Virus record (IMG/VR): IMGVR_UViG_3300021357_000002
Location: 6,979-70,978 of that record
From: a virus
DNA: 64,000 nucleotides
Strand: one strand, 5' to 3'
The position numbers and the translations under genes were made by a program. Of the stretch, positions 1-64,000 are shown one piece after another. The notes beneath the pieces were generated by a model. It made no database searches. It was not told where the DNA came from and saw only the letters and a list, made by a program, of their open reading frames with translations. Positions within the stretch are counted from its first letter, which is position 1. Every line of letters begins with the position of its first letter.

Positions 1-160
1 ACTTTGGATTTATCAGAATGTTTAAACCATCCGTACAAGCTGTAGGAATGGTATCGTCCCACTTAAGCTGAAGTGAGCAAAAGATAGAACAGATAAAAGC
101 ATTCTTACTCTTAGCAAACAAATCTACTTTAGCTAAATCTAATGCCTTGTCTTTATCCAA
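1..160 (-). CDS. 5' part of DUF2201-type metallopeptidase/VWA-like protein (N4 gp25-like), truncated by window edge
   Basis: Manual translation from TTG at 160 after an AGGAGG RBS: LDKDKALDLAKVDLFAKSKNAFICSIFCSLQLKWDDTIPTACTDGLNILINPK. The TACTDG..I.INP motif is typical and the gene follows a MoxR ATPase. Confidence 0.6.
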   Translation of the reverse strand, partial: MDKDKALDLAKVDLFAKSKNAFICSIFCSLQLKWDDTIPTACTDGLNILINPK

Positions 161-170
161 AGGAACCTCC

Positions 171-1187
171 TTAGAGCATTCCTTCACCGGAATCATTGGC
201 ATAGCGAGTAACCCAATCCATAACCTCAGGAACTGCTGAAATCATTGGTTTGGCTTTAAACGCATTGCTCAATGCAACAATTTGGAATTCTACTGGTAGA
301 CGATTGATGAACTTCATCAATTGAGGGGCATTTTCTACAGTGATAGAAGATGCAGCATAACCAGCATAAGCAAACTTAACATCAGGACGGTCTTTGATAA
401 CGATACCTTCTGGATTAGCCAGAATCTCTTCAATAGAAGAAACGTCGCCATAGATAGCGCAATACTCAATGAATTCACGAGCAGCACCTCTACCGATTAC
501 ACCCGACAATAAGCCTAAATCAGTTTTGATATCCACTTCCAAACCATTAATGGCTCGGTTAGTGAAGTCCCATGTACGAGGACAAGGGAATGTTTCTCTT
601 AAGTTCTTTGGGTCAAACTTATGAAAGAGTTCTTTCTTAAAGTTTAAGAAGCTTAAGATACGATGGTCTATCTTTTCGGCTATCGCCCAAACAGACCAAT
701 CATCGAAGTTAACTTCTAACTCCATAGAGACAATACGAGACAGAGTTGCACTACTCATTGTGGTAGTAATTGCACCGTCTGTATCTTTGTTGCCAGCCGC
801 AGCAATATACACTTGAGGATGGAGTTTGGTTTGACCAACCATTCCATCTAATAGTTTGTATGCAGCAGCTTGTACGGCTTTAGGTGCAGTATTCATTTCA
901 TCAAGAAATAGTAACCAGCCGTTATAACCTTCAGGGATTACATCCCCAACAATTGGAATGTCTTTAGGTGGATGATACACCGAACGACCATTCTCAATAT
1001 TTGGAAAGCCCAGCAAATCAGTTGGGTCACACTGACCTAAACGAAGGTCAATAACCTTTAACTTTGCTTCTTTAGCAATCTGGCGAATGATTGCAGACTT
1101 ACCAATACCTGGACTACCTTTAATAAAAGGAACTAGTCCTGCCGCAAAAGCTCTTTCAATAGCTTTTTTAATAGCTGAAGGACGCAT
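171..1187 (-). CDS. MoxR-like AAA+ ATPase (N4 gp24-like)
   Basis: Walker A GSPGIGKS, DLRLGQCDPTDLLGFP, Walker B LFLDE, PRTW motif. Start moved to MRPSAIKK (1187) on RBS grounds. Confidence 0.85.
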   Translation of the reverse strand: MRPSAIKKAIERAFAAGLVPFIKGSPGIGKSAIIRQIAKEAKLKVIDLRLGQCDPTDLLGFPNIENGRSVYHPPKDIPIVGDVIPEGYNGWLLFLDEMNTAPKAVQAAAYKLLDGMVGQTKLHPQVYIAAAGNKDTDGAITTTMSSATLSRIVSMELEVNFDDWSVWAIAEKIDHRILSFLNFKKELFHKFDPKNLRETFPCPRTWDFTNRAINGLEVDIKTDLGLLSGVIGRGAAREFIEYCAIYGDVSSIEEILANPEGIVIKDRPDVKFAYAGYAASSITVENAPQLMKFINRLPVEFQIVALSNAFKAKPMISAVPEVMDWVTRYANDSGEGML

Positions 1188-1237
1188 GAGATTACCTTTG
1201 CAGAATAAAAAGCCCACCATTTAGGTAGGCTTAAGGA

Positions 1238-1570
1238 TTAACCAACTTTCAGAAGACGACGAGAATCCATTAAGAATGGAACCACATCACCATCTTCATC
1301 GACGATATGGATAACACAATCATATAACATTGCCGCAGCAGGGCTACCGGGACTCATGTCATTAGCCAATTCATACCCGCGTAAAGCTTTTGGCAGGAAT
1401 TCGGTAACAATACCCGGACGGTCTTCTTCAGGGAATTTAAAGAATCCCGGATTAGCAGGGTGCAGAATTACGATATCCCCTACAGAAATCTGCTGATGGG
1501 ATACGAACATTGCATTGAATGCATTGCGTAATGCATCAATCTTTTCGATTTCAATCTCTGGTTTTGCCAT
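1238..1570 (-). CDS. hypothetical protein
   Basis: 110-aa ORF with GAGG RBS, co-oriented in the operon. Confidence 0.7.
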   Translation of the reverse strand: MAKPEIEIEKIDALRNAFNAMFVSHQQISVGDIVILHPANPGFFKFPEEDRPGIVTEFLPKALRGYELANDMSPGSPAAAMLYDCVIHIVDEDGDVVPFLMDSRRLLKVG

Positions 1571-1624
1571 TATATTGGCTCCTATTCAGATGTTAAAACA
1601 GAGAATCAAATGATTCCCAAAGAA

Positions 1625-2050
1625 TTATTTCTGTGCAGCAGGATGGATGAAGAACACACCTGCAACGCCAGTAGGCAGCGTATATTGAGATTCAACATAC
1701 GTTACGGTTGGAGCACGACCAAAGTTCTCTTCGAACTCACGCCATGCATGTAAACCGATTTCCAGATTTTCCATGATGATTTCATCATTGAATTTCTGTT
1801 TTTCCAGATGGTTCAGAACATCCATAGCAAACTGGTGACGTTCCAGACAGGTGCAGCCAGCAGCTTTATGGTCATGGCTATCGGCAATTTCTTTGCCCAT
1901 TTCTTCCAGCAACTCACGAGGAGTCTGGCTAGCTCGGGACAGATGGTCCAACATACCAACACCAACTACGGCAATTACTTTATGACCAGAGTTCAGCATC
2001 AGGTCTTTAACGATTGCTACAGCTTCTTTTTGCTTATCGGACAGTGCCAT
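1625..2050 (-). CDS. hypothetical protein
   Basis: ORF track gives 1625-2098; probable start MALSDKQ at 2050, coupled to the upstream stop. Confidence 0.65.
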   Translation of the reverse strand: MALSDKQKEAVAIVKDLMLNSGHKVIAVVGVGMLDHLSRASQTPRELLEEMGKEIADSHDHKAAGCTCLERHQFAMDVLNHLEKQKFNDEIIMENLEIGLHAWREFEENFGRAPTVTYVESQYTLPTGVAGVFFIHPAAQK

Positions 2051-2051
2051 T

Positions 2052-2363
2052 TCATTTACCTTCAGATTGTTTAACAAGTTGTTCCAACAGTTGAGCAATA
2101 CCAGTACCGAGTTCTTCGATACGTTCCCCTAACTGCTGAAGAGAAGTGAGTTCGCTTTCACGAACTTCTTTATTAATTAAACTTTTCGCTAAAGAGTTAA
2201 GGGACTGGAAGTAACCAATATTACTTAAGTTAACTGTTCCAGCTTTAACTCCAGATTGAATAGTTTTCTTTTCAGCCAACACATATGTATAACCATTGGA
2301 AGTAACTACGTACTTATCACCAATAGGAATATTAAGTTTGGAGACTGGTTCTTTAGCCATCAC
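2052..2363 (-). CDS. DUF5405-like phage protein
   Basis: IPIGDKYVVTSNGYTYVLAEKK...GYFQSLNSLAKSLINKEVRESELTSL resembles DUF5405. Confidence 0.6.
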   Translation of the reverse strand: MMAKEPVSKLNIPIGDKYVVTSNGYTYVLAEKKTIQSGVKAGTVNLSNIGYFQSLNSLAKSLINKEVRESELTSLQQLGERIEELGTGIAQLLEQLVKQSEGK

Positions 2364-2373
2364 ATTCTCCGAG

Positions 2374-2399
2374 AAAAAATAAAGCTACCAGAAGGTAGC
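2374..2399 (-). terminator. intrinsic terminator
   Basis: GCTACC-TTCT-GGTAGC followed by TTTATTTTTT on the minus strand. Confidence 0.6.
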
Positions 2400-2405
2400 C
2401 TTAAA

Positions 2406-2431
2406 CCAAAGACAGCGCCGTAGGCGCTTAA
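2406..2431 (-). promoter_or_regulatory. class-2 template-strand hairpin element (copy 1)
   Basis: CCAAAGAC-AGCGCC-GTA-GGCGCT-TAA, nearly identical to 20648-20673. Confidence 0.45.
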
Positions 2432-2589
2432 ACAGGAATAACTTTCTCTGCTAATTTATTGAGATTATATCGATTGATATACTCTCGACGTTCCTCTTGC
2501 AGACGAGCTACTTCAGCCTCATGTCCAGCTATCTTAGAGTCAAATTCTTTGATGTTGTGCATGTGACGTTCTAAATCGAACTTAGTCAT
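2428..2589 (-). CDS. small coiled-coil hypothetical protein (53 aa, not in ORF track)
   Basis: MTKFDLERHMHNIKEFDSKIAGHEAEVARLQEERREYINRYNLNKLAEKVIPV*; fills the gap after dUTPase. Confidence 0.65.
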   Translation of the reverse strand: MTKFDLERHMHNIKEFDSKIAGHEAEVARLQEERREYINRYNLNKLAEKVIPV

Positions 2590-2600
2590 TGGCTCACCCA

Positions 2601-3050
2601 TTACTTAACTCCGGTAGAGTTAAAACCACCTTCACCACGTTCAGTAGACTCAAATGAATCCACTACAACGAACTCAGGCTGCATTACAGGCACGATTACC
2701 ATCTGAGCAATACGGTCACCAGGGTTAACAGTAAAAGGCTCTGTAGAGCGATTCCAGAGGCTTACCATGAGTTCACCCTGATAGTCTGAATCAATCAGAC
2801 CAGTGAGGTTCCCAAGCACTACACCATGCTTATGGCCTAGACCTGAACGAGGAAGAATCATTGCTGCATACTTCACATCATCCAAATGAATAGCTAAGCC
2901 AGTTTCAACTAACTTGGTTTCACCTGGCTTCAATTCAAATGGTTCAGGAGTGTTAGCACGTAAGTCCACACCAGCAGAACCTTCAGTAGCTCTTGCAGGT
3001 ACAGACATGTTTGGATTATTAAATGGAAGTACTCTAAGTTTAACTTGCAT
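2601..3050 (-). CDS. dut: trimeric dUTPase
   Basis: Motifs [37 protein letters not shown]. Confidence 0.97.
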
Positions 3051-3107
3051 AAATGTTCCTTAGTTTTATAGGAATGCCACCATACAGATAGCATTTATAT
3101 AAAACTA

Positions 3108-3128
3108 AAAGCCTCCCCGAAGGGAGGC
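3108..3128 (-). terminator. intrinsic terminator (UUCG loop)
   Basis: GCCTCCC-TTCG-GGGAGGC-TTTT. Confidence 0.75.
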
Positions 3129-3135
3129 TAGTAGT

Positions 3136-4071
3136 TTACCATTCCATAGACACACCAGCACCAAAGACGAAATCATCTTGAGTGGTGGCAGCTACTGATG
3201 CTTTGGTTACTACATTCTCGTTAAAACGAGCACTCATACCAACAGCAAGACCTTGTTCACTGTCATATGAGCCAACGCCAGCACCAACTGAGAATGAACT
3301 ATTCTGACTTACCTGCGGGATATTAGCCATAGCAGCTACACCTGCGATACCAGCAGAAGCATTCTTACGGTTCTCATCAATACGTTTACCCATATTGGCA
3401 AAACGTTGATTGGTGGATTTTTCAAAAGCATCCTGACGCTTAGAGATAGATTTATTGGCTTCGGTATTAGCATTGACCTGAGTCATATCTGCATCTTTAC
3501 CATTCAGGCCATTAACTCCAGCAATACCTTGTTTGCCTTCATCACCTTTAGCGCCATCTTTACCATCGGCTCCATTAAGACCGTCTTTCCCGTTAAGACC
3601 ATCTTTACCAGCAGTACCTGTTTCGCCTTGGATACCTTGCTCACCACGTTCACCTTGAGCACCAGTATCCCCTTTGGCTCCATCTTTGCCGTCAACACCA
3701 TCACGACCATTAGTACCGTTGATTCCATTTAATCCGTCCTTCCCATCCTTGCCAGATGCTCCGGTATCTCCCTTATCGCCTTTGTCACCTTTGGCTCCGT
3801 CGATACCATCCTTACCGTCTTTGCCATCTTGTCCTTTAATGACAGTGTGTTCACCATTAATAGTGACATTTTCAATATCACCAGTGAACTCCACATTTAA
3901 CTCGGAATTATTACAATTCCAAGTAGAGGCACATTGACTGATATGAACTAAACCAGTTCCATCACCAACAACAGTAACATCTCCACGAGAGTTGTTATTG
4001 TTATCCTTTGCTACAGAAGCAAAAGACATAGAGGCCAATGTAAGGCCGAGTACTACTACAATTTTACGCAT
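3136..4071 (-). CDS. YadA-type trimeric autotransporter anchor protein with collagen-like Gly-X-Y repeats
   Basis: Signal peptide, long GXY run, coiled coil, then ASAGIAGVAAMANIPQ...VGAGVGSYDSEQGLAVGMSARF...FVFGAGVSMEW beta-barrel anchor ending in W. Confidence 0.9.
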   Translation of the reverse strand: MRKIVVVLGLTLASMSFASVAKDNNNNSRGDVTVVGDGTGLVHISQCASTWNCNNSELNVEFTGDIENVTINGEHTVIKGQDGKDGKDGIDGAKGDKGDKGDTGASGKDGKDGLNGINGTNGRDGVDGKDGAKGDTGAQGERGEQGIQGETGTAGKDGLNGKDGLNGADGKDGAKGDEGKQGIAGVNGLNGKDADMTQVNANTEANKSISKRQDAFEKSTNQRFANMGKRIDENRKNASAGIAGVAAMANIPQVSQNSSFSVGAGVGSYDSEQGLAVGMSARFNENVVTKASVAATTQDDFVFGAGVSMEW

Positions 4072-4095
4072 TTAGAGTCTCCCGGCCTTAGCCGA

Positions 4096-4491
4096 TTAAG
4101 GTTTAATTAAGGATGCTGCATACTCTAATAAGTAGAGTTTTGGGGCTACCCATATTTTTAGCCAATCAAGATTGCACCAAAATACGAATATCATTATGAA
4201 GGATATAAATCCCCATATGATACATACGGTGGTGTATAGTACATCTTGCTCAGCAGTAGTGGTGTTCTGGTTTTTAAACCACCATTTAAATTTAATGGCC
4301 ATCCAAACTACATATCCAATGATGATGGAAGTAGCAAAGAACCAAATCATAAAACTAAAAGTAAAGTTCCATATAAGAAGCTGTTTTAAAACTTCCGGTA
4401 TTTGTTCTTTACCAAATTGAATAGCAGCATCTGCACCAGAGGTAACTCTGGTAATGATATCTGCTAATACTTTTTGTAGTTGGTCATTCAT
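4096..4491 (-). CDS. membrane protein (2 predicted TM segments)
   Basis: Two hydrophobic aromatic-rich stretches. Confidence 0.7.
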   Translation of the reverse strand: MNDQLQKVLADIITRVTSGADAAIQFGKEQIPEVLKQLLIWNFTFSFMIWFFATSIIIGYVVWMAIKFKWWFKNQNTTTAEQDVLYTTVCIIWGFISFIMIFVFWCNLDWLKIWVAPKLYLLEYAASLIKP

Positions 4492-4748
4492 TTATCAATT
4501 GCCTTTGGATTAATTACAGAATTAGGCAAGCAACTGAGACTGTAGCTATCACTACGCACAGCTTTGTCAGCCGGAGCGTATAATACCCAACAAGTAACAG
4601 CCGCATCGTCGTCGTGTACACGCTGAATCTCTACCTTTTCAAATACAGGATTTACTCTGAATTCACTGCCGTAGGCAGTACGACCAATTAAGATAGCTAC
4701 AAGAGCTATAAAACAAACAATGATGATTTTCCATTCTCTTTTAGACAT
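4488..4748 (-). CDS. exported or membrane-anchored small protein
   Basis: Basic N-terminus plus hydrophobic segment; HDDDAAVTCWV...SLSCLP with a Cys pair. Confidence 0.65.
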   Translation of the reverse strand: MSKREWKIIIVCFIALVAILIGRTAYGSEFRVNPVFEKVEIQRVHDDDAAVTCWVLYAPADKAVRSDSYSLSCLPNSVINPKAIDK

Positions 4749-4909
4749 ATGACATATTCCTCTCGTTTAAAGTAATAAGAGAAATATCTCCAACCAGTCC
4801 ATAAATAGACTTGGATATATCCTCCCTTGTTATAGATGTTATGAGCGTCATATAGACGCCCATCTAACCAGATTTTAGTGAATGGTTTGACCTGATGGGC
4901 TTTCACCAT
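4706..4909 (-). CDS. hypothetical protein
   Basis: Probable start MVKAHQVKP at 4909 (track extends to 5023 but overlaps the next ORF). Confidence 0.5.
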   Translation of the reverse strand: MVKAHQVKPFTKIWLDGRLYDAHNIYNKGGYIQVYLWTGWRYFSYYFKREEYVICLKENGKSSLFVL

Positions 4910-5225
4910 TAGATAGTGATTCTTCTTGCGGAGTGGATTGCATATCTGTTGGGTCTGAGCATTCATACCAAAAACCTTTTTCATGGTCCCAGAATAGCCA
5001 TTGTCCACTGGCATCCTGTGCAATAAATGAGTGTTCAGGAACTGTTCCAGGAGTAGGGTTATTAAACCCTACATCAGCAGTATCAAGGATTTCATCCTTA
5101 CCTGATTGTTCATACATAACCCATACCTTGTCATGGTACATGCCTTTAACCACAACGTTTACACGAGTTTGTTCAGGGTCTTTAAGGAAGACCATACCTA
5201 ACATGTAACCTACTTTTACGTTCAT
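4875..5225 (-). CDS. hypothetical protein
   Basis: 116-aa ORF coupled to the upstream gene (TAATG overlap). Confidence 0.65.
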   Translation of the reverse strand: MNVKVGYMLGMVFLKDPEQTRVNVVVKGMYHDKVWVMYEQSGKDEILDTADVGFNNPTPGTVPEHSFIAQDASGQWLFWDHEKGFWYECSDPTDMQSTPQEESLSNGESPSGQTIH

Positions 5226-5605
5226 TAATCCATTCTCCCAATTAGTCTCGCTTCGCCATTGACCGTTAACACGGTCATGGCTCGCTCGTACTGCCAGAAT
5301 CTGATATCCAGACCAGCAGTATTATTTAAATGATATACAGCGATTGGGTACTCTGGTTCATCTCCTGGATAGGTAAGTAACCCATCCTTAAAACCAGATT
5401 CAGTTTCAGAAGGAAGCATAGGACTTCCATACTGATACACTTCCCAAATCTTATAGCCAATATCAGTTTCATCATTGGCAAGCTGTGAAGCACGAATAAC
5501 AATCTGGGGAATGAACCCCAGAGAGTCACGAATACGATTCTTAGGAATCACTGCATAGTGGCCCATAGGGTCAGTAGACAGTGTCACATTAGTAAAGATA
5601 CCCAT
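5225..5605 (-). CDS. hypothetical protein
   Basis: 126-aa ORF with AAGGA RBS after RNAP exon 2. Confidence 0.7.
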   Translation of the reverse strand: MGIFTNVTLSTDPMGHYAVIPKNRIRDSLGFIPQIVIRASQLANDETDIGYKIWEVYQYGSPMLPSETESGFKDGLLTYPGDEPEYPIAVYHLNNTAGLDIRFWQYERAMTVLTVNGEARLIGRMD

Positions 5606-5614
5606 TGGTTTTCC

Positions 5615-5806
5615 TTAGCTGAGCATATAGTTACTCTGACGAATGAGAGTAGACAGGTCATTAGACAGTTTGCCTACCGGAACACGTTTACCTGCAATTT
5701 GAGATGCCATAGCTTGCAGCATTGTGCTATCTGCAATTTGAGCAAAGATATCGATATAGTTCTGACGTACTTCATTCATGTACAAAGGATGACATTTGAA
5801 GCAATC
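5615..5806 (-). CDS. RNA polymerase II subunit 2 (N4 gp16-like), exon 2
   Basis: Begins DCFKCHP; joined to exon 1 it restores catalytic motif C (AIH|DCF). Confidence 0.9.
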   Translation of the reverse strand, partial: DCFKCHPLYMNEVRQNYIDIFAQIADSTMLQAMASQIAGKRVPVGKLSNDLSTLIRQSNYMLS

Positions 5807-6604
5807 CAAAGATTCAAGGTAAGACGCTACTCTTACCTTCGTTGTTAACTGCCTTAGATTTCTCTAAGGATTGGACTATATCATCTACGTTACCGTAGCT
5901 TCGCACTTCGACCACCAATAGCTTGTGGCCTACTCTACTCAGTTCACCATATGGTGCTTTTCGATAGTCTCTGAACCTTCCTTAAAAATACTGGTCGGAT
6001 ATATTTTTCCAGTATCTTTTACTCATGATGCCCTTAATCTGGCATCTTGAACGACTATATTTCTTAGAGAGTTCTGTAACAGTAAAAGTACTTTGTGCAA
6101 TATCACTACAAAGTAGATGCACTTCTTCAGCAGTAAGCTGTTTATAGCTTCTTTTGCTTTTGTTAGTGCAATTACGACTTCTCACCGAATCTAATAAGTT
6201 AGATATACCATTATTGTTTCTAACAGAATCAAAATGGTCTACCTCTTCTGGAATATATCCATGATACAACCAGAAGATTAATCGATGCTTCATTCGTAAT
6301 TTACCATTACACCATACACGTACATAACCATCTTGGTTTAAAGACCCGATATCTAACGATACTCGTTTCTTCCCACCTTTTTGATTAACTAGTACGTCCA
6401 ACCTACCTGTAGAAAAATCTACAGATTTTAATTGGTTCTCTTTGAAATAAATAAAGTCTTGTTCTTCTTGAGTCATACTGTTCTCCCCTTTGTATATTAT
6501 TACTATACATGTAGGGTTTACTAAGTACAAGGCTTGGCTGCTGATTGGCATATCCTAAAGGACTTAGCTTTCCAGCAATTCACGAAGTTTTAAATCCACC
6601 ATTG
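5807..6604 (-). mobile_element. group I intron (IA-like, 798 nt) in the RNAP II subunit 2 gene
   Basis: P1 AUCCAU/GUGGAU with U.G at the 5' splice site; core motifs P (AATTGCTGGAAA), Q (AATCAGCAG), R (GTTCAGAGACTA), S (GATATAGTCC); terminal G at 5807; splicing restores frame. Confidence 0.92.
5982..6476 (-). CDS. intron-encoded HNH homing endonuclease with C-terminal HTH-like region
   Basis: HRLIFWLYHGYIPEEVDHFDSVRNNNGISNL; lies between intron Q and R motifs; start MTQEEQ after a GGGGAG RBS. Confidence 0.85.
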   Translation of the reverse strand: MTQEEQDFIYFKENQLKSVDFSTGRLDVLVNQKGGKKRVSLDIGSLNQDGYVRVWCNGKLRMKHRLIFWLYHGYIPEEVDHFDSVRNNNGISNLLDSVRSRNCTNKSKRSYKQLTAEEVHLLCSDIAQSTFTVTELSKKYSRSRCQIKGIMSKRYWKNISDQYF

Positions 6605-7651
6605 ATGGATTGCAACGATTGGGAATGGTTTATGAGCCAACATCTTCTCAATGATTTCGATGAGTTGGTTCTTAATCCAGAGAGGTACTAAATGAACATT
6701 CAGATGGTCAATATACTCAACTAATACAGCAGATACAAAACGATGTTTTTCAGCTAACTGTACAGCCCTCTGAAGCTTCTTATCATTTACGGTATAGTTC
6801 ACAATACCTGTAGTAGCAGAACCTGTCAGAAGCTCATACACACGTTGTACTTTGACCTTATCATAGTTAGCACGACGATTCATTTCACGTACTACCATCC
6901 CATCCACTGAGTGAATAGTATTAGCAGCAAGTGATAGACCAAAGTCCTGACCTTCATTAACCCAATAGCGGTGAGTGAATGAGCTATCCAGTTCATTTAC
7001 TTCAAAGCTTGCTTCCTTCATGGTCATTACCTTAACGACAGCAGTGAAGCCGTCTGGTAATTCCCACATATGCTGAAGTGCTTTAGGCTGCCAGAGATTA
7101 ATTAAATCATCCCGCAGCATGTTTGCACCTGGTGCAATAATTTGAACCATCTCATAGAACTTTTGAAGCTCTATAGTGTTCTCACCAAACACACTCTTAG
7201 GGTTGGCTTGAGAGCCATAGAAGTGTGTCATAATCGCGCCCTTAACATCTTTACGGTCTACCTTATCAATCTTACCTTCCAGCAGATTGCCCATGACTTT
7301 ATAGCCATCGGTATACGCATCCTTACGTACATTAGGGTTAACCAGATTTACTGTTTCAGCAGTAACCTTACAGCCTGTGAGTGCAGCCATGCACTGTAAT
7401 CCAGATGCAGTAGCATCCATACCTACCATATAACCAATTGGTTTACCTTCGAGTACATCTTGGTAAGCCAACATACCTGCATAGAACTGAGCAGGTTCAT
7501 CTGCATCATCTACCAGACCAGATAAGCTACCCTTATTTTCATTGAACCAGTTAAGACGGTTATCGAATGTTTCTTTGTCTAAGCCAAAGGAGTTAGCTAC
7601 ATCTAATTTGATATACTGGAAAGCAGAGAAAGTTTGCATCTTGAGTCTCAC
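6605..7651 (-). CDS. RNA polymerase II subunit 2 (N4 gp16-like), exon 1
   Basis: T7-like motif A DATASGLQ, motif B RKDVKGAIMTHFYG, ANTIHSVDG; ends IVAIH at the splice site. Confidence 0.93.
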
Positions 7652-7860
7652 TTATTTAGTTGAGAGAAGGTTTGGATAATTTGGTCTGAATAAGCACTTG
7701 GGTGTCTTACTTGAAGTAGTGGGCATACTCCACATTGACTTTTACACTTCCAAGGATTTGTAAGTGTTCCTGTTAAATTGAATATATCTCCTCTACATGA
7801 ACCATCTTTAACTGAATAATTTCTGAATGAATCTAATATAAGAATCAATTCATCATTCAT
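7648..7860 (-). CDS. small Cys4 paralog family member
   Basis: MNDELILIL...C..C-KSQ-C-GV-C-PL...YSDQIIQ. Confidence 0.7.
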   Translation of the reverse strand: MNDELILILDSFRNYSVKDGSCRGDIFNLTGTLTNPWKCKSQCGVCPLLQVRHPSAYSDQIIQTFSQLNK

Positions 7861-8039
7861 AGATTCACCAATATTATCCGACTTGAATATCTATGTTCTG
7901 TATTACGGGATGTTAATATGCAGTTATGACAAGCAATACCTAAACAACTAAAATCTATAAATTTAGTTCCTAAACAGTTTTCTCCTAATTCAGATAGCTT
8001 TTTTAATTCTTTCAGAATTAGAACCAATTCTTTATTCAT
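7857..8039 (-). CDS. small Cys4 paralog family member
   Basis: MNKELVLIL...[12 protein letters not shown]...YSSRII. Confidence 0.7.
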
Positions 8040-8529
8040 TTCTTGGACGCCTATTTTGAGCCTGTACTTGCATAGTTACCCATCTGCAATTATCAGGAGA
8101 ATAGTTTCCATTTGTGTCTATACGGTCTATGGTTAAATCTTCTTTATACCCATTTTCATAAGCCCATTTTGAAAATGATTCATACTCATCCCATACAGAA
8201 TCTATGGATATCCCTCTACCACCATAATAGATATAGTCACTTGCATTAGAGTTATTACATCTCATTCGCATTCTGCACCAAATCCCATATAATCTGGCAC
8301 TAGATTCTCCATGTGTAGTTCTAATTTTCTTAATAGTAGCTTTTCTTAAACAGCCACAAGATTTTGTCCTTCCACTTTTAATTTCTGTTGTAGATTGTTC
8401 TTGTATATTCCCACAAGTACATTGGGTAACTACATAAAATACTTTTCGATTTCCTCTAATTCTTGGAGTTGCCTCACTTAAGACAGTTAATTGTCCAAAT
8501 ACTTGTCCTACTATATTTAATTTTTTCAT
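8032..8529 (-). CDS. free-standing HNH homing endonuclease
   Basis: [14 protein letters not shown]...[31 protein letters not shown]. Confidence 0.88.
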
Positions 8530-8538
8530 ATAGCCCTT

Positions 8539-8778
8539 TTATTCATTATCAGGAATGATTCCCAGCATCCTCCCTGCTGCATCTAAACCAAAGATAGTTT
8601 TCTTAATCTCTTCTTCGGAGAGATAGAACAATGCACATTTAGTTTTGTCGTGCTCAGCACCACAGAATTTTTCACATGCAGGATGGGTACTACAGAAATG
8701 CTTTTCTAACTCATCAGGGATATCACGCAGTAACAGTGTAATCTTAATGAGTTGTTCTGGTTTGGATAATTCAGCCAT
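8539..8778 (-). CDS. hypothetical Cys-containing protein (possible distant Cys4 paralog)
   Basis: QLIKITLLL...C-STHPA-C-EKF-C...C-ALF; lacks the CxxC pair. Confidence 0.6.
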   Translation of the reverse strand: MAELSKPEQLIKITLLLRDIPDELEKHFCSTHPACEKFCGAEHDKTKCALFYLSEEEIKKTIFGLDAAGRMLGIIPDNE

Positions 8779-8780
8779 TA

Positions 8781-9704
8781 TTAATCCTCAATAGGTACGA
8801 TTTCTTTATCAGCTAATTCAAGAATAGCTTTACGATAGGTATTTCCTTGATAGGAGACATGATACCCCTGACAGTAAGTACGACCTCTTTTGTCATACTT
8901 ATGGGTCAGATAGAATCTGTTTCCTTCATTGATGAGCATTGCAAATACACGCATAGATTCCTTTTCCATTTTCAGGAATGAATCAACTCGTGCTTTATAC
9001 TCATCAGCAGATTCATCAGCTTTAGCACTATCCAGATGCTTACGGTTATCCCTAATATTACGAATTACACGGTCATCCAGAGAGAAAGCTACTGAGTTAA
9101 ATCTGTTGATATTATCCAGACAGATATCAAACTCATGATGATTCTTTTTCAGAATCAGGGAATCCCATTTGATAGACAGATACCCACTACCAGTATTTGA
9201 TTTAACTGGTTCAGGAGGAACAAGCATAGGAGGTAGATATTGATACTGGTTAATCAGTTCCAATGTCTTTGGTTCAAGCTGTATACGAGATATCAGTTCC
9301 ATAGAGCCTGTAACGCTCATAGAGGCTGGAATCAGGTCAATGAGGTCTACCATAGCTGCTAATGAGATAAGCTCCCCAGCAGTTCTTATAGCCTCTTTCT
9401 GAGGCATAGTAGAAATCATTCCAGATACCATACCTACTATCTGGGTATACTTAGCCTTACCAAATTGAGCCAATGAACCAGCAACATCAATGTAGAAGTC
9501 TTCTAGGATGTTGGTATCCAACAATGCTAGACGTTTGTTCTTACTCTCGAAGTAATCACCTTCTAACCATTCTAGTGCTTTATCTACAGCAGCACTAACT
9601 AACTCCATAACTTCAGGTGAAGTTCTAATTTCATTTCTGATTAGGTCACGAGACTGATGACGGTTGAACATAGATTCAATCAGGAGTTGAGTTTCTTGTT
9701 TCAT
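8781..9704 (-). CDS. RNA polymerase II subunit 1 (N4 gp15-like)
   Basis: LPPMLVPP, FYLTHKYDKRGRTYCQGYHVSYQG (DxRGR motif). Confidence 0.92.
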   Translation of the reverse strand: MKQETQLLIESMFNRHQSRDLIRNEIRTSPEVMELVSAAVDKALEWLEGDYFESKNKRLALLDTNILEDFYIDVAGSLAQFGKAKYTQIVGMVSGMISTMPQKEAIRTAGELISLAAMVDLIDLIPASMSVTGSMELISRIQLEPKTLELINQYQYLPPMLVPPEPVKSNTGSGYLSIKWDSLILKKNHHEFDICLDNINRFNSVAFSLDDRVIRNIRDNRKHLDSAKADESADEYKARVDSFLKMEKESMRVFAMLINEGNRFYLTHKYDKRGRTYCQGYHVSYQGNTYRKAILELADKEIVPIED

Positions 9705-9906
9705 GGTTCATGACTTCCAATGTTTTATGGATTTGAGTGACAAATAATTCTTTGTCAGAATTTAAATAATGTGGATTGCCCATTGGACAATTACTGCAAA
9801 GTACATCAGGACATATAATTAAGTCACATATGTACTCTTTTGGAGCGTAGTCTTTGCGTTCAGGTAAATTATATATACTATTTAAAATAGTAATTAATTT
9901 ATCCAT
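9676..9906 (-). CDS. small Cys4 paralog family member
   Basis: MDKLITIL...C-DLII-C-PDVL-C-SN-C-PM. Confidence 0.65.
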   Translation of the reverse strand: MDKLITILNSIYNLPERKDYAPKEYICDLIICPDVLCSNCPMGNPHYLNSDKELFVTQIHKTLEVMNHETRNSTPD

Positions 9907-10102
9907 TCAATTTCTCCAATACAGTAAATAACTGATTAGGGAAATTTCTTTCAGGGTAATTTACATATGTACTGCTGGATAATGGACAGAGTGTGCATGT
10001 TGAAATTTCAGCACATTTAAGACCAATATGGCACTGGCATAAAGTAAACTTTCCCTCTGAGAGGAGTAATTCTTTAAATATTATTATTAATTGGTTACCC
10101 AT
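9899..10102 (-). CDS. small Cys4 paralog family member
   Basis: Start MGNQLIIIF at 10102; C-Q-C...C-AEIST-C-TL-C-PL...YP. Confidence 0.65.
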   Translation of the reverse strand: MGNQLIIIFKELLLSEGKFTLCQCHIGLKCAEISTCTLCPLSSSTYVNYPERNFPNQLFTVLEKLNG

Positions 10103-10109
10103 ACTCACC

Positions 10110-10613
10110 TCAATAGGTGCAGACGATAAACCTGTCATCTAACAGAGGTTCAATAACCTTCTTTACATGGCTCCAGTTAAGTTCTCCAGCACCACATCCA
10201 ACACGAGGTAATAAGACTCTTTGCCAACCATATTGGTTAGCTAGTGCTACTAATTGCTGACATGAACGTACAATCAAATCGATGTTTGCTTTACATGCCC
10301 ATCCCGGAACTGTTGTACCTACAGGGAAGAACTTATGTTTAACAAAGTTCTCACCATTACTGATTTCAGTTATTGGTTTAACAGGGAAGGATACAATTCC
10401 AATGTTGTTATAATTTAGTAAGAAATGAACATTGTTACCTTCACGAGCAATCTTCTGTCCAAGGATTTTATCTAATCCAGGAATAGTTACTCGCATCTGC
10501 TTAGCAATACCTGCACCCATTACTGATGCACCATTACTTTTAACAAATCCATTGGCAGTAATGCACAATGCATCACATTCCATCTCAAGCATATTACCAC
10601 GAGCTTCTAACAT
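10110..10613 (-). CDS. macrodomain-like (ADP-ribose binding/hydrolase) protein
   Basis: DALCITANGFVKSNGASVMGAGIAKQ, IVSFPVK, VLLPRVGCGAGELNW. Confidence 0.75.
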   Translation of the reverse strand: MLEARGNMLEMECDALCITANGFVKSNGASVMGAGIAKQMRVTIPGLDKILGQKIAREGNNVHFLLNYNNIGIVSFPVKPITEISNGENFVKHKFFPVGTTVPGWACKANIDLIVRSCQQLVALANQYGWQRVLLPRVGCGAGELNWSHVKKVIEPLLDDRFIVCTY

Positions 10614-10638
10614 ATTTACCTCTGAGTTTATATTCTAC

Positions 10639-10658
10639 CCAACACAGCCGAAGGCTGT
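10639..10658 (-). promoter_or_regulatory. N4 vRNAP-type hairpin promoter
   Basis: Template (+) strand CC-9nt-GAA: CC AAC ACAGCC GAA GGCTGT. Confidence 0.75.
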
Positions 10659-10679
10659 AGAGCGGAGCGACAAGGAAAA

Positions 10680-10922
10680 CTAAATACGTTGAATAAGTCT
10701 TTCCAATTTAAGAGTGTAGAAGTTTTCTAATCTTTTGCTTCTAGAGAAATAACAGTTATTGCAATCCGTTGGATTGCCACTGATATAAGAAGTACATATC
10801 CTTCTAAATCTTAGTGCTCTACACAATTCAGGTTTTGAATCTATAAAAGATAATCCTGAATATCCTGTATGTTCTACTCTATGACATAGAGATTCTATTA
10901 TTGTTAGTAATTCTCTATTCAT
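10680..10922 (-). CDS. small Cys4 paralog family member
   Basis: MNRELLTII...C...C...C-NN-C-YF. Confidence 0.7.
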   Translation of the reverse strand: MNRELLTIIESLCHRVEHTGYSGLSFIDSKPELCRALRFRRICTSYISGNPTDCNNCYFSRSKRLENFYTLKLERLIQRI

Positions 10923-11094
10923 TAATTACTCCCCTTAAACTATCTAAGGCAAATAAGTAATCAGGTTCATGAAACAAAGGACAGTTGTTACAACTCACAT
11001 CATAACACTTCTTACTCTGACATATTTTCACACAGTAATTTCTTAATCTACTGTCATTCATATACATCAGTATTTCTATTAAATGCTGTTGCAT
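10915..11094 (-). CDS. small Cys4 paralog family member (59 aa, not in ORF track)
   Basis: MQQHLIEILMYMNDSRLRNYCVKICQSKKCYDVSCNNCPLFHEPDYLFALDSLRGVINE*; overlaps both neighbours. Confidence 0.65.
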   Translation of the reverse strand: MQQHLIEILMYMNDSRLRNYCVKICQSKKCYDVSCNNCPLFHEPDYLFALDSLRGVINE

Positions 11095-11264
11095 AATATT
11101 CTCTCACCCATTTTCATTACATAGTCTATATAATACTTTTCAGTATACGTAGGACATAGAATACAGTGCTCACAGGTTACCCAAGAACAACTAATATCAT
11201 AATTGGTACAATGTACTTTGTTATTTCTTAAGAGTGAGAGAATAAGTATTAACTCTTGGTTCAT
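11079..11264 (-). CDS. small Cys4 paralog family member
   Basis: MNQELILIL...C...C-SWVT-C-EH-C-IL. Confidence 0.7.
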   Translation of the reverse strand: MNQELILILSLLRNNKVHCTNYDISCSWVTCEHCILCPTYTEKYYIDYVMKMGERILCNSI

Positions 11265-11272
11265 TACTTCTC

Positions 11273-11503
11273 CTAGAAGGGAAGTGAATTTCCCAATACA
11301 ACACTGAAGATTGCATCACGTAGTGTTTTAAAATAACGAGTACCTACGTAATACATTTTCTTTTTACCGATAGGTCGCTTAAGAATGTAAGCAGAGATGC
11401 CATTAATATGGACTCCCCATAACTGTTCTTGACGACTATAAGTTACTATATAGTCAGGAACATTACCTAATTTAACTTCTACTGGTTTAGCTTTCTTTGA
11501 CAT
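11273..11503 (-). CDS. hypothetical basic protein
   Basis: 76-aa ORF with GAGGA RBS. Confidence 0.7.
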   Translation of the reverse strand: MSKKAKPVEVKLGNVPDYIVTYSRQEQLWGVHINGISAYILKRPIGKKKMYYVGTRYFKTLRDAIFSVVLGNSLPF

Positions 11504-11576
11504 AATGATATCCTCTTGGATTGAAGTACAACTATCTAACGAGACATTAATATTGGACTACCAATATTGATAGCCC

Positions 11577-11774
11577 TTAGATAACTTTGAGTATTTGGAT
11601 TATATATTTTCTTCCAGAATATGTTTTAGGTGGGAAAACACATTTACTACAGAATGTAGTATCTTCAGATATTCTTAATGAACATCTTCTATCTTTTCTC
11701 TTAGACCTAAGTAATATACATATATTACCTAATGTATTTAACTGTCTAAGTATAAAGATTAAATCTTCATTCAT
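11577..11774 (-). CDS. small Cys4 paralog family member
   Basis: Start MNEDLIFIL at 11774 (ATGA overlap); C...C...C-SK-C-VF...YIIQI. Confidence 0.7.
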   Translation of the reverse strand: MNEDLIFILRQLNTLGNICILLRSKRKDRRCSLRISEDTTFCSKCVFPPKTYSGRKYIIQILKVI

Positions 11775-11983
11775 AATATTTTCCATGTCTGGATTATTTT
11801 ATGTGCATATTGAGTTGAATCTTTATATCCAAGTATACAATCAATACAGCTAATATATGTACATCGTTCAGGGTCTGCATCATAGATAACATCACATAAA
11901 GAATCAGTAGATGTATTAAATTCTAACTGTTTCCCTAATGTATTCTTAATAGAACTGAGAATTAAAATTAAATCACTGTTCAT
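11771..11983 (-). CDS. small Cys4 paralog family member
   Basis: MNSDLILIL...C...C-TYIS-C-ID-C-ILGY...YAHKIIQTW. Confidence 0.7.
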   Translation of the reverse strand: MNSDLILILSSIKNTLGKQLEFNTSTDSLCDVIYDADPERCTYISCIDCILGYKDSTQYAHKIIQTWKIL

Positions 11984-12182
11984 CTATCCACCTTGTTATT
12001 AACAATCTGGGGTATATTTGATTATTACGATATCCTAATAAACAGTCATTACATTCATTGGCATTACAATCAATAATCTTACATACAGCTACACATAATA
12101 AATCTGAATCTACTACCCATCCTCCTTTGAATCTACGAGAGTTCATTAAAGTATTTAATATAAATAGCAATTCATTATTCAT
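11973..12182 (-). CDS. small Cys4 paralog family member
   Basis: MNNELLFIL...C-VAV-C...C-NANE-C-ND-C-LLGY...YPRLLI. Confidence 0.7.
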   Translation of the reverse strand: MNNELLFILNTLMNSRRFKGGWVVDSDLLCVAVCKIIDCNANECNDCLLGYRNNQIYPRLLITRWIDEQ

Positions 12183-12375
12183 TTACCTTACCTTTCACTT
12201 CAATGATTTGAATTGGATAGTTAGAAATATATACTTTACTTGTATTAAATAGGCATTCACTACATGGAATATCATTACACATTCTATGTATCATTATGTG
12301 GTTACATACTTTATTTCTATTACCTAATTTGAGAACAACTATTAGTTCTAATATATCTATCAAATCTCCATTCAT
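12175..12375 (-). CDS. small Cys4 paralog family member
   Basis: MNGDLIDIL...C...C-NDIP-C-SE-C-LF...YPIQII. Confidence 0.7.
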   Translation of the reverse strand: MNGDLIDILELIVVLKLGNRNKVCNHIMIHRMCNDIPCSECLFNTSKVYISNYPIQIIEVKGKVNE

Positions 12376-12405
12376 TGACTATCTACCTTAAACGTAATAT
12401 AGCCC

Positions 12406-12570
12406 TCAATTAGAGGGCTTAGCTTTAATCACATTGTATAGCCACAATGGAATACCTAACACTACTCCAATAGCAGCACATATCAGAAACCATGCAGCAC
12501 CTAATGCGAAGCATATTAATTCAAAGAGCACACGGAGTGTGACAACTACTAATACGATTATGAAGTTCAT
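12406..12570 (-). CDS. small membrane protein (54 aa, not in ORF track)
   Basis: MNFIIVLVVVTLRVLFELICFALGAAWFLICAAIGVVLGIPLWLYNVIKAKPSN*; overlaps the upstream stop. Confidence 0.6.
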   Translation of the reverse strand: MNFIIVLVVVTLRVLFELICFALGAAWFLICAAIGVVLGIPLWLYNVIKAKPSN

Positions 12571-12749
12571 TTGATTACCTTACATGAGTCATGAGTTAGT
12601 TGAATTAAACTACGAGGAATGCCATGAGATATCTTCTCTTTCACACATTCCATCTGTTGTTGATATTGCACTGCATCTTCTTCAAGTACATCTAGACAGA
12701 GCTTACCCAGCACCACTAGGAACAGTAGAAACACTGCTAATACCCGCAT
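12567..12749 (-). CDS. membrane-anchored small protein
   Basis: Start MRVLAVFLLFLVVLG after a GGAGG RBS. Confidence 0.65.
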   Translation of the reverse strand: MRVLAVFLLFLVVLGKLCLDVLEEDAVQYQQQMECVKEKISHGIPRSLIQLTHDSCKVIK

Positions 12750-12759
12750 ACATACCTCC

Positions 12760-12788
12760 AAAAAATAAGGGATACCCGAAGGTATCCC
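12760..12788 (-). terminator. intrinsic terminator (UUCG loop)
   Basis: GGGATACC-TTCG-GGTATCCC-TTATTTTT. Confidence 0.8.
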
Positions 12789-12797
12789 ATTATTCGA

Positions 12798-13214
12798 TTA
12801 GCTCAATGCAGCCAGAATCTGAGCCATTGCATTGTTGCTGGCCTGATGTTCTTCCTGAGCCTTACGGCGATACAGTTGAACACTGAGCTTAGGCATCTCT
12901 GTACCAGTACCAGCATCCAGAGCTTCACCCATTTTGACCAGAGCTTTCAGAAGCTCATTACGAGCAGCAGCCTGCTCATTCCACTGTTGGTTATTACCAC
13001 GAATCACCAGTTCATTCATGGTATCCAACGGCAGGCCGAAAGGCAGAGACAGGAAGGTATCAACCATTTCACCTTCTTCGTTAGGCATCTGTACGTTGAT
13101 ACCAACGTTGATAAATACTTCAGCCTGTGGACGTTGTGCACCAGCAGCAGGTTTACCACCCAGAGCAGCACCGATGATAGAAGAAGCGTTGTTAGAACCG
13201 TTTATTACTGCCAT
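12798..13214 (-). CDS. N4 gp2/Drc-like ssDNA-binding RNAP II activator
   Basis: RPQAEVFINVG...FLSLPFGLPLDT...ARNELL...VQLYRR matches the N4 gp2 pattern as recalled; early position. Confidence 0.8.
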   Translation of the reverse strand: MAVINGSNNASSIIGAALGGKPAAGAQRPQAEVFINVGINVQMPNEEGEMVDTFLSLPFGLPLDTMNELVIRGNNQQWNEQAAARNELLKALVKMGEALDAGTGTEMPKLSVQLYRRKAQEEHQASNNAMAQILAALS

Positions 13215-13250
13215 GATAATTACCTCGATAGTTAATTGAATTGGATTATT

Positions 13251-13270
13251 CCACCAGCGACGAAGTCGCT
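13251..13270 (-). promoter_or_regulatory. N4 vRNAP-type hairpin promoter
   Basis: CC ACC AGCGAC GAA GTCGCT. Confidence 0.8.
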
Positions 13271-13302
13271 CTTACAGGAGAAGGAGAACTTAAGGGAGAA
13301 CT

Positions 13303-13323
13303 CCACCACCGTCGAAGACGGTG
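13303..13323 (-). promoter_or_regulatory. N4 vRNAP-type hairpin promoter
   Basis: CC AC CACCGTC GAA GACGGTG. Confidence 0.8.
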
Positions 13324-13333
13324 ATGAAGATGA

Positions 13334-13486
13334 TTAGTTTTCACACTTACTGACAGCTACACTGAGATTGTTTACTGCATACTCCAGAAACTGCTTAGTA
13401 ATTTCACTACCACTAGTAGTTTCTACCTGAGCTTTAGCTGCACGTAACTCAATGAGTAACTGAGTTAACATATCTTTGTTTGTCAT
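13334..13486 (-). CDS. small hypothetical protein (50 aa, not in ORF track)
   Basis: MTNKDMLTQLLIELRAAKAQVETTSGSEITKQFLEYAVNNLSVAVSKCEN*; ATGA overlap. Confidence 0.6.
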   Translation of the reverse strand: MTNKDMLTQLLIELRAAKAQVETTSGSEITKQFLEYAVNNLSVAVSKCEN

Positions 13487-13623
13487 TGGTTCACCCACGG
13501 ATGGTTAAAAGTAACGATACGACGAACAGGAGCTTTAACATCAACTACACATTGATTTAGTTCCTTAGCTCTACGCTTGATAACATCAGCTTTAGTACCT
13601 ACATGAATATTCTTACGCATCAT
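13483..13623 (-). CDS. small basic hypothetical protein
   Basis: Start MMRKNIHVG after a GAGGAG RBS (track start 13710 unlikely). Confidence 0.55.
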   Translation of the reverse strand: MMRKNIHVGTKADVIKRRAKELNQCVVDVKAPVRRIVTFNHPWVNQ

Positions 13624-13715
13624 TATTCTCCTCTTGTTACTGCTAGATATACAACCAGACCACCAACAATAGCTCCGAACATACTTGGTACAATCTCTGC
13701 TAACCACCATTCCAT

Positions 13716-14117
13716 TTAGTTCACCTTTGGTATTAAGTTAATTAACTGTTCAGCCATAGATTCGCATTCATTGACGCAATACTCTTCGTCACGCCATGTA
13801 CCGTCCATATACATGAAGCATTGTTCCATGCTTGTGCCTTTGAACTTCTCTGGGCATTTCTGTTTATCACCTGCATGAGCACAGTCAAAGCCGATGACCT
13901 GCTTACCATTAGCCCATTCAGGTTTACCTTGATAAGTAATACCGCCATGTACTGATATATCTACAGTATCTTCATCCCAGCCATAGAAGTCTAAGTGACC
14001 AATGGCTTCAGGTACTTCTACATAACCACAATGATGTGAACCATCATTTACTAGAAGCACACATGCATTCAGACCAGCTTTGGTTACCCATGATTTAACG
14101 ACTTTGAACTTGTTCAT
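13716..14117 (-). CDS. conserved phage protein (HHCGYV...VHGGITY...GFDCAH motif)
   Basis: Motif set seen in many phage early proteins. Confidence 0.75.
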   Translation of the reverse strand: MNKFKVVKSWVTKAGLNACVLLVNDGSHHCGYVEVPEAIGHLDFYGWDEDTVDISVHGGITYQGKPEWANGKQVIGFDCAHAGDKQKCPEKFKGTSMEQCFMYMDGTWRDEEYCVNECESMAEQLINLIPKVN

Positions 14118-14320
14118 TTGTTGATATCCTTGATGAGTTTACGAATCTGTTTACGAGTTGGTTTAGCTACGAATGAATGGTCATAGTGTTTGCCTCTACC
14201 ATCCCTAAATGACACTTGCCAACGTCTACCATATGAGATGTTAGAACCCCACGGCATAAGTATTCTGATGAGTTTCTCTGAGTTATAACGCTTAGCAACA
14301 ACAGTTAATTTAATAGACAT
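14114..14320 (-). CDS. hypothetical basic protein
   Basis: Coupled ORF, PTRKQIRKL C-terminus. Confidence 0.65.
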   Translation of the reverse strand: MSIKLTVVAKRYNSEKLIRILMPWGSNISYGRRWQVSFRDGRGKHYDHSFVAKPTRKQIRKLIKDINK

Positions 14321-14322
14321 AC

Positions 14323-14520
14323 TTAACTCCCGATACGTTGAGATGAGCCATCAAGATTTCTAATGAACTCATTAAGTTCACGTCTTGCTTTGGCTTCATT
14401 AATTTTTACTTGATGTTTTTCTTCAGGCATAAGTGAACCTGACCAGCTATCTTCAACAGATGCTTTTGTATAATTCCTGATTAATTTTTTAAGTTGAGCA
14501 GATTCTTCTTTAGTAATCAT
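14323..14520 (-). CDS. hypothetical protein
   Basis: Start MITKEE after an AGGAG RBS. Confidence 0.65.
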   Translation of the reverse strand: MITKEESAQLKKLIRNYTKASVEDSWSGSLMPEEKHQVKINEAKARRELNEFIRNLDGSSQRIGS

Positions 14521-14596
14521 AATAACTCTCCTGAACACCTAGATAATCTCTAGGTGCTCTATAGTATGTTTATTGGAATTGAGGGATATTAGGTTA

Positions 14597-14908
14597 TTAG
14601 TTTGAATACTCTTGGATTAGACGGACTAGTACATCTCCATGACATGGTTTAGGTTTGCAGAAGCAACCTAATCTCTTACCTTTAAGCTCAAGTAGTTGAA
14701 GATATAAATCAGGTTCTTGATGCAGTCTTGCACGTATGTATTGCTCATACATTGCAATGCATAGTTCTCTGCCATGTTCTTGAACTGTATAAGGATTTCC
14801 CCATAGACTACCTCTACCGATATATACATCGTATGGTTCCTTATACTTGTTGACTACTACTGTTTGAGGTTCTTGATTAGAACCAATGATTGAATGAATG
14901 ATAGCCAT
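14597..14908 (-). CDS. DUF4326 family protein
   Basis: VVVNKYKEPYDVYIGRGSLWGNPY...LKGKRLGCFCKPKPCHGDVL; start moved downstream of the promoter. Confidence 0.85.
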   Translation of the reverse strand: MAIIHSIIGSNQEPQTVVVNKYKEPYDVYIGRGSLWGNPYTVQEHGRELCIAMYEQYIRARLHQEPDLYLQLLELKGKRLGCFCKPKPCHGDVLVRLIQEYSN

Positions 14909-14931
14909 GTGAATTCTCTCTTTTGCTCTAC

Positions 14932-14950
14932 CCATTACTCACGAAGTGAG
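14932..14950 (-). promoter_or_regulatory. N4 vRNAP-type hairpin promoter
   Basis: CC ATTA CTCAC GAA GTGAG. Confidence 0.75.
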
Positions 14951-15146
14951 AGTCTTACGTAGTAAGGTATGTATAGCTTACGTAATACCCCCAGATTGAG
15001 TTTAAATAACTCAAGGTATGTTACCCTATGTCTTATCCTCTACTCTTCTCCTAGAGCTTCCTAGGCCTATTCTCGAAGGTGTATATACAAGTACTGTATT
15101 TATATACATACTATCTATCATATGTGTAATGTGTGAATTAGATTTT

Positions 15147-15168
15147 AAAACCTACTCCGAAGAGTAGG
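15147..15168 (-). terminator. intrinsic terminator (UUCG loop)
   Basis: CCTACTC-TTCG-GAGTAGG-TTTT. Confidence 0.7.
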
Positions 15169-15176
15169 CTTAGTGA

Positions 15177-15518
15177 TTATTTCTTGTTACCCAGATGCTT
15201 AGCAACCAGTGCATCGAATACTGCTTTAACTTCAGGTGATGCATCCTTCATGGATTTCTCTGCTTCTGCATGTACTTCTGCTACTTCTTTAGCAGCTTCC
15301 ATAACATATTTAGTACGGAAGATTTCACCCTCTACCTCACGTTTGATTTGACGGTGATGACGAAGGTTCTCGATTTCATCATTGCCCCATTCAGTAACAG
15401 CTACAGCCATGTTGGCAGTATTGGCTACAGCTACTGCACCACGTTCAATAGCATTGAGAGCAGATACAGTTGAAGAAGATACAGCACCGAAGATACCGAT
15501 AGAGTTAACAGGTTTCAT
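15177..15518 (-). CDS. first early gene, N4 gp1-like position and size
   Basis: 113-aa helical protein directly after the leftmost vRNAP promoter. Confidence 0.55.
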   Translation of the reverse strand: MKPVNSIGIFGAVSSSTVSALNAIERGAVAVANTANMAVAVTEWGNDEIENLRHHRQIKREVEGEIFRTKYVMEAAKEVAEVHAEAEKSMKDASPEVKAVFDALVAKHLGNKK

Positions 15519-15557
15519 AACATACTCCTAATCATGATTAAGTAGAGCACCATTGCT

Positions 15558-15576
15558 CCACTAGAGTCGAAGACTC
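15558..15576 (-). promoter_or_regulatory. N4 vRNAP-type hairpin promoter (first early promoter)
   Basis: CC ACTA GAGTC GAA GACTC. Confidence 0.8.
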
Positions 15577-15784
15577 ATGGATGTGTGAAGTATGGGGGGG
15601 GGTATTAGGATTAATAAAAGATTGTGTGCAGTAATACTACTATCAGACATAACTATAATTTTTTCAGTAACCCTCTGAAAAAATAATATTAATGTTGTAC
15701 GTAATTATTAAAAATTCTCTAACCCTTTAAAAAATAATAAATAGTATTAAGTACTGTATTAAATTACATATTGACAGTAGTTAG

Positions 15785-16027
15785 TTAATCTTTATTATAT
15801 CTTTTACTATAATTCTTATCTAACTTGTTGTTGATAAGTACTCTGATTATGTAGTCTTTAGTAGATTCTATTCCCCTGTCTATACCATTCTTGTAATCCT
15901 TGTTAGAAGAGTTAGATTCAAAGGTAATGTTACTAATGCATCTAATAATCTTACGTTTGTAGTTAACTCTTGATGTAATCCAACCAAAGATAAAACCAAG
16001 AGAAGAGAGTATAATGATTTCGTTCAT
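15785..16027 (-). CDS. membrane-anchored hypothetical protein
   Basis: N-terminal hydrophobic segment, AGGA RBS. Confidence 0.65.
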   Translation of the reverse strand: MNEIIILSSLGFIFGWITSRVNYKRKIIRCISNITFESNSSNKDYKNGIDRGIESTKDYIIRVLINNKLDKNYSKRYNKD

Positions 16028-16143
16028 TGGATTGGTTCCTATGAATGTTATGAGGATTGGGAGATGAAATGGTTAGTGTTGGAGTTAGTTACTATTGGAT
16101 TGGTGTTGGTTTATGAATTGGGGTACAGATAGTACCCCTTTAT

Positions 16144-16386
16144 TCATTTACGGAGGAAGCCAAAGTACTCATAGATAAATGAGTTAGGAGTGCCATGTAT
16201 TACTCCAGAATCTAACAGAGGTTCTGCTCTCTTAGTCTTTCTAGTGCAATAATCTCTTCTGGCTAGGACCCAATCAACCTCAGTAGCTGTAAGCTCTCTG
16301 GATGATAATAGTTCTAACCATCGAGTAGCAGCCCTTCTCCAAAGCTTACGTTTCTCTAATGAGAGTGCAATTGGGTCATTTACCAT
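16144..16386 (-). CDS. hypothetical protein
   Basis: 80-aa ORF abutting the upstream stop. Confidence 0.6.
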   Translation of the reverse strand: MVNDPIALSLEKRKLWRRAATRWLELLSSRELTATEVDWVLARRDYCTRKTKRAEPLLDSGVIHGTPNSFIYEYFGFLRK

Positions 16387-16617
16387 TTAGAACTCCGATA
16401 AATCTTTTGAGGAACTAGGGTCTATGTCTATTTCTTGAATAGAGCATTGTTGTTCCTCACCATAAAGTTCTCTGAAAGAATCAGCAAGAGATGAAACAGG
16501 ATTAGCTGTAGGACCACCAGTAGCATGAATAATATCTGCTTCGCTATCAGGGTCATCTCTTCTTAGTAAGATTCCTTCAGACTTCTGTTCATTCCATACT
16601 ATGTAATATCCAGCCAT
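16387..16617 (-). CDS. hypothetical acidic protein
   Basis: 76-aa ORF with GGAG RBS. Confidence 0.65.
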   Translation of the reverse strand: MAGYYIVWNEQKSEGILLRRDDPDSEADIIHATGGPTANPVSSLADSFRELYGEEQQCSIQEIDIDPSSSKDLSEF

Positions 16618-16620
16618 GAG

Positions 16621-16905
16621 TTACTCCAATGAAATCTTCTTACCACAATTAGTACAGAAAGCTTTGTTTTGATGAGCTTCATGAATTTGAACATAATGAT
16701 GCTGTCCTGGAGGACAAGTATCTTGTTCTGGTTCATTGGCTACTATTTCAAAGTCTTCAGCAGCACCTACCCTTGAATGCCAATCCCCATCGCTGTACCA
16801 AACATATACTGCATAACCTTGATGATGGGCTACAATCTTTACAACAGATTTAACACCCATCACAGTTACAGTAGGTTTAGTACCAATATCCGGTAATGAT
16901 TTCAT
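16621..16905 (-). CDS. hypothetical protein with C-terminal Zn-ribbon-like motif
   Basis: CPPGQHHY...FCTNCG; start MKSLPD after a GAGGA RBS. Confidence 0.65.
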   Translation of the reverse strand: MKSLPDIGTKPTVTVMGVKSVVKIVAHHQGYAVYVWYSDGDWHSRVGAAEDFEIVANEPEQDTCPPGQHHYVQIHEAHQNKAFCTNCGKKISLE

Positions 16906-16906
16906 G

Positions 16907-17926
16907 TTATTCCTCAACTAATAAAGACGGTTTAGCAACAAACAATTGAGTATCACCCCATCTGTCTTTGTAAGCACATATTGGTTCACCATCAAAGTAA
17001 CCAACTAATTCTACTTCAATGGAATCACCATCGATGAAGTATTTATACTTCTTAGAAGTATCAGCTAACTCATCACAGATGATTACTGTTGGTTTGGTTC
17101 CAGATACTACTTCAATCAAATCATATTGAATGTTTTGAGTAGAAGTATACTTAGTACCTCTGAAGATACCTCTTTCACTATCTCTAACACGTTCAAAGAA
17201 AATCTCTTCACCAATCTGGAAGCAGTGAGGGTCATTGTCTTGCTGACCACGAACAATACCTTTATCACCCTTTTTCCATTCATCTGCTGGTTTAGTAGGC
17301 CACTCTTTCTTCTCTGGGTCAGAATCTTTACTGTCAGAAGATTCATCTTCTGCATAGCCGAAGACAAGACAGGAGTCAGCATGGTGATACATAGTATCTC
17401 CTCGTGCTGCAATATGATAATCGCCATCAGAACAAATATCGACAATAACGCCTTCAGTACCAGAAGGGAAACCACCAGTGCAGTTATGGATTACACGAAC
17501 CTTACGACCAACTTTTGGTTCTAATCCACCTACATGGGATAGATACAGATATGGTTCAGAATCATTTTTATGCAGACGAAACTCAGGACAAGTATCTCCA
17601 TCGTCTTTGATAAATGTGATGATATCGTCTTCATAGGCTTCCTCACCATTATCATCCATGACCATCTGAAGGATATCTCCTTCTCTTAAGCCACGATTAT
17701 AGGCAAGTGTTGTATCTCCGGTATAACGAGCTACACATCTTAAATCGATGTAGTAGGTTTCAGTATCATCATTTACTTTTTCAGTATTACGGAATTCAGG
17801 GTTATCTGACCCATCATCACTATGAAGCCAGAGGGTATCACCAGCACTTAATCCATCAATATCATCATTGACGAGAGTGAACTGCATACCTTCTTCATAA
17901 CCTAATCTTTCACAAGGGGTAGACAT
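16907..17926 (-). CDS. acidic multi-repeat beta-domain protein (339 aa)
   Basis: Start MSTPCERLG after a GGAG RBS; two DDG..PEFR repeats plus two KOW/SH3-like units. Confidence 0.75.
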   Translation of the reverse strand: MSTPCERLGYEEGMQFTLVNDDIDGLSAGDTLWLHSDDGSDNPEFRNTEKVNDDTETYYIDLRCVARYTGDTTLAYNRGLREGDILQMVMDDNGEEAYEDDIITFIKDDGDTCPEFRLHKNDSEPYLYLSHVGGLEPKVGRKVRVIHNCTGGFPSGTEGVIVDICSDGDYHIAARGDTMYHHADSCLVFGYAEDESSDSKDSDPEKKEWPTKPADEWKKGDKGIVRGQQDNDPHCFQIGEEIFFERVRDSERGIFRGTKYTSTQNIQYDLIEVVSGTKPTVIICDELADTSKKYKYFIDGDSIEVELVGYFDGEPICAYKDRWGDTQLFVAKPSLLVEE

Positions 17927-17947
17927 TCTTAAAAGTCTCCTACGACT

Positions 17948-18004
17948 AGCCTGAAGCGAAGCGCTCCGAGCGAACGTAGTGAGCGATGGAAGCGCGTAAG
18001 CGTA
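17948..18004 (+). other. primosome-assembly-site (n'-pas/ssi)-like sequence
   Basis: AGCC..GAAGCGAAGCGCTCCGAGCGAACGTAGTGAGCGATGGAAGCG resembles the pBR322/ColE1 pas core AGCCGAACGACCGAGCGCAGCGAGTCAGTGAGCGAGGAAGCG as recalled. Confidence 0.5.
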
Positions 18005-18020
18005 AGGCGGGGATTGGGAT

Positions 18021-18047
18021 AAAAAAAGCCCATCAAGGGAGATGGGC
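18021..18047 (-). terminator. intrinsic terminator ending the RNA-gene cluster
   Basis: GCCCATC-TCCCTT-GATGGGC-TTTTTTT. Confidence 0.8.
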
Positions 18048-18129
18048 AAAATAATCAACGTATTCGGAAGTGAGATATACTTGGCGCGTATCTCTGTAAA
18101 TATACTGATTCAATACACTTAAAGAGATA

Positions 18130-18300
18130 TTGGTTGCCCATTATTAATCACACCGGGCCAGTGCGCCAGATTCTGTTATGAGGAACTGGAATACCTCACT
18201 GACTTATAAGCTATTAAGCCGCCATCAGAACAACATCATCGTTTGCATTTATGTTTTATGGTTCGTTTCTAAAAAACCGCATAATCGCTTACGAAAACTA
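18130..18300 (-). ncRNA. tmRNA-like mRNA domain encoding ssrA-type tag ANDDVVLMAA* (tag 18246-18214)
   Basis: AUAAAU-GCA resume context, tag begins AND and ends AA, TAA TAG inside a hairpin, pseudoknot upstream and two downstream; no tRNA-like domain found. Confidence 0.7.
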
Positions 18301-18305
18301 TCAAA

Positions 18306-18400
18306 GAGTACACTTACCCTGGTTTAGGAGTTGAACCTAATTGGGAAGTAGTTTACGAACATTTTTCACTTCTTTCGCGGTAACCACGATAAATGTACTC
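18306..18400 (-). ncRNA. tRNA-like structured RNA with 13-bp terminal stem
   Basis: GAGTACATTTATC/GGTAAGTGTACTC stem plus T-arm TTAGG-TTCAACT-CCTAA. Confidence 0.55.
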
Positions 18401-18428
18401 ATTGATAGGATGTTCATTATTTACTTGA

Positions 18429-18583
18429 GAAGATTCTGTATCACGTCTGATTATTGAGGTCAGGATTTGCACCTGAGATACCTTCCTTTCGGGAGAGTCG
18501 CTGAACTATCTATGGATTCCATAATAGACTCGCCAGTCTTATTACTTTCACCATAACCTGCGTTACACTCAATCAGAATCTTC
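18429..18583 (-). ncRNA. structured RNA with T-arm-like hairpin
   Basis: GAAGATTCTG/CAGAATCTTC terminal stem; TCAGG-TGCAAAT-CCTGA; AGACT-GGCG-AGTCT. Confidence 0.5.
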
Positions 18584-18599
18584 ACAACTAAACAATTAA

Positions 18600-18740
18600 G
18601 CTGGTTAGGCCAGCAACTCCCTGAGTTCGATAACAGAGTTCTAGTACTCTGGTATGTCCGGTTATTAAGCCTTCTATACAGGACAGGGTATACCTGTTTT
18701 AACTCTGCTTCCTCTAAGGAAAGCAATCTTCGGGTTACTA
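18600..18740 (-). ncRNA. multi-hairpin non-coding segment
   Basis: Hairpins at 18725-18706, 18697-18683, 18651-18634, 18614-18600. Confidence 0.4.
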
Positions 18741-18841
18741 TGGCAGCATAGTAAAGAGAACACTGTATGGGACTCGAACCCATCAAAAGTCACACAGCGC
18801 TATGGACGTCCACCTGTCAATGTCCTCATTACTATGCGCTG
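18741..18841 (-). ncRNA. tRNA mimic with extended acceptor-like stem and 3' CCA
   Basis: GCATAGTAA-T-GAGGACATT / AGTGTTCTC-T-TTACTATGC, T-arm ATGGG-TTCGAGT-CCCAT, ends TGCCA. Confidence 0.55.
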
Positions 18842-18900
18842 GTTTAAGCAGAGCCAGCTTGCTATCCCAATCGTCGTAGTAAAACGACAATTTGAGTTTA

Positions 18901-19077
18901 TTACGCTGGGAAGAAGAAATTCATCGTTTTATTATAACCAGCATCGATAATATCCATCTTGTGAGGACGGTCCATACGTTTGGCTACACGAGATTTTACT
19001 TCTGCTCTGCGAATTCGATGAGACATACTACGACGCTCTGCACGATTAGGTCCAGAGTTCATTTGGATATAACGCAT
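18901..19077 (-). CDS. small Arg-rich protein inside the tRNA cluster (58 aa, not in ORF track)
   Basis: AAGGA RBS; MRYIQMNSGPNRAERRSMSHRIRRAEVKSRVAKRMDRPHKMDIIDAGYNKTMNFFFPA*. Confidence 0.65.
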   Translation of the reverse strand: MRYIQMNSGPNRAERRSMSHRIRRAEVKSRVAKRMDRPHKMDIIDAGYNKTMNFFFPA

Positions 19078-19099
19078 TGGGATTTTCCTTGTATTGATT

Positions 19100-19185
19100 T
19101 GGTGGGAGTAACGAGATTCGAACTCGTACAGCTATAAGCCGAGGGATTTTAAATCCCTTGTGTCTACCGATTTCACCATACTCCC
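19100..19185 (-). tRNA. tRNA-Leu(TAA)
   Basis: Cloverleaf, AGGGA-TTTAAAA-TCCCT anticodon arm, long variable arm, encoded CCA. Confidence 0.95.
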
Positions 19186-19187
19186 AT

Positions 19188-19264
19188 TGGTACACCCTAC
19201 TGGATTCGAACCAGTGACCTACTGCTTAGAAGGCAGTTGCTTCTATCCACTGAGCTAAGGATGC
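19188..19264 (-). tRNA. tRNA-Arg(TCT)
   Basis: ACTGC-CTTCTAA-GCAGT, T-loop TTCGAAT, CCA. Confidence 0.95.
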
Positions 19265-19265
19265 T

Positions 19266-19430
19266 TAGTACCCTCGTTTTGTCCGATGGTGAGGGTCCCC
19301 ATCTTCGTGCGCTTGGCTGGACTACCAGTTATTCATTTAAGAGTATGGCTATGAGAGGCAGGAAGCCCAGCCTTTTTACATACTAATAAACATACCGACC
19401 GGTCACGGATTGCAGAGTTACCTGCAAGTA
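19266..19430 (-). ncRNA. structured spacer RNA with H-type pseudoknot
   Basis: TTGCAG/CTGCAA hairpin, GGCTGG/CCAGCC stem, pseudoknot GATGG/CCATC plus ACCCTC/GAGGGT (19303-19270). Confidence 0.45.
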
Positions 19431-19506
19431 TGGCGATGGGATAGGGATTTGAACCCTAATATCACAGATTAACAGTCTGCTGCTTTACCGAGTTAGCTAT
19501 CCCATC
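19431..19506 (-). tRNA. tRNA-Asn(GTT)
   Basis: CAGA-CTGTTAA-TCTG, CCA. Confidence 0.93.
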
Positions 19507-19511
19507 ATAAT

Positions 19512-19597
19512 TGGCGGAAGATTGAGGAGTCGAACCCCTACCGTTACCAGCACCTCCGGGTTCAAACCGGATTGCCCACCACTGAGCGGAATCTTCC
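19512..19597 (-). tRNA. tRNA-Ser(TGA)
   Basis: TCCGG-TTTGAAC-CCGGA, long variable arm, G discriminator, CCA. Confidence 0.9.
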
Positions 19598-19600
19598 AAA

Positions 19601-19683
19601 TTCTTATTAAAGAGTCTCTAACCATCAGCGGTGAGGTAACACCCAATGGATGTTAGACTTGGCTAGAGACTCATTAATAAGAA
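19601..19683 (-). ncRNA. long-stem structured RNA
   Basis: TTCTTATTAA-T-GAGTCTCTAGCCA / TGGTTAGAGACTC-T-TTAATAAGAA with internal AACATCC/GGGTGTT hairpin. Confidence 0.5.
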
Positions 19684-19687
19684 CTTT

Positions 19688-19767
19688 TGATGAGGTGAGA
19701 CTCGAACTCACGTTCCTTCCCTTTGCCTAAGCATTGGTATTGTATTTGCCTATTATACGACTCATCA
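19688..19767 (-). pseudogene. pseudo-tRNA / tRNA-like RNA lacking a canonical anticodon loop and CCA
   Basis: Acceptor TGATGAG/CTCATCA, D stem GTAT/ATAC, T-arm GTGAG-TTCGAGT-CTCAC; anticodon arm has a 4-nt loop. Confidence 0.7.
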
Positions 19768-19775
19768 GGTTCCTG

Positions 19776-19900
19776 TTCTCGTTCACAGTGTCAGTTGTCT
19801 ATTCCAAACAGTCAATGGTCTACTCCCATCGTCGAGAAATTACCCTTTCCTATCGGGCCGCAACTACAAGTGTATTCCCCTAAGAGATACGAACTGTAGT
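19776..19900 (-). ncRNA. structured spacer RNA
   Basis: ACTACA/TGTAGT and TTCTCG/CGAGAA stems enclosing smaller hairpins. Confidence 0.4.
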
Positions 19901-19908
19901 CTATTGGA

Positions 19909-19985
19909 TGGTTGTCTCAACTAGATTCGAACTAGTGACCTTTCCCTTATCAGGGGAACGCTCTGACCTACTGAGCTATGAGACA
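19909..19985 (-). tRNA. tRNA-Ile(GAT)
   Basis: TCCC-CTGATAA-GGGA, CCA. Confidence 0.93.
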
Positions 19986-19988
19986 ATT

Positions 19989-20066
19989 TGGTGGTTCCAC
20001 CCGGTTTCGAACCTGGACACTCTCGGTTATGAGCCGAGTGCTCTAACCAGCTTGAGCTATGGAACC
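19989..20066 (-). tRNA. tRNA-Met(CAT), probably elongator (Ile2 not excluded)
   Basis: CTCGG-CTCATAA-CCGAG; paired G1-C72; U4-A69. Confidence 0.9.
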
Positions 20067-20071
20067 ATATA

Positions 20072-20158
20072 TGGCGGAAGATACAGGATTCGAACCTGTG
20101 GGACATTACATCCTATCGGTTAGCAACCGACTGCTTTCGGCCTCTCAGCCAATCTTCC
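20072..20158 (-). tRNA. tRNA-Ser(GCT)
   Basis: TCGG-TTGCTAA-CCGA, long variable arm, CCA. Confidence 0.93.
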
Positions 20159-20164
20159 AGTATT

Positions 20165-20248
20165 TGGTGTGGGATGATGGATTCGAACCACCGCGCCTTT
20201 CAGTGAGGATTTACAGTCCCCCGCAATCGACCACTCTGCCAACCCCAC
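20165..20248 (-). tRNA. tRNA-Tyr(GTA)
   Basis: GGGA-CTGTAAA-TCCT, variable arm, CCA. Confidence 0.93.
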
Positions 20249-20257
20249 ATATTTAGA

Positions 20258-20367
20258 TGGGCTTCTCACCCAATTGGACATTTGTTCTCTACTCCGCACC
20301 TAGCCTAATGGCTGTCTCAGCGTTTTGTTCCAGTGTCTACTGGAAGGTCTTCAGGTAGCGCTGAAGA
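20258..20367 (-). ncRNA. string of four hairpins between tRNA-Pro and tRNA-Tyr
   Basis: TCTTCAG/CTGAAGA, TTCCAGT/ACTGGAA, AGCC/GGCT, TGGGT/GCCCA. Confidence 0.4.
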
Positions 20368-20370
20368 TTT

Positions 20371-20447
<77 letters not shown>

Positions 20448-20453
20448 TAAATA

Positions 20454-20634
20454 TTTAATCGACTGATATCTTTAGGGGACCACTCTCATTTCCCCACATT
20501 TCGGATGACTAGTACACCTTAGTGGTACGTCACTTGGCTTGCTATAAAGGTAGGAGCCTACTCCCTCGAATGACCTCACACCATATGCCTACGAATGCTT
20601 TCACAAGTTGCTGACAAGATATCATGCGATTAAA
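20454..20634 (-). ncRNA. ~180-nt structured RNA closed by a 16-bp terminal stem
   Basis: TTTAATCG-CA-TGATATCT / AGATATCA-GT-CGATTAAA with internal hairpins GTGAC/GTCAT and GGGGA/TCCCC. Confidence 0.55.
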
Positions 20635-20647
20635 TACTTCAATCTTT

Positions 20648-20673
20648 CCAAAGAGAGCACCGAAGGTGCTTAA
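20648..20673 (-). promoter_or_regulatory. class-2 template-strand hairpin element (copy 2), heading the RNA cluster
   Basis: CCAAAGAG-AGCACC-GAA-GGTGCT-TAA. Confidence 0.5.
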
Positions 20674-20842
20674 GAGAGAGATGTACCATCTGTGTTATTA
20701 AGACTGCAATCTTAAGAACTAGACGCAGATTGGATAATGAGTCCGTTACGTCCTAATACACCTCTCACTTAAGAATCTTCTACTTTCTGTGAAAAGTACT
20801 ATATAGTACTGATAATCTATTTGTAAACCCTTTGGAGTAACT

Positions 20843-21538
20843 ATGACTCAGTTATCTGTAGAACAGTTTAAAGCTGTAATGCCTCAGAATCATAAAGGCA
20901 GTGTTAATCAGGATTTAATGGATAAGATTAATAAGATTCTCTCTGACCCCATTATGGGTGAAGTATTGAGAGATAACTTAATGTCTTATACTCATGTAAT
21001 GAAGGATGGTAAGTTTAAGATTGAAGATTACTTATCCGCAGTTAAGTATGTCAGTTTTAAACTAATGGGGCATACCAACTTTGAAGCTTATATAAAAACT
21101 TTCCCAGACCGATATCAAAACTTCTTGAACTCTGGTACTTCTACTAAAGATATTCATTGTTATGTATCTGCATACAACAAAGGTAAGTTAGTTAACCTTA
21201 TCTATGAACAGACTTTGGTTCCAACTCATGTTCTTAATGCTGATATCTTTCAGAAAGCTATTAACGTTCAAGCAGATTTAATGCTTAATGCTAAAAGTGA
21301 GAAGGTTAAGTGTGAAGCAGCTAACTCATTACTAAATCATCTCAAACGTCCTGAAGCCAATAAGATTGAACTTAATGTTGGTTTGCAGGAAGGTGGTGTA
21401 ATTAGTGAACTGAGGGAATTAACCTCACAGCTAGCTGCGAAGCAGCGACAACTAATTGAAGGTGGAGTCTATTCAGCTAAAGAAGTAGCTCATACCAAGT
21501 TAGTAATTGATGGAGAATCTGAACGTGTCGATGATTAA
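20843..21538 (+). CDS. N4 gp69-like protein (putative terminase small subunit)
   Basis: YLSAVKYVSFKLMG, YVSAYNKGKLVNLIYEQ, AANSLLNHLKRPE; directly upstream of the large terminase. Confidence 0.8.
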   Translation: MTQLSVEQFKAVMPQNHKGSVNQDLMDKINKILSDPIMGEVLRDNLMSYTHVMKDGKFKIEDYLSAVKYVSFKLMGHTNFEAYIKTFPDRYQNFLNSGTSTKDIHCYVSAYNKGKLVNLIYEQTLVPTHVLNADIFQKAINVQADLMLNAKSEKVKCEAANSLLNHLKRPEANKIELNVGLQEGGVISELRELTSQLAAKQRQLIEGGVYSAKEVAHTKLVIDGESERVDD

Positions 21539-23132
21539 AGAAGACCCAATGGTTAAAAAGACTGTTGAGGAATGGTTGAATTCTGTTGATTATTCAACTC
21601 TCAACGCTGGTAACTATGTTCCTTCTGTATTCGCAATTAACTATGTGAACTTTATTAAGATGGTTAATGGTGAAGCAGGTGAATCTAACCTTACTCCTGT
21701 TGTTCATCTTAAAATGCTTGATGAGTTAGCAGGTAAACGCACTCGATTAGCTAATCTCTGCTCTCGTGGTATGGCTAAAACTACCCTATTTGGTGAGTAT
21801 CTGGTTCTGTATATTGCCTTATATGGGGAAATTGATGGATTTGGTGAAATCGAAGGTATGATTTATGTCTCTGACTCAATGGAGAACGGGGTAAAATCGC
21901 TTAGAAAGAACATCGAATACCGTTATAACAACTCTGAATTCCTTCAGAAGTACATTCCTGAAGCCAAATTCACTGATGCATACCTAGAATTCACTAATGC
22001 TGATGGGCATAAGCTAGGTGTACGTATGTTTGGTGCTAAGACAGGTCTTCGTGGTACTAAAATCTTTGGTAAACGTCCTGTTTTAGCTGTATTGGATGAC
22101 TTGGTTAGTGATGATGATGCTAAATCCAAATCAACTATGCAGGCAATCAAGGATACTGTGTACAAAGGTGTCGATTATGCACTTGACCCTGTACGTAGAA
22201 AGATTGTTTTTAGTGGAACACCCTTCAATAAGAACGATATTCTCTATGAAGCAGTAGAATCAGGTGGTTGGTACGTAAACGTATTCCCAATCTGTGAGAA
22301 ATTCCCTTGTTCTCGTGAAGAATTCGTAGGAGCTTGGGAAGACCGCTTCTCATATGACTTCGTTAAGGGTCAATATGACCTCGCTATCTCTACTGGACAG
22401 GTTGCTGCATTCAATCAGGAACTGATGCTACGAATTACTTCTGATGAAGAGAGACTTGTCATGGATGCTGATATCCAATGGTACAAGCGTAAGTCTCTTC
22501 TATTGAATAGAGGTCATTTTAACTTCTATATCACTACTGACTTTGCTACTTCAGAGAAACAGTCTGCTGACTATTCAGTAATCTCTGTATGGGCTATCAA
22601 CTCTAATGGTGATTGGTTCTGGGTTGATGGTATCTGTAGACGTCAGTTGATGGATAAGAACTTTGATGACCTGTTTAGACTGGTTGTAGAGTATCAACCT
22701 CAATCAGTAGGTATTGAAGTTACAGGTCAGCAGGGTGGATTTATTCCATTACTTCAGAATGAGATGATGAGTCGTAATATCTGGTTCAACTTTGCATCTG
22801 ATGGCAATAATAGTAGACCTGGTATCAGACCTAATAGTAATAAGATGGTCAGATTTAACTCAGTTCTTCCTTGGTTTAAAGCAGGTAAGATGTATTTCCC
22901 TGAAGAACTCAAAGAAGAGAAAATTATGTTAGAAGCTTTGGATGAGCTTCGATTGGCTACGATAGAAGGCTTTAAGAGCAAGCATGACGACTTCATTGAT
23001 ACCATTAGTATGTTAGGGTGTCTGAAGGTATGGAAGCCCTCACAAGGCTCTACAGGTGGTGTACAGGATGATGGTATTTGGGATATGCCTGAACCAACCC
23101 AATCTAATGGAATAGATAGTTATCTGGTTTAA
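21507..23132 (+). CDS. terminase large subunit (N4 gp68-like)
   Basis: RGMAKTT, AVLDDLVSD, ITTDFATSEKQSADYS, HDDFIDT; true start may be 21531 or 21549. Confidence 0.95.
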   Translation: MMENLNVSMIKEDPMVKKTVEEWLNSVDYSTLNAGNYVPSVFAINYVNFIKMVNGEAGESNLTPVVHLKMLDELAGKRTRLANLCSRGMAKTTLFGEYLVLYIALYGEIDGFGEIEGMIYVSDSMENGVKSLRKNIEYRYNNSEFLQKYIPEAKFTDAYLEFTNADGHKLGVRMFGAKTGLRGTKIFGKRPVLAVLDDLVSDDDAKSKSTMQAIKDTVYKGVDYALDPVRRKIVFSGTPFNKNDILYEAVESGGWYVNVFPICEKFPCSREEFVGAWEDRFSYDFVKGQYDLAISTGQVAAFNQELMLRITSDEERLVMDADIQWYKRKSLLLNRGHFNFYITTDFATSEKQSADYSVISVWAINSNGDWFWVDGICRRQLMDKNFDDLFRLVVEYQPQSVGIEVTGQQGGFIPLLQNEMMSRNIWFNFASDGNNSRPGIRPNSNKMVRFNSVLPWFKAGKMYFPEELKEEKIMLEALDELRLATIEGFKSKHDDFIDTISMLGCLKVWKPSQGSTGGVQDDGIWDMPEPTQSNGIDSYLV

Positions 23133-23175
23133 GTCTGGCTTATAATGTGGTGACGTTAACTCTCGGAGCTACATT

Positions 23176-23880
23176 ATGAAATTGTCAGAATTATTTCAGA
23201 TGTTATCTGTAGGTGAGTTAAGCCTCATTCGAACTGGTAATGATGGACAGGGTATTCGACCACAAGATTATCCTAAAGTGATTGCTCAATTGAATGCTGG
23301 CTTAACTAATCTTCATGCCAGATTTCCTCTGTTAGAAAAAGAAGTAATCATTCAGCAATATGAGCAGATTACTAAGTATTATCTGCGTAGTGAGTTTGCT
23401 CAGATGAACTCTACTTCTACAGAGAAGTATAAATATCTTATGGATACACCTACTGAAAGATTCTTAGATGATGTTATTAGAGTTGAAAGAGTCTTCGATG
23501 AATGTGGTTGTTGTTTGTATTTAAACAATGAACCTTCATGTGGTTCTATTGTTACTCCAGCATTTGACTGTATTCAGATTGTTTATCCAATTGAAACTAA
23601 TGCATTGTTTGTGACTTATAGGGCAAATCATCCTAAGATTGCACTAACGACTACTGACCTGAATACTGAAGTTCGTATTCCTGCTAGTCATGAGAAGGCA
23701 TTGACATATTACATTGCTTCACAGCTTTACTCTAATTCCCCTAATCCAGAGACAGCAGCTAAAGGAATTGAATGGAGTCAGAGGTTTGAAGCGGAATGTA
23801 TGAAGATTGAGAATTTAGATTTGGACAATGCACATATTGGACAAACCAACGTTAAACCAGAAATGAGAGGATGGGTATAA
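23176..23880 (+). CDS. N4 gp67-like head-tail adaptor/structural protein
   Basis: MKLSELFQMLSVGELS...NAGLTNLHARF; synteny. Confidence 0.8.
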   Translation: MKLSELFQMLSVGELSLIRTGNDGQGIRPQDYPKVIAQLNAGLTNLHARFPLLEKEVIIQQYEQITKYYLRSEFAQMNSTSTEKYKYLMDTPTERFLDDVIRVERVFDECGCCLYLNNEPSCGSIVTPAFDCIQIVYPIETNALFVTYRANHPKIALTTTDLNTEVRIPASHEKALTYYIASQLYSNSPNPETAAKGIEWSQRFEAECMKIENLDLDNAHIGQTNVKPEMRGWV

Positions 23881-23881
23881 G

Positions 23882-26440
23882 ATGATTCGAACTACGAATT
23901 CATGCTGCGGTAATGAAGCTGGGCTGGTGGAGAAATTCATTGGTACTGCTTATGACGTGGTTAAAACTGTGTATGACAATCTTGGTGAGCTTCAGTTCAT
24001 CTATGATTTTTTAAATAAGTATGGGGTATTAATTGCAGTAGATTCAGTAACAGAAATGAAAGCATTACCTGTTACTGCTAAGTATACCCGTATTTACTCT
24101 ACCTCTGATGCTGGTGAAAGAATCTATACAGATTATTTGTATGTAGAGGGTGACCGTACTGGAATCATCCCTAATAACCCAACTGCTACTGGTAGTTGGA
24201 TTGTTGTTGGCACCTCTAATTCAGGTAGTGGTGGTTCTCCTTCTGTAGGATATATCCCTTTCCTGTATAATAATGGTTCAGCAGTTGGTGATGAAACTGA
24301 GATTGTTGTTCCTGATGGTGCTGTAGGTGTTCCATTCATTATTGTGAATGGTTACGTGAACTATGTAAGTAAAGGTTTTACATTCTCTCCTGATGATTCC
24401 AAGGTTCTGTTTGCACAACCTTTAGAAGCAGGGGATGAAGTAATTGTATTAATGACTGGTACTCCTGCTGTACCTGATAATCCGACCATTGATAACTGGA
24501 CTGTTATTAACTGGTTGTATAATCATGGTAATGCAGTAGGTGGTGAACAGGTTATTACTATTCCTTATATCTTTGAAGATATTCCAGCCATCTTTAAGAA
24601 TGGTTTGAGATACTATAAAGGTCTGTTAACTCAGTCTTATACTATCGATGCTGCTAACCAACGAATCATTCTTACTGAGCCGTTGGCTACTAATGATAGA
24701 TTGATTGTTCAGATTGGTGGTGAGTTAGTTACTTTACAGGCAGCAGATAGAACTATTGAAGAAGTTGCTCGTGTAGCCAATGTTAAAAATTCAGAAGTAA
24801 TCTTGAGTACTAATACAGATACATCATTAAATGGTAAAACTATTATTTATGATGTAGTTGCACAGAAGATTTATGGATTACCTACCTTACCAACTAACGT
24901 ATATATCGGTTCAGTATCAGGTGGTCAGCTAACTTATACGCCTGGTAATGTGATAGTAAATTTATTGCCTATACCTAAGTCAGGTGAAGAGTTAACCAAT
25001 AAGCTGAATAGTACTACTGGTGCTTATAATGTTGCTCTTGGAGATACAACTGTTGGTGATATTCTTGAGCAAAAAATATACGTAGTAGTTATTACTGGTC
25101 AGTCAAATGCTCAAGGTGCTAACTCTGGAGGACCTAATCCAGCGTCACCTAATGTTAAAGTATGGGATGGTACTACTAATACTTGGGGGAGTAGTGATTA
25201 TACACAATTACCTTTCTCTCAAAGTACTCCTAATGGTAATGGCGGAAATAATAACATTGCTTTGTCCTTTGCTCATCGTTTAATTGATGAACATAAGGCT
25301 TCTAAAGTTTACGTTATCTACGATGCTGTTGGTGGGCGTCCTATTAGTGATTGGGTCGGTTCTGGCACTGCGTCTATTCGTTACGCTGCAATCAAAGCTA
25401 AAGTAGAGGCTGCTCTGGCTACACCTGAACTAGTGGCTGCTGGTAAGACTAAGATTGATTATCTGATTTGGGCGCAAGGGGAAGAAGATGCACTGACTGA
25501 TACCATTACGGTTTACCGTGATAAGTTCAAAACCTTAGATACTCAGTTTCGTGCAGAAGCGTGGATGGAGAACCATACTCCAATGTTCGTTATGGGTATG
25601 TCTGGTCTGCATACTCGTTATCAGGTATGGCAAGGGCAGTTGAGTTACTGTGAGAACCAGAACCGTAACTGTATTTACGTTAACTCTATGGGCCTAAAGA
25701 CTCAGTATGATGTATCAGGTACAGGTGATTATACACACTGGTTAGGCGATTCCCTGTGGGAGCATGGTTATCACCGTATCTGGTATGCATTGCAGGAACG
25801 TGGGGTAACCCATCGTAACCATTTGTCTCCATTTTATGGGCGAAGTGTTGGTCCCTGGGATGGGCAGCCTGATGCAATTGCTATGTTTAGTTCTCTGGTA
25901 AGTATTGACTCAGCAACATCTCAGTTCCCAACTAATGGTGTAGCTGCTACTGGTTCCATTACTTGGGGGCAAGGTTGTGCAGCAGATGGTAATTATACTA
26001 TGGCTGGAGGGCATACTGTTACCACTACTAATCTGTGTAACTACAGTGCTGCTTGGGGTAGAGATATTACTCTCAATGATGTTGCTGACTACAGTGCTGC
26101 CTTCGGTTATCAACACAATCTGAATGAATCTTATCAGTTTGCTTCTGGTCGTGGGCATGAACTACAGCATTCTAATGAGTTTGGTATTGGTCGTTTTAGT
26201 AAATACACTACTGTCCAGACTAATCCTGTCTTAGGGCAAATTGGTATTGGTACAGCAAGTACCCGTAAGAATGCCATGACTGTTCGTGCAGATGGTGCAG
26301 TTGAAATATTGGTTACTTCTGCTCATGACCCAGCACAGAATGGTGAAATGGTAATCTATGCAGAATCTAATACTTCGTTACGTATCAAAGTTCGTGGTAC
26401 TGATGGTGTAGTTAGGTCTACTGTTTTAACGCTGGCATAA
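23882..26440 (+). CDS. primary receptor-binding protein with SGNH/SASA-type acetylesterase domain (G7C gp66-like N-terminus)
   Basis: N-terminal virion anchor (LVEKFIGTAYDVVKTVYDNL); ITGQSNAQG, IWAQGEED, DYTHW catalytic blocks. Confidence 0.85.
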   Translation: MIRTTNSCCGNEAGLVEKFIGTAYDVVKTVYDNLGELQFIYDFLNKYGVLIAVDSVTEMKALPVTAKYTRIYSTSDAGERIYTDYLYVEGDRTGIIPNNPTATGSWIVVGTSNSGSGGSPSVGYIPFLYNNGSAVGDETEIVVPDGAVGVPFIIVNGYVNYVSKGFTFSPDDSKVLFAQPLEAGDEVIVLMTGTPAVPDNPTIDNWTVINWLYNHGNAVGGEQVITIPYIFEDIPAIFKNGLRYYKGLLTQSYTIDAANQRIILTEPLATNDRLIVQIGGELVTLQAADRTIEEVARVANVKNSEVILSTNTDTSLNGKTIIYDVVAQKIYGLPTLPTNVYIGSVSGGQLTYTPGNVIVNLLPIPKSGEELTNKLNSTTGAYNVALGDTTVGDILEQKIYVVVITGQSNAQGANSGGPNPASPNVKVWDGTTNTWGSSDYTQLPFSQSTPNGNGGNNNIALSFAHRLIDEHKASKVYVIYDAVGGRPISDWVGSGTASIRYAAIKAKVEAALATPELVAAGKTKIDYLIWAQGEEDALTDTITVYRDKFKTLDTQFRAEAWMENHTPMFVMGMSGLHTRYQVWQGQLSYCENQNRNCIYVNSMGLKTQYDVSGTGDYTHWLGDSLWEHGYHRIWYALQERGVTHRNHLSPFYGRSVGPWDGQPDAIAMFSSLVSIDSATSQFPTNGVAATGSITWGQGCAADGNYTMAGGHTVTTTNLCNYSAAWGRDITLNDVADYSAAFGYQHNLNESYQFASGRGHELQHSNEFGIGRFSKYTTVQTNPVLGQIGIGTASTRKNAMTVRADGAVEILVTSAHDPAQNGEMVIYAESNTSLRIKVRGTDGVVRSTVLTLA

Positions 26441-26446
26441 TTATCT

Positions 26447-26468
26447 TCCCCTCTTTGGAGGGGATTTT
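26447..26468 (+). terminator. intrinsic terminator
   Basis: TCCCCTC-TTTG-GAGGGGA-TTTT. Confidence 0.6.
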
Positions 26469-26491
26469 ACTAGAAAAACAATGAGGTACGT

Positions 26492-28795
26492 ATGAACGAA
26501 TTATTTTCACAAGGCGGTAAAGGTTCAACTGGAATTTTAACCAATAAACAAGCAGTAGCTAGACATTTTGGTGTAAAGCAGTCAGAAGTTATCTACTTCT
26601 CTGTAGGAGCTATTTTAAGTGGATATAAAGTTATTTATGACAAGGAAACACAAAGAGCTTATTCCTTACCTATTGACATTCCTGTTGGTGCTACTGCTAC
26701 CAGCCTTACTTCTTCTGGCTTGCTTGTACATTCTGAGGGTACTGTAGATTTAGGTGCATACGCTCTTTCCCGCAGAGAGCTTAATACTCCTCCTGGTTCT
26801 TTAGCTTTAGGTACTACCCTGACCACTAAGAATGATGTTGTAGTTGAAGATGGTGTTCAGTACGCATGGGCGGGAGCGTTACCTAAAGTTGTTCCTGCAA
26901 GCTCTACTATTGATAGTACTGGTGGTGTGTCCCCTACTACTTGGGTTGCTCAAGGTTCAACAGCTATTGATGAAGAATTAGCATCTCCAATTGGATATTC
27001 ACTTATTGGTGAAGTGGATAGCTTTGCTTCTCTTCGTGTATTAGTTCCTACTGCTGCTGGACAAAGAGTTAAGTTACGCAGTTGGTATAACAATACTTTG
27101 AGTGGGGGTGGTGATTTTATCGCTGTTGCAGGGGATTTAACAGATGATGGTGGTATTACTGCCCGCGTTAATTCTTCTTTTTCTTGGCAACGTCTACATG
27201 AGAATCGTATTACACCTGAGATGTTTGGTTGTATCGGTGATGGTATAACTGATGATGCAGCCAACTTAAATAAATTCTTTGCTGCTGCTAGCGCTAATAA
27301 AATTATTGGAGAAATTCGTAGTAAAATTTATGACTGTAGAAGTGTAATAACTATTCCTGCGTATGCTTCAATAGAATGTTACGGATTGCCCACAATCAGA
27401 CGTAATTTAGCTGTCAACTATACTAGTGATTTCTTATCTGTATTAACTGGTGCTACTGTACGTGGTTTATATATTGAAGGTAACCGTCTAGATACTCAAG
27501 CTCCTGCTGAAGTAGTTCTGGTTCGTATTGGTAATGGTGTAATTCTGGACCATTGTACCATTGCTGGTAACTCTGGTTATGGTGTTGTAGGTAATGCCGT
27601 TAATGGAGTTGAAATAACTAAATGTAAATTACAGAACTTTGCAAAAGGTGCAATTGCATTCTTTGGTGACAATACCTCTGCTAGTTCAAACGTATTAGTT
27701 AAAGATATCTTTGCTGTTCAGTTAGGTGCAGGTGCTGTTTATATCGGTAATTATACCTACAGTAAGGTTGATAATGTACGTGCAAGTGGTACTCACATTG
27801 GAGCTCCAGGAAATCGTACATATGTTAATACTTCTACTACTGGTGCTGTAACTCATTCATCTGGACTTGACTTCACTGGAGTTAAACCTGGGATGTGGTT
27901 AGTTTTACCAGGTGGTAGTGAACACATGGTTACTGCTGTATCCAGTGCTACCAATATGACTGTATCTCCTGTTCCTCCAAGTAATGGTACATTCCGTGCT
28001 CTAGTAGGTACTGGTGATATGATTGGTGTTCAGGAATGTGTAAATGTAGATATTGTTAACTGTGTACTAGAGAATGGGGTAACTTACGGTACTGGCGGAG
28101 GTACTATGACGGGTAGTTCTAATGCCTGTATATATTGTACGTGGGAAAACAACTATATCCGCAACTTTGGTAAGAATGGTATCAATCTAGGTCAGTCTGG
28201 TGGCGATGTGGTTAGCTGCACCATTACCGGCAACACTCTTGTTAGCTGTGGTAATGGTGGCAAGGGTACTGGCCCGTCTCAACTGTTACCGTGGTTTGAC
28301 ACCTGTGGTATTGCATTGAGTCAGGTTAACGCTGGAAAGTTGATAAACATCGACGTGAGCAATAACAATGTCATCACATGGGGCGGCGACCTCGGTGATG
28401 GTGAATGCTGGTTTGGTATGTCTGGTTGCTCTGAAGGTTCTGTAACCTGTCATGGTAATACTCAATCTGGTTATGCAGATGGATATGTTCGTGGTGATAT
28501 CATAAAGGTATTACTAACTGGGTATGGTACAGGTGCCGCAGCTACTTCATTTGTTAGTAATGGTGAGAGTATTCAGATTGTAATTCAGACTGGTACTTCT
28601 CCTTCTGCATCTCCTTACTTTTCTGTACGTAAGGTTATTAGAACGAGAACTCAACCAATGATTACTGCTCAGATTATTACTACTTCAGGTAACATGTCTC
28701 ATTGCTGGGGTATGCAATTTAGTACTGCTAGTTTGTGGCAGGTTGGTAGAAATACTATGCCGTCTGGAATTGATACTTACTACGTTAAAAGTTAA
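26492..28795 (+). CDS. tailspike / beta-helix polysaccharide depolymerase
   Basis: G7C/CBA120-type N-terminal docking domain (QGGKGSTGILTNKQAVARHFGVKQSEV); PEMFGCIGDGITDDAA pectate-lyase-3-like entry; Asn/Gly-rich beta-helix. Confidence 0.9.
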   Translation: MNELFSQGGKGSTGILTNKQAVARHFGVKQSEVIYFSVGAILSGYKVIYDKETQRAYSLPIDIPVGATATSLTSSGLLVHSEGTVDLGAYALSRRELNTPPGSLALGTTLTTKNDVVVEDGVQYAWAGALPKVVPASSTIDSTGGVSPTTWVAQGSTAIDEELASPIGYSLIGEVDSFASLRVLVPTAAGQRVKLRSWYNNTLSGGGDFIAVAGDLTDDGGITARVNSSFSWQRLHENRITPEMFGCIGDGITDDAANLNKFFAAASANKIIGEIRSKIYDCRSVITIPAYASIECYGLPTIRRNLAVNYTSDFLSVLTGATVRGLYIEGNRLDTQAPAEVVLVRIGNGVILDHCTIAGNSGYGVVGNAVNGVEITKCKLQNFAKGAIAFFGDNTSASSNVLVKDIFAVQLGAGAVYIGNYTYSKVDNVRASGTHIGAPGNRTYVNTSTTGAVTHSSGLDFTGVKPGMWLVLPGGSEHMVTAVSSATNMTVSPVPPSNGTFRALVGTGDMIGVQECVNVDIVNCVLENGVTYGTGGGTMTGSSNACIYCTWENNYIRNFGKNGINLGQSGGDVVSCTITGNTLVSCGNGGKGTGPSQLLPWFDTCGIALSQVNAGKLINIDVSNNNVITWGGDLGDGECWFGMSGCSEGSVTCHGNTQSGYADGYVRGDIIKVLLTGYGTGAAATSFVSNGESIQIVIQTGTSPSASPYFSVRKVIRTRTQPMITAQIITTSGNMSHCWGMQFSTASLWQVGRNTMPSGIDTYYVKS

Positions 28796-28798
28796 GAA

Positions 28799-28827
28799 TA
28801 AGCCCCCTTTATTGGGGGCTTTCTTTT
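28799..28827. terminator. bidirectional terminator
   Basis: AGCCCCC/GGGGGCT stem with T runs; convergent genes. Confidence 0.65.
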
Positions 28828-29129
28828 GCTATATCTCTAATCTCTTCTAAGTCACGTTCTAATGCACCATAGTAGAAATGTAATCTACCTACTGGTGATG
28901 TAGCTCGTTTGATATCTTGGAGGATAGACTTAACTCTTGGAGATTGGATTCGTTTCATAATCTCTTTGATACCTTGTCGTAAGGCTCTCGGAGAATCCCC
29001 ATTCTCAAGTGTATTTATATACATGGTTAGAAGTACGTCAGGGTACTCCTGTATACCTATATCATCATTACTTGATTTAACAGGTATAGAGCCTTCTCTC
29101 TGACGTCTAAGATATGTTTTAACCCTCAT
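28809..29129 (-). CDS. hypothetical protein
   Basis: 106-aa ORF with GAGG RBS. Confidence 0.65.
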   Translation of the reverse strand: MRVKTYLRRQREGSIPVKSSNDDIGIQEYPDVLLTMYINTLENGDSPRALRQGIKEIMKRIQSPRVKSILQDIKRATSPVGRLHFYYGALERDLEEIRDIAKESPQ

Positions 29130-29185
29130 GTATTACCTCAATAAGAAAAGGCTCCACAGAGCCTTATATTTAGTTTAATAAGTAC

Positions 29186-29209
29186 AAAAAAAGCTCCCGA
29201 AGGAGCTTT
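29186..29209 (-). terminator. intrinsic terminator after lysis cassette
   Basis: GCTCC-TTCG-GGAGC-TTTTTTT. Confidence 0.75.
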
Positions 29210-29261
29210 ATCAGGTATTGGGTAGCTTCTATCAGGTTTAGTTAAGATAGAATCAGGTAAT

Positions 29262-29810
29262 TTATTTCTCTGCTATGTGGATAACTTTACCATTTTTAGA
29301 TGCCTCTACTTTACGTATGTATTCCTGTAGATATTTTAGTTTGGCTTGGTCTTCAATTATTCCTTTTCTGATACTGAGAATGTTTCGTCCAGCAGTTGGA
29401 GAGAGTTCGATGGAGGTTCCATCGCCCATGCTGCTGGTTTCTGTTCCTGTATCTCTGGAGAGTTTACAGGTTGCAAGGTTAGCTTCTGCGAAGAGCACCC
29501 TACGTTTACCAGTAGCAACATCAAGAGTGAGCTTATCATTAGTAGTCTTTTCATCTTGTAAGTCTATGTAGTATTTAGAATCTATCTCAGCTAATTCTTT
29601 CTGGAGTAAGTTATTTCTTTGTACTTCATTACCTAGTTTAAATGCTGCTTCATCTGATATCTGTTTTAACTTTCCATCATATTCAGACTTCTGTGTAGCT
29701 AATGCAGTCTGGTAATGATTGTCAGTTATATACCAAGATAAAAAAGCTCCCATCGAAATGAGAGCTAGTGCAATTAAACCAAGTTTTATTAACTTGGCTT
29801 TATCAATCAT
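29262..29810 (-). CDS. rz: i-spanin (Rz-like)
   Basis: N-terminal TM, coiled coil, ...LKYLQEYIR C-terminus. Confidence 0.85.
   Translation of the reverse strand: MIDKAKLIKLGLIALALISMGAFLSWYITDNHYQTALATQKSEYDGKLKQISDEAAFKLGNEVQRNNLLQKELAEIDSKYYIDLQDEKTTNDKLTLDVATGKRRVLFAEANLATCKLSRDTGTETSSMGDGTSIELSPTAGRNILSIRKGIIEDQAKLKYLQEYIRKVEASKNGKVIHIAEK
29357..29554 (-). CDS. rz1: o-spanin lipoprotein (Rz1-like) nested in Rz
   Basis: Lipobox VGC after a hydrophobic leader; Pro-rich PAAWAMEPP; alternate frame inside Rz. Confidence 0.8.
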   Translation of the reverse strand: MKRLLMISSLLMLLLVNVGCSSQKLTLQPVNSPEIQEQKPAAWAMEPPSNSLQLLDETFSVSEKE

Positions 29811-30298
29811 AGAGATTTAACTCCTCTACCAATACGTTCGGCTTCTTCCCAAGTCTTACCATCAAAGAGAGCCAATCTACCAATAGCTCTACGATAGATT
29901 CCTAAGTATGGTTTACCAGCTTGGTTCTTAAACTGAGGGAGTTTGATTCGAAGGGTATTTACATCACCTGCTCTAATTGCTTGTCCTGTACCTGTACCTG
30001 CTGCTACAGCTTTAGGACCAACATTAAAGATGAGGTCACAGATAGCATCAAACTGAGCTTGATTGAATTTATAACTGGCAATGGAATCAGCTAGTTTAAC
30101 TGCTTCATCCATATCCTGACTTAATAGGTTGTATGCTCCATCTTCAGTAATTGTATCTCCTGGTTTTACATCGGGTCCATAATGACCAAAACCAATAGTG
30201 AGATACTTTTCTTGACTAGTAGCTCGATATGCTTTGGTTTTCAGTTGTTCCCAAGCAGCAGTAAATTTTAAGCCATTATTAGAGATAGTACGTTTCAT
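29807..30298 (-). CDS. endolysin, GH24 (lambda/P21-like) lysozyme
   Basis: WEQL..AY...LTIGFGH, QAQFDAICDLIFNVG. Confidence 0.9.
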   Translation of the reverse strand: MKRTISNNGLKFTAAWEQLKTKAYRATSQEKYLTIGFGHYGPDVKPGDTITEDGAYNLLSQDMDEAVKLADSIASYKFNQAQFDAICDLIFNVGPKAVAAGTGTGQAIRAGDVNTLRIKLPQFKNQAGKPYLGIYRRAIGRLALFDGKTWEEAERIGRGVKSL

Positions 30299-30302
30299 GA
30301 AG

Positions 30303-30593
30303 TTAGTTCCTCAATAGTCTTCCTACGTTACCTTTAGCTAATAATACACCCAAGAGTATTGAACTATTGAGAACAAGTTCCCATAAGTCTACTTGGATGT
30401 AGTGCTTCATTAGGATACGTATTGCTATTGCTGCTGAAGATACGATGAGTACATAGGCAAAGACTGAATACCAAAACTTATGTCTTGCAGTACCTTGCCT
30501 AAATATCATCAAACGTAGGGCTATACCCATGCAAATGAATGCATTACCTAGCTCCATTGGAGAGAATGATTTCAGATACTCAACGATAGTCAT
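30303..30593 (-). CDS. putative 3-TM holin (Phage_holin_3_7-like)
   Basis: RLMIFRQGTARHKFWYSVFAY...KGNVGRLL. Confidence 0.75.
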   Translation of the reverse strand: MTIVEYLKSFSPMELGNAFICMGIALRLMIFRQGTARHKFWYSVFAYVLIVSSAAIAIRILMKHYIQVDLWELVLNSSILLGVLLAKGNVGRLLRN

Positions 30594-30967
30594 TATGATT
30601 TTCCTCCCGTTGGTAAGTCGGGAACCTTAGCCTTAGCAATCAAACTGATTAAGATTTTAATAGCTAGTGCTGCTGCTATTAAAGCCCCTACAGAATGGTC
30701 CACGTTGATTTCAGATTGGGTCCATAGACGAGTGAATCCTTCTATAACTTTAGCTGTATACCCAGCCCCAATGATTCCCACTACAAAAGATATAAGAAAA
30801 AAAGATAATCTTTTGAATAAGGGAACATCTGAATTAGTCAGAACATAGATAACTGCACCAGCAAAGGAACCAATAATGACTCCTGATGGAATACCAGCCC
30901 AATAAGATAGTAAGGTAGTTGCACCCAATCCTGACGTAATAGCAGTTCCAGAAACTGGTTCATGCAT
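30593..30967 (-). CDS. putative holin (Phage_holin_8-like)
   Basis: MHEPVSG...IGSFAGAVIYVL; several TM segments. Confidence 0.7.
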   Translation of the reverse strand: MHEPVSGTAITSGLGATTLLSYWAGIPSGVIIGSFAGAVIYVLTNSDVPLFKRLSFFLISFVVGIIGAGYTAKVIEGFTRLWTQSEINVDHSVGALIAAALAIKILISLIAKAKVPDLPTGGKS

Positions 30968-31127
30968 TTGAAAGCCTCCAATATTAGAATTACTTCCTAA
31001 GAAGTGTGCTCAGAATACCCTGATACATCTAAAAAGATTAGATAATTCTTAAGGGAGGAAGCAAACTAAGTACAGAATTAGACCAAAACATATATACTGC
31101 TTGCAAAGTAAATGAGGGACAATCGCA

Positions 31128-33248
31128 ATGGCTAAAGACGAATTACCAATTGTTAATCCAGAAGAGACTGGAAACCTGACAGATTGGGATAATGAACCAA
31201 CAGTATCTGACCTCAAGTCAGACTATGATTCTGCCTACAGTTCTCATTCTGCACAGATGAGTCAGATTACTACTTGGCTTAATAACTTAAATGTGGAGGG
31301 TGCAGCTAAACCTAAGAAAGTTCCGGGGAGGTCTTCTGTACAGCCTATGCTTATTCGTAAGCAAGCTGAATGGAGATACTCTGCTCTTACAGAACCATTC
31401 CTTAGTACAGATGAATTGTTTGCTGTATCCCCTGTTACATGGGAAGACCGTGAAGCAGCTATACAGAACCAGTTAGTACTGAATTATCAATTCAATATTA
31501 AGATTGATAAGGTACGCTTCATTGATGATTATGTTCGTAATGCTGTGAATGAAGGTACTGTAATTGTTCGTGTTGGATGGTGTAACTATACTCAAATGGT
31601 TAAGGAAACTGTTCCTGTATATGCTTACTACCCTGCTGCTAATGAAGACCAAGTAGCTGCATTACAAGAAGCTCTACAACTTAAGTTAGAGAATCCTAAT
31701 GCCTACAATAGTTTGCCAGATGATATCATCGCATCAGTTGATTACTCATTTGAGAATCGTGGTGCTTTTGTTGCTGTACAAACTGGTACGGAAGAAGTTG
31801 AGTATGAGAAAGTAATTAAGAACCAACCTACTGTTGAAGTAGTTAACTCACAGAACGTAGTGATTGACCCAACATGTAATGGTGATATTTCTCAAGCTCA
31901 GTTTGTTATTTATAGTTTTGAAACTTCTAAATCTGACTTAGAGAAAGATGGTAGATATAAGAATCTGGATAAGATTTCTGCCAGTATGTCTAATCCACTG
32001 AATACCCCTGACCATCAAGTAGAAGACCAATCTGGTTTCAACTTTAAAGATGAACCTCGTAAGAAGTTTGTAGCTTATGAGTATTGGGGTTGGTGGGATA
32101 TTAATGGTAATGGTAAGACTGTACCAATCGTAGCTACCTTTGTTGGTAATACTATGATTCGTCTTGAAGAAAATCCATTCCCAGATAAAAAGATTCCATT
32201 CGTTGTGGTTCCATATCTGCCTATCCCTCGTTCTATTTATGGTGAACCAGATGGTGCATTGCTTGAGGATAACCAAAAGATTATTGGTGCTACTACTAGA
32301 GCAATGATTGATATCTTGGCTCGAAGTGCTAATGGTCAGACTGGTATTCGTAAGGATATGCTAGATGTAACCAATAGACGTAAATTTGATAAAGGTGAGG
32401 ACTATGAATTCAATGCTAACGTAGACCCAAGACAAGGTATCTACATGCATGTATCTCCTGAGATTCCTCAGTCTGCTCCTATGATGATTCAATATCAGAA
32501 TAACGAAGCAGAGTCCCTTACAGGTGTTAAATCCTTCTCACAAGGTATTGCATCACAAGCATTAGGTGATGTTGCTACTGGTATTAGAGGAGCATTGGAT
32601 GCAGCCTCTAAACGTGAATTAGGTATTCTTCGTAGATTGGCTCAAGGTGTTGTGGAAATTGGTCGTAAGATTATTTCTATGAACTCTGAATTTTTATCAG
32701 AAGAGGAAGTGGTACGAGTAACTAATGAACAATTCGTTACTGTTAGGAGAGATGAATTAGCTGGAGACTTTGACCTTAAGTTAAGTATTTCTACTGCTGA
32801 AGCAGATAACCAGAAAGCACAAGAATTAGCTTTCATGCTTCAGACTATGGGTAATAGCTTACCATTCGAAATGTCTCAGATGGTATTAAGTGATATTGCT
32901 CGTCTTAGAAATATGCCTGACTTAGCTAAGAGAATTGAATCCTATCAACCACAACCTGACCCATTAGTACAACGTAAAGCAGAGCTTGAAATTGCACTTT
33001 TAGAGGCTCAAATTGCTGAAACTCAATCTAAAGCAATTGAAAATAGAGCTTCAGCAGGGTATAAAGCTACACAAGCTCAAAACGTTCAAAGTGATACAGA
33101 CCTTAAAAACCTGGATTATGTTGAACAAGAGTCAGGTGTTAAACAGGCTAGAGATGTTCAGAAGATTTCTGCACAAGCTGAAAGCCAAACTCAAACCAAG
33201 ATTGTGGATTACATCCTTAAATCTGGTAAGCCACTAAGTGAAATATAA
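31128..33248 (+). CDS. portal protein (N4 gp59-like)
   Basis: LTDWDNEPTVSDLKSD, SSVQPMLIRKQAEWRYSALTEPFL, EYWGWWDING. Confidence 0.93.
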   Translation: MAKDELPIVNPEETGNLTDWDNEPTVSDLKSDYDSAYSSHSAQMSQITTWLNNLNVEGAAKPKKVPGRSSVQPMLIRKQAEWRYSALTEPFLSTDELFAVSPVTWEDREAAIQNQLVLNYQFNIKIDKVRFIDDYVRNAVNEGTVIVRVGWCNYTQMVKETVPVYAYYPAANEDQVAALQEALQLKLENPNAYNSLPDDIIASVDYSFENRGAFVAVQTGTEEVEYEKVIKNQPTVEVVNSQNVVIDPTCNGDISQAQFVIYSFETSKSDLEKDGRYKNLDKISASMSNPLNTPDHQVEDQSGFNFKDEPRKKFVAYEYWGWWDINGNGKTVPIVATFVGNTMIRLEENPFPDKKIPFVVVPYLPIPRSIYGEPDGALLEDNQKIIGATTRAMIDILARSANGQTGIRKDMLDVTNRRKFDKGEDYEFNANVDPRQGIYMHVSPEIPQSAPMMIQYQNNEAESLTGVKSFSQGIASQALGDVATGIRGALDAASKRELGILRRLAQGVVEIGRKIISMNSEFLSEEEVVRVTNEQFVTVRRDELAGDFDLKLSISTAEADNQKAQELAFMLQTMGNSLPFEMSQMVLSDIARLRNMPDLAKRIESYQPQPDPLVQRKAELEIALLEAQIAETQSKAIENRASAGYKATQAQNVQSDTDLKNLDYVEQESGVKQARDVQKISAQAESQTQTKIVDYILKSGKPLSEI

Positions 33249-33269
33249 TCTCATTATGAGGACACACGT

Positions 33270-33608
33270 ATGAGTCAGTCAGAACAAATTCGTATCAGCA
33301 TTGAACAGAAGAAAGAAACAATTGCGTTAGGTGATGCTATCGCTCGTATTTCTAAGTCTCGTGACTGGAAACGTATTATCGATAGTGAATTCTTTGATAA
33401 GGAACCTGCTCGATTGGTCCATCTTATGGCTCATCCTGATATGCAAGATGAGGCTTCCCAGAAAGAGATTCGTAATCAGATGTTGGCTATTGCCTATTTC
33501 CGTAGCTTCTTAGGTCGTACTCAGTATATGGCTGAATTGGCTCGTAAGGCTCTGCCAGAGGATGAAGAAACTCAGGTAGAACTGTTACAAGAAGAAGTAC
33601 AGGAGTAA
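33270..33608 (+). CDS. N4 gp58-like protein
   Basis: Helical 112-aa protein; synteny between portal and scaffold. Confidence 0.75.
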   Translation: MSQSEQIRISIEQKKETIALGDAIARISKSRDWKRIIDSEFFDKEPARLVHLMAHPDMQDEASQKEIRNQMLAIAYFRSFLGRTQYMAELARKALPEDEETQVELLQEEVQE

Positions 33609-33614
33609 TAGCTT

Positions 33615-34706
33615 ATGTCTGGAAACAGCGTTGAACAATCAATTCTTGCAATGTCTGATGCTGATTTCCTGAAAGCTCCGATGCCGACCTTTGAGTCGGC
33701 ATCTTCACAAGAGCAACAGGAAACTACTCAGGAACAGACTACTGAAGAAGAAGTAGAAACTACTCAGCAGACTGTAGAGGTTGAAGAAACCACTACTACT
33801 ACTGAGGAAGAAACTACTACAGAAGAAAATACAGATGAGAACCAAGAAACTAATACTGAGAATCAGGAAACTGAAACTACTCAGGAAGTAGATACTGGTT
33901 CTGCTGAAGAACAGCTTAAGAAGTTATTTAGTCCGTTCAAAGCTAATGGCAGAGACATTCAAATTGATAATGTTGATGATGCTATTAAGCTTATGCAACA
34001 AGGAGCGAACTATAATAAAAAGATGGCAGCCTTGAAACCATCTTTAAAAGTTCTTAAGATGTTAGAAAATAATGGATTGCTTGATGAACAGAAACTTACT
34101 TATCTAATCGACTTAGATAAGAAGAACCCTGAAGCAATCAGCAAACTTATTAAAGAAAGTGGAATTGACCCACTTGATGTAAATACACAGGAAGAACCTA
34201 AGTACACACCTGGTAATTATTCTGTCCCGGATGCACAGGTTAATCTAGATACAGTGTTGGACAGCATTGAGCATACTCCAACATATGGTCGGACAATGAC
34301 CGTCATTCTCGATGAATGGGATGATAACAGTAAACGTGCACTTGCGAATGAACCAAATCTTATTCCACTCATCAATGAGCATGTGGCAAATGGAATCTTT
34401 GACACAATCGCATCAGAGATGATGAAGCAAAGAGCATTGGGGAATTTGAGTGGTCTTTCAGATTTACAGGCGTATGAAGCAGTAGGTAAACAGTTAGCGG
34501 CTAAAGGAGCCTTTGGTAAAGCACCTCCACAACAGCCGGTAGAAGTTAAACCTCGTGTTCCTACGCAAGAAGATTCTGATAGGGCTGCAAAGCGTAAAGC
34601 TGCAAGTCCAAGCAAACCTTCTGGTCAGGCAAAAGAACCAGAGTTAAATCCTTTGGCTATGTCTGATGAAGAGTTTGAGAAAGCGTTTAAATCTAAATTC
34701 CGCTAA
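33615..34706 (+). CDS. N4 gp57-like scaffolding protein
   Basis: E/T-rich N-terminus; PFKANGRDIQID...LMQQGANYNKKM; NPLAMSDEEF. Confidence 0.85.
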   Translation: MSGNSVEQSILAMSDADFLKAPMPTFESASSQEQQETTQEQTTEEEVETTQQTVEVEETTTTTEEETTTEENTDENQETNTENQETETTQEVDTGSAEEQLKKLFSPFKANGRDIQIDNVDDAIKLMQQGANYNKKMAALKPSLKVLKMLENNGLLDEQKLTYLIDLDKKNPEAISKLIKESGIDPLDVNTQEEPKYTPGNYSVPDAQVNLDTVLDSIEHTPTYGRTMTVILDEWDDNSKRALANEPNLIPLINEHVANGIFDTIASEMMKQRALGNLSGLSDLQAYEAVGKQLAAKGAFGKAPPQQPVEVKPRVPTQEDSDRAAKRKAASPSKPSGQAKEPELNPLAMSDEEFEKAFKSKFR

Positions 34707-34722
34707 ACGAGGATGATAACTT

Positions 34723-35892
34723 ATGAAGTATAATGCTCCTAATACTACACCTTCTAGTATTGGTCCTCAGATTCGTCTGGACTACTACTACAAGAAAGCA
34801 CTAGTTGATGCTGCTAAAGAAATGTACTTTGGTCAATTGGCTGAAGTGACTAACATGCCCAAGAACATGGGTAAGCAGATTAAGCTGTATCACTATGTAC
34901 CTCTGTTAGATGACCGTAACGTTAACGACCAAGGTATTGACGCTGCTGGTGCAACTATTGCTAATGGTAACCTGTATGGTTCTAGCAAAGACATTGGTAC
35001 TATCCCATCTAAACTGCCTGCTCTGACTGAGAATGGTGGTCGAGTTAACCGTGTTGGCTTCACTCGTATCCAATTGGTTGGTTCAATCAAGAAATTTGGT
35101 TTCTTCTATGAGTGGACTCAGGAAGCAATGGATTTCGATACTGATGAAGAACTGGATAGCCATCTGATTCAGGAAGCAGTTAAAGGTGCTAACGACATTA
35201 CTGAAGACCAGTTGCAGATTGACCTGTTGAATGGCGCTGGTGTTGTTCGTTACCCAGGTGCTGCTACATCTAATGCCGATATGACTGGTGAAGGTACTGC
35301 TACTGTAGTTACCTATGAAGGTCTGGTTAAGATGGGTATCACCCTGAACGATAACCTGTGTCCTATGCAGACCAAGCTGATTGCTGGTTCTCTGATGACT
35401 GACACTCGTACCATTCAAGGTGCTCGTGCTTTGTATATTGGTTCTGAACTGGAACTTCAGCTTCGTAAGATGCAAGACCCGTTCGGTAATGCAGCATTCA
35501 TTCCAGTACAGCAGTATGCTGATGCTGGTAACCTGTTAAAAGGTGAGATTGGTTCCATCGCTTCTTTCCGTGTCATCGTTGTTCCTAAGATGCTGAAATG
35601 GGCAGGTGCTGGTGCTACCGTTACCACTAACCCAGGTTACTACGCTACTTCTGGTAAGTATGACGTATTCCCAATGCTGTGTGTTGGTTCTGGTTCCTTC
35701 ACCACTATCGGTTTCCAGACTGATGGTAAGACTGTTAAGTTCACCACTTACACCAAGAAACCAGGCATTGAGACTGTGTCTTATGCTGACCCGTATGGTG
35801 AAATGGGCCTGACCTCTATCAAGTGGTACTACGGTTCACTGATTCTGCGTCCTGAATGGATTGCTCTGTTCAAAACTGTAGCTGCTATGTAA
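34723..35892 (+). CDS. major capsid protein (N4 gp56-like)
   Basis: [48 protein letters not shown]. Confidence 0.95.
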
Positions 35893-35910
35893 TGAGCTAA
35901 AACTAATTAA

Positions 35911-35935
35911 GAGTGGGGAAACCCACTCTTTTTTT
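35911..35935 (+). terminator. intrinsic terminator after capsid gene
   Basis: GAGTGGG-GAAA-CCCACTC-TTTTTTT. Confidence 0.85.
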
Positions 35936-36007
35936 ATCTATAAAATACGGTAAACTTACCGAGACTAGTTAAAACTGGTTCCACCCAGAAATTTAAAAGG
36001 AAAATGT

Positions 36008-36556
36008 ATGTCCGATTTAAACGAACTTGATTTACTGAAAACGCAAGCTGACCAGCTAGGTATTGCTTATCATCCAAACATTGGTTTGGAAAAGTTACGT
36101 GAGAAAGTCCAAGCTAAATTAAATGGTGAATCCAATACAACTGCTGAGGTAGAAACTGTGACTGAAACTAAAACCAAATCCCCTGCACAGTTACGTGCTG
36201 AAGCAGCAGATGAAGCTATGAAACTTGTACGTATTCGTCTGACCTGTATGGACCCAAACAAAGCAGATTATCAAGGTGAGATTATTACTGTCTCTAATGA
36301 CGTGGTAGGTAACATTAAGGTATTTGTGCCTTACCGTGAAGAGTTCTACGAGAATGGTTACCACGTACCTAACATCATTTATAAGTTTTTACGTGACCGT
36401 AAGTATGCATCCATTAAGACCATCAAAGGTCCTAAAGGTGATACACAACAGTCTGTTCAAGCCAATGCTTATGCAATTGAAGTTCTTCCTAATCTGACTC
36501 CTGCTGAGTTAGAAGACCTGAAGAACCAACAGGCTGCTGCTAAATCTATCGATTAA
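36008..36556 (+). CDS. N4 gp55-like protein
   Basis: LKTQADQLGIAYHPNIGLEKLREK; KLVRIRLTCMDPNK; synteny. Confidence 0.8.
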   Translation: MSDLNELDLLKTQADQLGIAYHPNIGLEKLREKVQAKLNGESNTTAEVETVTETKTKSPAQLRAEAADEAMKLVRIRLTCMDPNKADYQGEIITVSNDVVGNIKVFVPYREEFYENGYHVPNIIYKFLRDRKYASIKTIKGPKGDTQQSVQANAYAIEVLPNLTPAELEDLKNQQAAAKSID

Positions 36557-36566
36557 GGAGTAGATA

Positions 36567-37208
36567 ATGGCTGTTGTTATCGAACCAATTACAAATGAAG
36601 ACCTGACTACTAAAGTAGTTGATGGTACTGGTATCTTTGATGAGTTGATGACAGCAGCCAATGCTCATCTTAGTGCTCAGTGGGATATGGAAAGAATCAC
36701 TGGTACTCAGTATGCAGAGGTATACTTAGGCCAGTTAACAGCAGTCCTACAACAAGCTGTTACTTTCCTTATCGAGAAGGATAAGACCTATCTCAATAAC
36801 CTTCTGATTAATGCTCAGATTGAATTAGCCAATAAGCAAATTGAACTGGCTGATAAGGAACTTGAGAAAGCTGATAAAGAGATTGAACTGTTAGATAAAC
36901 AGATTGAACTCCAAGAACTTAACAAGGAACTTATTGCTCAGAAGGTTAAAACTGAGAAAGCACAGATTTCTGATACTGTTGATGGTGTACCTGTAACAGG
37001 TGTTATTGGTGCTCAGATTGCACTGTATAAACAACAGAAAGACGGCTTCATCAGAGATGCTGAACAGAAGGCATTGAAGATTATTTCTGATACTTGGATT
37101 ACTCGTAAAACAGTTGATGATGGTACGCCATTACCAACAGGATTTGATACCGTTGCGGTGGATGCATTTACGAGAAAAGTAGCAGATGGGGTTAGCGTAA
37201 ACTACTAA
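36567..37208 (+). CDS. N4 gp54-like structural protein
   Basis: VVDGTGIFDELM...RITGTQYAEVYL; internal heptad repeats. Confidence 0.8.
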   Translation: MAVVIEPITNEDLTTKVVDGTGIFDELMTAANAHLSAQWDMERITGTQYAEVYLGQLTAVLQQAVTFLIEKDKTYLNNLLINAQIELANKQIELADKELEKADKEIELLDKQIELQELNKELIAQKVKTEKAQISDTVDGVPVTGVIGAQIALYKQQKDGFIRDAEQKALKIISDTWITRKTVDDGTPLPTGFDTVAVDAFTRKVADGVSVNY

Positions 37209-37212
37209 GGAG

Positions 37213-37232
37213 AGGAGGCGAAAGCCTCCTTT
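37213..37232 (+). terminator. hairpin, probable partial terminator
   Basis: AGGAGGC-GAAA-GCCTCCT-TT. Confidence 0.55.
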
Positions 37233-37239
37233 AATACTT

Positions 37240-39567
37240 ATGGGATTATTCAGTAGAAAGAAAATCATCTCTGTATCTTCAGTCACTGTTAACTTAGCAG
37301 GGGATAACCCTACTAACTTTTTACAGAAACTAATCACGTCTTCTGTGATGCAGGGTGCTGATTTTGGTACTGCTATCCCACAAGCATATCTCAAAGGAAT
37401 GGGAACCAAGATTAGACAGGCGTATAGATATGGTAGAGATTACTATGAACTTGGTTTACCTGATGGTTCTATTTTTTATGGGACACCTAATAATGATGAT
37501 TTGATGGCTGTATTATCATCTCTGAATGCAGGCAAACAAGTATCTATAGTCATGTCTGATTATAACGTAGCTGATTTATCTTATTGGATTGAACAGTATC
37601 TTACTGACCGATACCAATGGGATGCAGACTATGGAGGTATGGGTAATCCACCATCTGGTGTAAATGCTAATGCTGTTATTGATTGGACTATTGATAATAA
37701 TGGTATGGTTACTATTCAAATGAGTAACACACCTCCTACTATTACATATACAGAAAATAAGACATTTACAGATATTGATTACACCAAAGAATATTATCAA
37801 GTTATTTATCGTGTACGTACTCCTGGTGCTCCTTCTGTTACGACAGTAACTAGACCATTTGAAGCTGGTGATGTGGATGATACTACTACCACCGAAACCA
37901 CTAACAATAACTTTGGTCACTTTACCATTACTACGACTACTGTAGTAACTAAAGTAAATGATGATAAAACCGAAACTAAGATTACAACAACTGTGATTGT
38001 TGATGATTTGTCTCGTAAGCAGTATTTCATTTACCAAGCTGGTTTAGGTACATATCCAACTCTTGATGTTATCAAGGATAGTTTCATTAAGGATTCTGCG
38101 TACTATCCAGTAGTACCATTACGGGTATGGAACACAGATTACACTGACCCAAACAATGTTAGTCCTAACATGTTTAAAACATGTAAGGCTCTCATGAATA
38201 AACTGAATCTCAAGTACACAGTGCTTGGAGATAAGATTAATGAGAACCCAGATGTAGGTGATATTGACCATGCATTTTTTGTATTAGGTATTTCTTTGAA
38301 TTCACAGTATGAATCCTCTATGGATTACTTACATGAATTCTTTAAATACTTAGCTCAAGTATCCCCATCAGATAAAGTGCAGTATCTAACTTGGTATAAT
38401 GAAAATGTTGACCCCGAGACTGGAGCTATTAGTAGTCTATCTTCTAAACCTCCTATGAATAGGTTAAGTCTTAAAGAAGACCCATACAATATTTCTATTG
38501 TATACCAATACTCTTCACTAATTGTGAAGATTGGTTCAATTGGACCTAAAGGTACTGTGACTAGAACATCTGGTGCACCTGCATCTATACAAATAGTTAA
38601 CCAGTTTAACCAATCTACTGAAATGACTGCTGATGTAACTGTTATTACTTTCCGTAAACAGATTTCAGCTACTCAATATGAAGAAGTAGAGGTGTGTGGT
38701 TTAGAGCACATCAACTATGTATATAAAGGTCACTCAGTAAATATTACAGGTGAAGCTAGTATTAATGACCCAGACAATGAAGGCTTCTTAATTCCTTTAT
38801 GTGTAAACGTAGTAGAAGCACAGCAGATTGTTCAACGTACCCAAATGACATTTGACTGCTTACATATAGTGGTTAACTCATATAAAGTTACTAAAGCTAA
38901 GTGGTATCAGACAGGTATATTCAAAGTAGTAACTATTATCGTTGCTGTAGTAATTGCTGTGTACTCTGCTGGTACATTATCTGCTGGAGTGGCTGCTGCT
39001 GCCGCAGGTGCAACTGCTGCTGGTACATCAGTAGCTTTAGCTGTAGCAATTTACTTAGCTACTCAAGTAGCAATAGCAATTGGTATTAGCGTAGGTATGT
39101 CTTTGTTGGCTAAATATCTTGGTCCCAATATCATGTTCATTGCTGCCATAGCTATGCTGGCATATGGGGCAGTATCTGCATATCAATCATATGGCTCTAC
39201 AGGCAATGCTGGGCTGCCATATGCTAATGAGGTAATGGGATTGGTGCCTGCTGTAACAAAAGGCGCTCAGAGTGAGTTACAGAAAGAATTACAGGATGTA
39301 GTAAAAGATATGCAGAAGAACCAAGAAAATTACCAGAAGCAGATGCAAGATATCGAAGATGCTATGGATGCTCTTGGTAATCCAAATCCCAATATTGATA
39401 TTGATGGCTTGATGAATGCTGCATTCTTTAATCTATTTGAACAGCCAGATGAATTTTTCGCCAGAACATTAAATATGAATCCGGGTACTGTTACACTAGA
39501 TAGTATCGGTAGTTACGTGGATTATGCATTAACATTACCTACTGATTTAAATTCATTAAGGAGTTAA
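37240..39567 (+). CDS. N4 gp53-like structural/ejection protein
   Basis: MGLFSRKK.I.VSS start; C-terminal hydrophobic Ala-rich segments; synteny. Confidence 0.8.
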   Translation: MGLFSRKKIISVSSVTVNLAGDNPTNFLQKLITSSVMQGADFGTAIPQAYLKGMGTKIRQAYRYGRDYYELGLPDGSIFYGTPNNDDLMAVLSSLNAGKQVSIVMSDYNVADLSYWIEQYLTDRYQWDADYGGMGNPPSGVNANAVIDWTIDNNGMVTIQMSNTPPTITYTENKTFTDIDYTKEYYQVIYRVRTPGAPSVTTVTRPFEAGDVDDTTTTETTNNNFGHFTITTTTVVTKVNDDKTETKITTTVIVDDLSRKQYFIYQAGLGTYPTLDVIKDSFIKDSAYYPVVPLRVWNTDYTDPNNVSPNMFKTCKALMNKLNLKYTVLGDKINENPDVGDIDHAFFVLGISLNSQYESSMDYLHEFFKYLAQVSPSDKVQYLTWYNENVDPETGAISSLSSKPPMNRLSLKEDPYNISIVYQYSSLIVKIGSIGPKGTVTRTSGAPASIQIVNQFNQSTEMTADVTVITFRKQISATQYEEVEVCGLEHINYVYKGHSVNITGEASINDPDNEGFLIPLCVNVVEAQQIVQRTQMTFDCLHIVVNSYKVTKAKWYQTGIFKVVTIIVAVVIAVYSAGTLSAGVAAAAAGATAAGTSVALAVAIYLATQVAIAIGISVGMSLLAKYLGPNIMFIAAIAMLAYGAVSAYQSYGSTGNAGLPYANEVMGLVPAVTKGAQSELQKELQDVVKDMQKNQENYQKQMQDIEDAMDALGNPNPNIDIDGLMNAAFFNLFEQPDEFFARTLNMNPGTVTLDSIGSYVDYALTLPTDLNSLRS

Positions 39568-39569
39568 CA

Positions 39570-40034
39570 ATGGCATATGATTTAAATTTTGGGTATCAAG
39601 CCCCAGACCAAACTCAGCTACTGACTGGTGGTTATAATCCTACTCAAAGTTCAGTATTAAATGCTCCTTTGAGTACAGGAGGTAATCCAGTAGCTGATAA
39701 TGGAATGTTCTCTGCATTCACCAATTGGTTAAATAGTGATATTGGTCGTTCTTTGTTTGGTGGTACTGATTCAGAAACAGGATTTCAGTCTCAAGGAATA
39801 GTAGCTCCTACCTTACAAGGACTTGGTTCATTGTTCCAAGCATGGAATGGTATGCAGACTCTTGGTTTAGCTAAAGACCAGTTTAACTTCCAGAAAAATG
39901 CTTTTAATACAAACTTAGCTAACCAGAAACAGACTTATAATACTGCTTTAGAAGACCGTATTAGAGGTCGTACTTCTGACTATGCTGGTAAAGAACAGGA
40001 TGTTCAAAGCTACTTAAACCAGAATCGTCTGTAA
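39570..40034 (+). CDS. N4 gp52-like ejection protein
   Basis: LAKDQFNFQKNAFNTNLANQKQTYNTALEDRIRGR. Confidence 0.8.
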   Translation: MAYDLNFGYQAPDQTQLLTGGYNPTQSSVLNAPLSTGGNPVADNGMFSAFTNWLNSDIGRSLFGGTDSETGFQSQGIVAPTLQGLGSLFQAWNGMQTLGLAKDQFNFQKNAFNTNLANQKQTYNTALEDRIRGRTSDYAGKEQDVQSYLNQNRL

Positions 40035-40106
40035 GGGGAAATCATGGCTCAGATTGACTAAGCTAATTAGTTTATTTATATTGTGCCAATCTTATAGGAG
40101 ATTGGT

Positions 40107-40667
40107 ATGAAAAAATATTCTGAATCAAGAGTTAATGTTAGTTGGAAACCTGAGCATATGGTTAATGAGGGATGCACATATGGAACTAAGACGCCTGATG
40201 CATTTAAAACTACATCGGCATACACTAGATGGTGGGGAATGTTTTTAAGATGTTATAATCCTTTAAATTCTGGGTATGCTCATTACGGTGCTAAGGGAGT
40301 TACAGTTTGTTTGGAATGGGGCAATTACCAAAACTTTGCAGAATGGTATTACCAAGAATGCTTAAAATTAGGGATTGACCCAGAACATAATACATATCAA
40401 ATAGATAAAGATTTCAATGGCTCTACTGAGTATGGTCCTGAAACCTGTAAACTAATACCTGTTAAAGATAACGTTAGTAAAGCTACTAGTAAAAAACACA
40501 TGTACATATCTCCAGATAATCAGGTGGTGGAGATTGTTAATCTTAACCAGTTTTGTGCTGAGAAGGGTTTAAGCAGAAAACAAATGTATCGTCTGAGAGA
40601 TGGTACTTGTAAATCTCACAGAGGTTGGAGAATTGTAAATGAGCCAAATCACATGGAGAAATATTGA
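40107..40667 (+). CDS. free-standing HNH-type homing endonuclease with C-terminal NUMOD-like region
   Basis: AYTRWWGMFLRCY...YGAKGVTVCLEWGNYQNFAEW...QIDKD...YGPETCKLI; KSHRGW. Confidence 0.82.
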   Translation: MKKYSESRVNVSWKPEHMVNEGCTYGTKTPDAFKTTSAYTRWWGMFLRCYNPLNSGYAHYGAKGVTVCLEWGNYQNFAEWYYQECLKLGIDPEHNTYQIDKDFNGSTEYGPETCKLIPVKDNVSKATSKKHMYISPDNQVVEIVNLNQFCAEKGLSRKQMYRLRDGTCKSHRGWRIVNEPNHMEKY

Positions 40668-42063
40668 TGCTCCAGACTTAGGTGGAGTAGCCAGACTTCA
40701 ACTTGCTGGCAATCAAAGTATCAGAGATGCAATCTCTGGTTTACTTGCACCTATTCAGCAGAACCAACAGCTAAGTAATACTAATTTCAATACAGCACGT
40801 ACACAGAATACTGCTGATATTCAGAATCAGTTACTTGGTTTTACTGACCCATCTCAATTAGATGCTGCAAGAACAGAATTTAATCCAGATGCTTTAAGAG
40901 AGAGATTTGGTGCTGCTGTAGACCAGTCTGCTATTAACCAGACATTGGCTACTCGCCCTGGTCAGTTAAGACAGGACTTACAAGGTCAGATTCAATTAGA
41001 ACAGGCACAGAAAGAACAAGCTTCTCAACCATTTGAGAATCAGTTCTATTCTTTATTGGCTTCTAACCCTAATCAGGCTGAACAGTTCCTGAGAGCCAAT
41101 GAAGCTAACTTTGCTGACTCTCGTCAACTGTATGGTGATTTGACTAATCGTAGACAGCAGATTGAACAGATGGGATTACAGAGAGCACAGCTTGCTGAAT
41201 CTCGTGCTGCGAGAGCTTCTGCTAATGCAGAGAGGAATGCCGCTAATAAAGAACGAGGTAATCTACGTTCATATGGTCAAGAGTTAAATCAATGGGTATT
41301 GGATAACCCTGATAAATCTCCTGCTGCTAAAGCTGCTGAGTTGCAGAAGAAATATGATATTAACCCTGTTACTGGTAATCAGGTTGCTGGTGCTGTAGCT
41401 CAAAACATTGCTACTCTTGGTGCTCCTACTCCTGCTCAAACAGCAGTAATTCAGAACCAGAGTGCATTGATTAAAGAAGCTGCTGACCAGTATAAAGCTG
41501 ATGCTACACAGGAAGTTAATGCTGCATTCTTAAGTTCTGGTATTGACCCAACTGTATTTAATTTACAGGATGATAAAAAGACTTCTGCTGATGATGTAAT
41601 TAAGAGTTTGCAAGGTAGATTGGCAGACCCTAATGAAGCCACAGAAGCTTATACCAGAGCTAAGAAAGCATATCCTAACGCTACTCCAGCAACTATTGGA
41701 TACATTGTTGAGAAGTCTCTTAGTCCATCTAGATGGGGTGGTTTAGCAGATGGTGTAACAATCTCATTTGGGGATGTTGAATCCAATGCTAAAGACATTA
41801 TGAAGACTGCTAACAATGCTGCTGCTAAGCAAGCATTAACAGATGCACTAAGACTGGTGGATAAATCAGGTGATACTTTAATGAAACAAGCCAGTGCTCC
41901 ATTGGTTCAGTTTCAAAGAAATATCCCTAAAGCTAATATCACTGGTACTGATGTACCTGCATTCCAGCCAGTTGTTCCTGATTACACAGGACAACGACAA
42001 GAGCTTAGAAAGTTCCTTGAGGATACGTTAGGTAATCCAAAAGTGAATACTTCTACCAGATAA
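40639..42063 (+). CDS. N4 gp51-like ejection protein
   Basis: MSQITWRNI start; Gln/Ala-rich helical; precedes vRNAP. Confidence 0.78.
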   Translation: MSQITWRNIDAPDLGGVARLQLAGNQSIRDAISGLLAPIQQNQQLSNTNFNTARTQNTADIQNQLLGFTDPSQLDAARTEFNPDALRERFGAAVDQSAINQTLATRPGQLRQDLQGQIQLEQAQKEQASQPFENQFYSLLASNPNQAEQFLRANEANFADSRQLYGDLTNRRQQIEQMGLQRAQLAESRAARASANAERNAANKERGNLRSYGQELNQWVLDNPDKSPAAKAAELQKKYDINPVTGNQVAGAVAQNIATLGAPTPAQTAVIQNQSALIKEAADQYKADATQEVNAAFLSSGIDPTVFNLQDDKKTSADDVIKSLQGRLADPNEATEAYTRAKKAYPNATPATIGYIVEKSLSPSRWGGLADGVTISFGDVESNAKDIMKTANNAAAKQALTDALRLVDKSGDTLMKQASAPLVQFQRNIPKANITGTDVPAFQPVVPDYTGQRQELRKFLEDTLGNPKVNTSTR

Positions 42064-42069
42064 ATAACA

Positions 42070-42097
42070 AAATCCCTCCTAGTGAGGGATTTCTTTT
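42070..42097 (+). terminator. intrinsic terminator
   Basis: AAATCCCTC-CTAGT-GAGGGATTT-CTTTT. Confidence 0.7.
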
Positions 42098-42138
42098 AGT
42101 ACACTTCATATCAGTTATTTCCCTTCTGAGGATTCCTA

Positions 42139-45100
42139 ATGGCTACCGGATTTGAAAAAGAACAACAATTAGCTGGAGTTGGTTTACAAAAAACACAACA
42201 ACTAAATCAAGCCACTCAGCAGAAACAAGTAGAGATGGGTGCTCCTGTACCAGGAGTAGAAATTGATTTTCCTGTTGGTTCACCTGAGTATCTCAGAGGT
42301 GAAGAAGCTATTCGTTTGGCTAATCAACCAGATGTTTCTGCCATCAATAACTTTACTGTGCCTACTACACAGCCAATGACTCCTGAGATGCAGGCTAACC
42401 AATCTGCTATTGATGCTACCAAACCATTCTACAGAAGAATGATTGCTCCACAGGTTTCTCCTGAATTTGGTGGTACAGGCCCATTTGACTCATCACACCC
42501 TAACTATGAACAACGTGGTCAAGTAGCTAAGCCTTCTGATGCTGAACAATATCAGGCTGATTTAAGAGACATGCCTGTAACTGCTCTACAGCAAAAGTAT
42601 GGTCCTCAAGCGGCTAGAGATAAACTCGCTTTAAACATTGCACAAGCCAACACAGACCAGTTCCAGAATGCTTCTATGGAGCTTTCAGACATTGGTAATG
42701 CTGCTCAGGTATGGCTTGGTAATACTGCTCGTTTTGCTACTGGTTTAGGTAATTTAGCATTACAGAATACTCAGGACTTATTAGCTAATGCTACTGGTCA
42801 AGAAGACCAAGTAGGACAACCTACTCTGTTAGACCAAGCAGGTATTGATAAGCCATTAAAAGAATTCGTTGATGAACAACGTTCTCAGTATTCTCCCGCT
42901 GTTCAATATGAACAATCTGTTATTGAAGCTAATAAACAGAATTTTGAACAGGGTGGTGCAGCTAGAGAAGCTGCTGATATTGCTAAAGGTGATAATCCAT
43001 TAGTAGCTGGTGCTAAGGAACAATTACGTCAGTTCGTTAATACTGCTGAACAGTATGGGAATAGCCCAGGCGCATTAACTACTTTGATTGCAGAATCTGC
43101 TCCTGACTTATTGACTGGTGGTATCGTAGGTAAGTTAGCTACCCGTGGCGCTCTTAAGCAATTAGCTCAAGAGTATGGAGATGATTTTGCTACTAAATTA
43201 GCTGCTACTGAGTTTGGTAGAAAGCGTCTACAAGATGCTGCTGAGAGAGCATTCATTGGTTATGTTGGCTTCCAAGAAGCTGCTTCTAATACCCAGCAAA
43301 CAATTGATGAAATTAATGGCATGAGTGATGCTCAGTTAGCTGAGAAATCACCTATGTATCGTGACCTTATTGCAGAAGGTGCTACACCATCTCAAGCTAG
43401 AAGTCAGGTACGTACTCAAGCAGGTAACATTACCGCTACTGTTGCAGGTACTTTAGGTGCATTAACTGGTAAGGTTGCTGCTCCATTTGAATCACGTCTG
43501 TTATCACCATCTTTACTGGAAGGTAAAGGATTACTGGCTGCATCTTCAAGGGTTTCACAGAATGCTGCTAAAGAGACTGTTGAAGAAGCATTACAAGGCG
43601 CTAGTGGTCAGTTCGCTTCTAATCTTGGGGTACGTAGCGCTGCTGACGAATCTCAATCCCTTATTGAGGGTATTGGTTCAAACGTTGCTGAATCTGCTAT
43701 TGCTGGTGCGGGTATGGGTGCTGCTGGTTCAGTTATTAGTGAGACACCTAGAGCAATCCAAGAAGGAGTTCAACAAGGTCGTACAGCATTTGATGCAAGA
43801 CAGACTCGTAGAGCTGAAGGCAGAGCACAAGACTTTAGAGATACTGTATCTGCTGCCAATGAATCAGTTAAACAGTCTGCCCCGCAAACTGATACTGAAA
43901 CAACGGTAGAACCAGTTACAACTAAAGCTGTTGATGCTGTTACTGAACCTGCTGCTAAGGAAGTATTTAAAGCTATCCCAGAAGAAGAAATCAGTTCTCC
44001 TGATTCTATTCTGAGAATCTCTCGTGCCATTAAAGAACGTAATCTGGATGAAGCTTCTCGTAGAGATTTAGCTACTGTTGGTAACAGTGTTATCTCTGCG
44101 TATGAAGAAGCATTACCTCAGATTCAGGCACAGATGGATGCTGCTCCAGAAGACCAGAAAGCTCAGTACCAGACTGCTATTGATAATATCAATGCTGTAC
44201 TGAATCATCCTGATGTACAGGCAGTTAAGACTACTGCTGAAGGATTTAAACTGACTCCTGATGAAATGACTAAAGTCATGGAATCATTACCTTCTGAAAT
44301 TACTCCAGAGACTTATCAATCTCCTGAAGTTCAGAAGAATGTTAAATCTGTTCTGGCTCAGATGAACTTAGATGCATCTTCTATTACTCCGGATGTAGCT
44401 GACCGTTTAGTTAACTCTGCTGATACTCTTGGTTTAAGTCAGCAAGATGTAGATAAACTGAAGGTTATCTCTGCTACTGGTAAAGCAATGAGCCAAGTAG
44501 GTAAAGATGTACGTGAAGGTTCTGATGGTTTCATCGGTATCCAACAGTATCAGCAGGGTATCTTCCGTGCATTGTCATTAGGTGATACTGCTCGTGCTCA
44601 GGGTCTGTTAGACCACTTGAATCGCTTTGCTGAACATATGGAAACTAAGGCTAATGCCTTTGAACAAGCTGCTCAGAACTTTACTGGTAACCAGCCTGTA
44701 GAAGTAATTAATCCTACTACTGGTCAACCATATCTGTCTCTTGATGGAAATCCAATGACATACCATCCGGTACGTTCTAAAGGATTAATCCAAGAGATTC
44801 GTAATGATGCTAATGCTGTGCGTCAGGCTCATACCATCACTGGTCAACTGGTAGGTGGTCAACCTGTAGATATTCCTGTTCAGTCTCAGCCTATGGCTAC
44901 TGAAGAAGTGAATCAGACTCAGGATACTACAGAAGCTCCTGTAGAGACTTCTGAGCAGATTTCTCAGGAAGAGGTACAAACACCAGTTGAGACTACAGAA
45001 ACACAGCCGGAGGCTGTTGTAGAAGCTCCTATAGATGCTCCTGTTCAAGGTGAACTGTTTGAGAAACCAGAAACTGTAGAATCAGATATTCAGGTACAGG

Positions 45101-48100
45101 AAAAACCTACTGATGTAGAAACTGACCTGATGGATGAGTCTCAATTAGACCTTGGTTTAGAGAAAGGTGTTAACTATGACATTCTGAATGGACTGCAAGC
45201 AGAGACAGTACGCTCTGATGCTAAATCTACTTCTGATATAGATAAAGAATATCAGGCTACTAACCAAGTTAAGAAATGGTTTAAGCCTACCGGTAAACGT
45301 TCAGCTTTCCTGAGAACTTCTAATTTCTCTGGGAGACTTAATAGCATCTTTACTAATGGTTCTAATCCTATTACTCAGATTCAGAATCTGTTTAAAGGCT
45401 ATATCAAACCAGAACAAGTAACTGAGAAAGAAGTAAATGTACTTCGTCAGTTTGCTGGATTAGTTCCTGCTATTGAACAATCTCTGATTCAATCTTGGGG
45501 TAAATTAACTTCTGAAGGTCAGCGTATCTTCTGGGAAACATATCCTGTTGAGTATTTTGATGAAATAAGAAATATCAATGGTGAAAATGTTTACTTCTTA
45601 CCTCAACCAGTAATTGAAGCAATGACTGCTGGTTTGATGCAATGGTTTGTACGCAATGCATCTGAAACTACATTCAATGATGACCGTACAGTAATGGATA
45701 TTCTTGGTTTAGATAACAAGACTAAGCCAACTGTAGAACAGACTGATTTACTGCGTAATGTTGGTACTGACCGTCAGAATGTTATTGATGATTTAAGCAG
45801 AGAAATCTTTGGAGTATTGGGTATCAATGCTGACCCAAATGCACCAATCTCTGTACGTGATGCTGTGTCTAAAGCAATGGCATCTGAAGTATTGAACGTA
45901 ATGATTAATGCTAATCTGGTTCAGGAATCTGTCGTTAAGAACTCTGAATTAGCTGCTGTTGGTTCTACTAAAGTAAATGACTCAAACATGAAGAACTCTC
46001 GTGTATTCATTCGTATGAATGAAGAGTCAGAAGCTGCTACTCGTTTAGTAGAATTAATGCAGAATTCTAATGACCTATTAGGTCAACTGACTAATCCTCA
46101 GAGAGAAAGAGCAGGTGCATACTTTGGTACTCCTCCTAAAGGTCAGAGCACTAAAGTTAAGAATGGTGGTGGTCAGGATATCCCTGAGAAGATGCTTGCT
46201 GCTCGTAACAAAGCCAGTAAACAGCCTCACTTCATTAACATGGGTTTACATGACCTGATGCTAGATAAGTTAGGTACTCAATGGATTGGTAGAATGTTAG
46301 GCATTCAGTCAGAAGAGAATGCTAACGGTGCTCACCTGAAATCTATTCAGGGTTCTAACCGTACCATTGAAAGAGATATTAATACTTTGGTTAATGGTTT
46401 AACTCGAATGGTTGAAGCTGGATTACCTTTGGCTACCACTCCTGTTTACTTTGGTTATAACGTAATTAGTAACTTCCGTATGATGCTTAACTCTGGTGAC
46501 CTGAATCCTCAGTCAGCTAAGTTACATCGTGAACTGGTTACTGTTGAACCATCTACCATTGAACTGAATAACCCTCAGCATGGGGCATTCCTTGATTATG
46601 CAATTGCTCAGGGTTTGGATATTGCTGTTGATAAGCTGTCTTCTGAAACAGCCAGGGATAGTCTGAATAAAGCTATCAGTACTGGCCTGTTTAGAGATGC
46701 CATCAACATCTTAAAAGCTGCTGAGCATCAGGATGCTATCAGTGATAGTGATGCTGAGACTCTGTTAAAGGCTGTTAAAGCAGGTAAGGAGAAGACTAAA
46801 ACTCTTCATGCTCTGTATGCACAGGCACAGTATGAACTGGCTGTAGAACAAGGTAAGACCTCATTCCAGACCCATGTAATGTTGGAGCTTGATGGTGTTA
46901 CTAATGGACCATTTAACTCTATTGTTCAGCTTGGTTTGAAAGATGTGAACCAAGACTTACTGAATAAATTGGAGAAGGGTGGTTTCTTCTATGGGCAGTC
47001 TGACCGTCTATATAATGATGCTGCTGAAGAACCGGGATTTTTAGACCTATATAAGACTGCTGCTGCTGGTAGTCAGCAATACATCAATAAAATGATGGAT
47101 TCAGTTAGAAATATTCCTAACCGAATTGCTGCAATGAAGAATAAACCACGTCAATTCCAGCAGAAAGAGATGCGTGAAATTGAACGTCTGAAAAATCAGA
47201 TGCGAGTTACTCTTGCTGCATCCAAATTGATTGGTGATGTGAACATTATTGAAGGTGAAAATGTAGACCATCCAATTAGGATTAATCGTGGTTTACTTAA
47301 GAATCCAGTAACAGTAACTGTTTACTCTGGTGGTGCTACTGCAATCAATAGAAAGATTGCTATGGGTATTGCTAATGGATATTACGAAGCAATCACAGAA
47401 GCATTGAGAGCAGTTGATGCAGCTACTAATCAGGAAGAACGTGATGCTGCCATTGAACATATCAATGACTTAACTAACACAACTAATGAACTGACTACTG
47501 CTCGGGTATTCAGAAATGGTTCTTGGGTTCAGATTGGTTCACCTATTAACTTAGGTCAGGATGTGACTAAGTTTGAATTTACTGGTGAACAAATCGAAGC
47601 CATTACTCAGAACATTAAGATTGGTATTGGTGCAGCAGTAAACGAATCTATTGCCAATGAATTTGGTACTGTAGTTAATCGCGGCAAGATGATGGTCTAT
47701 GCTGCTGCTGTGATGCATGAAGTGTTCATGGCTCGTTGGAATAAAGAAGTAGAGAGATTAGAAACTGAACTTCGTAAAGAAGGTAAGTTATCTAAATATG
47801 AATCTCTATCCCAGCAACAGTACAACGACATTAAGAATTATTTGATTGGTTCAATGCCAATCTTTAACTCTTGGTTTACTGCTAACAACTTAGATGTTGA
47901 AAAGTTGAATGAAGGTATTCTTCTGAGTGAGGAAGGACGTATTCCATCTGATGTATACAGAATGGAATCCAGAGGTCGTAGAGAACTGGATGGTAAAATG
48001 CGTCGTTCTACTTTCGGTGTAGATATGCCTACTTATACTGAGCCTGGTACTCGTGTAATGCCTTTACTGGTTCAGTCTGTAGAAGCAGCTATGCAGGCTA

Positions 48101-51100
48101 TTGCTCGTGATATTAACCCTAATAATGCTCTGAACGTATTTGATGGTTACATCAATGCTGTATCTCATTTGGATACTGGTTCTCAGGCTATTAACCAAGG
48201 TGTCCTGCAAAGCTGGAATGAATTCGATTTACTGCAAGATTTCACTAACCGCTTTGAACAAGCAATGGATGGAGTGAATCTGGCAGAAGAATTAGGTCCA
48301 GAAGCAGATGCTCGTCTGGAACAGTCTTTCCGTGGAATCATGGAAATGATTGGTGCTGATGAAACTAATGCACCTACTAGCCCAGAAGTAGTTGAAGCAT
48401 TCACTACCCTACTTAAGAGAGAAGCTGCTACTCAGACTGCTATCAAACAAGGTCTGTTAGGTGGTGAGGCTGTTACTTCTATTAACCAGATGACTGGTGC
48501 TAACATCCCATTCAACGTTAAGAATGGTAAGCAGACTGATGTAGAATCAACTGATACCAGAACTCCTCTGGAACAGTTAGTAGCCAATACTGAATTACCT
48601 ACTATGGATTCTGTATCTCTGCCTAAAGGTAGAGTAACCATTCCTCCTACTCGTCAGATGACTGAGGCTCTGGGTAGAAATGGTAGAACTGTAAAAGGTC
48701 ATGAAGGTGTTAAAGTTCTGGCTAAAGATGATGTGGTTGCTGCTGTAAGAGAAGCAGCTAAATCTCTACCATCTCGTCAGAATAGAATCACAGGTTTCAT
48801 TCTGGATAAAATTGTTAACTCTATCCCTAATGATATTAATGTGTATGTAGGCTCACCAGAAGCTCTCTCAGACGTTCAACAGGAAATGACACCTGATACT
48901 AAGGTTGAGTTCAATGACACGTTCTTGGGGCTTACACAAGGCCAGAACATCTATATTGGTTCTCAGTCTATTGAGACAGTGATGCATGAGTTAATTCATG
49001 CTGCTACTGCTGATACTGTTCATAACTATTACAGCAATCCAGAAGCAATTACTCCTGCTCAGAGAGTAGAAGTAGCTTCAATTGAAGGACTGATGAATAA
49101 GTTTGTGAATGAGTATTCAAGTACCAATCCAGAGACTGATGCTGTAGTAGACCTGATTAATACTCATATCGCTTCTGGTGATATGGCTCAGGCTACTGCT
49201 GAGTTTATTGCATGGGGATTAGTTAACCCAAGAATGATTGATGCAATGACTCAGAAGACTATTGCTGGAACTGTGACTAATGTACTCAAACAGTTAGCTG
49301 ACTCTATTAAGCGTCTGTTTGCTATTGGCTCTAACCCAGATGTTACCTCTTACTGGTCACGTCTGTTAGGTCATACAGTTGCTTTAACTGATTCTACTAA
49401 TCCGGTTAAATCTAATGATGAAACTAGCTATGCTCAAACCAATGCTAATAATATCAATAGATTAGATGCAGAAACTCTGTTTAATAAACTAGATGCTGGT
49501 AAAGCTACGCAAGACCATGTGAATCATTTGACTGATACACTGGATTATCTCCAGTCGAATATTATTAAAGTGATTAAGAATACTGGTCAGCAAATCTCTG
49601 GTTTAGACCATTATCAGGAAAAACTTCTGGTAGATAGTATCGACCCTGAGATTGATAACTCTCCAAATGCATTAATTGCTCATGGATTTAATATGAGTGA
49701 GAAAGAAGCATTTGTGTTCAAGATGCTGCAAGTATCAATGAAATATGGTTTAGAGAACTTCTCTCCAAGTGTTCTGGTTGCGCGTAGTCTGTATGCACAA
49801 GCCAGAGATACATTGAAAGTAGAAGATTTCTTAACTGATGCTAATAACCGTTCAGCTACTGAGATGGCATTAGCTAAGCAAAGATATGATGCAGTATTTG
49901 GTAATACTGCTGTTACTACTGATGCTACTGGTCGTACTAATAGACTGGCTAACTTCATTGCACTGGCAGAAACCAATGAACAACTGAGAAATAAACTCTC
50001 TCAGATTAGTGTTAAACGTACTAAGCAGAATCAGGCTACTACTCTGAGAGAACGTATTGGCGATTTAACCAATGCTATTCTTACTTGGTTATCTGGTTTG
50101 GCTACTAAGTCTTTAAGAAATACTGATATTGCTTCTCGCTTATCTAAATTGGCTAAGAATATTAGTCATGTTGATAGTCAAGCCAGAGACAATCTGTTTG
50201 GTAGATTGGTTAGAGGTACTAAGGAAATCACAGATACTGCTCAGGATAAACTCAAATCCTTTGGTCACACTATCCGTAGACAGTTACTCAAGGTAGAGAA
50301 GAAAGTACCTAAGTCTGTAGCATTTGGTATTACTGCTGGTTCAGCAGTATTTAATGACCAAGATGCTCAGGATGTACGTGAAGCTATCACTAACATTTAT
50401 ATGACCATTCATCAGAATGGTAAATTAGGTATTGTTGCTGAACTAGTAAATGAATTCATTGGTTCTAATGAAACCAATAGTACTATTCATACCTTACTGA
50501 CTCAGAAGAATATGGCTGCTGATAGAGCACGTCAGATTATTCGTGAGATGGTTCCAGGCATGATTGAGAAGACGTTTGTATCTCTGAACCAAACAGAGAA
50601 AGAAGCTATTCAGAGAGTAGTTGCTAACACTGATATGGCTTATCTGTTTGCTAATGGATATGACTTGGCTCGACTGAATGAACTCTTAACCAATCCAACT
50701 GAACTGGCTAAAGAGATTGCTTCTATTGAATCTCAATTGCAGACAGCAGGTGCACAGAATGCCCCTTTCTATATTAAGTCTGCATATGGATTAGCTAAAC
50801 AGATGGTTCATGGAGTTAGCCCACTGGCTTATCAGTTACCTAACGCAGCAGCTATTGCTCGTTTAATTGGTACTAGCAGAGTTAGACCTAATGATGCAAC
50901 AGTTAATACTGTTACTCAGTTGGTTGATACTATGGCTTCTCTGGCAGCACTGAAAGAGTTATCTCAGACTGATATTGCTACTGTAAGTAATTTGATTATT
51001 AGAGAGATGACTAAAGGTGAACCAAATAATAATGGTATGACTTTCACTCTGAAATATTATTCTAGCTTACAGGGTGCAGAGTTAGCCAAGTCTGGTCAGA

Positions 51101-52887
51101 ACCAAGCATTAGCTGGGATTAAAGGATTTACTCCTACTCTGTCAGACCCTAACAAGAAAGTGATTATTGCATCTGTTAAAGATGAACCAATTTTATCTCG
51201 TAAGGGATACACCAGAGGTGCTCAGGTTGCTCGTGACCCACAGGATACTAACAAGGAACCAATGTATTACTACCATTCAAACAATGGTGGTGAACCTCGT
51301 TGGATTGCTGGTGTAATGAGTACCCTGCAAAACACCGTAGGTGGAGTGAACCCAATCACAGGTAGAACTGTGAATGGTGCTATGACTCCGGGTGTATGGA
51401 GAGCTACTGAGAAGAATAATTTATCTACGCGTAAGAGAAGCAGTATTGATAATTTATTTGATGCAAATGCTCCTATGCCTACTGGCAATAACTCATATAT
51501 GCAACCTGTATTGAATCGTGCTGGTTCAATTATGGGTTACTCATATCAGATGCCTAGAGCTAATAAAGAAGCACATCTGGATGTAGATAATGATTTCACT
51601 AAGGTAATCGGTGCTTGGGAAGGTCGTATTGCTGAGGAGATTCAGGCAGCCAGATACAATGAAATGTTGCTCCAAAGACTCCATGAAATGTATGTGAAAG
51701 ATGCCAGAGAAGGCAGAGCATACCAATACATTACTATGGATGAGAACTCTACAGACCATCAGTTAAAAGAAATTTATGAACTGATGCCTATTGAGATGAA
51801 GGAACAAGCTAAGAAGATTTGGCCTGATGGTAAGATTAAAGTACGTAAGGATTTACTGAATAACGCATTTGGTTATCGTGAACCTTCTGTACTGAATATG
51901 TGGACTGGTCAGACTGGATACTCCAAAGAGTTTCAGAAAGCTTTCACCAGCATTGCTGAAACCTTCTTAGGTAAGAATGCTGCTCGCTATCTGAGACTTG
52001 GTGAACGTGGTCTGATGGAGTTTGTGAAGGAGATGAAGGATTGGATTGTAGTTCGTTCAGTAGTTGTATCAGCAGCAAACATTCTGTCTAACATGGTTCA
52101 CTTGGCTACCGTTGGTGTAAGCCCTGTGACTATGGCTAAGGATATGTCTACTGCTGTACTGGCTGCTGAGGAGTACAGAAGAAATGAGAAACTGATTAAC
52201 GAGTATTCTCACTATCTGGCTGTAAACCATAATCCTAAAATGGCTGATGAATATCAGAGAAAGATTTCAGAACTGAAAGATTCTCAGGCTCGTAACCCTG
52301 TTGCTGATTTAATCAAAGCAGGTTTACTGCCTACCATTGCAGAGGATTTAGGACAGCAGGATAGCTATTCTCTGAAAGATAAATTACTTAACAAAATGGA
52401 TGAATACACCTCTGGTATCCCAGATAGTGTTAAACGTGTTGCTAAGGAAGTTACCCTTTCAAGGGATAGTAATGTGTACTTCTTACTGAATCGTTCAATT
52501 CAGTATGGTGACTTTGTTGCTAAGTATTCACTGTATAAACATTTGACTACCCGTAAGAGTAACCCGATGGATAAAGACAGTGCGCTTAACAGAGTGATGG
52601 ATGAGTTTGTGAACTATGATGTGTTACCAAGTCGTACCAGATTCTATCTGGATGCTATTGGTTTAACTTGGTTCCTGAACTATAAGATTCGTATCCAGAA
52701 AATCATTCTGAGAACGATTAGAGAAAATCCATTGAGAGCATTGTTCCTGATGTTTGGTAACAGTGTTGAATCTGGATTACCTAACATTACTGAAGCCAAC
52801 TTAGTAACCGGTAGTCTGAGCTATAACGTTGGAATGGGTACAGCATTGAATGGATTCACAGTACATCCTCTAGTGTCCCTGTACTAA
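42139..52887 (+). CDS. virion-encapsidated RNA polymerase (N4 gp50-like)
   Basis: 3582 aa; motif A ELDGVTNG, motif B RGLLKNPVTVTVYSGG, motif C NVFDG; no Cys seen on reading. Confidence 0.97.
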   Translation: MATGFEKEQQLAGVGLQKTQQLNQATQQKQVEMGAPVPGVEIDFPVGSPEYLRGEEAIRLANQPDVSAINNFTVPTTQPMTPEMQANQSAIDATKPFYRRMIAPQVSPEFGGTGPFDSSHPNYEQRGQVAKPSDAEQYQADLRDMPVTALQQKYGPQAARDKLALNIAQANTDQFQNASMELSDIGNAAQVWLGNTARFATGLGNLALQNTQDLLANATGQEDQVGQPTLLDQAGIDKPLKEFVDEQRSQYSPAVQYEQSVIEANKQNFEQGGAAREAADIAKGDNPLVAGAKEQLRQFVNTAEQYGNSPGALTTLIAESAPDLLTGGIVGKLATRGALKQLAQEYGDDFATKLAATEFGRKRLQDAAERAFIGYVGFQEAASNTQQTIDEINGMSDAQLAEKSPMYRDLIAEGATPSQARSQVRTQAGNITATVAGTLGALTGKVAAPFESRLLSPSLLEGKGLLAASSRVSQNAAKETVEEALQGASGQFASNLGVRSAADESQSLIEGIGSNVAESAIAGAGMGAAGSVISETPRAIQEGVQQGRTAFDARQTRRAEGRAQDFRDTVSAANESVKQSAPQTDTETTVEPVTTKAVDAVTEPAAKEVFKAIPEEEISSPDSILRISRAIKERNLDEASRRDLATVGNSVISAYEEALPQIQAQMDAAPEDQKAQYQTAIDNINAVLNHPDVQAVKTTAEGFKLTPDEMTKVMESLPSEITPETYQSPEVQKNVKSVLAQMNLDASSITPDVADRLVNSADTLGLSQQDVDKLKVISATGKAMSQVGKDVREGSDGFIGIQQYQQGIFRALSLGDTARAQGLLDHLNRFAEHMETKANAFEQAAQNFTGNQPVEVINPTTGQPYLSLDGNPMTYHPVRSKGLIQEIRNDANAVRQAHTITGQLVGGQPVDIPVQSQPMATEEVNQTQDTTEAPVETSEQISQEEVQTPVETTETQPEAVVEAPIDAPVQGELFEKPETVESDIQVQEKPTDVETDLMDESQLDLGLEKGVNYDILNGLQAETVRSDAKSTSDIDKEYQATNQVKKWFKPTGKRSAFLRTSNFSGRLNSIFTNGSNPITQIQNLFKGYIKPEQVTEKEVNVLRQFAGLVPAIEQSLIQSWGKLTSEGQRIFWETYPVEYFDEIRNINGENVYFLPQPVIEAMTAGLMQWFVRNASETTFNDDRTVMDILGLDNKTKPTVEQTDLLRNVGTDRQNVIDDLSREIFGVLGINADPNAPISVRDAVSKAMASEVLNVMINANLVQESVVKNSELAAVGSTKVNDSNMKNSRVFIRMNEESEAATRLVELMQNSNDLLGQLTNPQRERAGAYFGTPPKGQSTKVKNGGGQDIPEKMLAARNKASKQPHFINMGLHDLMLDKLGTQWIGRMLGIQSEENANGAHLKSIQGSNRTIERDINTLVNGLTRMVEAGLPLATTPVYFGYNVISNFRMMLNSGDLNPQSAKLHRELVTVEPSTIELNNPQHGAFLDYAIAQGLDIAVDKLSSETARDSLNKAISTGLFRDAINILKAAEHQDAISDSDAETLLKAVKAGKEKTKTLHALYAQAQYELAVEQGKTSFQTHVMLELDGVTNGPFNSIVQLGLKDVNQDLLNKLEKGGFFYGQSDRLYNDAAEEPGFLDLYKTAAAGSQQYINKMMDSVRNIPNRIAAMKNKPRQFQQKEMREIERLKNQMRVTLAASKLIGDVNIIEGENVDHPIRINRGLLKNPVTVTVYSGGATAINRKIAMGIANGYYEAITEALRAVDAATNQEERDAAIEHINDLTNTTNELTTARVFRNGSWVQIGSPINLGQDVTKFEFTGEQIEAITQNIKIGIGAAVNESIANEFGTVVNRGKMMVYAAAVMHEVFMARWNKEVERLETELRKEGKLSKYESLSQQQYNDIKNYLIGSMPIFNSWFTANNLDVEKLNEGILLSEEGRIPSDVYRMESRGRRELDGKMRRSTFGVDMPTYTEPGTRVMPLLVQSVEAAMQAIARDINPNNALNVFDGYINAVSHLDTGSQAINQGVLQSWNEFDLLQDFTNRFEQAMDGVNLAEELGPEADARLEQSFRGIMEMIGADETNAPTSPEVVEAFTTLLKREAATQTAIKQGLLGGEAVTSINQMTGANIPFNVKNGKQTDVESTDTRTPLEQLVANTELPTMDSVSLPKGRVTIPPTRQMTEALGRNGRTVKGHEGVKVLAKDDVVAAVREAAKSLPSRQNRITGFILDKIVNSIPNDINVYVGSPEALSDVQQEMTPDTKVEFNDTFLGLTQGQNIYIGSQSIETVMHELIHAATADTVHNYYSNPEAITPAQRVEVASIEGLMNKFVNEYSSTNPETDAVVDLINTHIASGDMAQATAEFIAWGLVNPRMIDAMTQKTIAGTVTNVLKQLADSIKRLFAIGSNPDVTSYWSRLLGHTVALTDSTNPVKSNDETSYAQTNANNINRLDAETLFNKLDAGKATQDHVNHLTDTLDYLQSNIIKVIKNTGQQISGLDHYQEKLLVDSIDPEIDNSPNALIAHGFNMSEKEAFVFKMLQVSMKYGLENFSPSVLVARSLYAQARDTLKVEDFLTDANNRSATEMALAKQRYDAVFGNTAVTTDATGRTNRLANFIALAETNEQLRNKLSQISVKRTKQNQATTLRERIGDLTNAILTWLSGLATKSLRNTDIASRLSKLAKNISHVDSQARDNLFGRLVRGTKEITDTAQDKLKSFGHTIRRQLLKVEKKVPKSVAFGITAGSAVFNDQDAQDVREAITNIYMTIHQNGKLGIVAELVNEFIGSNETNSTIHTLLTQKNMAADRARQIIREMVPGMIEKTFVSLNQTEKEAIQRVVANTDMAYLFANGYDLARLNELLTNPTELAKEIASIESQLQTAGAQNAPFYIKSAYGLAKQMVHGVSPLAYQLPNAAAIARLIGTSRVRPNDATVNTVTQLVDTMASLAALKELSQTDIATVSNLIIREMTKGEPNNNGMTFTLKYYSSLQGAELAKSGQNQALAGIKGFTPTLSDPNKKVIIASVKDEPILSRKGYTRGAQVARDPQDTNKEPMYYYHSNNGGEPRWIAGVMSTLQNTVGGVNPITGRTVNGAMTPGVWRATEKNNLSTRKRSSIDNLFDANAPMPTGNNSYMQPVLNRAGSIMGYSYQMPRANKEAHLDVDNDFTKVIGAWEGRIAEEIQAARYNEMLLQRLHEMYVKDAREGRAYQYITMDENSTDHQLKEIYELMPIEMKEQAKKIWPDGKIKVRKDLLNNAFGYREPSVLNMWTGQTGYSKEFQKAFTSIAETFLGKNAARYLRLGERGLMEFVKEMKDWIVVRSVVVSAANILSNMVHLATVGVSPVTMAKDMSTAVLAAEEYRRNEKLINEYSHYLAVNHNPKMADEYQRKISELKDSQARNPVADLIKAGLLPTIAEDLGQQDSYSLKDKLLNKMDEYTSGIPDSVKRVAKEVTLSRDSNVYFLLNRSIQYGDFVAKYSLYKHLTTRKSNPMDKDSALNRVMDEFVNYDVLPSRTRFYLDAIGLTWFLNYKIRIQKIILRTIRENPLRALFLMFGNSVESGLPNITEANLVTGSLSYNVGMGTALNGFTVHPLVSLY

Positions 52888-52917
52888 AAGAAAAGCCCCA
52901 AGGATGGGGCTTATTTT
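52886..52917. terminator. bidirectional terminator
   Basis: AAGCCCCA-AGGA-TGGGGCTT with A/T runs on both sides; convergent genes. Confidence 0.75.
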
Positions 52918-53153
52918 ACTAGAAGATATTTATCTACAGTGTATTCAATGAATAGACCTAGTTTTCCTTCCTGAAGTTCTTTTTTAACAATAGTGTTAAA
53001 CAGTTCTTCTTTTAAATCTCTTTCAATAGCTGCTATATCAATCAACTCTTCAGAAACTGAGGTAGGTAATTTATGCAATATTGTTGGAGTTTCAATTGGA
53101 AGCCAATCTTCAACTTTTACTCGTATAGAAGCGAAACCAATGGATTCATCCAT
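52911..53153 (-). CDS. hypothetical protein
   Basis: 80-aa ORF with GGAGG RBS. Confidence 0.6.
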   Translation of the reverse strand: MDESIGFASIRVKVEDWLPIETPTILHKLPTSVSEELIDIAAIERDLKEELFNTIVKKELQEGKLGLFIEYTVDKYLLVK

Positions 53154-53390
53154 TTAGTCCTCCTTCTTATCCTTCTTCCAGAAGAATTCTACATAAACAA
53201 TCATAGGCCAGAGTAAACTAAATACTCCTACCCAGAAGATAGCAGCAGGTACTTTGATAGCATAGTACAAAGCATCATTTGCAAACGCTTCTTTGATTCG
53301 TTTATTTTCAGCTTTAGCTTTCTCACTCTTTTCTCTGATGAAAAGAATGTAGATAGTTACTACTAAGCCAATTAAAAGCCAGATATACAT
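53154..53390 (-). CDS. membrane protein (2 TM)
   Basis: Hydrophobic segments; LLWP. Confidence 0.65.
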   Translation of the reverse strand: MYIWLLIGLVVTIYILFIREKSEKAKAENKRIKEAFANDALYYAIKVPAAIFWVGVFSLLWPMIVYVEFFWKKDKKED

Positions 53391-53536
53391 TACTCGTCTT
53401 CCTCTTCTGTTTGGTTAAGAGCCATATAGATGAACCAAAATATACCTGCTATCACAGCTACTGTTAATACTAGGGGCCATGCAAAGAAGACCCCTACTAT
53501 GAGAGCAGTAATGAAAGCAGCTTTAAGTGCTTTCAT
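53390..53536 (-). CDS. small membrane protein (48 aa, not in ORF track)
   Basis: MKALKAAFITALIVGVFFAWPLVLTVAVIAGIFWFIYMALNQTEEEDE*; AAGGAG RBS. Confidence 0.65.
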   Translation of the reverse strand: MKALKAAFITALIVGVFFAWPLVLTVAVIAGIFWFIYMALNQTEEEDE

Positions 53537-53549
53537 CTTGGCTCCTTAA

Positions 53550-54020
53550 TCAGTTACGTGCGAAGAGAGACTTGGTAGGATTCTGGTTAGCCATATACTC
53601 ATCTACTTCAGCATCAACCTGTTCTTCAGACAGGTGGGCTGCTGGGTCCACTGGCTCCGTAGGAGCAGTATCAATTACAGTTTCACCTTCAACTGGAAGT
53701 TCAGGAACAATTGCAGGAGCTACTGCTTCAGCTTCACCACGTAAGATTCCTTTACTTGGTTCAACAACTGTACGTTCAATTACTTCTGTACGTACACCTA
53801 CAGAGCCTTCTGAGGCCCCTGCACGTACATTAGGACCCTTTGGGTCATGTGTACTCGTTAAACGTTGTGGGGTGATTTCTAGAGTAGCTGAATAACCATT
53901 CTCACCACGACCAGCTTTCAGGTCGATAGTAATATCATTACCTGGAGCTACGTTGATGATACGGTTAGCATACTCTTTCAGAGCTTCGAGAATTTCATCA
54001 TGTTGTAATACGATTTGCAT
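53550..54020 (-). CDS. N4-conserved hypothetical protein
   Basis: MQIVLQHDEILEALKEY...IDLKAGRGENGYSATLEI; KSLFA C-terminus. Confidence 0.75.
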   Translation of the reverse strand: MQIVLQHDEILEALKEYANRIINVAPGNDITIDLKAGRGENGYSATLEITPQRLTSTHDPKGPNVRAGASEGSVGVRTEVIERTVVEPSKGILRGEAEAVAPAIVPELPVEGETVIDTAPTEPVDPAAHLSEEQVDAEVDEYMANQNPTKSLFARN

Positions 54021-54021
54021 A

Positions 54022-54405
54022 CTAATCTATTTCCTTAATAAAGATTTCTACACGAGGGTTTTCGTGGTCTATAGACCCCATCCGAAAAACCAACTCAGGA
54101 ATGTAAAGATAATTGTCATCTGGGAGTTTCCCTAGTTCGACTAAAGCATCAGCAAAAAACTTATCAACTATGGTACAAGCATTACCAACATCACTTAGAT
54201 GTTTGGTTCCTGGATAAAAGACATAGGTAAGATGCACCTTAGAGAACTTAGGCAGTGCTCTAATCTGTTCTTCCATAATCTTTTTAAAGTTAGCCTTAGC
54301 ATTATTAAGACTCATATGATGCTCATTACGATATGTATTGAGATTGAGGCTTAATAGTTTGGCTTTGGATTTATGTACTCGGAGGGGAGCGATAAGTTTG
54401 TACAT
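54022..54405 (-). CDS. RusA-like Holliday junction resolvase
   Basis: SDVGN...DKFFADALVELGKLPDDN. Confidence 0.75.
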   Translation of the reverse strand: MYKLIAPLRVHKSKAKLLSLNLNTYRNEHHMSLNNAKANFKKIMEEQIRALPKFSKVHLTYVFYPGTKHLSDVGNACTIVDKFFADALVELGKLPDDNYLYIPELVFRMGSIDHENPRVEIFIKEID

Positions 54406-54407
54406 GG

Positions 54408-54641
54408 TTATAGTCTCTTGTCATTAAAAATGACAGTGTATCCCTGAGACTTAAACCATTCTAGTTGCTGTAAGATTTGTGTTCTCATTAATGATTTAGA
54501 ACAAGCATGTTCCCAACCGGTTAATAAAACATCAATCTCTTTGTCATTTGGATTTTCCATAATCCCTTGGATGATTTTATATGACACTTTCTGGTAAGCT
54601 GTACCAGAGACATTTTGGAACATCCTTACTTTGATGGTCAT
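54408..54641 (-). CDS. hypothetical protein
   Basis: 77-aa ORF with AGGTGAG RBS. Confidence 0.6.
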   Translation of the reverse strand: MTIKVRMFQNVSGTAYQKVSYKIIQGIMENPNDKEIDVLLTGWEHACSKSLMRTQILQQLEWFKSQGYTVIFNDKRL

Positions 54642-54653
54642 AACTCACCTATT

Positions 54654-54683
54654 AAAAAGCTCTCCGTAGAGGGCTTCTTTTTT
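54654..54683 (-). terminator. intrinsic terminator after SSB
   Basis: AAGCCCTC-TACG-GAGAGCTT-TTT. Confidence 0.7.
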
Positions 54684-55422
54684 ATTTAGCGAACAGAGAT
54701 TTGGTTGGTTTAGCCCCTGCTGATGGAGCACCTGCTGTTACACCATCTTTAGAGCCTTTGGCTTTATTGATGGTTTTACCAGTATACTTGGCATCCCAAT
54801 CATTTTTGAACTTAGCTTCAGTTACCTGAGCTTCAATCTCCGGTACAGTCAGACCATCATCTGCACGGAAGAATTTAACGACTTCGTTAATATCACGAGT
54901 CTCACCAGATGGTACGTAGATTTTTCTACCATTACCATCGACTTGACCAGAATCGATATTCTTATCTACGGTTTGTTTCTGAATACCCGCAGTGACTGTT
55001 TGACCAGTCAGTTCAGTAAATACTTGAACTTTGGTAGGTACTTCACCTTTGGCTTCAAAGTCATACAGCTTGATAGTCTTCTCTTCCAAATCCAGTTGGC
55101 TAATTTCTTTACCAACAGTCAGAAGAGCTAAGCTATTAGCTGTCAGGAATCCTGGAAGATAGTGTTCCTTATTATCTTTACCAACATAGGTGTTCTTATT
55201 ACCTTTGTCGTTACCAGAGGTCATCCAGAACTGCTGACGTACCTCTTTACCGTTATAGTCAAAGATGGTATTCAGAGCTAATGCACCACCACTGGAAGTA
55301 GTGACATATGCTACTTTGATAGTCAGGTCATACAGGCCGGAGTCAAGAGCACCACCACCGCCCAGAATATCCTTTTCACCTTCGACGCCAGCTTTAGTTT
55401 CCAGATTTTTTAACAGAGACAT
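54682..55422 (-). CDS. single-stranded DNA-binding protein (N4 gp45-like)
   Basis: GGGGALDSGLY..TIKVAY, RQQFWMTSG, YLPGF, KPTKSLFAK C-terminus. Confidence 0.85.
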   Translation of the reverse strand: MSLLKNLETKAGVEGEKDILGGGGALDSGLYDLTIKVAYVTTSSGGALALNTIFDYNGKEVRQQFWMTSGNDKGNKNTYVGKDNKEHYLPGFLTANSLALLTVGKEISQLDLEEKTIKLYDFEAKGEVPTKVQVFTELTGQTVTAGIQKQTVDKNIDSGQVDGNGRKIYVPSGETRDINEVVKFFRADDGLTVPEIEAQVTEAKFKNDWDAKYTGKTINKAKGSKDGVTAGAPSAGAKPTKSLFAK

Positions 55423-55431
55423 ATTTATTCC

Positions 55432-56160
55432 TTATTCTTCGTAAAATTCTTTGATACGACCAAGTACTTTAGTTACATCGTTATCGATGAAACTTTCATT
55501 CATCTTCCACATAAAGCGTGGAGAACGAATACGTTCATGGACAGTATCTTTGGTGATACAAGTTTGGAAGACATGCTTATAACCAAGGATTTCTTCCTCT
55601 GGGGTAATAACCAACAGGTCATTCTCATAAGGTTTCAGATGCTTAAGCTGCATCTTCTTGGCATAAACAATACAGGTAAAGTAAGCTTCGATACCTTGGT
55701 TCTTCAGTGCACCTTTCACTGGAACTTTGGTTTCGATTACCATCTCATTCTCATTCAACTGAGATAGAGTATGAGCAGTAAAGATTACTCGTTTGGTAGA
55801 TTTGGCTACCTTAACCTGCATCAGATTCTTAAAGAACTGATTGTAATCAGCCCAACCTTTCATGGTATTGGTTGAACCAATAACATAAAGGGATTCAAAC
55901 ATATCCATCAGGAATGTAATTGAATCAACTACAATGGTATGAATGTGAGGCATAGTCTCAGCAGCATCAAATGCTTCATACACTTGTAGTGGGTCAGTGA
56001 TTACATACTTATCAAACTTGTTTGGAAATGGCAGACGTTTACCAGATTCACAGTTTAGATACATCACACCAGGATGGTCTTCTAGATTCATCAATGAAGC
56101 TGATTTACCAGACGATGATGCACCTGCAATTAAGACTAGGTCTTTAATTGGTTCTGACAT
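55432..56160 (-). CDS. Sak4-like AAA ATPase (N4 gp44-like)
   Basis: GASSSGKS, YLNCESGK, VVDSITFLMD, GIEAYF; start MSEPIK at 56160. Confidence 0.85.
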   Translation of the reverse strand: MSEPIKDLVLIAGASSSGKSASLMNLEDHPGVMYLNCESGKRLPFPNKFDKYVITDPLQVYEAFDAAETMPHIHTIVVDSITFLMDMFESLYVIGSTNTMKGWADYNQFFKNLMQVKVAKSTKRVIFTAHTLSQLNENEMVIETKVPVKGALKNQGIEAYFTCIVYAKKMQLKHLKPYENDLLVITPEEEILGYKHVFQTCITKDTVHERIRSPRFMWKMNESFIDNDVTKVLGRIKEFYEE

Positions 56161-56179
56161 TTTATCTCCTGCTTGGGGA

Positions 56180-58354
56180 TTACTTCTCGGAAAGTTTCTT
56201 GCTAACGCTACGCATGATAGTACTGTGAATTTCAATCTCTGGAAGTCCACTATCCAGTTTGGCATTGAAGCCAAGAACCTTATCCAAGATTCCTTGATAA
56301 TCCAGTCCAGTATCAGCCAACATCATAGCAAATTTCAGCAGTTGATTGTTGCGATTTCCGTTACCCATTCGCTGAGCAAACCAACGTTCAAGGTTATCTA
56401 AGTTACCTAAATCAACCATAGTCTTCTTCAACTCATCATTCTTACTTGTCTTCGGAATGAAAGCTAAAGCATCAAGAATTTCTCCTTCATTGGAGAATGT
56501 AATTCCTTGATGTGTTGCCCACTTACGACAACGTTGACTAGTTTGTTCATCAACTTTGAATGGAAGCCATTCATAGATGTTATTCATAAACTCTCTGAAT
56601 TCATTTTCATCAAGTTTAAGATGATAGTTGATAGGCATGATAAGCCTGAATCTATCTCCATATCCCTCAGTTTGATGACGTTTAGTTGTATGAATGAAAT
56701 ACGTATAGTCTTTCATCAATACCTTAACTTCATCTAATGATGTTCCTTCATCTACATCAATGACGATAACGTTGAAGCCCGGCAGAATGTTTGAACCATC
56801 TCTATGCCCATCTCCATCAGCACCTTTAAGTAATGCATGGTTAATCCAATGCATATCATCCATCTGGCATAAAGCCTGAAGATTACTAAAGGAGATTGGT
56901 TCAGAGAGATAGTTATAAGCTACATGCCCACTATAAGAAGCAATGAGTTTATTTAAGTCTGTTGGCTTAAGGGCCTCACCCTTAAAGAACTCAATACCAT
57001 CAACATATGTTTTCTTGATGATGATGTGGTGCTTGTAACCATAAGCGATAGCTAAGTTCATTAGCTCTTGCTTCTGCGCATTGCTACCCTTATAGAATGG
57101 TAAATCCTCTACCAAATCTACATGAGTAACTTCCTTACCTACTTCTGCAATATAGTTGGCTAACTTTACATAGTTCTTCTCACGACTGAGAATCCTATTA
57201 AAAGCTTCACCAGACTCCTCTACGAGTTTGATTGCAGATAAAAGCTGAGCTTCAGTTACTTCAGGAGTTTCATCCACAAATGCGTACACACCTGCAAGTT
57301 TCAGTGCTTTGAAATATCTGTGACGTAATTCAGCTTTACGAATCTCCTCATGGTCAGGCAGCTTGTCAGCTATCTGTTCACAATGGAGTTTGTAGGCAAT
57401 GAGCTTGATGCTCACATCCCTGTTAACCATGATTTGCTGATTGTACTTTATGGCATCAGCCAACATACCAAAGTGCTGAGATAACTGAGCAATGGTTGAG
57501 TTGGATGTAGAGTCAGTCAGCATATCGAAGACTTGTTCTGGAGACATTTCTTGTTGGAAATCTTCTTTACGAGAATAACCAAACAAACAACGTCTAGCAT
57601 ACCCTGTTTCCAGTAATGCATAGAATTCATCTTCTTCCTTACCACCATTCAGCAGACTACTTGGAGTACCAAACAGAAGCATATTGGTTGGAGTTTTACC
57701 CTCCAATTCCTCAGCACGTTGGGAGTCTGCTGTATTCTTGGTTAATTTCTGTTTGATGAGTCCTTGGTCATACAACTCTAAGAAAGCTGTTAACAAGTCC
57801 ATGTTAGCGATAAGGTTCTTACCTAACTCATCACACTCGAAGGATGCAGCACCAGCATTAGCCAGTAACAGCTTGTGACGTAACTGCTTGAGAGCAGGTA
57901 CAGTACCACTATCAAACGAGAATGCTAATGCACCTGTAGAAGCAAATTCCTTCTCCAGTTTCACTAACTCATCAGCAGGGTCTGTTCCATTTTTATTGGC
58001 TCTTTTAGCAGCTATATCAACAAGATTCTGTTGAGCTATATATGGGAAAGTATCTTGAAGGAACGTGTTCTTAAATTGGTTCAAGAATTGACCTTCAATA
58101 ATGTTAGTGGAATGACCTTTACCTGAGCCTGACGGAGCTAAGTTCAAGGCATACACATTAACAGGAATCTTCCCTCTATCTAAGGTATCCAGAGTACATC
58201 TCATACTGGATGCCATCTTAGCTAAAAAGTAACTAACCTGAACTCTGAAGAACAATCGGTTACTGTTTAGAGTTTTCTTTGTTAACACATCTACAATCTG
58301 TTCAGAGATTGGATGATATTGGGCAGATGATAAGTCAAACATTGGGTTCCTCAA
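56180..58354 (-). CDS. primase/helicase-like replication protein (N4 gp43-like)
   Basis: NLAPSGSGKGHS; VIDVDEG...HTTKRH...RFRL; GNRNNQL. Confidence 0.85.
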   Translation of the reverse strand: MRNPMFDLSSAQYHPISEQIVDVLTKKTLNSNRLFFRVQVSYFLAKMASSMRCTLDTLDRGKIPVNVYALNLAPSGSGKGHSTNIIEGQFLNQFKNTFLQDTFPYIAQQNLVDIAAKRANKNGTDPADELVKLEKEFASTGALAFSFDSGTVPALKQLRHKLLLANAGAASFECDELGKNLIANMDLLTAFLELYDQGLIKQKLTKNTADSQRAEELEGKTPTNMLLFGTPSSLLNGGKEEDEFYALLETGYARRCLFGYSRKEDFQQEMSPEQVFDMLTDSTSNSTIAQLSQHFGMLADAIKYNQQIMVNRDVSIKLIAYKLHCEQIADKLPDHEEIRKAELRHRYFKALKLAGVYAFVDETPEVTEAQLLSAIKLVEESGEAFNRILSREKNYVKLANYIAEVGKEVTHVDLVEDLPFYKGSNAQKQELMNLAIAYGYKHHIIIKKTYVDGIEFFKGEALKPTDLNKLIASYSGHVAYNYLSEPISFSNLQALCQMDDMHWINHALLKGADGDGHRDGSNILPGFNVIVIDVDEGTSLDEVKVLMKDYTYFIHTTKRHQTEGYGDRFRLIMPINYHLKLDENEFREFMNNIYEWLPFKVDEQTSQRCRKWATHQGITFSNEGEILDALAFIPKTSKNDELKKTMVDLGNLDNLERWFAQRMGNGNRNNQLLKFAMMLADTGLDYQGILDKVLGFNAKLDSGLPEIEIHSTIMRSVSKKLSEK

Positions 58355-59337
58355 TCTGAAACGTTAAGTTCCCCTGAAGCCAAATACTTATCTTTCTGAG
58401 TACAGATAGCAAATACTGGACAGTATTTACACGCTTTAACTTCACCTGGAACAGTGACAACAATACCTACTGCACCATCTTCAGCAAACCTCAGATTAGC
58501 ATCATGTAAGTTATCAAAGTTCTTTGTACTACGGCCTGTAGAGGCTGGATTCTTGTAATACTTATAGACAGGGTCAGAACGCCATAACTCTTCTTCTGTA
58601 CATTCAGGAAGTTCTGGTTCAGGGGTATCCATGTACCTTTCCAAAGCAGTTAGCTTGGAGGCAACATACTGCTCCGTTTCATGCACAGATTTCAACTGCA
58701 ATGGATATTCTAAAATCTTCTGTTGAGGGTAATCCTTATTACCTTTGGCTTGATTGGCAGACCAATCTACAAAGAGATAATCAATATACATATGGTCATG
58801 CTTGATTTTCTCTGGGTTAAGCCAACGATAGATACTTCCCTGCATACGAAACTTTTCATCATTGGATTTGTTCTGGTATGTAAACACACTGGTAGATTTA
58901 ACATCTCTCAGTCTGTACTCCATAACCATGTCGAACTTACCTCCGATAGTCCATCCTCGGAAATCCTTCTCAACTCTCTGCTCTAACCAGACAGGAATAA
59001 CATCGTCATTGAGTTCTTCATCTGTTGGATTGATACGCACAGCTTCAATGACTCTTTTTGGATAACCAAGGTCAGCTAAAGACTGTTTGTATTTCTCCTT
59101 CCAAGCTCTCTCAATCGCATCGTGGAAGGCTGAACCCATACGGTTAGAGATTCGTCCAGATACATCAGCAGAAGCCTCCAGAGAGCCTGTGAGACGCTTC
59201 ATCAATACCAATTGACGAACACTCTTCAGTAGACTAGTAGCAGAGATATAGTTTGGTTTCTCAACGTAGTCGTAATCATCAGCCGCTAACCAGACAGCCA
59301 TCGATAAAGCAATGTTAGTATTATTGGTTAGCTTCAT
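58351..59337 (-). CDS. PD-(D/E)XK exonuclease, Cas4-like (N4 gp42-like)
   Basis: ISATSLLKSVRQ, GKFD...DVKSTS, C-terminal CKYC..C. Confidence 0.82.
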   Translation of the reverse strand: MKLTNNTNIALSMAVWLAADDYDYVEKPNYISATSLLKSVRQLVLMKRLTGSLEASADVSGRISNRMGSAFHDAIERAWKEKYKQSLADLGYPKRVIEAVRINPTDEELNDDVIPVWLEQRVEKDFRGWTIGGKFDMVMEYRLRDVKSTSVFTYQNKSNDEKFRMQGSIYRWLNPEKIKHDHMYIDYLFVDWSANQAKGNKDYPQQKILEYPLQLKSVHETEQYVASKLTALERYMDTPEPELPECTEEELWRSDPVYKYYKNPASTGRSTKNFDNLHDANLRFAEDGAVGIVVTVPGEVKACKYCPVFAICTQKDKYLASGELNVSD

Positions 59338-59339
59338 AA

Positions 59340-59969
59340 TTATTTCTTCTCGGAAGGAATACCAATTGATGCATTCAGACTTTCAAAGTTGATTGCTGGA
59401 AGACCAGCACGAACTACTTCAACTTCTCTTGGAATCAGTTCAGCAGATTCAGGCCATACTTCAATCAAACGTTTGGTAGTAGATACTGAATAAACTACTG
59501 CTTGAACGTTGTCTTTGATTTGTTGACGAGACGATTTCAAATCTTCTAATGCTTTTTCAGCATCAAGGAATTTTTGAACTAATGGATTATCGGCAGTTAA
59601 AGTGGGTTTACCGTCATACATATAAATGACACGTAACTCTTTAAACTTATCTGATACCCAATTCATATCAGGAGATGGAACCTGCATACCTGCAAGATTC
59701 AATTTGGAATTGCTCCAAGTATGTCCTGAACCAAGACTTGGTACATTCACCCCTGATTTACGGAGTTCACTAATCTTTTCTTCAATGGTTTCAAAGCGGT
59801 CGCATAAACGACGATAAGCTTTTAATCCACCAAATGCTGCAATCCAGCATTCCATCTTAATATCTTCTAAAGCAGTACGTGCTTCTTCGATACGTTTAGG
59901 AAAACCAGATTTATTTACAGCAGCTTTTATGATTTCATCACGAGCAGCATTAGTTAAACGTACAGACAT
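59340..59969 (-). CDS. Nmad5 (nucleotide modification associated domain 5)-like protein
   Basis: RLTNAARDEII...STTKRLIEVWPE...LPA. Confidence 0.75.
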   Translation of the reverse strand: MSVRLTNAARDEIIKAAVNKSGFPKRIEEARTALEDIKMECWIAAFGGLKAYRRLCDRFETIEEKISELRKSGVNVPSLGSGHTWSNSKLNLAGMQVPSPDMNWVSDKFKELRVIYMYDGKPTLTADNPLVQKFLDAEKALEDLKSSRQQIKDNVQAVVYSVSTTKRLIEVWPESAELIPREVEVVRAGLPAINFESLNASIGIPSEKK

Positions 59970-59971
59970 AA

Positions 59972-60604
59972 TTATTCCTCATTCCAACCTAATGCTTCTG
60001 CAATAGTTGGGAATTGTGATTTGAATATTTCCTTAGCAGCCAAAGCAATTTCCATATGTTCTTTTTGAGTACCGTTGGCACTACGCAATTGAATGTATGT
60101 AATCCAACTACGAAGATTACCTTTCATATAAATCTTGGTTGGGGTACACATTGGTAGAATCATACGAGCACATTCTTTAGCTACACCCTGAGCCAATAAT
60201 TCTTCATACAGACGTTGAGTCTCAACAATATGAGTTTGAATCTTGGCTTGAAGGTCAGCTTTTAAATCTGCTGGAATGTTATCGATAGAGTTCTGACGGT
60301 TCTTCTCATCCTGAGAACGTAAGTCAAATACAGCAGGTAATTCAGTAACCTCTGCATATCGTTGACTAAATTCTTGGAAAGTAAAACTACGATGACGAAT
60401 AATCTGTGCTGAGATAGCACGAGTAGTTTCAATTTCAAGAGTCATATCTGCTTGTTCAAATACACTCCAATGAGCATGTGCAATGCAGTAGCGAAGCAAT
60501 CCTGCTACAGAAGGATTGTCTTGGTTTTCTGGATTAGAGACACGAGCAATATAGCCAACAATCTTCTCAGCTTCTGGTGTTGCAGTAATAAACTTAACTT
60601 GCAT
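59972..60604 (-). CDS. thyX: flavin-dependent thymidylate synthase
   Basis: HWSVFE, RHRSFTFQEFSQRY, ECARMILP, NLRSW. Confidence 0.95.
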   Translation of the reverse strand: MQVKFITATPEAEKIVGYIARVSNPENQDNPSVAGLLRYCIAHAHWSVFEQADMTLEIETTRAISAQIIRHRSFTFQEFSQRYAEVTELPAVFDLRSQDEKNRQNSIDNIPADLKADLQAKIQTHIVETQRLYEELLAQGVAKECARMILPMCTPTKIYMKGNLRSWITYIQLRSANGTQKEHMEIALAAKEIFKSQFPTIAEALGWNEE

Positions 60605-60606
60605 GG

Positions 60607-60921
60607 TTACTCCAATGGCAAATTCATTTGAGGATTTGGCATAGCAGACTCTCCAGCTAATGCAAAGTAAGCAGAGCCATCAACATAGTCATCAAGCTTG
60701 AATGAGCCTCCTGAAGCTCTTGCAGCTTTCAGGAATACCATGAACATCCAACCTTGTTCTTCTGTCAGGTTGAGCTTATACATTGCATTGAAGGCTGCTA
60801 CAGTGCGCTCCATTGAACGTTCTGATTCTTGGTCACGTTCGTGTGCTCTGTCAGCAATACAACGATGTGCTTCCTGTAAGATTGCAGGAGCACTATCAAT
60901 AGGGGACTGTAAGATATTCAT
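60607..60921 (-). CDS. DUF6378-like protein
   Basis: ADRAHERD..ERSM...GWMFMVFLKAAR...DDYVDGSAYFALAGE. Confidence 0.65.
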   Translation of the reverse strand: MNILQSPIDSAPAILQEAHRCIADRAHERDQESERSMERTVAAFNAMYKLNLTEEQGWMFMVFLKAARASGGSFKLDDYVDGSAYFALAGESAMPNPQMNLPLE

Positions 60922-63509
60922 TTTTTATATTTCTCCGGGTGAAGATACTTATCCAATCCAACTTCACATGTATCTAAGATTTCTTCTCTAGAAGCTCCAT
61001 TCTTTAAGGAGATATCATTAGCCCATGATGGATAAAAGACACTTAAATCTCCTCCTAACTTCACTTCCTCGTGATAGATATCGGGATGGTCTTGCCATTG
61101 AACACACTCAACTAAGTTCTCATTAACCCAATGAACAATATCAATATCATCTGGAACCAGATAATACTGAGCATCATGGATTTGAGCGCATGGTTTGATT
61201 ACATCTGCATAAGGAGAATTCCATACACGTTCCATAAACTCATTAGCTGCACGGTTATTTAACAAGCACCAAGATTGACCTAAAGCATTACCAGCAGTTC
61301 TGCCTTCTGCTTTGGCTTCATATGGTGTTTGTTTAATTCCCCAGACAACATTCTTGAGTAATGGAGTACGGATTCTTAATCCAAATGCAGCAGTGATATA
61401 ACCATCTTTGCTGGCTTGTGCTAACTTAGCATCTACCCATTGGTCAGAGACGAAATAGAGTTCGTGATACCTCTTTTCAACCATCTTCGCTTTGTCTTCT
61501 GGGAAACCACAGTTAGCCATCAATGTGTGATAAGTACCTTGATAGGTAAGTGCAAAAGTAGGAGCTTTAGATTCTTGTCTAAAGTCCTTATATAAGTCCT
61601 GAATACTATTAATACTTTCCACTGTATTAGCAATATCAGGCATCTGGTCGCCAAAATAAGCGAATGCTCTGAGAGAATGACCATCATACCCATCGGTATA
61701 AACTTTAAGTTTATTAGGGTCTTTGGTTGTCAGAGCTGAAATACGGTCCTCTAAAGATGCAAAGTCTAATCCAATAAGAAGCCAACCTTTACCAGCTTTA
61801 AAGCATCGCTTAATAGGCTTGGCATAAGGACTCTTAGAAGATGGGATTTGTTGCATGTTTGGTTTCGATGAACTCAAACGACCGGATACAGTACCACCTA
61901 AGTTATAGCTGCCGAACAGATAGTAGTTACCATCCTCGGCTAAAGGTGCTTCTTCAAATGCAGGGATGAATGCAGATAAAATCTTCTCTACCTTAGAATA
62001 TTTAATAAGGCATTCGAGTATCTTCTTCTGACGGTCATCTGTTGTATGGTTGATTAACTTATCTAAGGTATCTGCACCAGTAGCAGGTTGTTTAGACTCA
62101 GTATAATCAATTACAGGTAAGCCCATAATCTCATACAAGAGTTCTTGCATCTGAGGGTTAGAGTTTGGATTAAACTCTATCTTTAATGTCTCATCATCAG
62201 ACATTGTTATTTGCTTGGTTTTGAGAGCAGCATTGCGAGTAGCTACATGTTGTTCACGCAAGTTATGAACCAGTAAATCTACTACAGCAAATGAACGGAT
62301 AGCATTAAGATATCCATCACGCTCTTTAGTCATCTCTATTTTAACCTTCTTAACTTCTGCCATATCAATAGGCATACCAGTTAATTGCATCTGAATAATA
62401 TTCTTCAGCGAAGGTAGCATTAGGTCATTATAGATTTCCCACTGTTCATCCAGCACCATAGTATCTGCATGTTTGTCTGCAACATACCAAGTGCTTAAAC
62501 AGTCAACTAAGTTGTATTCCAGTAACTCTGGAAGGGGAATCTTAGTAATGTCATTAATATCTTCTTGTGCATAGTTTCCAGCAAATTCATGAGCCTGAGA
62601 TTTCAGTCCCAATTCATTACCTGCACAAGAGTTTGTAGCCAGATAAGTTACAATCTTAGTATCGTGAAAATCACGACACATAATATGCAACCCCTTAAGC
62701 AGTCCTTTCTGGTCTATTAGACCTTTCATCCAAAGCTGATGGATAAGCACTGTTAAGTCATAACTAGCGTTATGCCAAATCAGTTTGCCTTTATAAGTTT
62801 CAAAGAACTTCTTAAGAGCCTGCCTTATCCTATTAGCCTTGTCTGGTTCATTCGTGTAATCAACAGCGAATGCTCCTCCATTGTGCTGGTCCCATGCAAA
62901 ACCAATAGTACCTACACCTGCTTGATAGAATTTGAGGCTAAATGCCTCTATATCTGACGCCAATACCGGATATTGATGAAGAGATTCAAGCCAAGTTTCA
63001 ATGTCTTCAACTGTCGAGGGATAATATGCAGAGTGAATAATGTCTTTACCAATTTCTTGGTATTGCCCATTCACTTTATCTACCAATGCTTTAAGTGCTA
63101 AATCGACTTTATCCTGAACTGATGGGTCATAGAAAATCTGAGCATAGTTAGGACAAAAGATAATATTCAAATGCTCGAATCCAGCAATGGCACAAGGCAA
63201 CACATAACCATAATGCGGTTCTGCTTTGGTTTGCTTGGTTAGAGTTTTGAAGTAAGCACTGTCACAACAGAGTACATACTCAGTTCTAAGATTACATAGC
63301 TCTGGTAGTAACTCTTTAAGATAGTCTTTCTGCAAAGATACAGGAGCTTTCTTTCCATTGTATTCAAGGTCAAATGCAATGAATTGCTTTGGCTTGATTC
63401 CTGTTGGGTCGATGTATGTTTCCTGTAAGTCTTTCTTCTTCAGTTGCTGGGGTTTGATGAGAATAGCTATTGGATATCTTTGGTTCTGTTCAAAGATTAT
63501 GTGACGCAT
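60918..63509 (-). CDS. family A DNA polymerase with 3'-5' exonuclease (N4 gp39-like)
   Basis: SDIEAF, YNLVD, GRLSSSKPNMQQIP, DFASLE, RQESKAPTFALTYQG, QIHDA. Confidence 0.95.
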   Translation of the reverse strand: MRHIIFEQNQRYPIAILIKPQQLKKKDLQETYIDPTGIKPKQFIAFDLEYNGKKAPVSLQKDYLKELLPELCNLRTEYVLCCDSAYFKTLTKQTKAEPHYGYVLPCAIAGFEHLNIIFCPNYAQIFYDPSVQDKVDLALKALVDKVNGQYQEIGKDIIHSAYYPSTVEDIETWLESLHQYPVLASDIEAFSLKFYQAGVGTIGFAWDQHNGGAFAVDYTNEPDKANRIRQALKKFFETYKGKLIWHNASYDLTVLIHQLWMKGLIDQKGLLKGLHIMCRDFHDTKIVTYLATNSCAGNELGLKSQAHEFAGNYAQEDINDITKIPLPELLEYNLVDCLSTWYVADKHADTMVLDEQWEIYNDLMLPSLKNIIQMQLTGMPIDMAEVKKVKIEMTKERDGYLNAIRSFAVVDLLVHNLREQHVATRNAALKTKQITMSDDETLKIEFNPNSNPQMQELLYEIMGLPVIDYTESKQPATGADTLDKLINHTTDDRQKKILECLIKYSKVEKILSAFIPAFEEAPLAEDGNYYLFGSYNLGGTVSGRLSSSKPNMQQIPSSKSPYAKPIKRCFKAGKGWLLIGLDFASLEDRISALTTKDPNKLKVYTDGYDGHSLRAFAYFGDQMPDIANTVESINSIQDLYKDFRQESKAPTFALTYQGTYHTLMANCGFPEDKAKMVEKRYHELYFVSDQWVDAKLAQASKDGYITAAFGLRIRTPLLKNVVWGIKQTPYEAKAEGRTAGNALGQSWCLLNNRAANEFMERVWNSPYADVIKPCAQIHDAQYYLVPDDIDIVHWVNENLVECVQWQDHPDIYHEEVKLGGDLSVFYPSWANDISLKNGASREEILDTCEVGLDKYLHPEKYKK

Positions 63510-63735
63510 CTTCTGAGTCCACTCCCCTTAAGTCCATAAATCGATAGGTTCTTCCTTCTGCATTAAGCCTATCCATAAGCTCATACAATTCAGGAGATGG
63601 AAGTCTATCTAAGAAGTAGGTTCTAGTCATGTCTGTATCAACATACCTAGACTCACGTAACTGTTCAGGCCACCATTGTCTAAGCAATGTGTACTCTGTA
63701 ACAATTATCTTTGATACTGCGAATGCGATATCCAT
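63490..63735 (-). CDS. hypothetical protein
   Basis: 81-aa ORF coupled to the polymerase start. Confidence 0.6.
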   Translation of the reverse strand: MDIAFAVSKIIVTEYTLLRQWWPEQLRESRYVDTDMTRTYFLDRLPSPELYELMDRLNAEGRTYRFMDLRGVDSEDASHNL

Positions 63736-63974
63736 CAGATAATCAACTTAGTCATCACATAAAATGAGATAAGTTTATAGATAGACTCATCAGGGTGCAT
63801 ACCTCTGATTGGTTCTTTCTCACCAATAGAAGTATGAACAAAGATTTCATCTAACTTACTATGCATAAATGGGGGTACATAACAGTATAACTGACCATAG
63901 TTAGTCATACGTGCTAATACTCTTTTGAAGTAGTTTTCGAGATACATCCAGTCTCTCTTAACTTTTTGCTTCAA
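63735..63974 (-). CDS. hypothetical protein
   Basis: 79-aa ORF from the track; start uncertain near the window edge. Confidence 0.45.
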   Translation of the reverse strand: MKQKVKRDWMYLENYFKRVLARMTNYGQLYCYVPPFMHSKLDEIFVHTSIGEKEPIRGMHPDESIYKLISFYVMTKLII

Positions 63975-64000
63975 TTCCCATACTTCCTTAGCAGTCTCTT

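Follow-up and report, generated by a model that had tools for sequence, protein, structure and literature searches.

The window, the whole 64,000-nucleotide stretch of DNA that was analysed, belongs to an N4-like, Ithacavirus-like member of the Schitoviridae of the Salmonella/Shigella type, and carries on its minus strand eleven small cysteine-rich genes interspersed with RNAPII and other phage genes. The features concerned are listed below, with family genes labelled by their first coordinate and bit scores taken from a leave-one-out HMM.

7648..7860, minus: o7648, 70 aa, C-x16-C-x3-C-x2-C; 30.5 bits, rank 1
7857..8039, minus: o7857, 60 aa, C-x9-C-x4-C-x2-C; 29.6 bits
8539..8778, minus: 79-aa Cys4 ORF between the RNAPII subunit genes, strictly conserved
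9676..9906, minus: o9676, 76 aa, C-x4-C-x4-C-x2-C; 27.0 bits
9899..10138, minus: o9899, longest ORF 79 aa; 20.1 bits, rank 1
10110..10613, minus: macro-domain protein (Pfam PF01661), context gene, non-member
10644..10658, minus: candidate vRNAP early-promoter hairpin, 6-bp stem, TTC loop, then GTTGGG
10680..10922, minus: o10680, 80 aa, longer C-x10 spacer ahead of C-x2-C; 24.8 bits
10915..11094, minus: o10915, 59 aa; 22.8 bits
11079..11264, minus: o11079, 61 aa, 6 Cys; 21.8 bits
11273..11503, minus: N4 gp8-like host DNA-replication inhibitor between blocks 3 and 4, context gene, non-member
11577..11786, minus: o11577, 69 aa, or 65 aa from start 11774; 23.5 bits
11771..11983, minus: o11771, 70 aa; 38.6 bits
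11973..12182, minus: o11973, 69 aa; 28.0 bits
12175..12375, minus: o12175, 66 aa, C-x8-C-x4-C-x2-C; 37.6 bits
12769..12788, minus: intrinsic-terminator-like hairpin, 8-bp stem with 5 G-C pairs, T-run
13256..13270 and 13307..13323, minus: two candidate vRNAP promoter hairpins, TTC loops, then GGTGGA-type motifs

Four-cysteine genes and their operons

All eleven ORFs named in the preliminary description are present at their coordinates, on the minus strand and 59-80 aa long, and its proposal that they are mutual homologues is borne out by a leave-one-out HMM test against 371 real window ORFs and 2,735 shuffled decoys, in which every member ranked 1 (20.1-38.6 bits, E 8e-5 to 1.5e-10); shuffled decoys peaked at 10-14 bits and non-member real ORFs at no more than 9 bits. 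A search of the genome (71,442 bp) returned exactly 11 matches, all within the window. The AT-richness described earlier is confirmed by a mean GC of 0.294 vs 0.392 in 19 neighbouring genes (Mann-Whitney p = 1.1e-5), and the coordinates agree with the reported arrangement in four blocks, the placement of two members between the two RNAPII subunit genes, and start/stop coupling, with overlaps of 4-16 nt and one of 29 nt between the 3' end of o9676 and the RNAPII small-subunit start; at the large-subunit start, the overlap with the stop of o7648 is 4 nt. Shine-Dalgarno-like motifs lie upstream of most member starts, and in two members (9899-10102 and 11577-11774) the probable start is an internal Met behind a better Shine-Dalgarno; for o9899 the true start is likely the Met at 10102, preceded by GAGGTGAGT and giving a protein of 67 aa.

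The ORF at 8539-8778, proposed as a possible twelfth member, has to be set apart, as neither the HMM (3.8 bits, rank 138) nor hhalign against the family profile (probability 0.95%) revealed significant similarity to the family. It resembles the members in size class, N-terminal amphipathic helix, four cysteines, C-terminal helix and operon, but evolves in the opposite way, being strictly conserved (99% amino acid identity to SP-058, dN = 0) where the family changes fast. Only six 90%-identity clusters of this protein occur among 5.8 billion proteins, and its AlphaFold2 model has a low pLDDT of 58.7.

A perfect-stem hairpin scan revealed an N4-promoter-like architecture, as described for N4 (PMC4496689), that is common to five hairpins and from which we infer promoter function. 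The hairpin at 10644..10658, which has the other four upstream of it and whose TTC loop on the coding strand corresponds to GAA on the template strand, heads an operon comprising the macro-domain gene, o9899, o9676, the RNAPII small subunit, the 8539 ORF, o7857, o7648 and the RNAPII large subunit. The hairpins at 13256..13323 lie upstream of a gp2-like gene, which is separated from the family blocks by the terminator-like hairpin at 12769-12788. Seven members (o12175 to o10680) are located downstream of that hairpin without a hairpin promoter of their own, so that transcripts from 13256..13323 would need to pass the putative terminator to reach them. The gp8-like gene at 11273..11503 matches Pfam PF25713 (N4_GP8) with E 3.4e-26; the macro-domain match to PF01661 scores 22.1 bits at a cutoff of 22, and in relatives that protein is annotated as phosphatase or ADP-ribose-binding. 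As judged from these sequence features, the family genes share candidate hairpin-promoter operons with RNAPII, gp2, the gp8-like inhibitor and the macro-domain protein, and are probably expressed early, at the start of infection, a timing that is an assumption for the seven members behind the terminator-like hairpin. The early products of N4 include gp1, gp2, gp15 and gp16 and mainly serve host takeover (PMC4496689).

Conserved motif and predicted fold

The shared motif of N-terminal helix residues, four cysteines and a C-terminal tyrosine holds up in an alignment of 96 family sequences, where the three cysteines C33, C38 and C41 never vary and position 24 holds Cys in 93 of the 96, His in two and Ser in one. 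M1, L5 and I8 reach at least 90% conservation, and Y53 occurs in 82 of 93. Only the hydrophobic core and the pattern C-xn-C-x4-C-x2-C are conserved, the residues being heptad-spaced hydrophobics and cysteines; at all other positions column entropy exceeds 3 bits. The spacing of the first cysteine spans x4-x20 and that of the x4 spacer x3-x13, as in the C-x11-C-x10-C-x2-C of o11577, a basic protein of pI 9.9. No signal peptide or transmembrane segment was noted on reading the member sequences.

Structure prediction of a single protein, suggested as a check in the preliminary description, was carried out on o12175. The AlphaFold2 model built with the 96 sequences (pLDDT 78.6) contains helices at 3-13, 17-30 and 53-64, with confidence dipping over the Cys loop, and no structure library searched gave a significant fold match. 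The predicted family fold is thus three helices and a Cys-rich loop, in which the conserved hydrophobics of helix 1 (L5, I8, L9, I12), helix 2 (L23) and helix 3 (Y53, I57, I58, L64) probably make up the protein core. Hetero-oligomerization through the shared helix, as previously suggested, finds no support here: in this model of moderate confidence the N-terminal helix is one of three, so that its hydrophobic face more likely belongs to the protein's own core. The C-x4-C-x2-C in the loop joining helices 2 and 3 would, together with one cysteine of helix 2, bind Zn2+. One putative structural Zn2+ per protein is plausible given the four conserved cysteines and the fact that two of 96 sequences have His in place of the variable one, a typical ligand swap at C24.

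No Pfam, NCBIfam or PADLOC entry matched the family, nor did any known anti-defence or host-takeover protein, and our literature search found no paper on such a Cys4 mini-protein family. The earlier statement that it cannot be assigned to a named family therefore stands, as the only matches are four PHROGs of unknown function: phrog_16571 (74 of the 96 sequences), phrog_32354 (16), phrog_28062 (15) and phrog_14146 (14). All 11 window members have at least one PHROGs match, nine of them at E 9e-4 or better (including o7648 and o7857 to phrog_16571, E 4.6e-7 and 2e-23; o11771 to phrog_32354, E 1.5e-36; o12175 to phrog_28062, E 1.6e-33), while o11079 and o11577 match weakly (E 0.02 and 0.07). On sequence evidence, the 11 genes form one ancient, phage-specific family of soluble four-cysteine proteins of ~65 residues.

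Distribution and variation among related phages

The family HMM, proposed earlier as a means to assess copy number and synteny, detected 7-13 copies in each of ten Humphriesvirinae and Triduovirus genomes; the genera are Ithacavirus, Pollockvirus, Pylasvirus and Triduovirus. EcP1 has six copies with weaker matches, and no copy was detected in N4, G7C or LIT1. Within one genus the count ranges between 10 and 13 copies, and the copies occupy roughly one in nine genes of this 71-kb virulent phage. In the tree, copies cluster by genomic position across genera rather than by phage, indicating from their sequences that the paralogs are ancient positional orthologs: o7648 has such orthologs in SP-058, Pollock, Pylas and TR2, and o10680 falls in a starred clade with those of SP-058 and Pylas. 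Five Ithacavirus genomes contain no ortholog of o11973, whose closest relative is a TR2 copy at 34% identity.

Core genes are 93-99% identical to SP-058 at the amino acid level and family members 28-94%. In the SP-058 alignment, nucleotide identity of 93-100% drops to 58-78% within family genes and rises again at their junctions, and two clean whole-gene indels are seen. One of these presence/absence differences is o10915, which is 96% gap in the alignment and is present at 88-93% identity in UTK0001, SP154 and As2. Ortholog identities are bimodal: o9676 is 97% identical in B2 and As2 and 59% in SP-058 and SP154, and o11079 is 93% identical in SP-058 and As2 and about 56% in B2, UTK0001 and SP154. 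dS in the family is raised (0.09-0.72 vs 0.08-0.27 elsewhere). These patterns show mosaic exchange of alleles and of entire genes among phages otherwise >90% identical, and much of the variability consists of discrete allele classes exchanged between phages.

The view of a single paralogous family with a conserved scaffold and a highly variable surface is supported by the column entropies, by pI values of 4.2-10.2 (median 6.3; 49 members, five phages), and by a dN/dS of 0.12 (189 conserved-column codons) vs 0.63 (352 variable-column codons), with dS much alike in the two sets (0.49 and 0.43). By segment, dN/dS is 0.18-0.20 in both terminal helices and 0.50-0.57 in the loops. The values show purifying selection on the core and, with the Shine-Dalgarno-like motifs, speak for the ORFs being coding. 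The term hypervariable should not be taken to mean positive selection, as no segment of the proteins reaches a dN/dS of 1; an arms race is thus not demonstrated, and relaxed constraint plus recombination accounts for the variability equally well.

Possible roles and relation to known systems

With neither a known-protein match nor a structural analogue, assignment of function rests on context and evolutionary mode. Constraint on only the core and the cysteines suggests a fixed scaffold with many surfaces, and we give about even odds (roughly 0.5) to a structural-zinc mini-scaffold used as a diversified repertoire of early binders. Such a scaffold would present many different surfaces that would serve as protein-binding inhibitors or adaptors against different host proteins, in host takeover or in neutralising defences, and co-circulating phages would renew the repertoire by exchanging whole genes and central 'allele' segments through homologous recombination, with the conserved gene ends as crossover sites. 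A host-takeover or anti-defence role is plausible from the combination of a conserved core with fast-changing surfaces, from the early-operon setting and gene turnover, and by analogy.

The coupling to both RNAPII subunit genes could point instead to a phage-directed role, in which the mini-proteins would bind the phage transcription or replication machinery (RNAPII subunits, gp2, vRNAP, or phage DNA/RNA) instead of host proteins and tune the early-to-middle switch. Members are interleaved and translationally coupled with both genes (overlaps of 4 nt for o7648 and 29 nt for o9676), Pollock, Pylas, TR2 and EcP1 keep these two positions, pI reaches 9.2-10.2 in some strongly basic members, and Cys4 motifs are frequent in nucleic-acid-binding proteins. 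However, the majority of members have an acidic or neutral pI, the RNAPII/gp2 system operates in N4 and G7C without any copy, and with partners as constant as RNAPII (94-99% identical) one would not expect mini-proteins of 28-94% identity whose alleles are swapped and whose genes can be lost entirely; we regard this role as rather unlikely.

We consider it improbable that the genes are dispensable, recombination-driven cassettes that persist mainly because their conserved ends favour duplication and exchange, the phage itself gaining little or nothing from them, although their GC (0.29) is as low as that of the phage's homing-endonuclease genes (0.34; core genes 0.39), and the indels, allele shuffling, copy-number range within one genus and near-neutral variable columns would all fit. 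The conserved core would then reflect only a need to fold harmlessly. Against this stand the positional orthologs kept in at least four genera, the low dN/dS of core columns and terminal helices, the retention of 7-13 copies by a virulent phage at such a share of its genes, and the lack of any encoded nuclease or mobility function. It appears very improbable that the members are iron-sulfur or redox-active thiol proteins, in which the cysteines would hold an Fe-S cluster or switch between thiol and disulfide to sense or alter the host redox state. Three cysteines lie within nine residues with the fourth farther off, C-x4-C-x2-C plus a distant Cys resembles some cluster-binding motifs, and an Atlas structure search with its own low-confidence model gave weak Cys-cluster/Fe-S-assembly rows (TM 0.41-0.49). 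Those rows, however, fall below TM 0.5 with a model pLDDT of 0.58, no Pfam or NCBIfam Fe-S family matched at E ≤1, the variable Cys spacing is more in keeping with structural Zn than with a cluster, and eleven redox proteins with unrelated surfaces would have no obvious rationale.

The preferred reading, a diversified early binder repertoire, may be compared with several known systems. The restriction alleviation protein Ral of lambda (PF11058), a 66-aa early phage protein with four cysteines annotated as modulating host defence, was the nearest named cluster to o12175 in an ESM Atlas feature search. Its score of 0.83 lies in the chance range, a second paralog did not repeat the match and the hhalign probability is 0.47%; moreover, Ral differs in Cys spacing and is single-copy, and the likeness is one of analogy only. 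Among PDB sequences the family profile hit only TRIM28 B-box 2 (PDB 2yvr), along the Cys-rich stretch; the hit was not significant (E = 0.23 over 34 positions) and there was no fold match. B-boxes bind two Zn, using seven or eight ligands, and have no flanking helices like those of the family. N4 gp8 is likewise a small early host-takeover protein of N4-type phages, and its homologue, 94% conserved vs SP-058, lies within the cluster and, in distant relatives, adjacent to family members, but it is unrelated in sequence, has no Cys motif and is single-copy, supporting the context without being kin.

The class I genes of T7, the small early ORFs of T4 and the host-takeover module of SPO1, early 'host-takeover' or hyperplastic regions of virulent phages, are clusters of small, AT-rich, fast-evolving early genes, translationally coupled, many of which inhibit host proteins. 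Those regions consist mostly of unrelated ORFans, whereas here one Cys4 fold family supplies 7-13 genes, which are kept as positional orthologs across genera. The four PHROGs contain the same proteins as separate groups, all of 'unknown function' and without information on fold or copy number; our analysis joins them into one family with 7-13 copies per genome.

Family membership and gene order

The DNA of the window is ~90% identical to that of Salmonella phage FSL SP-058 and its relatives (Schitoviridae, Humphriesvirinae, Ithacavirus), spans 64 kb of the 71,442 bp virus record and carries a virion RNA polymerase ORF of 3,582 aa. All 11 small four-cysteine (Cys4) ORFs that the preliminary description had placed between 7648 and 12375 were found, on the minus strand and at unchanged coordinates. 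They lie in the leftward-transcribed early region, flanked by a gp2-like gene and the two RNAPII subunit genes and interspersed with other genes; members are named here by their start coordinate in the window (o7648 to o12175).

Neighbors of the family
12798-13214, gp2-like gene
11273-11503, minus strand, N4 gp8-like host DNA-replication inhibitor (PF25713, E 3.4e-26), set between family blocks
10110-10613, minus strand, macro-domain protein (22.1 bits, cutoff 22), embedded among the family blocks
8781-9704, RNAPII small-subunit gene
8539-8778, minus strand, 79-aa Cys4 protein between the two RNAPII subunit genes
6590-7651, RNAPII large-subunit gene

The proposed paralogy of the 11 ORFs was examined with leave-one-out HMMs, each built from ten members and searched against the 371 real ORFs of the window together with 2,735 shuffled decoys, including 100 shuffles per member to control for cysteine-rich composition. 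The omitted member always ranked first (20.1-38.6 bits), while the top decoy reached 10-14 bits and other real ORFs of the window scored 9 bits or less. A profile search of the complete genome returned exactly 11 copies. The family genes are indeed AT-rich, with a GC content of 0.294 versus 0.392 in 19 neighboring genes (p = 1.1e-5), and most are joined by overlaps of 4-29 nt, in keeping with the start/stop coupling noted previously. A Shine-Dalgarno-like motif precedes most family starts, and two members probably begin at an internal Met. The 11-member family is real, coding and under selection.

The Cys4 ORF at 8539-8778, put forward as a possible 12th member, could not be retained. It scored 3.8 bits in the leave-one-out test and 0.95% probability in hhalign against a 96-sequence family profile, and was therefore rejected as a demonstrable member; an AlphaFold2 model, considered for distant kinship, was of low confidence (pLDDT 58.7). 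Its protein is nearly invariant, with 99% amino acid identity to that of SP-058 (dN = 0) and 62-88% to those of other genera; only six clusters were recovered in 5.8 billion proteins, and N4 has no gene at this position. The ORF could encode an RNAPII-associated factor.

Three further features of the window were recorded. The RNAPII large-subunit (gp16-like) gene is split across 5615-7651 on the minus strand: the 6590-7651 ORF ends after 353 aa, just beyond the conserved I-H, where relatives extend to 412 aa; it is followed by a 189-aa HNH_3 endonuclease ORF (5982-6551, minus strand, Pfam E 6.4e-9), and the 5615-5809 ORF is a 90% match to the final 63 aa of its SP-058 equivalent. Two sub-threshold Rfam group I intron matches, at 6488-6577 (E 2e-5) and 5852-6103 (E 5e-5), score about 29-30 bits, short of the gathering score of 50. 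The arrangement is consistent with a group I intron with a homing endonuclease at the catalytic motif. Inserted between o7857 and the 8539 ORF is a 165-aa ORF (8032-8529, minus strand, GC 0.34) that has no SP-058 equivalent (99% gap) and no Pfam match at E <=0.01, probably a free-standing mobile or homing-type gene. Lastly, eight tRNA genes above the Rfam gathering score are clustered at 19103-20447 on the minus strand.

Conservation, predicted structure and relation to known families

Alignment of 96 family sequences revealed that Cys33, Cys38 and Cys41 (o12175 residue numbers) are invariant, and that position 24 is Cys in 93 sequences, His in two and Ser in one, a degree of ligand conservation that a putative structural Zn(Cys)4 site would call for. 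The typical spacing is C-x(4-20)-C-x4-C-x2-C, with variants. Further conserved positions are M1, N2, E4, L5, I8, L9, I/L12, L23, V36, P/I/L42 and L/F43, followed in the C-terminal part by Y53, I57, I58 and L/I64; the remaining columns have entropies of 2.8-4.1 bits, mostly near the maximum, and the pI ranges from 4.2 to 10.2 across paralogs. Modeling of a single protein, as proposed in the preliminary description, was carried out with AlphaFold2 using the 96-sequence alignment (mean pLDDT 78.6, pTM 0.56) and predicted helices at residues 3-13, 17-30 and 53-64, with a lower-confidence loop bearing three of the cysteines. Since the conserved hydrophobic residues sit on the three predicted helices, they probably form the core. 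The exchange of Cys for His, together with the likely cytoplasmic location, suggests that the cysteines form a structural metal site, with zinc the most likely metal.

The family belongs to no described family or fold. As the preliminary description had held, no named family could be assigned: Pfam gave nothing at curated cutoffs (zf-TRM13_CCCH, 15.7 bits in one member against a cutoff of 20.9; LETM2_N, 13 bits), and NCBIfam contained no relevant match. PHROGs divides the family into 16571, 32354, 28062 and 14146, each of "unknown function". For nine members of the window, the best PHROG E value lies between 1.5e-36 and 9e-4; o11079 and o11577 have only weak matches (E 0.02 and 0.07), yet both were recovered by the leave-one-out family HMM. 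Searching PADLOC-DB, a library of defence-system proteins that tests only for mimicry of these, yielded no match for 10 members at E <=0.1. No description of the family was found in the literature on N4-like early genes, Humphriesvirinae, Schitoviridae transcriptomes or small zinc anti-defence paralogs.

Searches of five fold libraries with the model were likewise without a significant result. The lowest E values were 7.5 for Foldseek against the PDB, 3 for BFVD and 4.5 for AFDB clusters. VIA-align, run over 48,161 chains, peaked at Z 4.8, inside the noise stated for helical models, and the top TM of 0.61 in the ESM Atlas, to a small helical antitoxin-like cluster, is uninformative at this length. 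A zinc ribbon or treble clef, which would have a pair of C-x2-C (or C-x2-H) knuckles on beta-hairpins, was rejected on the basis of the single C-x2-C, the remaining ligands having the form C-xn-C-x4, and of the all-helical, strandless model (moderate confidence, built without metal). Lambda Ral (PF11058) came up as a weak match in a feature search of the Atlas; the match failed to recur with a second paralog, hmmscan returned none at E <=1 and hhalign gave a probability of 0.47%, and kinship was rejected. The sole PDB sequence match, a B-box at E = 0.23, was taken as chance.

Phage range and evolution

Among 1.84 billion representative proteins, 88 matched the family profile, about 85 of them proteins of 55-89 aa aligned end-to-end. 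One match consists of two diverged family domains in tandem, without functional clue. Two long matches were set aside as spurious: a 1117-aa protein scoring through a short Cys motif repeated 11 times, and a 3205-aa protein with a multi-stretch pattern of ten matches to positions 32-52. Searching 5.8 billion clusters yielded 56 matches, most on contigs of ~70 kb. Two of three distant representatives checked lie in N4-like early regions, with Phage_N4_Gp2 and N4_GP8 genes alongside and, in one case, RNA_pol as well; the third is on a 1.3-kb contig with small ORFs only. Copies per phage were counted by profile searches of whole records.

Family copies per phage
SP154: 13
SP-058: 12
As2: 12
UTK0001: 11
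Window phage: 11
TR2 (Triduovirus): 11
B2: 10
Pollock: 8
KpCHEMY26: 8
Pylas: 7
EcP1 (Eceepunavirus): 6 weaker copies, around the RNAPII gene
N4, G7C, LIT1: 0 each

In Erwinia phage S6, the whole-record search found a single matching frame only, interrupted by five stops. The EcP1 copies are six small Cys-rich ORFs at 28-2100 (plus strand), on either side of the RNAPII small-subunit gene. Their matches to the profile are weak (E 3e-7 to 1e-3), and they have the L-C ... C-x2-C-P-[LF] layout in common with the family but differ at the C-terminus. They appear to be a sister group that has diverged in another genus. Several family members are unannotated in the deposited GenBank/RefSeq records:

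SP-058: 3649-3849, 6298-6540, 6537-6710, 6707-6889, 7211-7417 and 7612-7845
B2: region 64263-64651

Relative to SP-058, neighboring core genes share 93-99% protein identity and family members 28%-94%; o10915 and o11973 have no SP-058 counterpart. Over whole genes, dN/dS spans 0.17-1.02 among family members, with a median of 0.40 and o7648 the one gene reaching 1.02, versus 0-0.34 in core genes, and dS is higher in the family than in core genes. On conserved columns dN/dS is 0.12, on variable ones 0.63, with little difference in dS; by segment, the terminal helices are at about 0.2 and the loops at 0.5-0.6. Pervasive positive selection was sought and not found, the maximum pooled segment value being 0.57. 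The low dN/dS on conserved columns and helices indicates that the fold is clearly under selection; over most of the surface, constraint is weak.

In a 49-member tree, copies cluster by genomic position across genera and not by phage (33 label changes needed versus a shuffled mean of 29.7), and this position-wise grouping indicates that the expansion is older than these genera. Alignments within Ithacavirus are mosaic: nucleotide identity of 93-100% falls abruptly to 58-78% within family genes and is restored at gene junctions, and o10915 and o11973 are clean whole-gene differences. Ortholog identities are bimodal. For example, o9676 is 97% identical to its B2 and As2 counterparts and 59% to those of SP-058 and SP154, o11079 shows 93% versus about 56%, and o12175 shows 94% to B2 and 59-73% to others. 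Together with the raised dS, these patterns indicate that discrete allele classes are exchanged by recombination between phages. Crossovers probably run through the conserved gene ends.

Possible early expression and roles

N4 early promoters are template-strand hairpins centered at -11 that are recognized by the virion polymerase, and N4 early products include gp1, gp2, gp15 and gp16 (PMC4496689). Five hairpins in the window, all of one design, resemble this architecture (PMC4496689): stems are 5-7 bp long, loops read TTC on the coding strand and GAA on the template strand, and a motif containing GG (GTGGAG, GGTGGA, GTTGGG or TAATGGG) lies downstream.

Candidate virion-RNAP early promoter hairpins, each with a perfect stem and TTC loop
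10644-10658, minus strand
13256-13270, minus strand
13307-13323, minus strand
14938-14950, minus strand
15564-15576, minus strand

Behind the hairpin at 10644-10658, the macro-domain gene comes first, followed by two members, the gene for the RNAPII small subunit, the 8539 ORF, a further two members and finally the RNAPII large-subunit gene, bearing out the earlier remark that members occur between the RNAPII subunit genes. The operon directly headed by this hairpin includes both RNAPII genes and four of the members. The remaining seven, together with the gp8-like gene, are downstream of the candidate gp2 promoters, beyond a terminator-like hairpin, and their early timing is assumed. A search for RNA-seq of an infection found none on record, the only possible RNA runs being wastewater metagenomes with about 20% of the sequence words.

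We propose, at a probability of roughly one half, that the family is a zinc-stabilized, mainly helical mini-scaffold that underwent an early expansion in enterobacterial N4-like phages and diversified into early binders, most likely directed against host targets. The main rival is a phage-directed role, in which these proteins would act on the phage's own components; we consider it unlikely. More tentatively, the zinc-stabilized host-directed binders might form a recombination-shuffled library, each paralog and each allele class neutralizing a different host defence or takeover target. Were this the case, enterobacterial N4-like phages would possess a modular repertoire for counter-defence, built on one fold not described before, and the conserved gene ends would provide ready crossover points at which phages infecting the same cell could swap specificities.

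In these virulent phages of Salmonella, Shigella, E. coli and Klebsiella, roughly one in nine genes comes from one unnamed family, unmatched in fold and undescribed in the literature. If its members are early inhibitors, each phage would offer 7-13 ready small binders, each with natural allelic variants, providing a compact system in which to look for new host targets or defence antagonists and to follow how one mini-scaffold diversifies, and the family may help to account for the narrow and differing host ranges in Ithacavirus. If they are dispensable, the family would be a clear case of a recombination-sustained gene family in a lytic phage. Small, fast-evolving early phage genes are a familiar class; within it, a single Cys4 family that occupies 7-13 slots in each genome and has its alleles shuffled is unusual.

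Follow-up and report, generated by a model that had tools for sequence, protein, structure and literature searches.

The DNA analysed here, a stretch of 64,000 nucleotides hereafter called the window, comes from an N4-like Salmonella podophage near FSL SP-076 and SP-058, the genome record of which is 71,442 bp long and rated complete. On its minus strand, nine tRNA genes at 19100-20447 are followed by about 1 kb of structured non-coding RNA, and the last unit of this series, at ~18127-18306 on the minus strand, is a real, single-copy, conserved and structured RNA that resembles the message half of tmRNA. tmRNA is the universal ribosome-rescue system of bacteria, and its tag decides the fate of unfinished proteins. 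When searched with a profile of 43 representatives, the window gives a single match to the whole element (18127-18306, minus strand, E=1.3e-51). The conserved part begins at (GA)UAGUUUUCG and stops just 3' of the second of two pseudoknots; as a stand-alone RNA the element measures about 170-180 nt, and its 5' end is predicted to lie at or adjoining GAUAGUUUUCG.

From 5' to 3' on the minus strand, the element opens with a short arm, UAGUUUUCGU (18291-18300), which is the exact reverse complement of nt 97-106 of the host tmRNA. The 5' domain that leads from the arm to the resume region (18253-18290) is homologous to the PK1 region of the coding RNAs of phage two-piece tmRNAs (the UCAGAGUUG block in these relatives) and possibly holds a hairpin or a remnant of PK1, with GGUU at 18278-18275 facing AACC at 18263-18260. 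Directly 5' of the resume codon stands AUAAAU (18247-18252), which places a U at -5 and an A at -4; in alignment A2 this U is found in at least 90% of copies and the A is invariant. The two bases are comparable to U85 and A86, by which the reading frame of E. coli tmRNA is set (PMC2481249). The tag frame and its stops occupy 18211-18246, where the initial annotation had read them: GCA AAC GAT GAT GTT GTT CTG ATG GCG GCT (18246-18217), encoding ANDDVVLMAA, followed by TAA TAG (18216-18211). Around the end of the frame and the stops, a helix-5-like stem (18199-18228) is formed by CUGA at 18228-18225 and UCAG at 18202-18199. Further downstream lie pseudoknot A (18166-18198), composed of TGAGG 18198-18194/CCTCA 18183-18179 and CCAG 18189-18186/CTGG 18169-18166, and pseudoknot B (18136-18164), composed of GCACT 18164-18160/GGTGT 18154-18150 and GCCC 18158-18155/GGGC 18139-18136 with an invariant loop, GAUUAAUAAU. 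In addition, TGATTAATAA is invariant in alignments A1 and A2, both of which were partly built from copies retrieved by that motif. The element is followed by a lineage-specific 3' tail (18018-18129), common only to close N4-like relatives, in which a terminator scan and reading of the sequence place a long hairpin (18129-18089) and an intrinsic terminator stem (18047-18028) with a U tract running to ~18018.

Covariation among phage homologues was assessed in alignment A2, which holds 43 representatives with mutual identity below 93%. The stop-codon helix and both pseudoknots are 95-100% paired in this alignment, and 17 pairs are altered on both sides, a degree of covariation reached by none of 500 shuffles; when the registers are shifted, pairing falls to 35-48%. 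The CUGA/UCAG stop helix is 95% paired and all four of its pairs are compensatory, the stems of pseudoknot A are 99-100% paired with six compensatory pairs (three of five and three of four pairs switched on both sides), and pseudoknot B is 99.5% paired in its first stem and carries compensatory change at 4/4 pairs of its second. Both downstream pseudoknots had been drawn in the initial annotation and are borne out by these data. Its stop hairpin, GGCTTA/TAAGTC, was in the wrong register, being only 60% paired in the family, no better than shuffles, and CUGA/UCAG is supported instead. The proposed PK1-like knot (GTTTTC/GAAAC plus GGTT/AACC) was likewise not confirmed, at 78-82% paired and nearly without compensatory change; across the PK1 candidate stems as a group, pairing in the family is 78-84%, compensatory change is almost absent, and subtypes differ there. 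The second pseudoknot together with the 3' tail was also considered as a plant-virus-like pseudoknotted acceptor, and this candidate was rejected, as it has neither a conserved CCA nor a G.U at the third pair.

Judged by its pattern of change, the tag frame looks conserved in a coding manner and appears to be translated. It is kept throughout the homologues, since exactly 10 codons and a stop, with zero indels, are found in 110 of 110 unique copies, whereas the flanks do carry indels. These copies encode 19 distinct peptides, such as ANDDVVLMAA, ANEEMYLAVA, ANDEQFLAVA, ANDNVFLAVA, and ANDDLMLMAA. Among 33 distinct frame sequences, mean variability is highest at the third codon position (1.01 bits, against 0.63 at the first and 0.53 at the second), the final codon is always GCN with all four bases found at its third position, and the stop position is fixed while TAA, TAG, or TGA is used; the two alternative reading frames have no constant length. 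Residue 6 is restricted to V, I, M, F, or Y, and the last two residues are (A/V)A without exception. Because a screen has found the terminal Ala-Ala to be critical for ssrA-like degrons and an upstream Leu to be helpful (bioRxiv 10.1101/2024.01.29.576913), tags of the ..LMAA type should be degrons; for the ..LAVA tags the case is weaker and less certain.

The same ~170 nt are present in 686 phage records by blastn. The carriers are mostly lytic phages and include N4-like Schitoviridae, Ounavirinae (Felix O1-like), Ackermannviridae, Drexlerviridae, Chaseviridae, and Klebsiella siphophages. Moreover, the element occurs in 56 plasmid records, mostly non-mobilizable Klebsiella plasmids of ~110 kb, and in 145 of 5426 complete E. 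coli genomes; two prophages of this species were inspected, and both carry it between the Q antiterminator gene and the lysis genes. A pattern scan of genome contigs returned chance matches only. The copies are almost never annotated, and no description of the family was found in the literature searched for these tag peptides and for phage tmRNA-like RNAs. The family is real, and it is an apparently undescribed, widespread derivative of tmRNA; the function considered below is a proposal. The spread of a half-tmRNA over at least six unrelated phage groups, prophages, and phage-plasmids of Enterobacteria suggests that interference with ribosome rescue is a common, overlooked phage strategy, and the family merits an Rfam model. 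When the 1.5-kb flanks were compared all against all across phage families, no universal neighbour RNA was found, and the sole neighbour common to the flanks in the window and more than two other loci was tRNA-Arg(UCU), at 8 loci. Lacking a constant neighbour, the element is therefore taken to be a self-contained mobile module.

The initial annotation had described a tmRNA message domain without a tRNA-like domain, and this description holds. ARAGORN calls nine tRNAs and no tmRNA, and Rfam models run over the whole genome, permuted forms included, all score below their gathering thresholds of 47-50 (RF00023 10.2 bits, RF04321 28.4, RF01849 24); the sub-threshold scores of RF00023 and RF04321 fall only at the tag region. 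A scan of the window for an orphan T-arm followed by 7-9 nt and CCA found none, each such site belonging to a called tRNA, and neither the window nor the whole genome contains a separate acceptor piece with a T-arm, an acceptor 3' strand, and CCA. A gene for SmpB is likewise absent from the complete ~71-kb phage genome. The element itself has no T-arm and no GGUUUCGAC block of the kind found in its two-piece relatives, and its 3' tail is not a conserved CCA. In siphophages, AGAUAGUUUUCG is preceded, at a distance of 7 nt, by the end of a near-consensus promoter (TTGACA, 17 nt, TAGATT), from which it follows that the RNA begins at the conserved motif with no acceptor strand ahead of it. The motifs GUGCUCUU upstream and AAGAGCAU downstream were weighed as a closing or acceptor stem and set aside, as siphophage promoters start the RNA past the motif; the same motifs close neighbouring cassettes. 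Given that a tRNA-like domain, an acceptor piece, SmpB, and a constant neighbour RNA are all missing, any partner of the element would have to be encoded by the host.

The origin of the element is indicated by a scan for its resume context, which retrieved phage contigs that ARAGORN calls permuted two-piece tmRNAs (IMG/VR L338, L387, and L314). In these relatives, the acceptor piece carries a T-arm and CAGGUCC-A-CCA, the coding piece starts with GGGCCUG...GGUUUCGAC, a G3.U70 pair is present, and the tags include ANDERFLMAA and ANDEKFRIAA. The two-piece class has been reported for phage Melnitz, along with 53 tmRNA structures in other phage genomes (PMC9004378). The profile of the element detects two-piece coding pieces at E values of 1e-5 to 1e-8, and in alignment A3 they match the element from UCAGAGUUG through the frame into the first pseudoknot. 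By sequence comparison, the nearest relatives of the element are the coding pieces of phage-borne two-piece tmRNAs. The two share an identical resume context (AAAAUAAAU joined to GCAAACGA), tags of 10-12 residues that are much alike (ANDERFLMAA in L314, ANEERFLMAA in a copy of the element), the UCAGAGUUG block ahead of the frame, a pseudoknot after it that contains the UAACAGAAU linker, and a coding RNA that is a separate molecule. The element differs in that it has neither the acceptor piece nor the 5' segment GGGCCUG...GGUUUCGAC, and in that its arm offers 9-12 nt of complementarity to the host rather than 5-6 nt. The position of the arm is occupied in two-piece RNAs by GGCUAUCCG, upstream of which lies their tRNA-like half. 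In all of the eight two-piece RNAs, complementarity to the tmRNA frame does not exceed the background level of 5-6 nt, and loss of the tRNA-like half therefore accompanies gain of the antisense arm.

Comparison with other known systems places the element apart from each of them. With the one-piece tmRNA of E. coli (ssrA) it shares the frame start GCA AAC GA, U(-5) and A(-4), a 10-residue tag of the form AND....AA, stops within a helix, and downstream pseudoknots, whereas it has no acceptor stem, D-loop analogue, helix 2, T-arm, or CCA, has two pseudoknots after the frame instead of three, and shows little sequence similarity past the frame start. The tmRNAs so far known from phages are complete genes of the one-piece or two-piece type (PMC4131195; PMC9004378; 79 phage sequences in PMC11915505), and the other known phage form is that of mycobacteriophage DS6A, which has little beyond the tRNA-like domain (PMC4131195). 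A molecule similar to that of DS6A strongly inhibits tmRNA (PMC4131195), perhaps via titration of SmpB (PMC4131195; PMC11915505). Both DS6A and the element thus represent phage-encoded halves of tmRNA, but they are mirror images, as DS6A keeps the tRNA-like half and the element keeps the frame. No literature report of a phage tmRNA message half without the tRNA-like half was found. Trans-acting small RNAs of bacteria and prophages use a short conserved seed at the 5' terminus and a single-stranded site in a host RNA. The element resembles them in its 5'-terminal complementary stretch and, in the window, in an RNA that ends in an intrinsic terminator; it differs in that its proposed target is tmRNA rather than an mRNA and in that its body is a tmRNA-derived template rather than an Hfq-binding module.

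Given the antisense match at the 5' end, the likely partner or target is the host tmRNA itself. The arm UAGUUUUCGU is complementary to nt 97-106 of E. coli tmRNA, that is, to tag codons 3-6 (GAC GAA AAC UAC), and in 38 of the 43 representatives the arm is the longest perfect complement to E. coli tmRNA, always at the same site (nt 96-107). Among 90 unique upstream regions, complementarity is 9 nt or longer in 78, 10 nt or longer in 67, and 11 nt in 8; 87% of copies have 9-12 nt and ~13% only 6-8 nt. Between the main arm variants, UAGUUUUCGU and AGUUUUCGUC, a pair lost at one end is gained at the other. On the host side, the nucleotide sequence of the target is preserved in 25 of 31 tmRNAs sampled from the same GTDB order, and the target lies in a single-stranded part of the frame, where it ranks second of 30 in predicted accessibility among 10-nt windows; none of the phage frames contains this site. 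Pairing at nt 95-100 has been reported to inactivate E. coli tmRNA (PMC2481249). The predicted hybrid energy is -10.2 kcal/mol, of which only -4.4 remains after the opening costs, and 4% of dinucleotide shuffles produce a 10-nt complement at some position, a figure that refers to a single sequence. Over its whole length, the duplex of the element with E. coli tmRNA has the mean energy of shuffled sequences, and the signal is confined to the short 5' arm. Moreover, the arm hardly varies, so that the whole family amounts to about one observation, to which the variant found in L310, described below, can be added. The arm could alternatively serve as one strand of an internal PK1 stem, AGUUUU/GAAACU. 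This antisense 5' end had been missed in the initial annotation. Two further contacts were considered: pairing of the invariant loop UGAUUAA with UUAAUCA of tmRNA was rejected, since the site exists in only 8 of the 31 sampled tmRNAs, and the complementarity of CUUUGCGG to CCGCAAA of the host is not counted as evidence, shared PK1 ancestry being the simplest account of it.

The variant is carried by two divergent members, L310 and L299, which the profile recognizes at E=4.5e-10 and 2.2e-9, respectively. They were found by searching viral contigs for an arm matching GAC GAA CAA, and their arm, GAAUUGUUCGUC, is complementary over 12 nt to GAC GAA CAA UUC, 8 of the 12 bases being imposed by the search and the four flanking bases that were not imposed matching too. 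A frame with GAC GAA CAA UUC occurs in one sampled tmRNA, L281, with the tag ANDEQFALAA. In L310, the RNA begins with GAAUUGUUCGUC directly after the CCA of a tRNA-Arg and continues with UCAGAGUU, a hairpin, AAAAUAAAU, a frame of 13 residues (ANDDSFEVARLAA), and two pseudoknots. This pattern is suggestive of an arm that co-varies with the tmRNA variant, but falls short of proof.

A tentative model, which we regard as quite possible and somewhat short of probable, is that the phage RNA docks on the host tmRNA and blocks or replaces its tag template; docking, blocking, and above all template replacement are what we infer from these comparisons. The ancestor of the element would have been the coding piece of a two-piece phage tmRNA; the tRNA-like 5' part would have been lost, and the element would have kept from this ancestor the resume-codon context, the 10-codon degradation-tag frame, the stop helix, and two pseudoknots. 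Its arm would pair with codons 3-6 of the host tmRNA, and the host tmRNA, with the SmpB that the host is assumed to possess, would take over the tRNA-like role. Starting 7 nt after the host resume codon, the duplex would impede translation of the host tag, and the phage resume region would emerge beside that of the host because the pairing is antiparallel and a hairpin stands between the arm and the resume codon. The tethered phage template might then be read instead, so that unfinished proteins would receive the phage tag. If docking holds, the template of tmRNA can come in trans, which would provide a naturally occurring means of rewriting degradation tags and account for an unannotated gap that is widespread in phage genomes. 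Among the points that count against docking are the shortness of the duplex, the net energy of only -4.4 kcal/mol, the 4% of shuffles, the near-invariance of the arm, the directed search by which the L310 variant was found, the ~13% of copies with only 6-8 nt of complementarity, and the possible use of the arm in an internal PK1 stem.

The more demanding form of this model takes the element for a parasitic coding piece, which turns the one-piece tmRNA of the host into a hybrid two-piece tmRNA and replaces ANDENYALAA with the phage tag (..LMAA or ..LAVA); taken by itself, we hold it to be rather doubtful. Replacement is favoured over a mere block by the coding-type conservation of the frame, and caution is called for because such a replacement is without precedent and the duplex is weak. 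No case is known in which a ribosome with bound tmRNA receives its template in trans, and 10 bp can be unwound by a translating ribosome. If this form of the model is true, a virus would be supplying, in trans, the template for trans-translation.

A simpler possibility, which we consider unlikely, is that the element is an antisense inhibitor only, the arm blocking or destabilizing the host tag template, the phage frame never being translated, and the body being an inherited scaffold. The complementarity of the arm speaks for it equally, pairing near nt 95-100 is reported to inactivate E. coli tmRNA (PMC2481249), and inhibition of the DS6A type (PMC4131195) makes phage interference with tmRNA plausible. 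Nevertheless, a pure inhibitor leaves unexplained the fixed 10 codons, the third-position variability, the GCN end, the TAA/TAG/TGA stop, and the conserved bases at -5 and -4.

Still less probable, in our judgement, is a protein or nuclease decoy, a mimic of the message half that would soak up S1, SmpB, RNase R, or a defence nuclease attacking tmRNA. Phage tRNAs can counter tRNA-targeting defences, and the element sits among phage tRNAs as an independent module with the invariant blocks AAUGCAAACGA and UGAUUAAUAA. Against a decoy stands the codon-like conservation of the frame, and the arm complementary to the host would be left unexplained by it.

The initial annotation had offered, as one reading, a true split tmRNA, in which the element is the coding piece and the acceptor is another phage RNA, either a T-arm or tRNA-like cassette or a phage tRNA. 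This idea fits the ancestry, as the nearest relatives are the coding pieces of two-piece tmRNAs, and the element often has T-arm cassettes and tRNAs in its vicinity. The three T-arm RNAs proposed as partners in the upstream region are unsupported in this role. The fold of 18300-18850 (z=-4.0) is a string of modules, each with a terminal closing stem of 13-20 bp. The third of the proposed T-arm RNAs corresponds to a stem-closed cassette with a T-arm-like hairpin at 18301-18420 (minus strand), the closing stem of which, according to the fold, ends at the start of the element and recurs around another interior in phage IME11. Another cassette, identified by fold and homologue comparison at 18741-18837 (minus strand), has a ~20-bp closing stem and the T-arm GGGTTCGAGTCCC; its homologue lies directly downstream of the element in Klebsiella phage Carvaje, and its family adjoins the element in only 4 of 126 contexts, two upstream and two downstream. 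Being stem-closed and without a free CCA or G3.U70, such cassettes are unlikely partners. Moreover, no cassette consistently co-occurs with the element and none is present in the RNA operon of phage Sf11, the window holds no orphan T-arm with CCA, and the element is without the two segments that pair with an acceptor piece, namely the acceptor 5' strand and the GGUUUCGAC block. A phage-encoded acceptor is thus considered very unlikely, and a host partner, as in the docking model, is preferred.

The weakest alternatives, a non-functional tmRNA fragment left by imprecise ssrA excision or a protein gene on the opposite strand, are given next to no chance: ssrA is a common prophage attachment site, with ssrA fragments reported in prophages (PMC9004378), and a median of 52 codons can be read on the opposite strand without a stop, but the element corresponds to the 5' and middle message part of tmRNA rather than the 3' attachment end, has little sequence in common with host ssrA past the frame start, and occurs mostly in lytic phages, and both alternatives are already contradicted by the compensatory covariation and by the antisense frame, which reaches 40 or more open codons in only 14 of 43 members and is interrupted by stops at different positions.

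One family member, L111, does receive a permuted-tmRNA call from ARAGORN. The call borrows a tRNA-Lys and overlaps three real tRNAs, for which reasons it is judged spurious, and ARAGORN-based counts of phage tmRNAs may include miscalls of this kind.

On the minus strand of the window, the RNA region at 18300–18900, beside the tmRNA message-half-like element, is a row of cassettes with variable interiors, each closed off by a terminal stem that is conserved, and the same array layout is present in L001, L002, L009 and L010 and in many IMG/VR loci. The stems read AUCAAUGAGUACAUU...AAGUGUACUCUUUGAU in N4-like phages, and ACAGGUAAGAGCAUU...AGUGCUCUUUCC followed by GUUGUGGUGA...UCACCACAAC in siphophages and prophages. 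The interiors differ from one another and some carry T-arms; the array looks like a shuffling system for small-RNA modules. Between this structured-RNA array and the last tRNA (Leu-UAA) lies a 58-codon ATG frame (18901–19077, minus strand), in an operon that is otherwise RNA-only.

Two arrangements of tRNA-like segments were observed in other phages. In the Ackermannviridae loci L107 and L003, the stretch 20–260 nt downstream of the element holds a tRNA-like RNA. It has an acceptor-like stem (GCCGUU/AACGGC), a T-arm (GGGUUCGACUCCC) and an encoded UCCA end, the acceptor strand being separated from the T-arm by an insert of ~110 nt; this RNA drew no call from ARAGORN or Rfam. In the Felix O1-like contig L111 (minus strand, ~2478–2518 and the adjoining bases that follow), a T-arm with ACCCUUC-G-CCA is directly followed by GAAGGGU-UA and a D-arm-like GUGU..GCAC, which is the segment order that a circularly permuted tRNA-like gene should show. 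A spurious permuted-tmRNA call by ARAGORN in L111 drew on this arrangement.

Complete permuted two-piece tmRNA genes are carried by environmental phage contigs in IMG/VR (L312, L314, L319, L329, L332, L338, L387 and L399), with the tags ANESVYRLAA, ANDERFLMAA, ANDNAFLMAA, ANDESAYLMAA, ANDNVYMVRAAA, ANDEKFRIAA, ANDSAYRLAA and ANDDVYMVRAAA. An additional element subgroup, with the tag ANDTQYLAVA, was found in three IMG/VR contigs of 80–110 kb (L320, L340 and L369), which the element profile matches at E ~1e-15. The 5' arm in this subgroup matches the usual site on the host tmRNA (nt 96–107) across 7 nt only (CGUUUUCGG); either these phages face a different host frame, or their copies are not fitted by the proposal that the element docks on host tmRNA through this arm.

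Klebsiella phage Pylas encodes a CUA-anticodon tRNA, annotated as tRNA-Pyl (L011, 189–264), which may be an amber suppressor, and phage IME11 has a tRNA-like gene (L001, 2357–2432) to which ARAGORN assigns an abnormal two-base anticodon.
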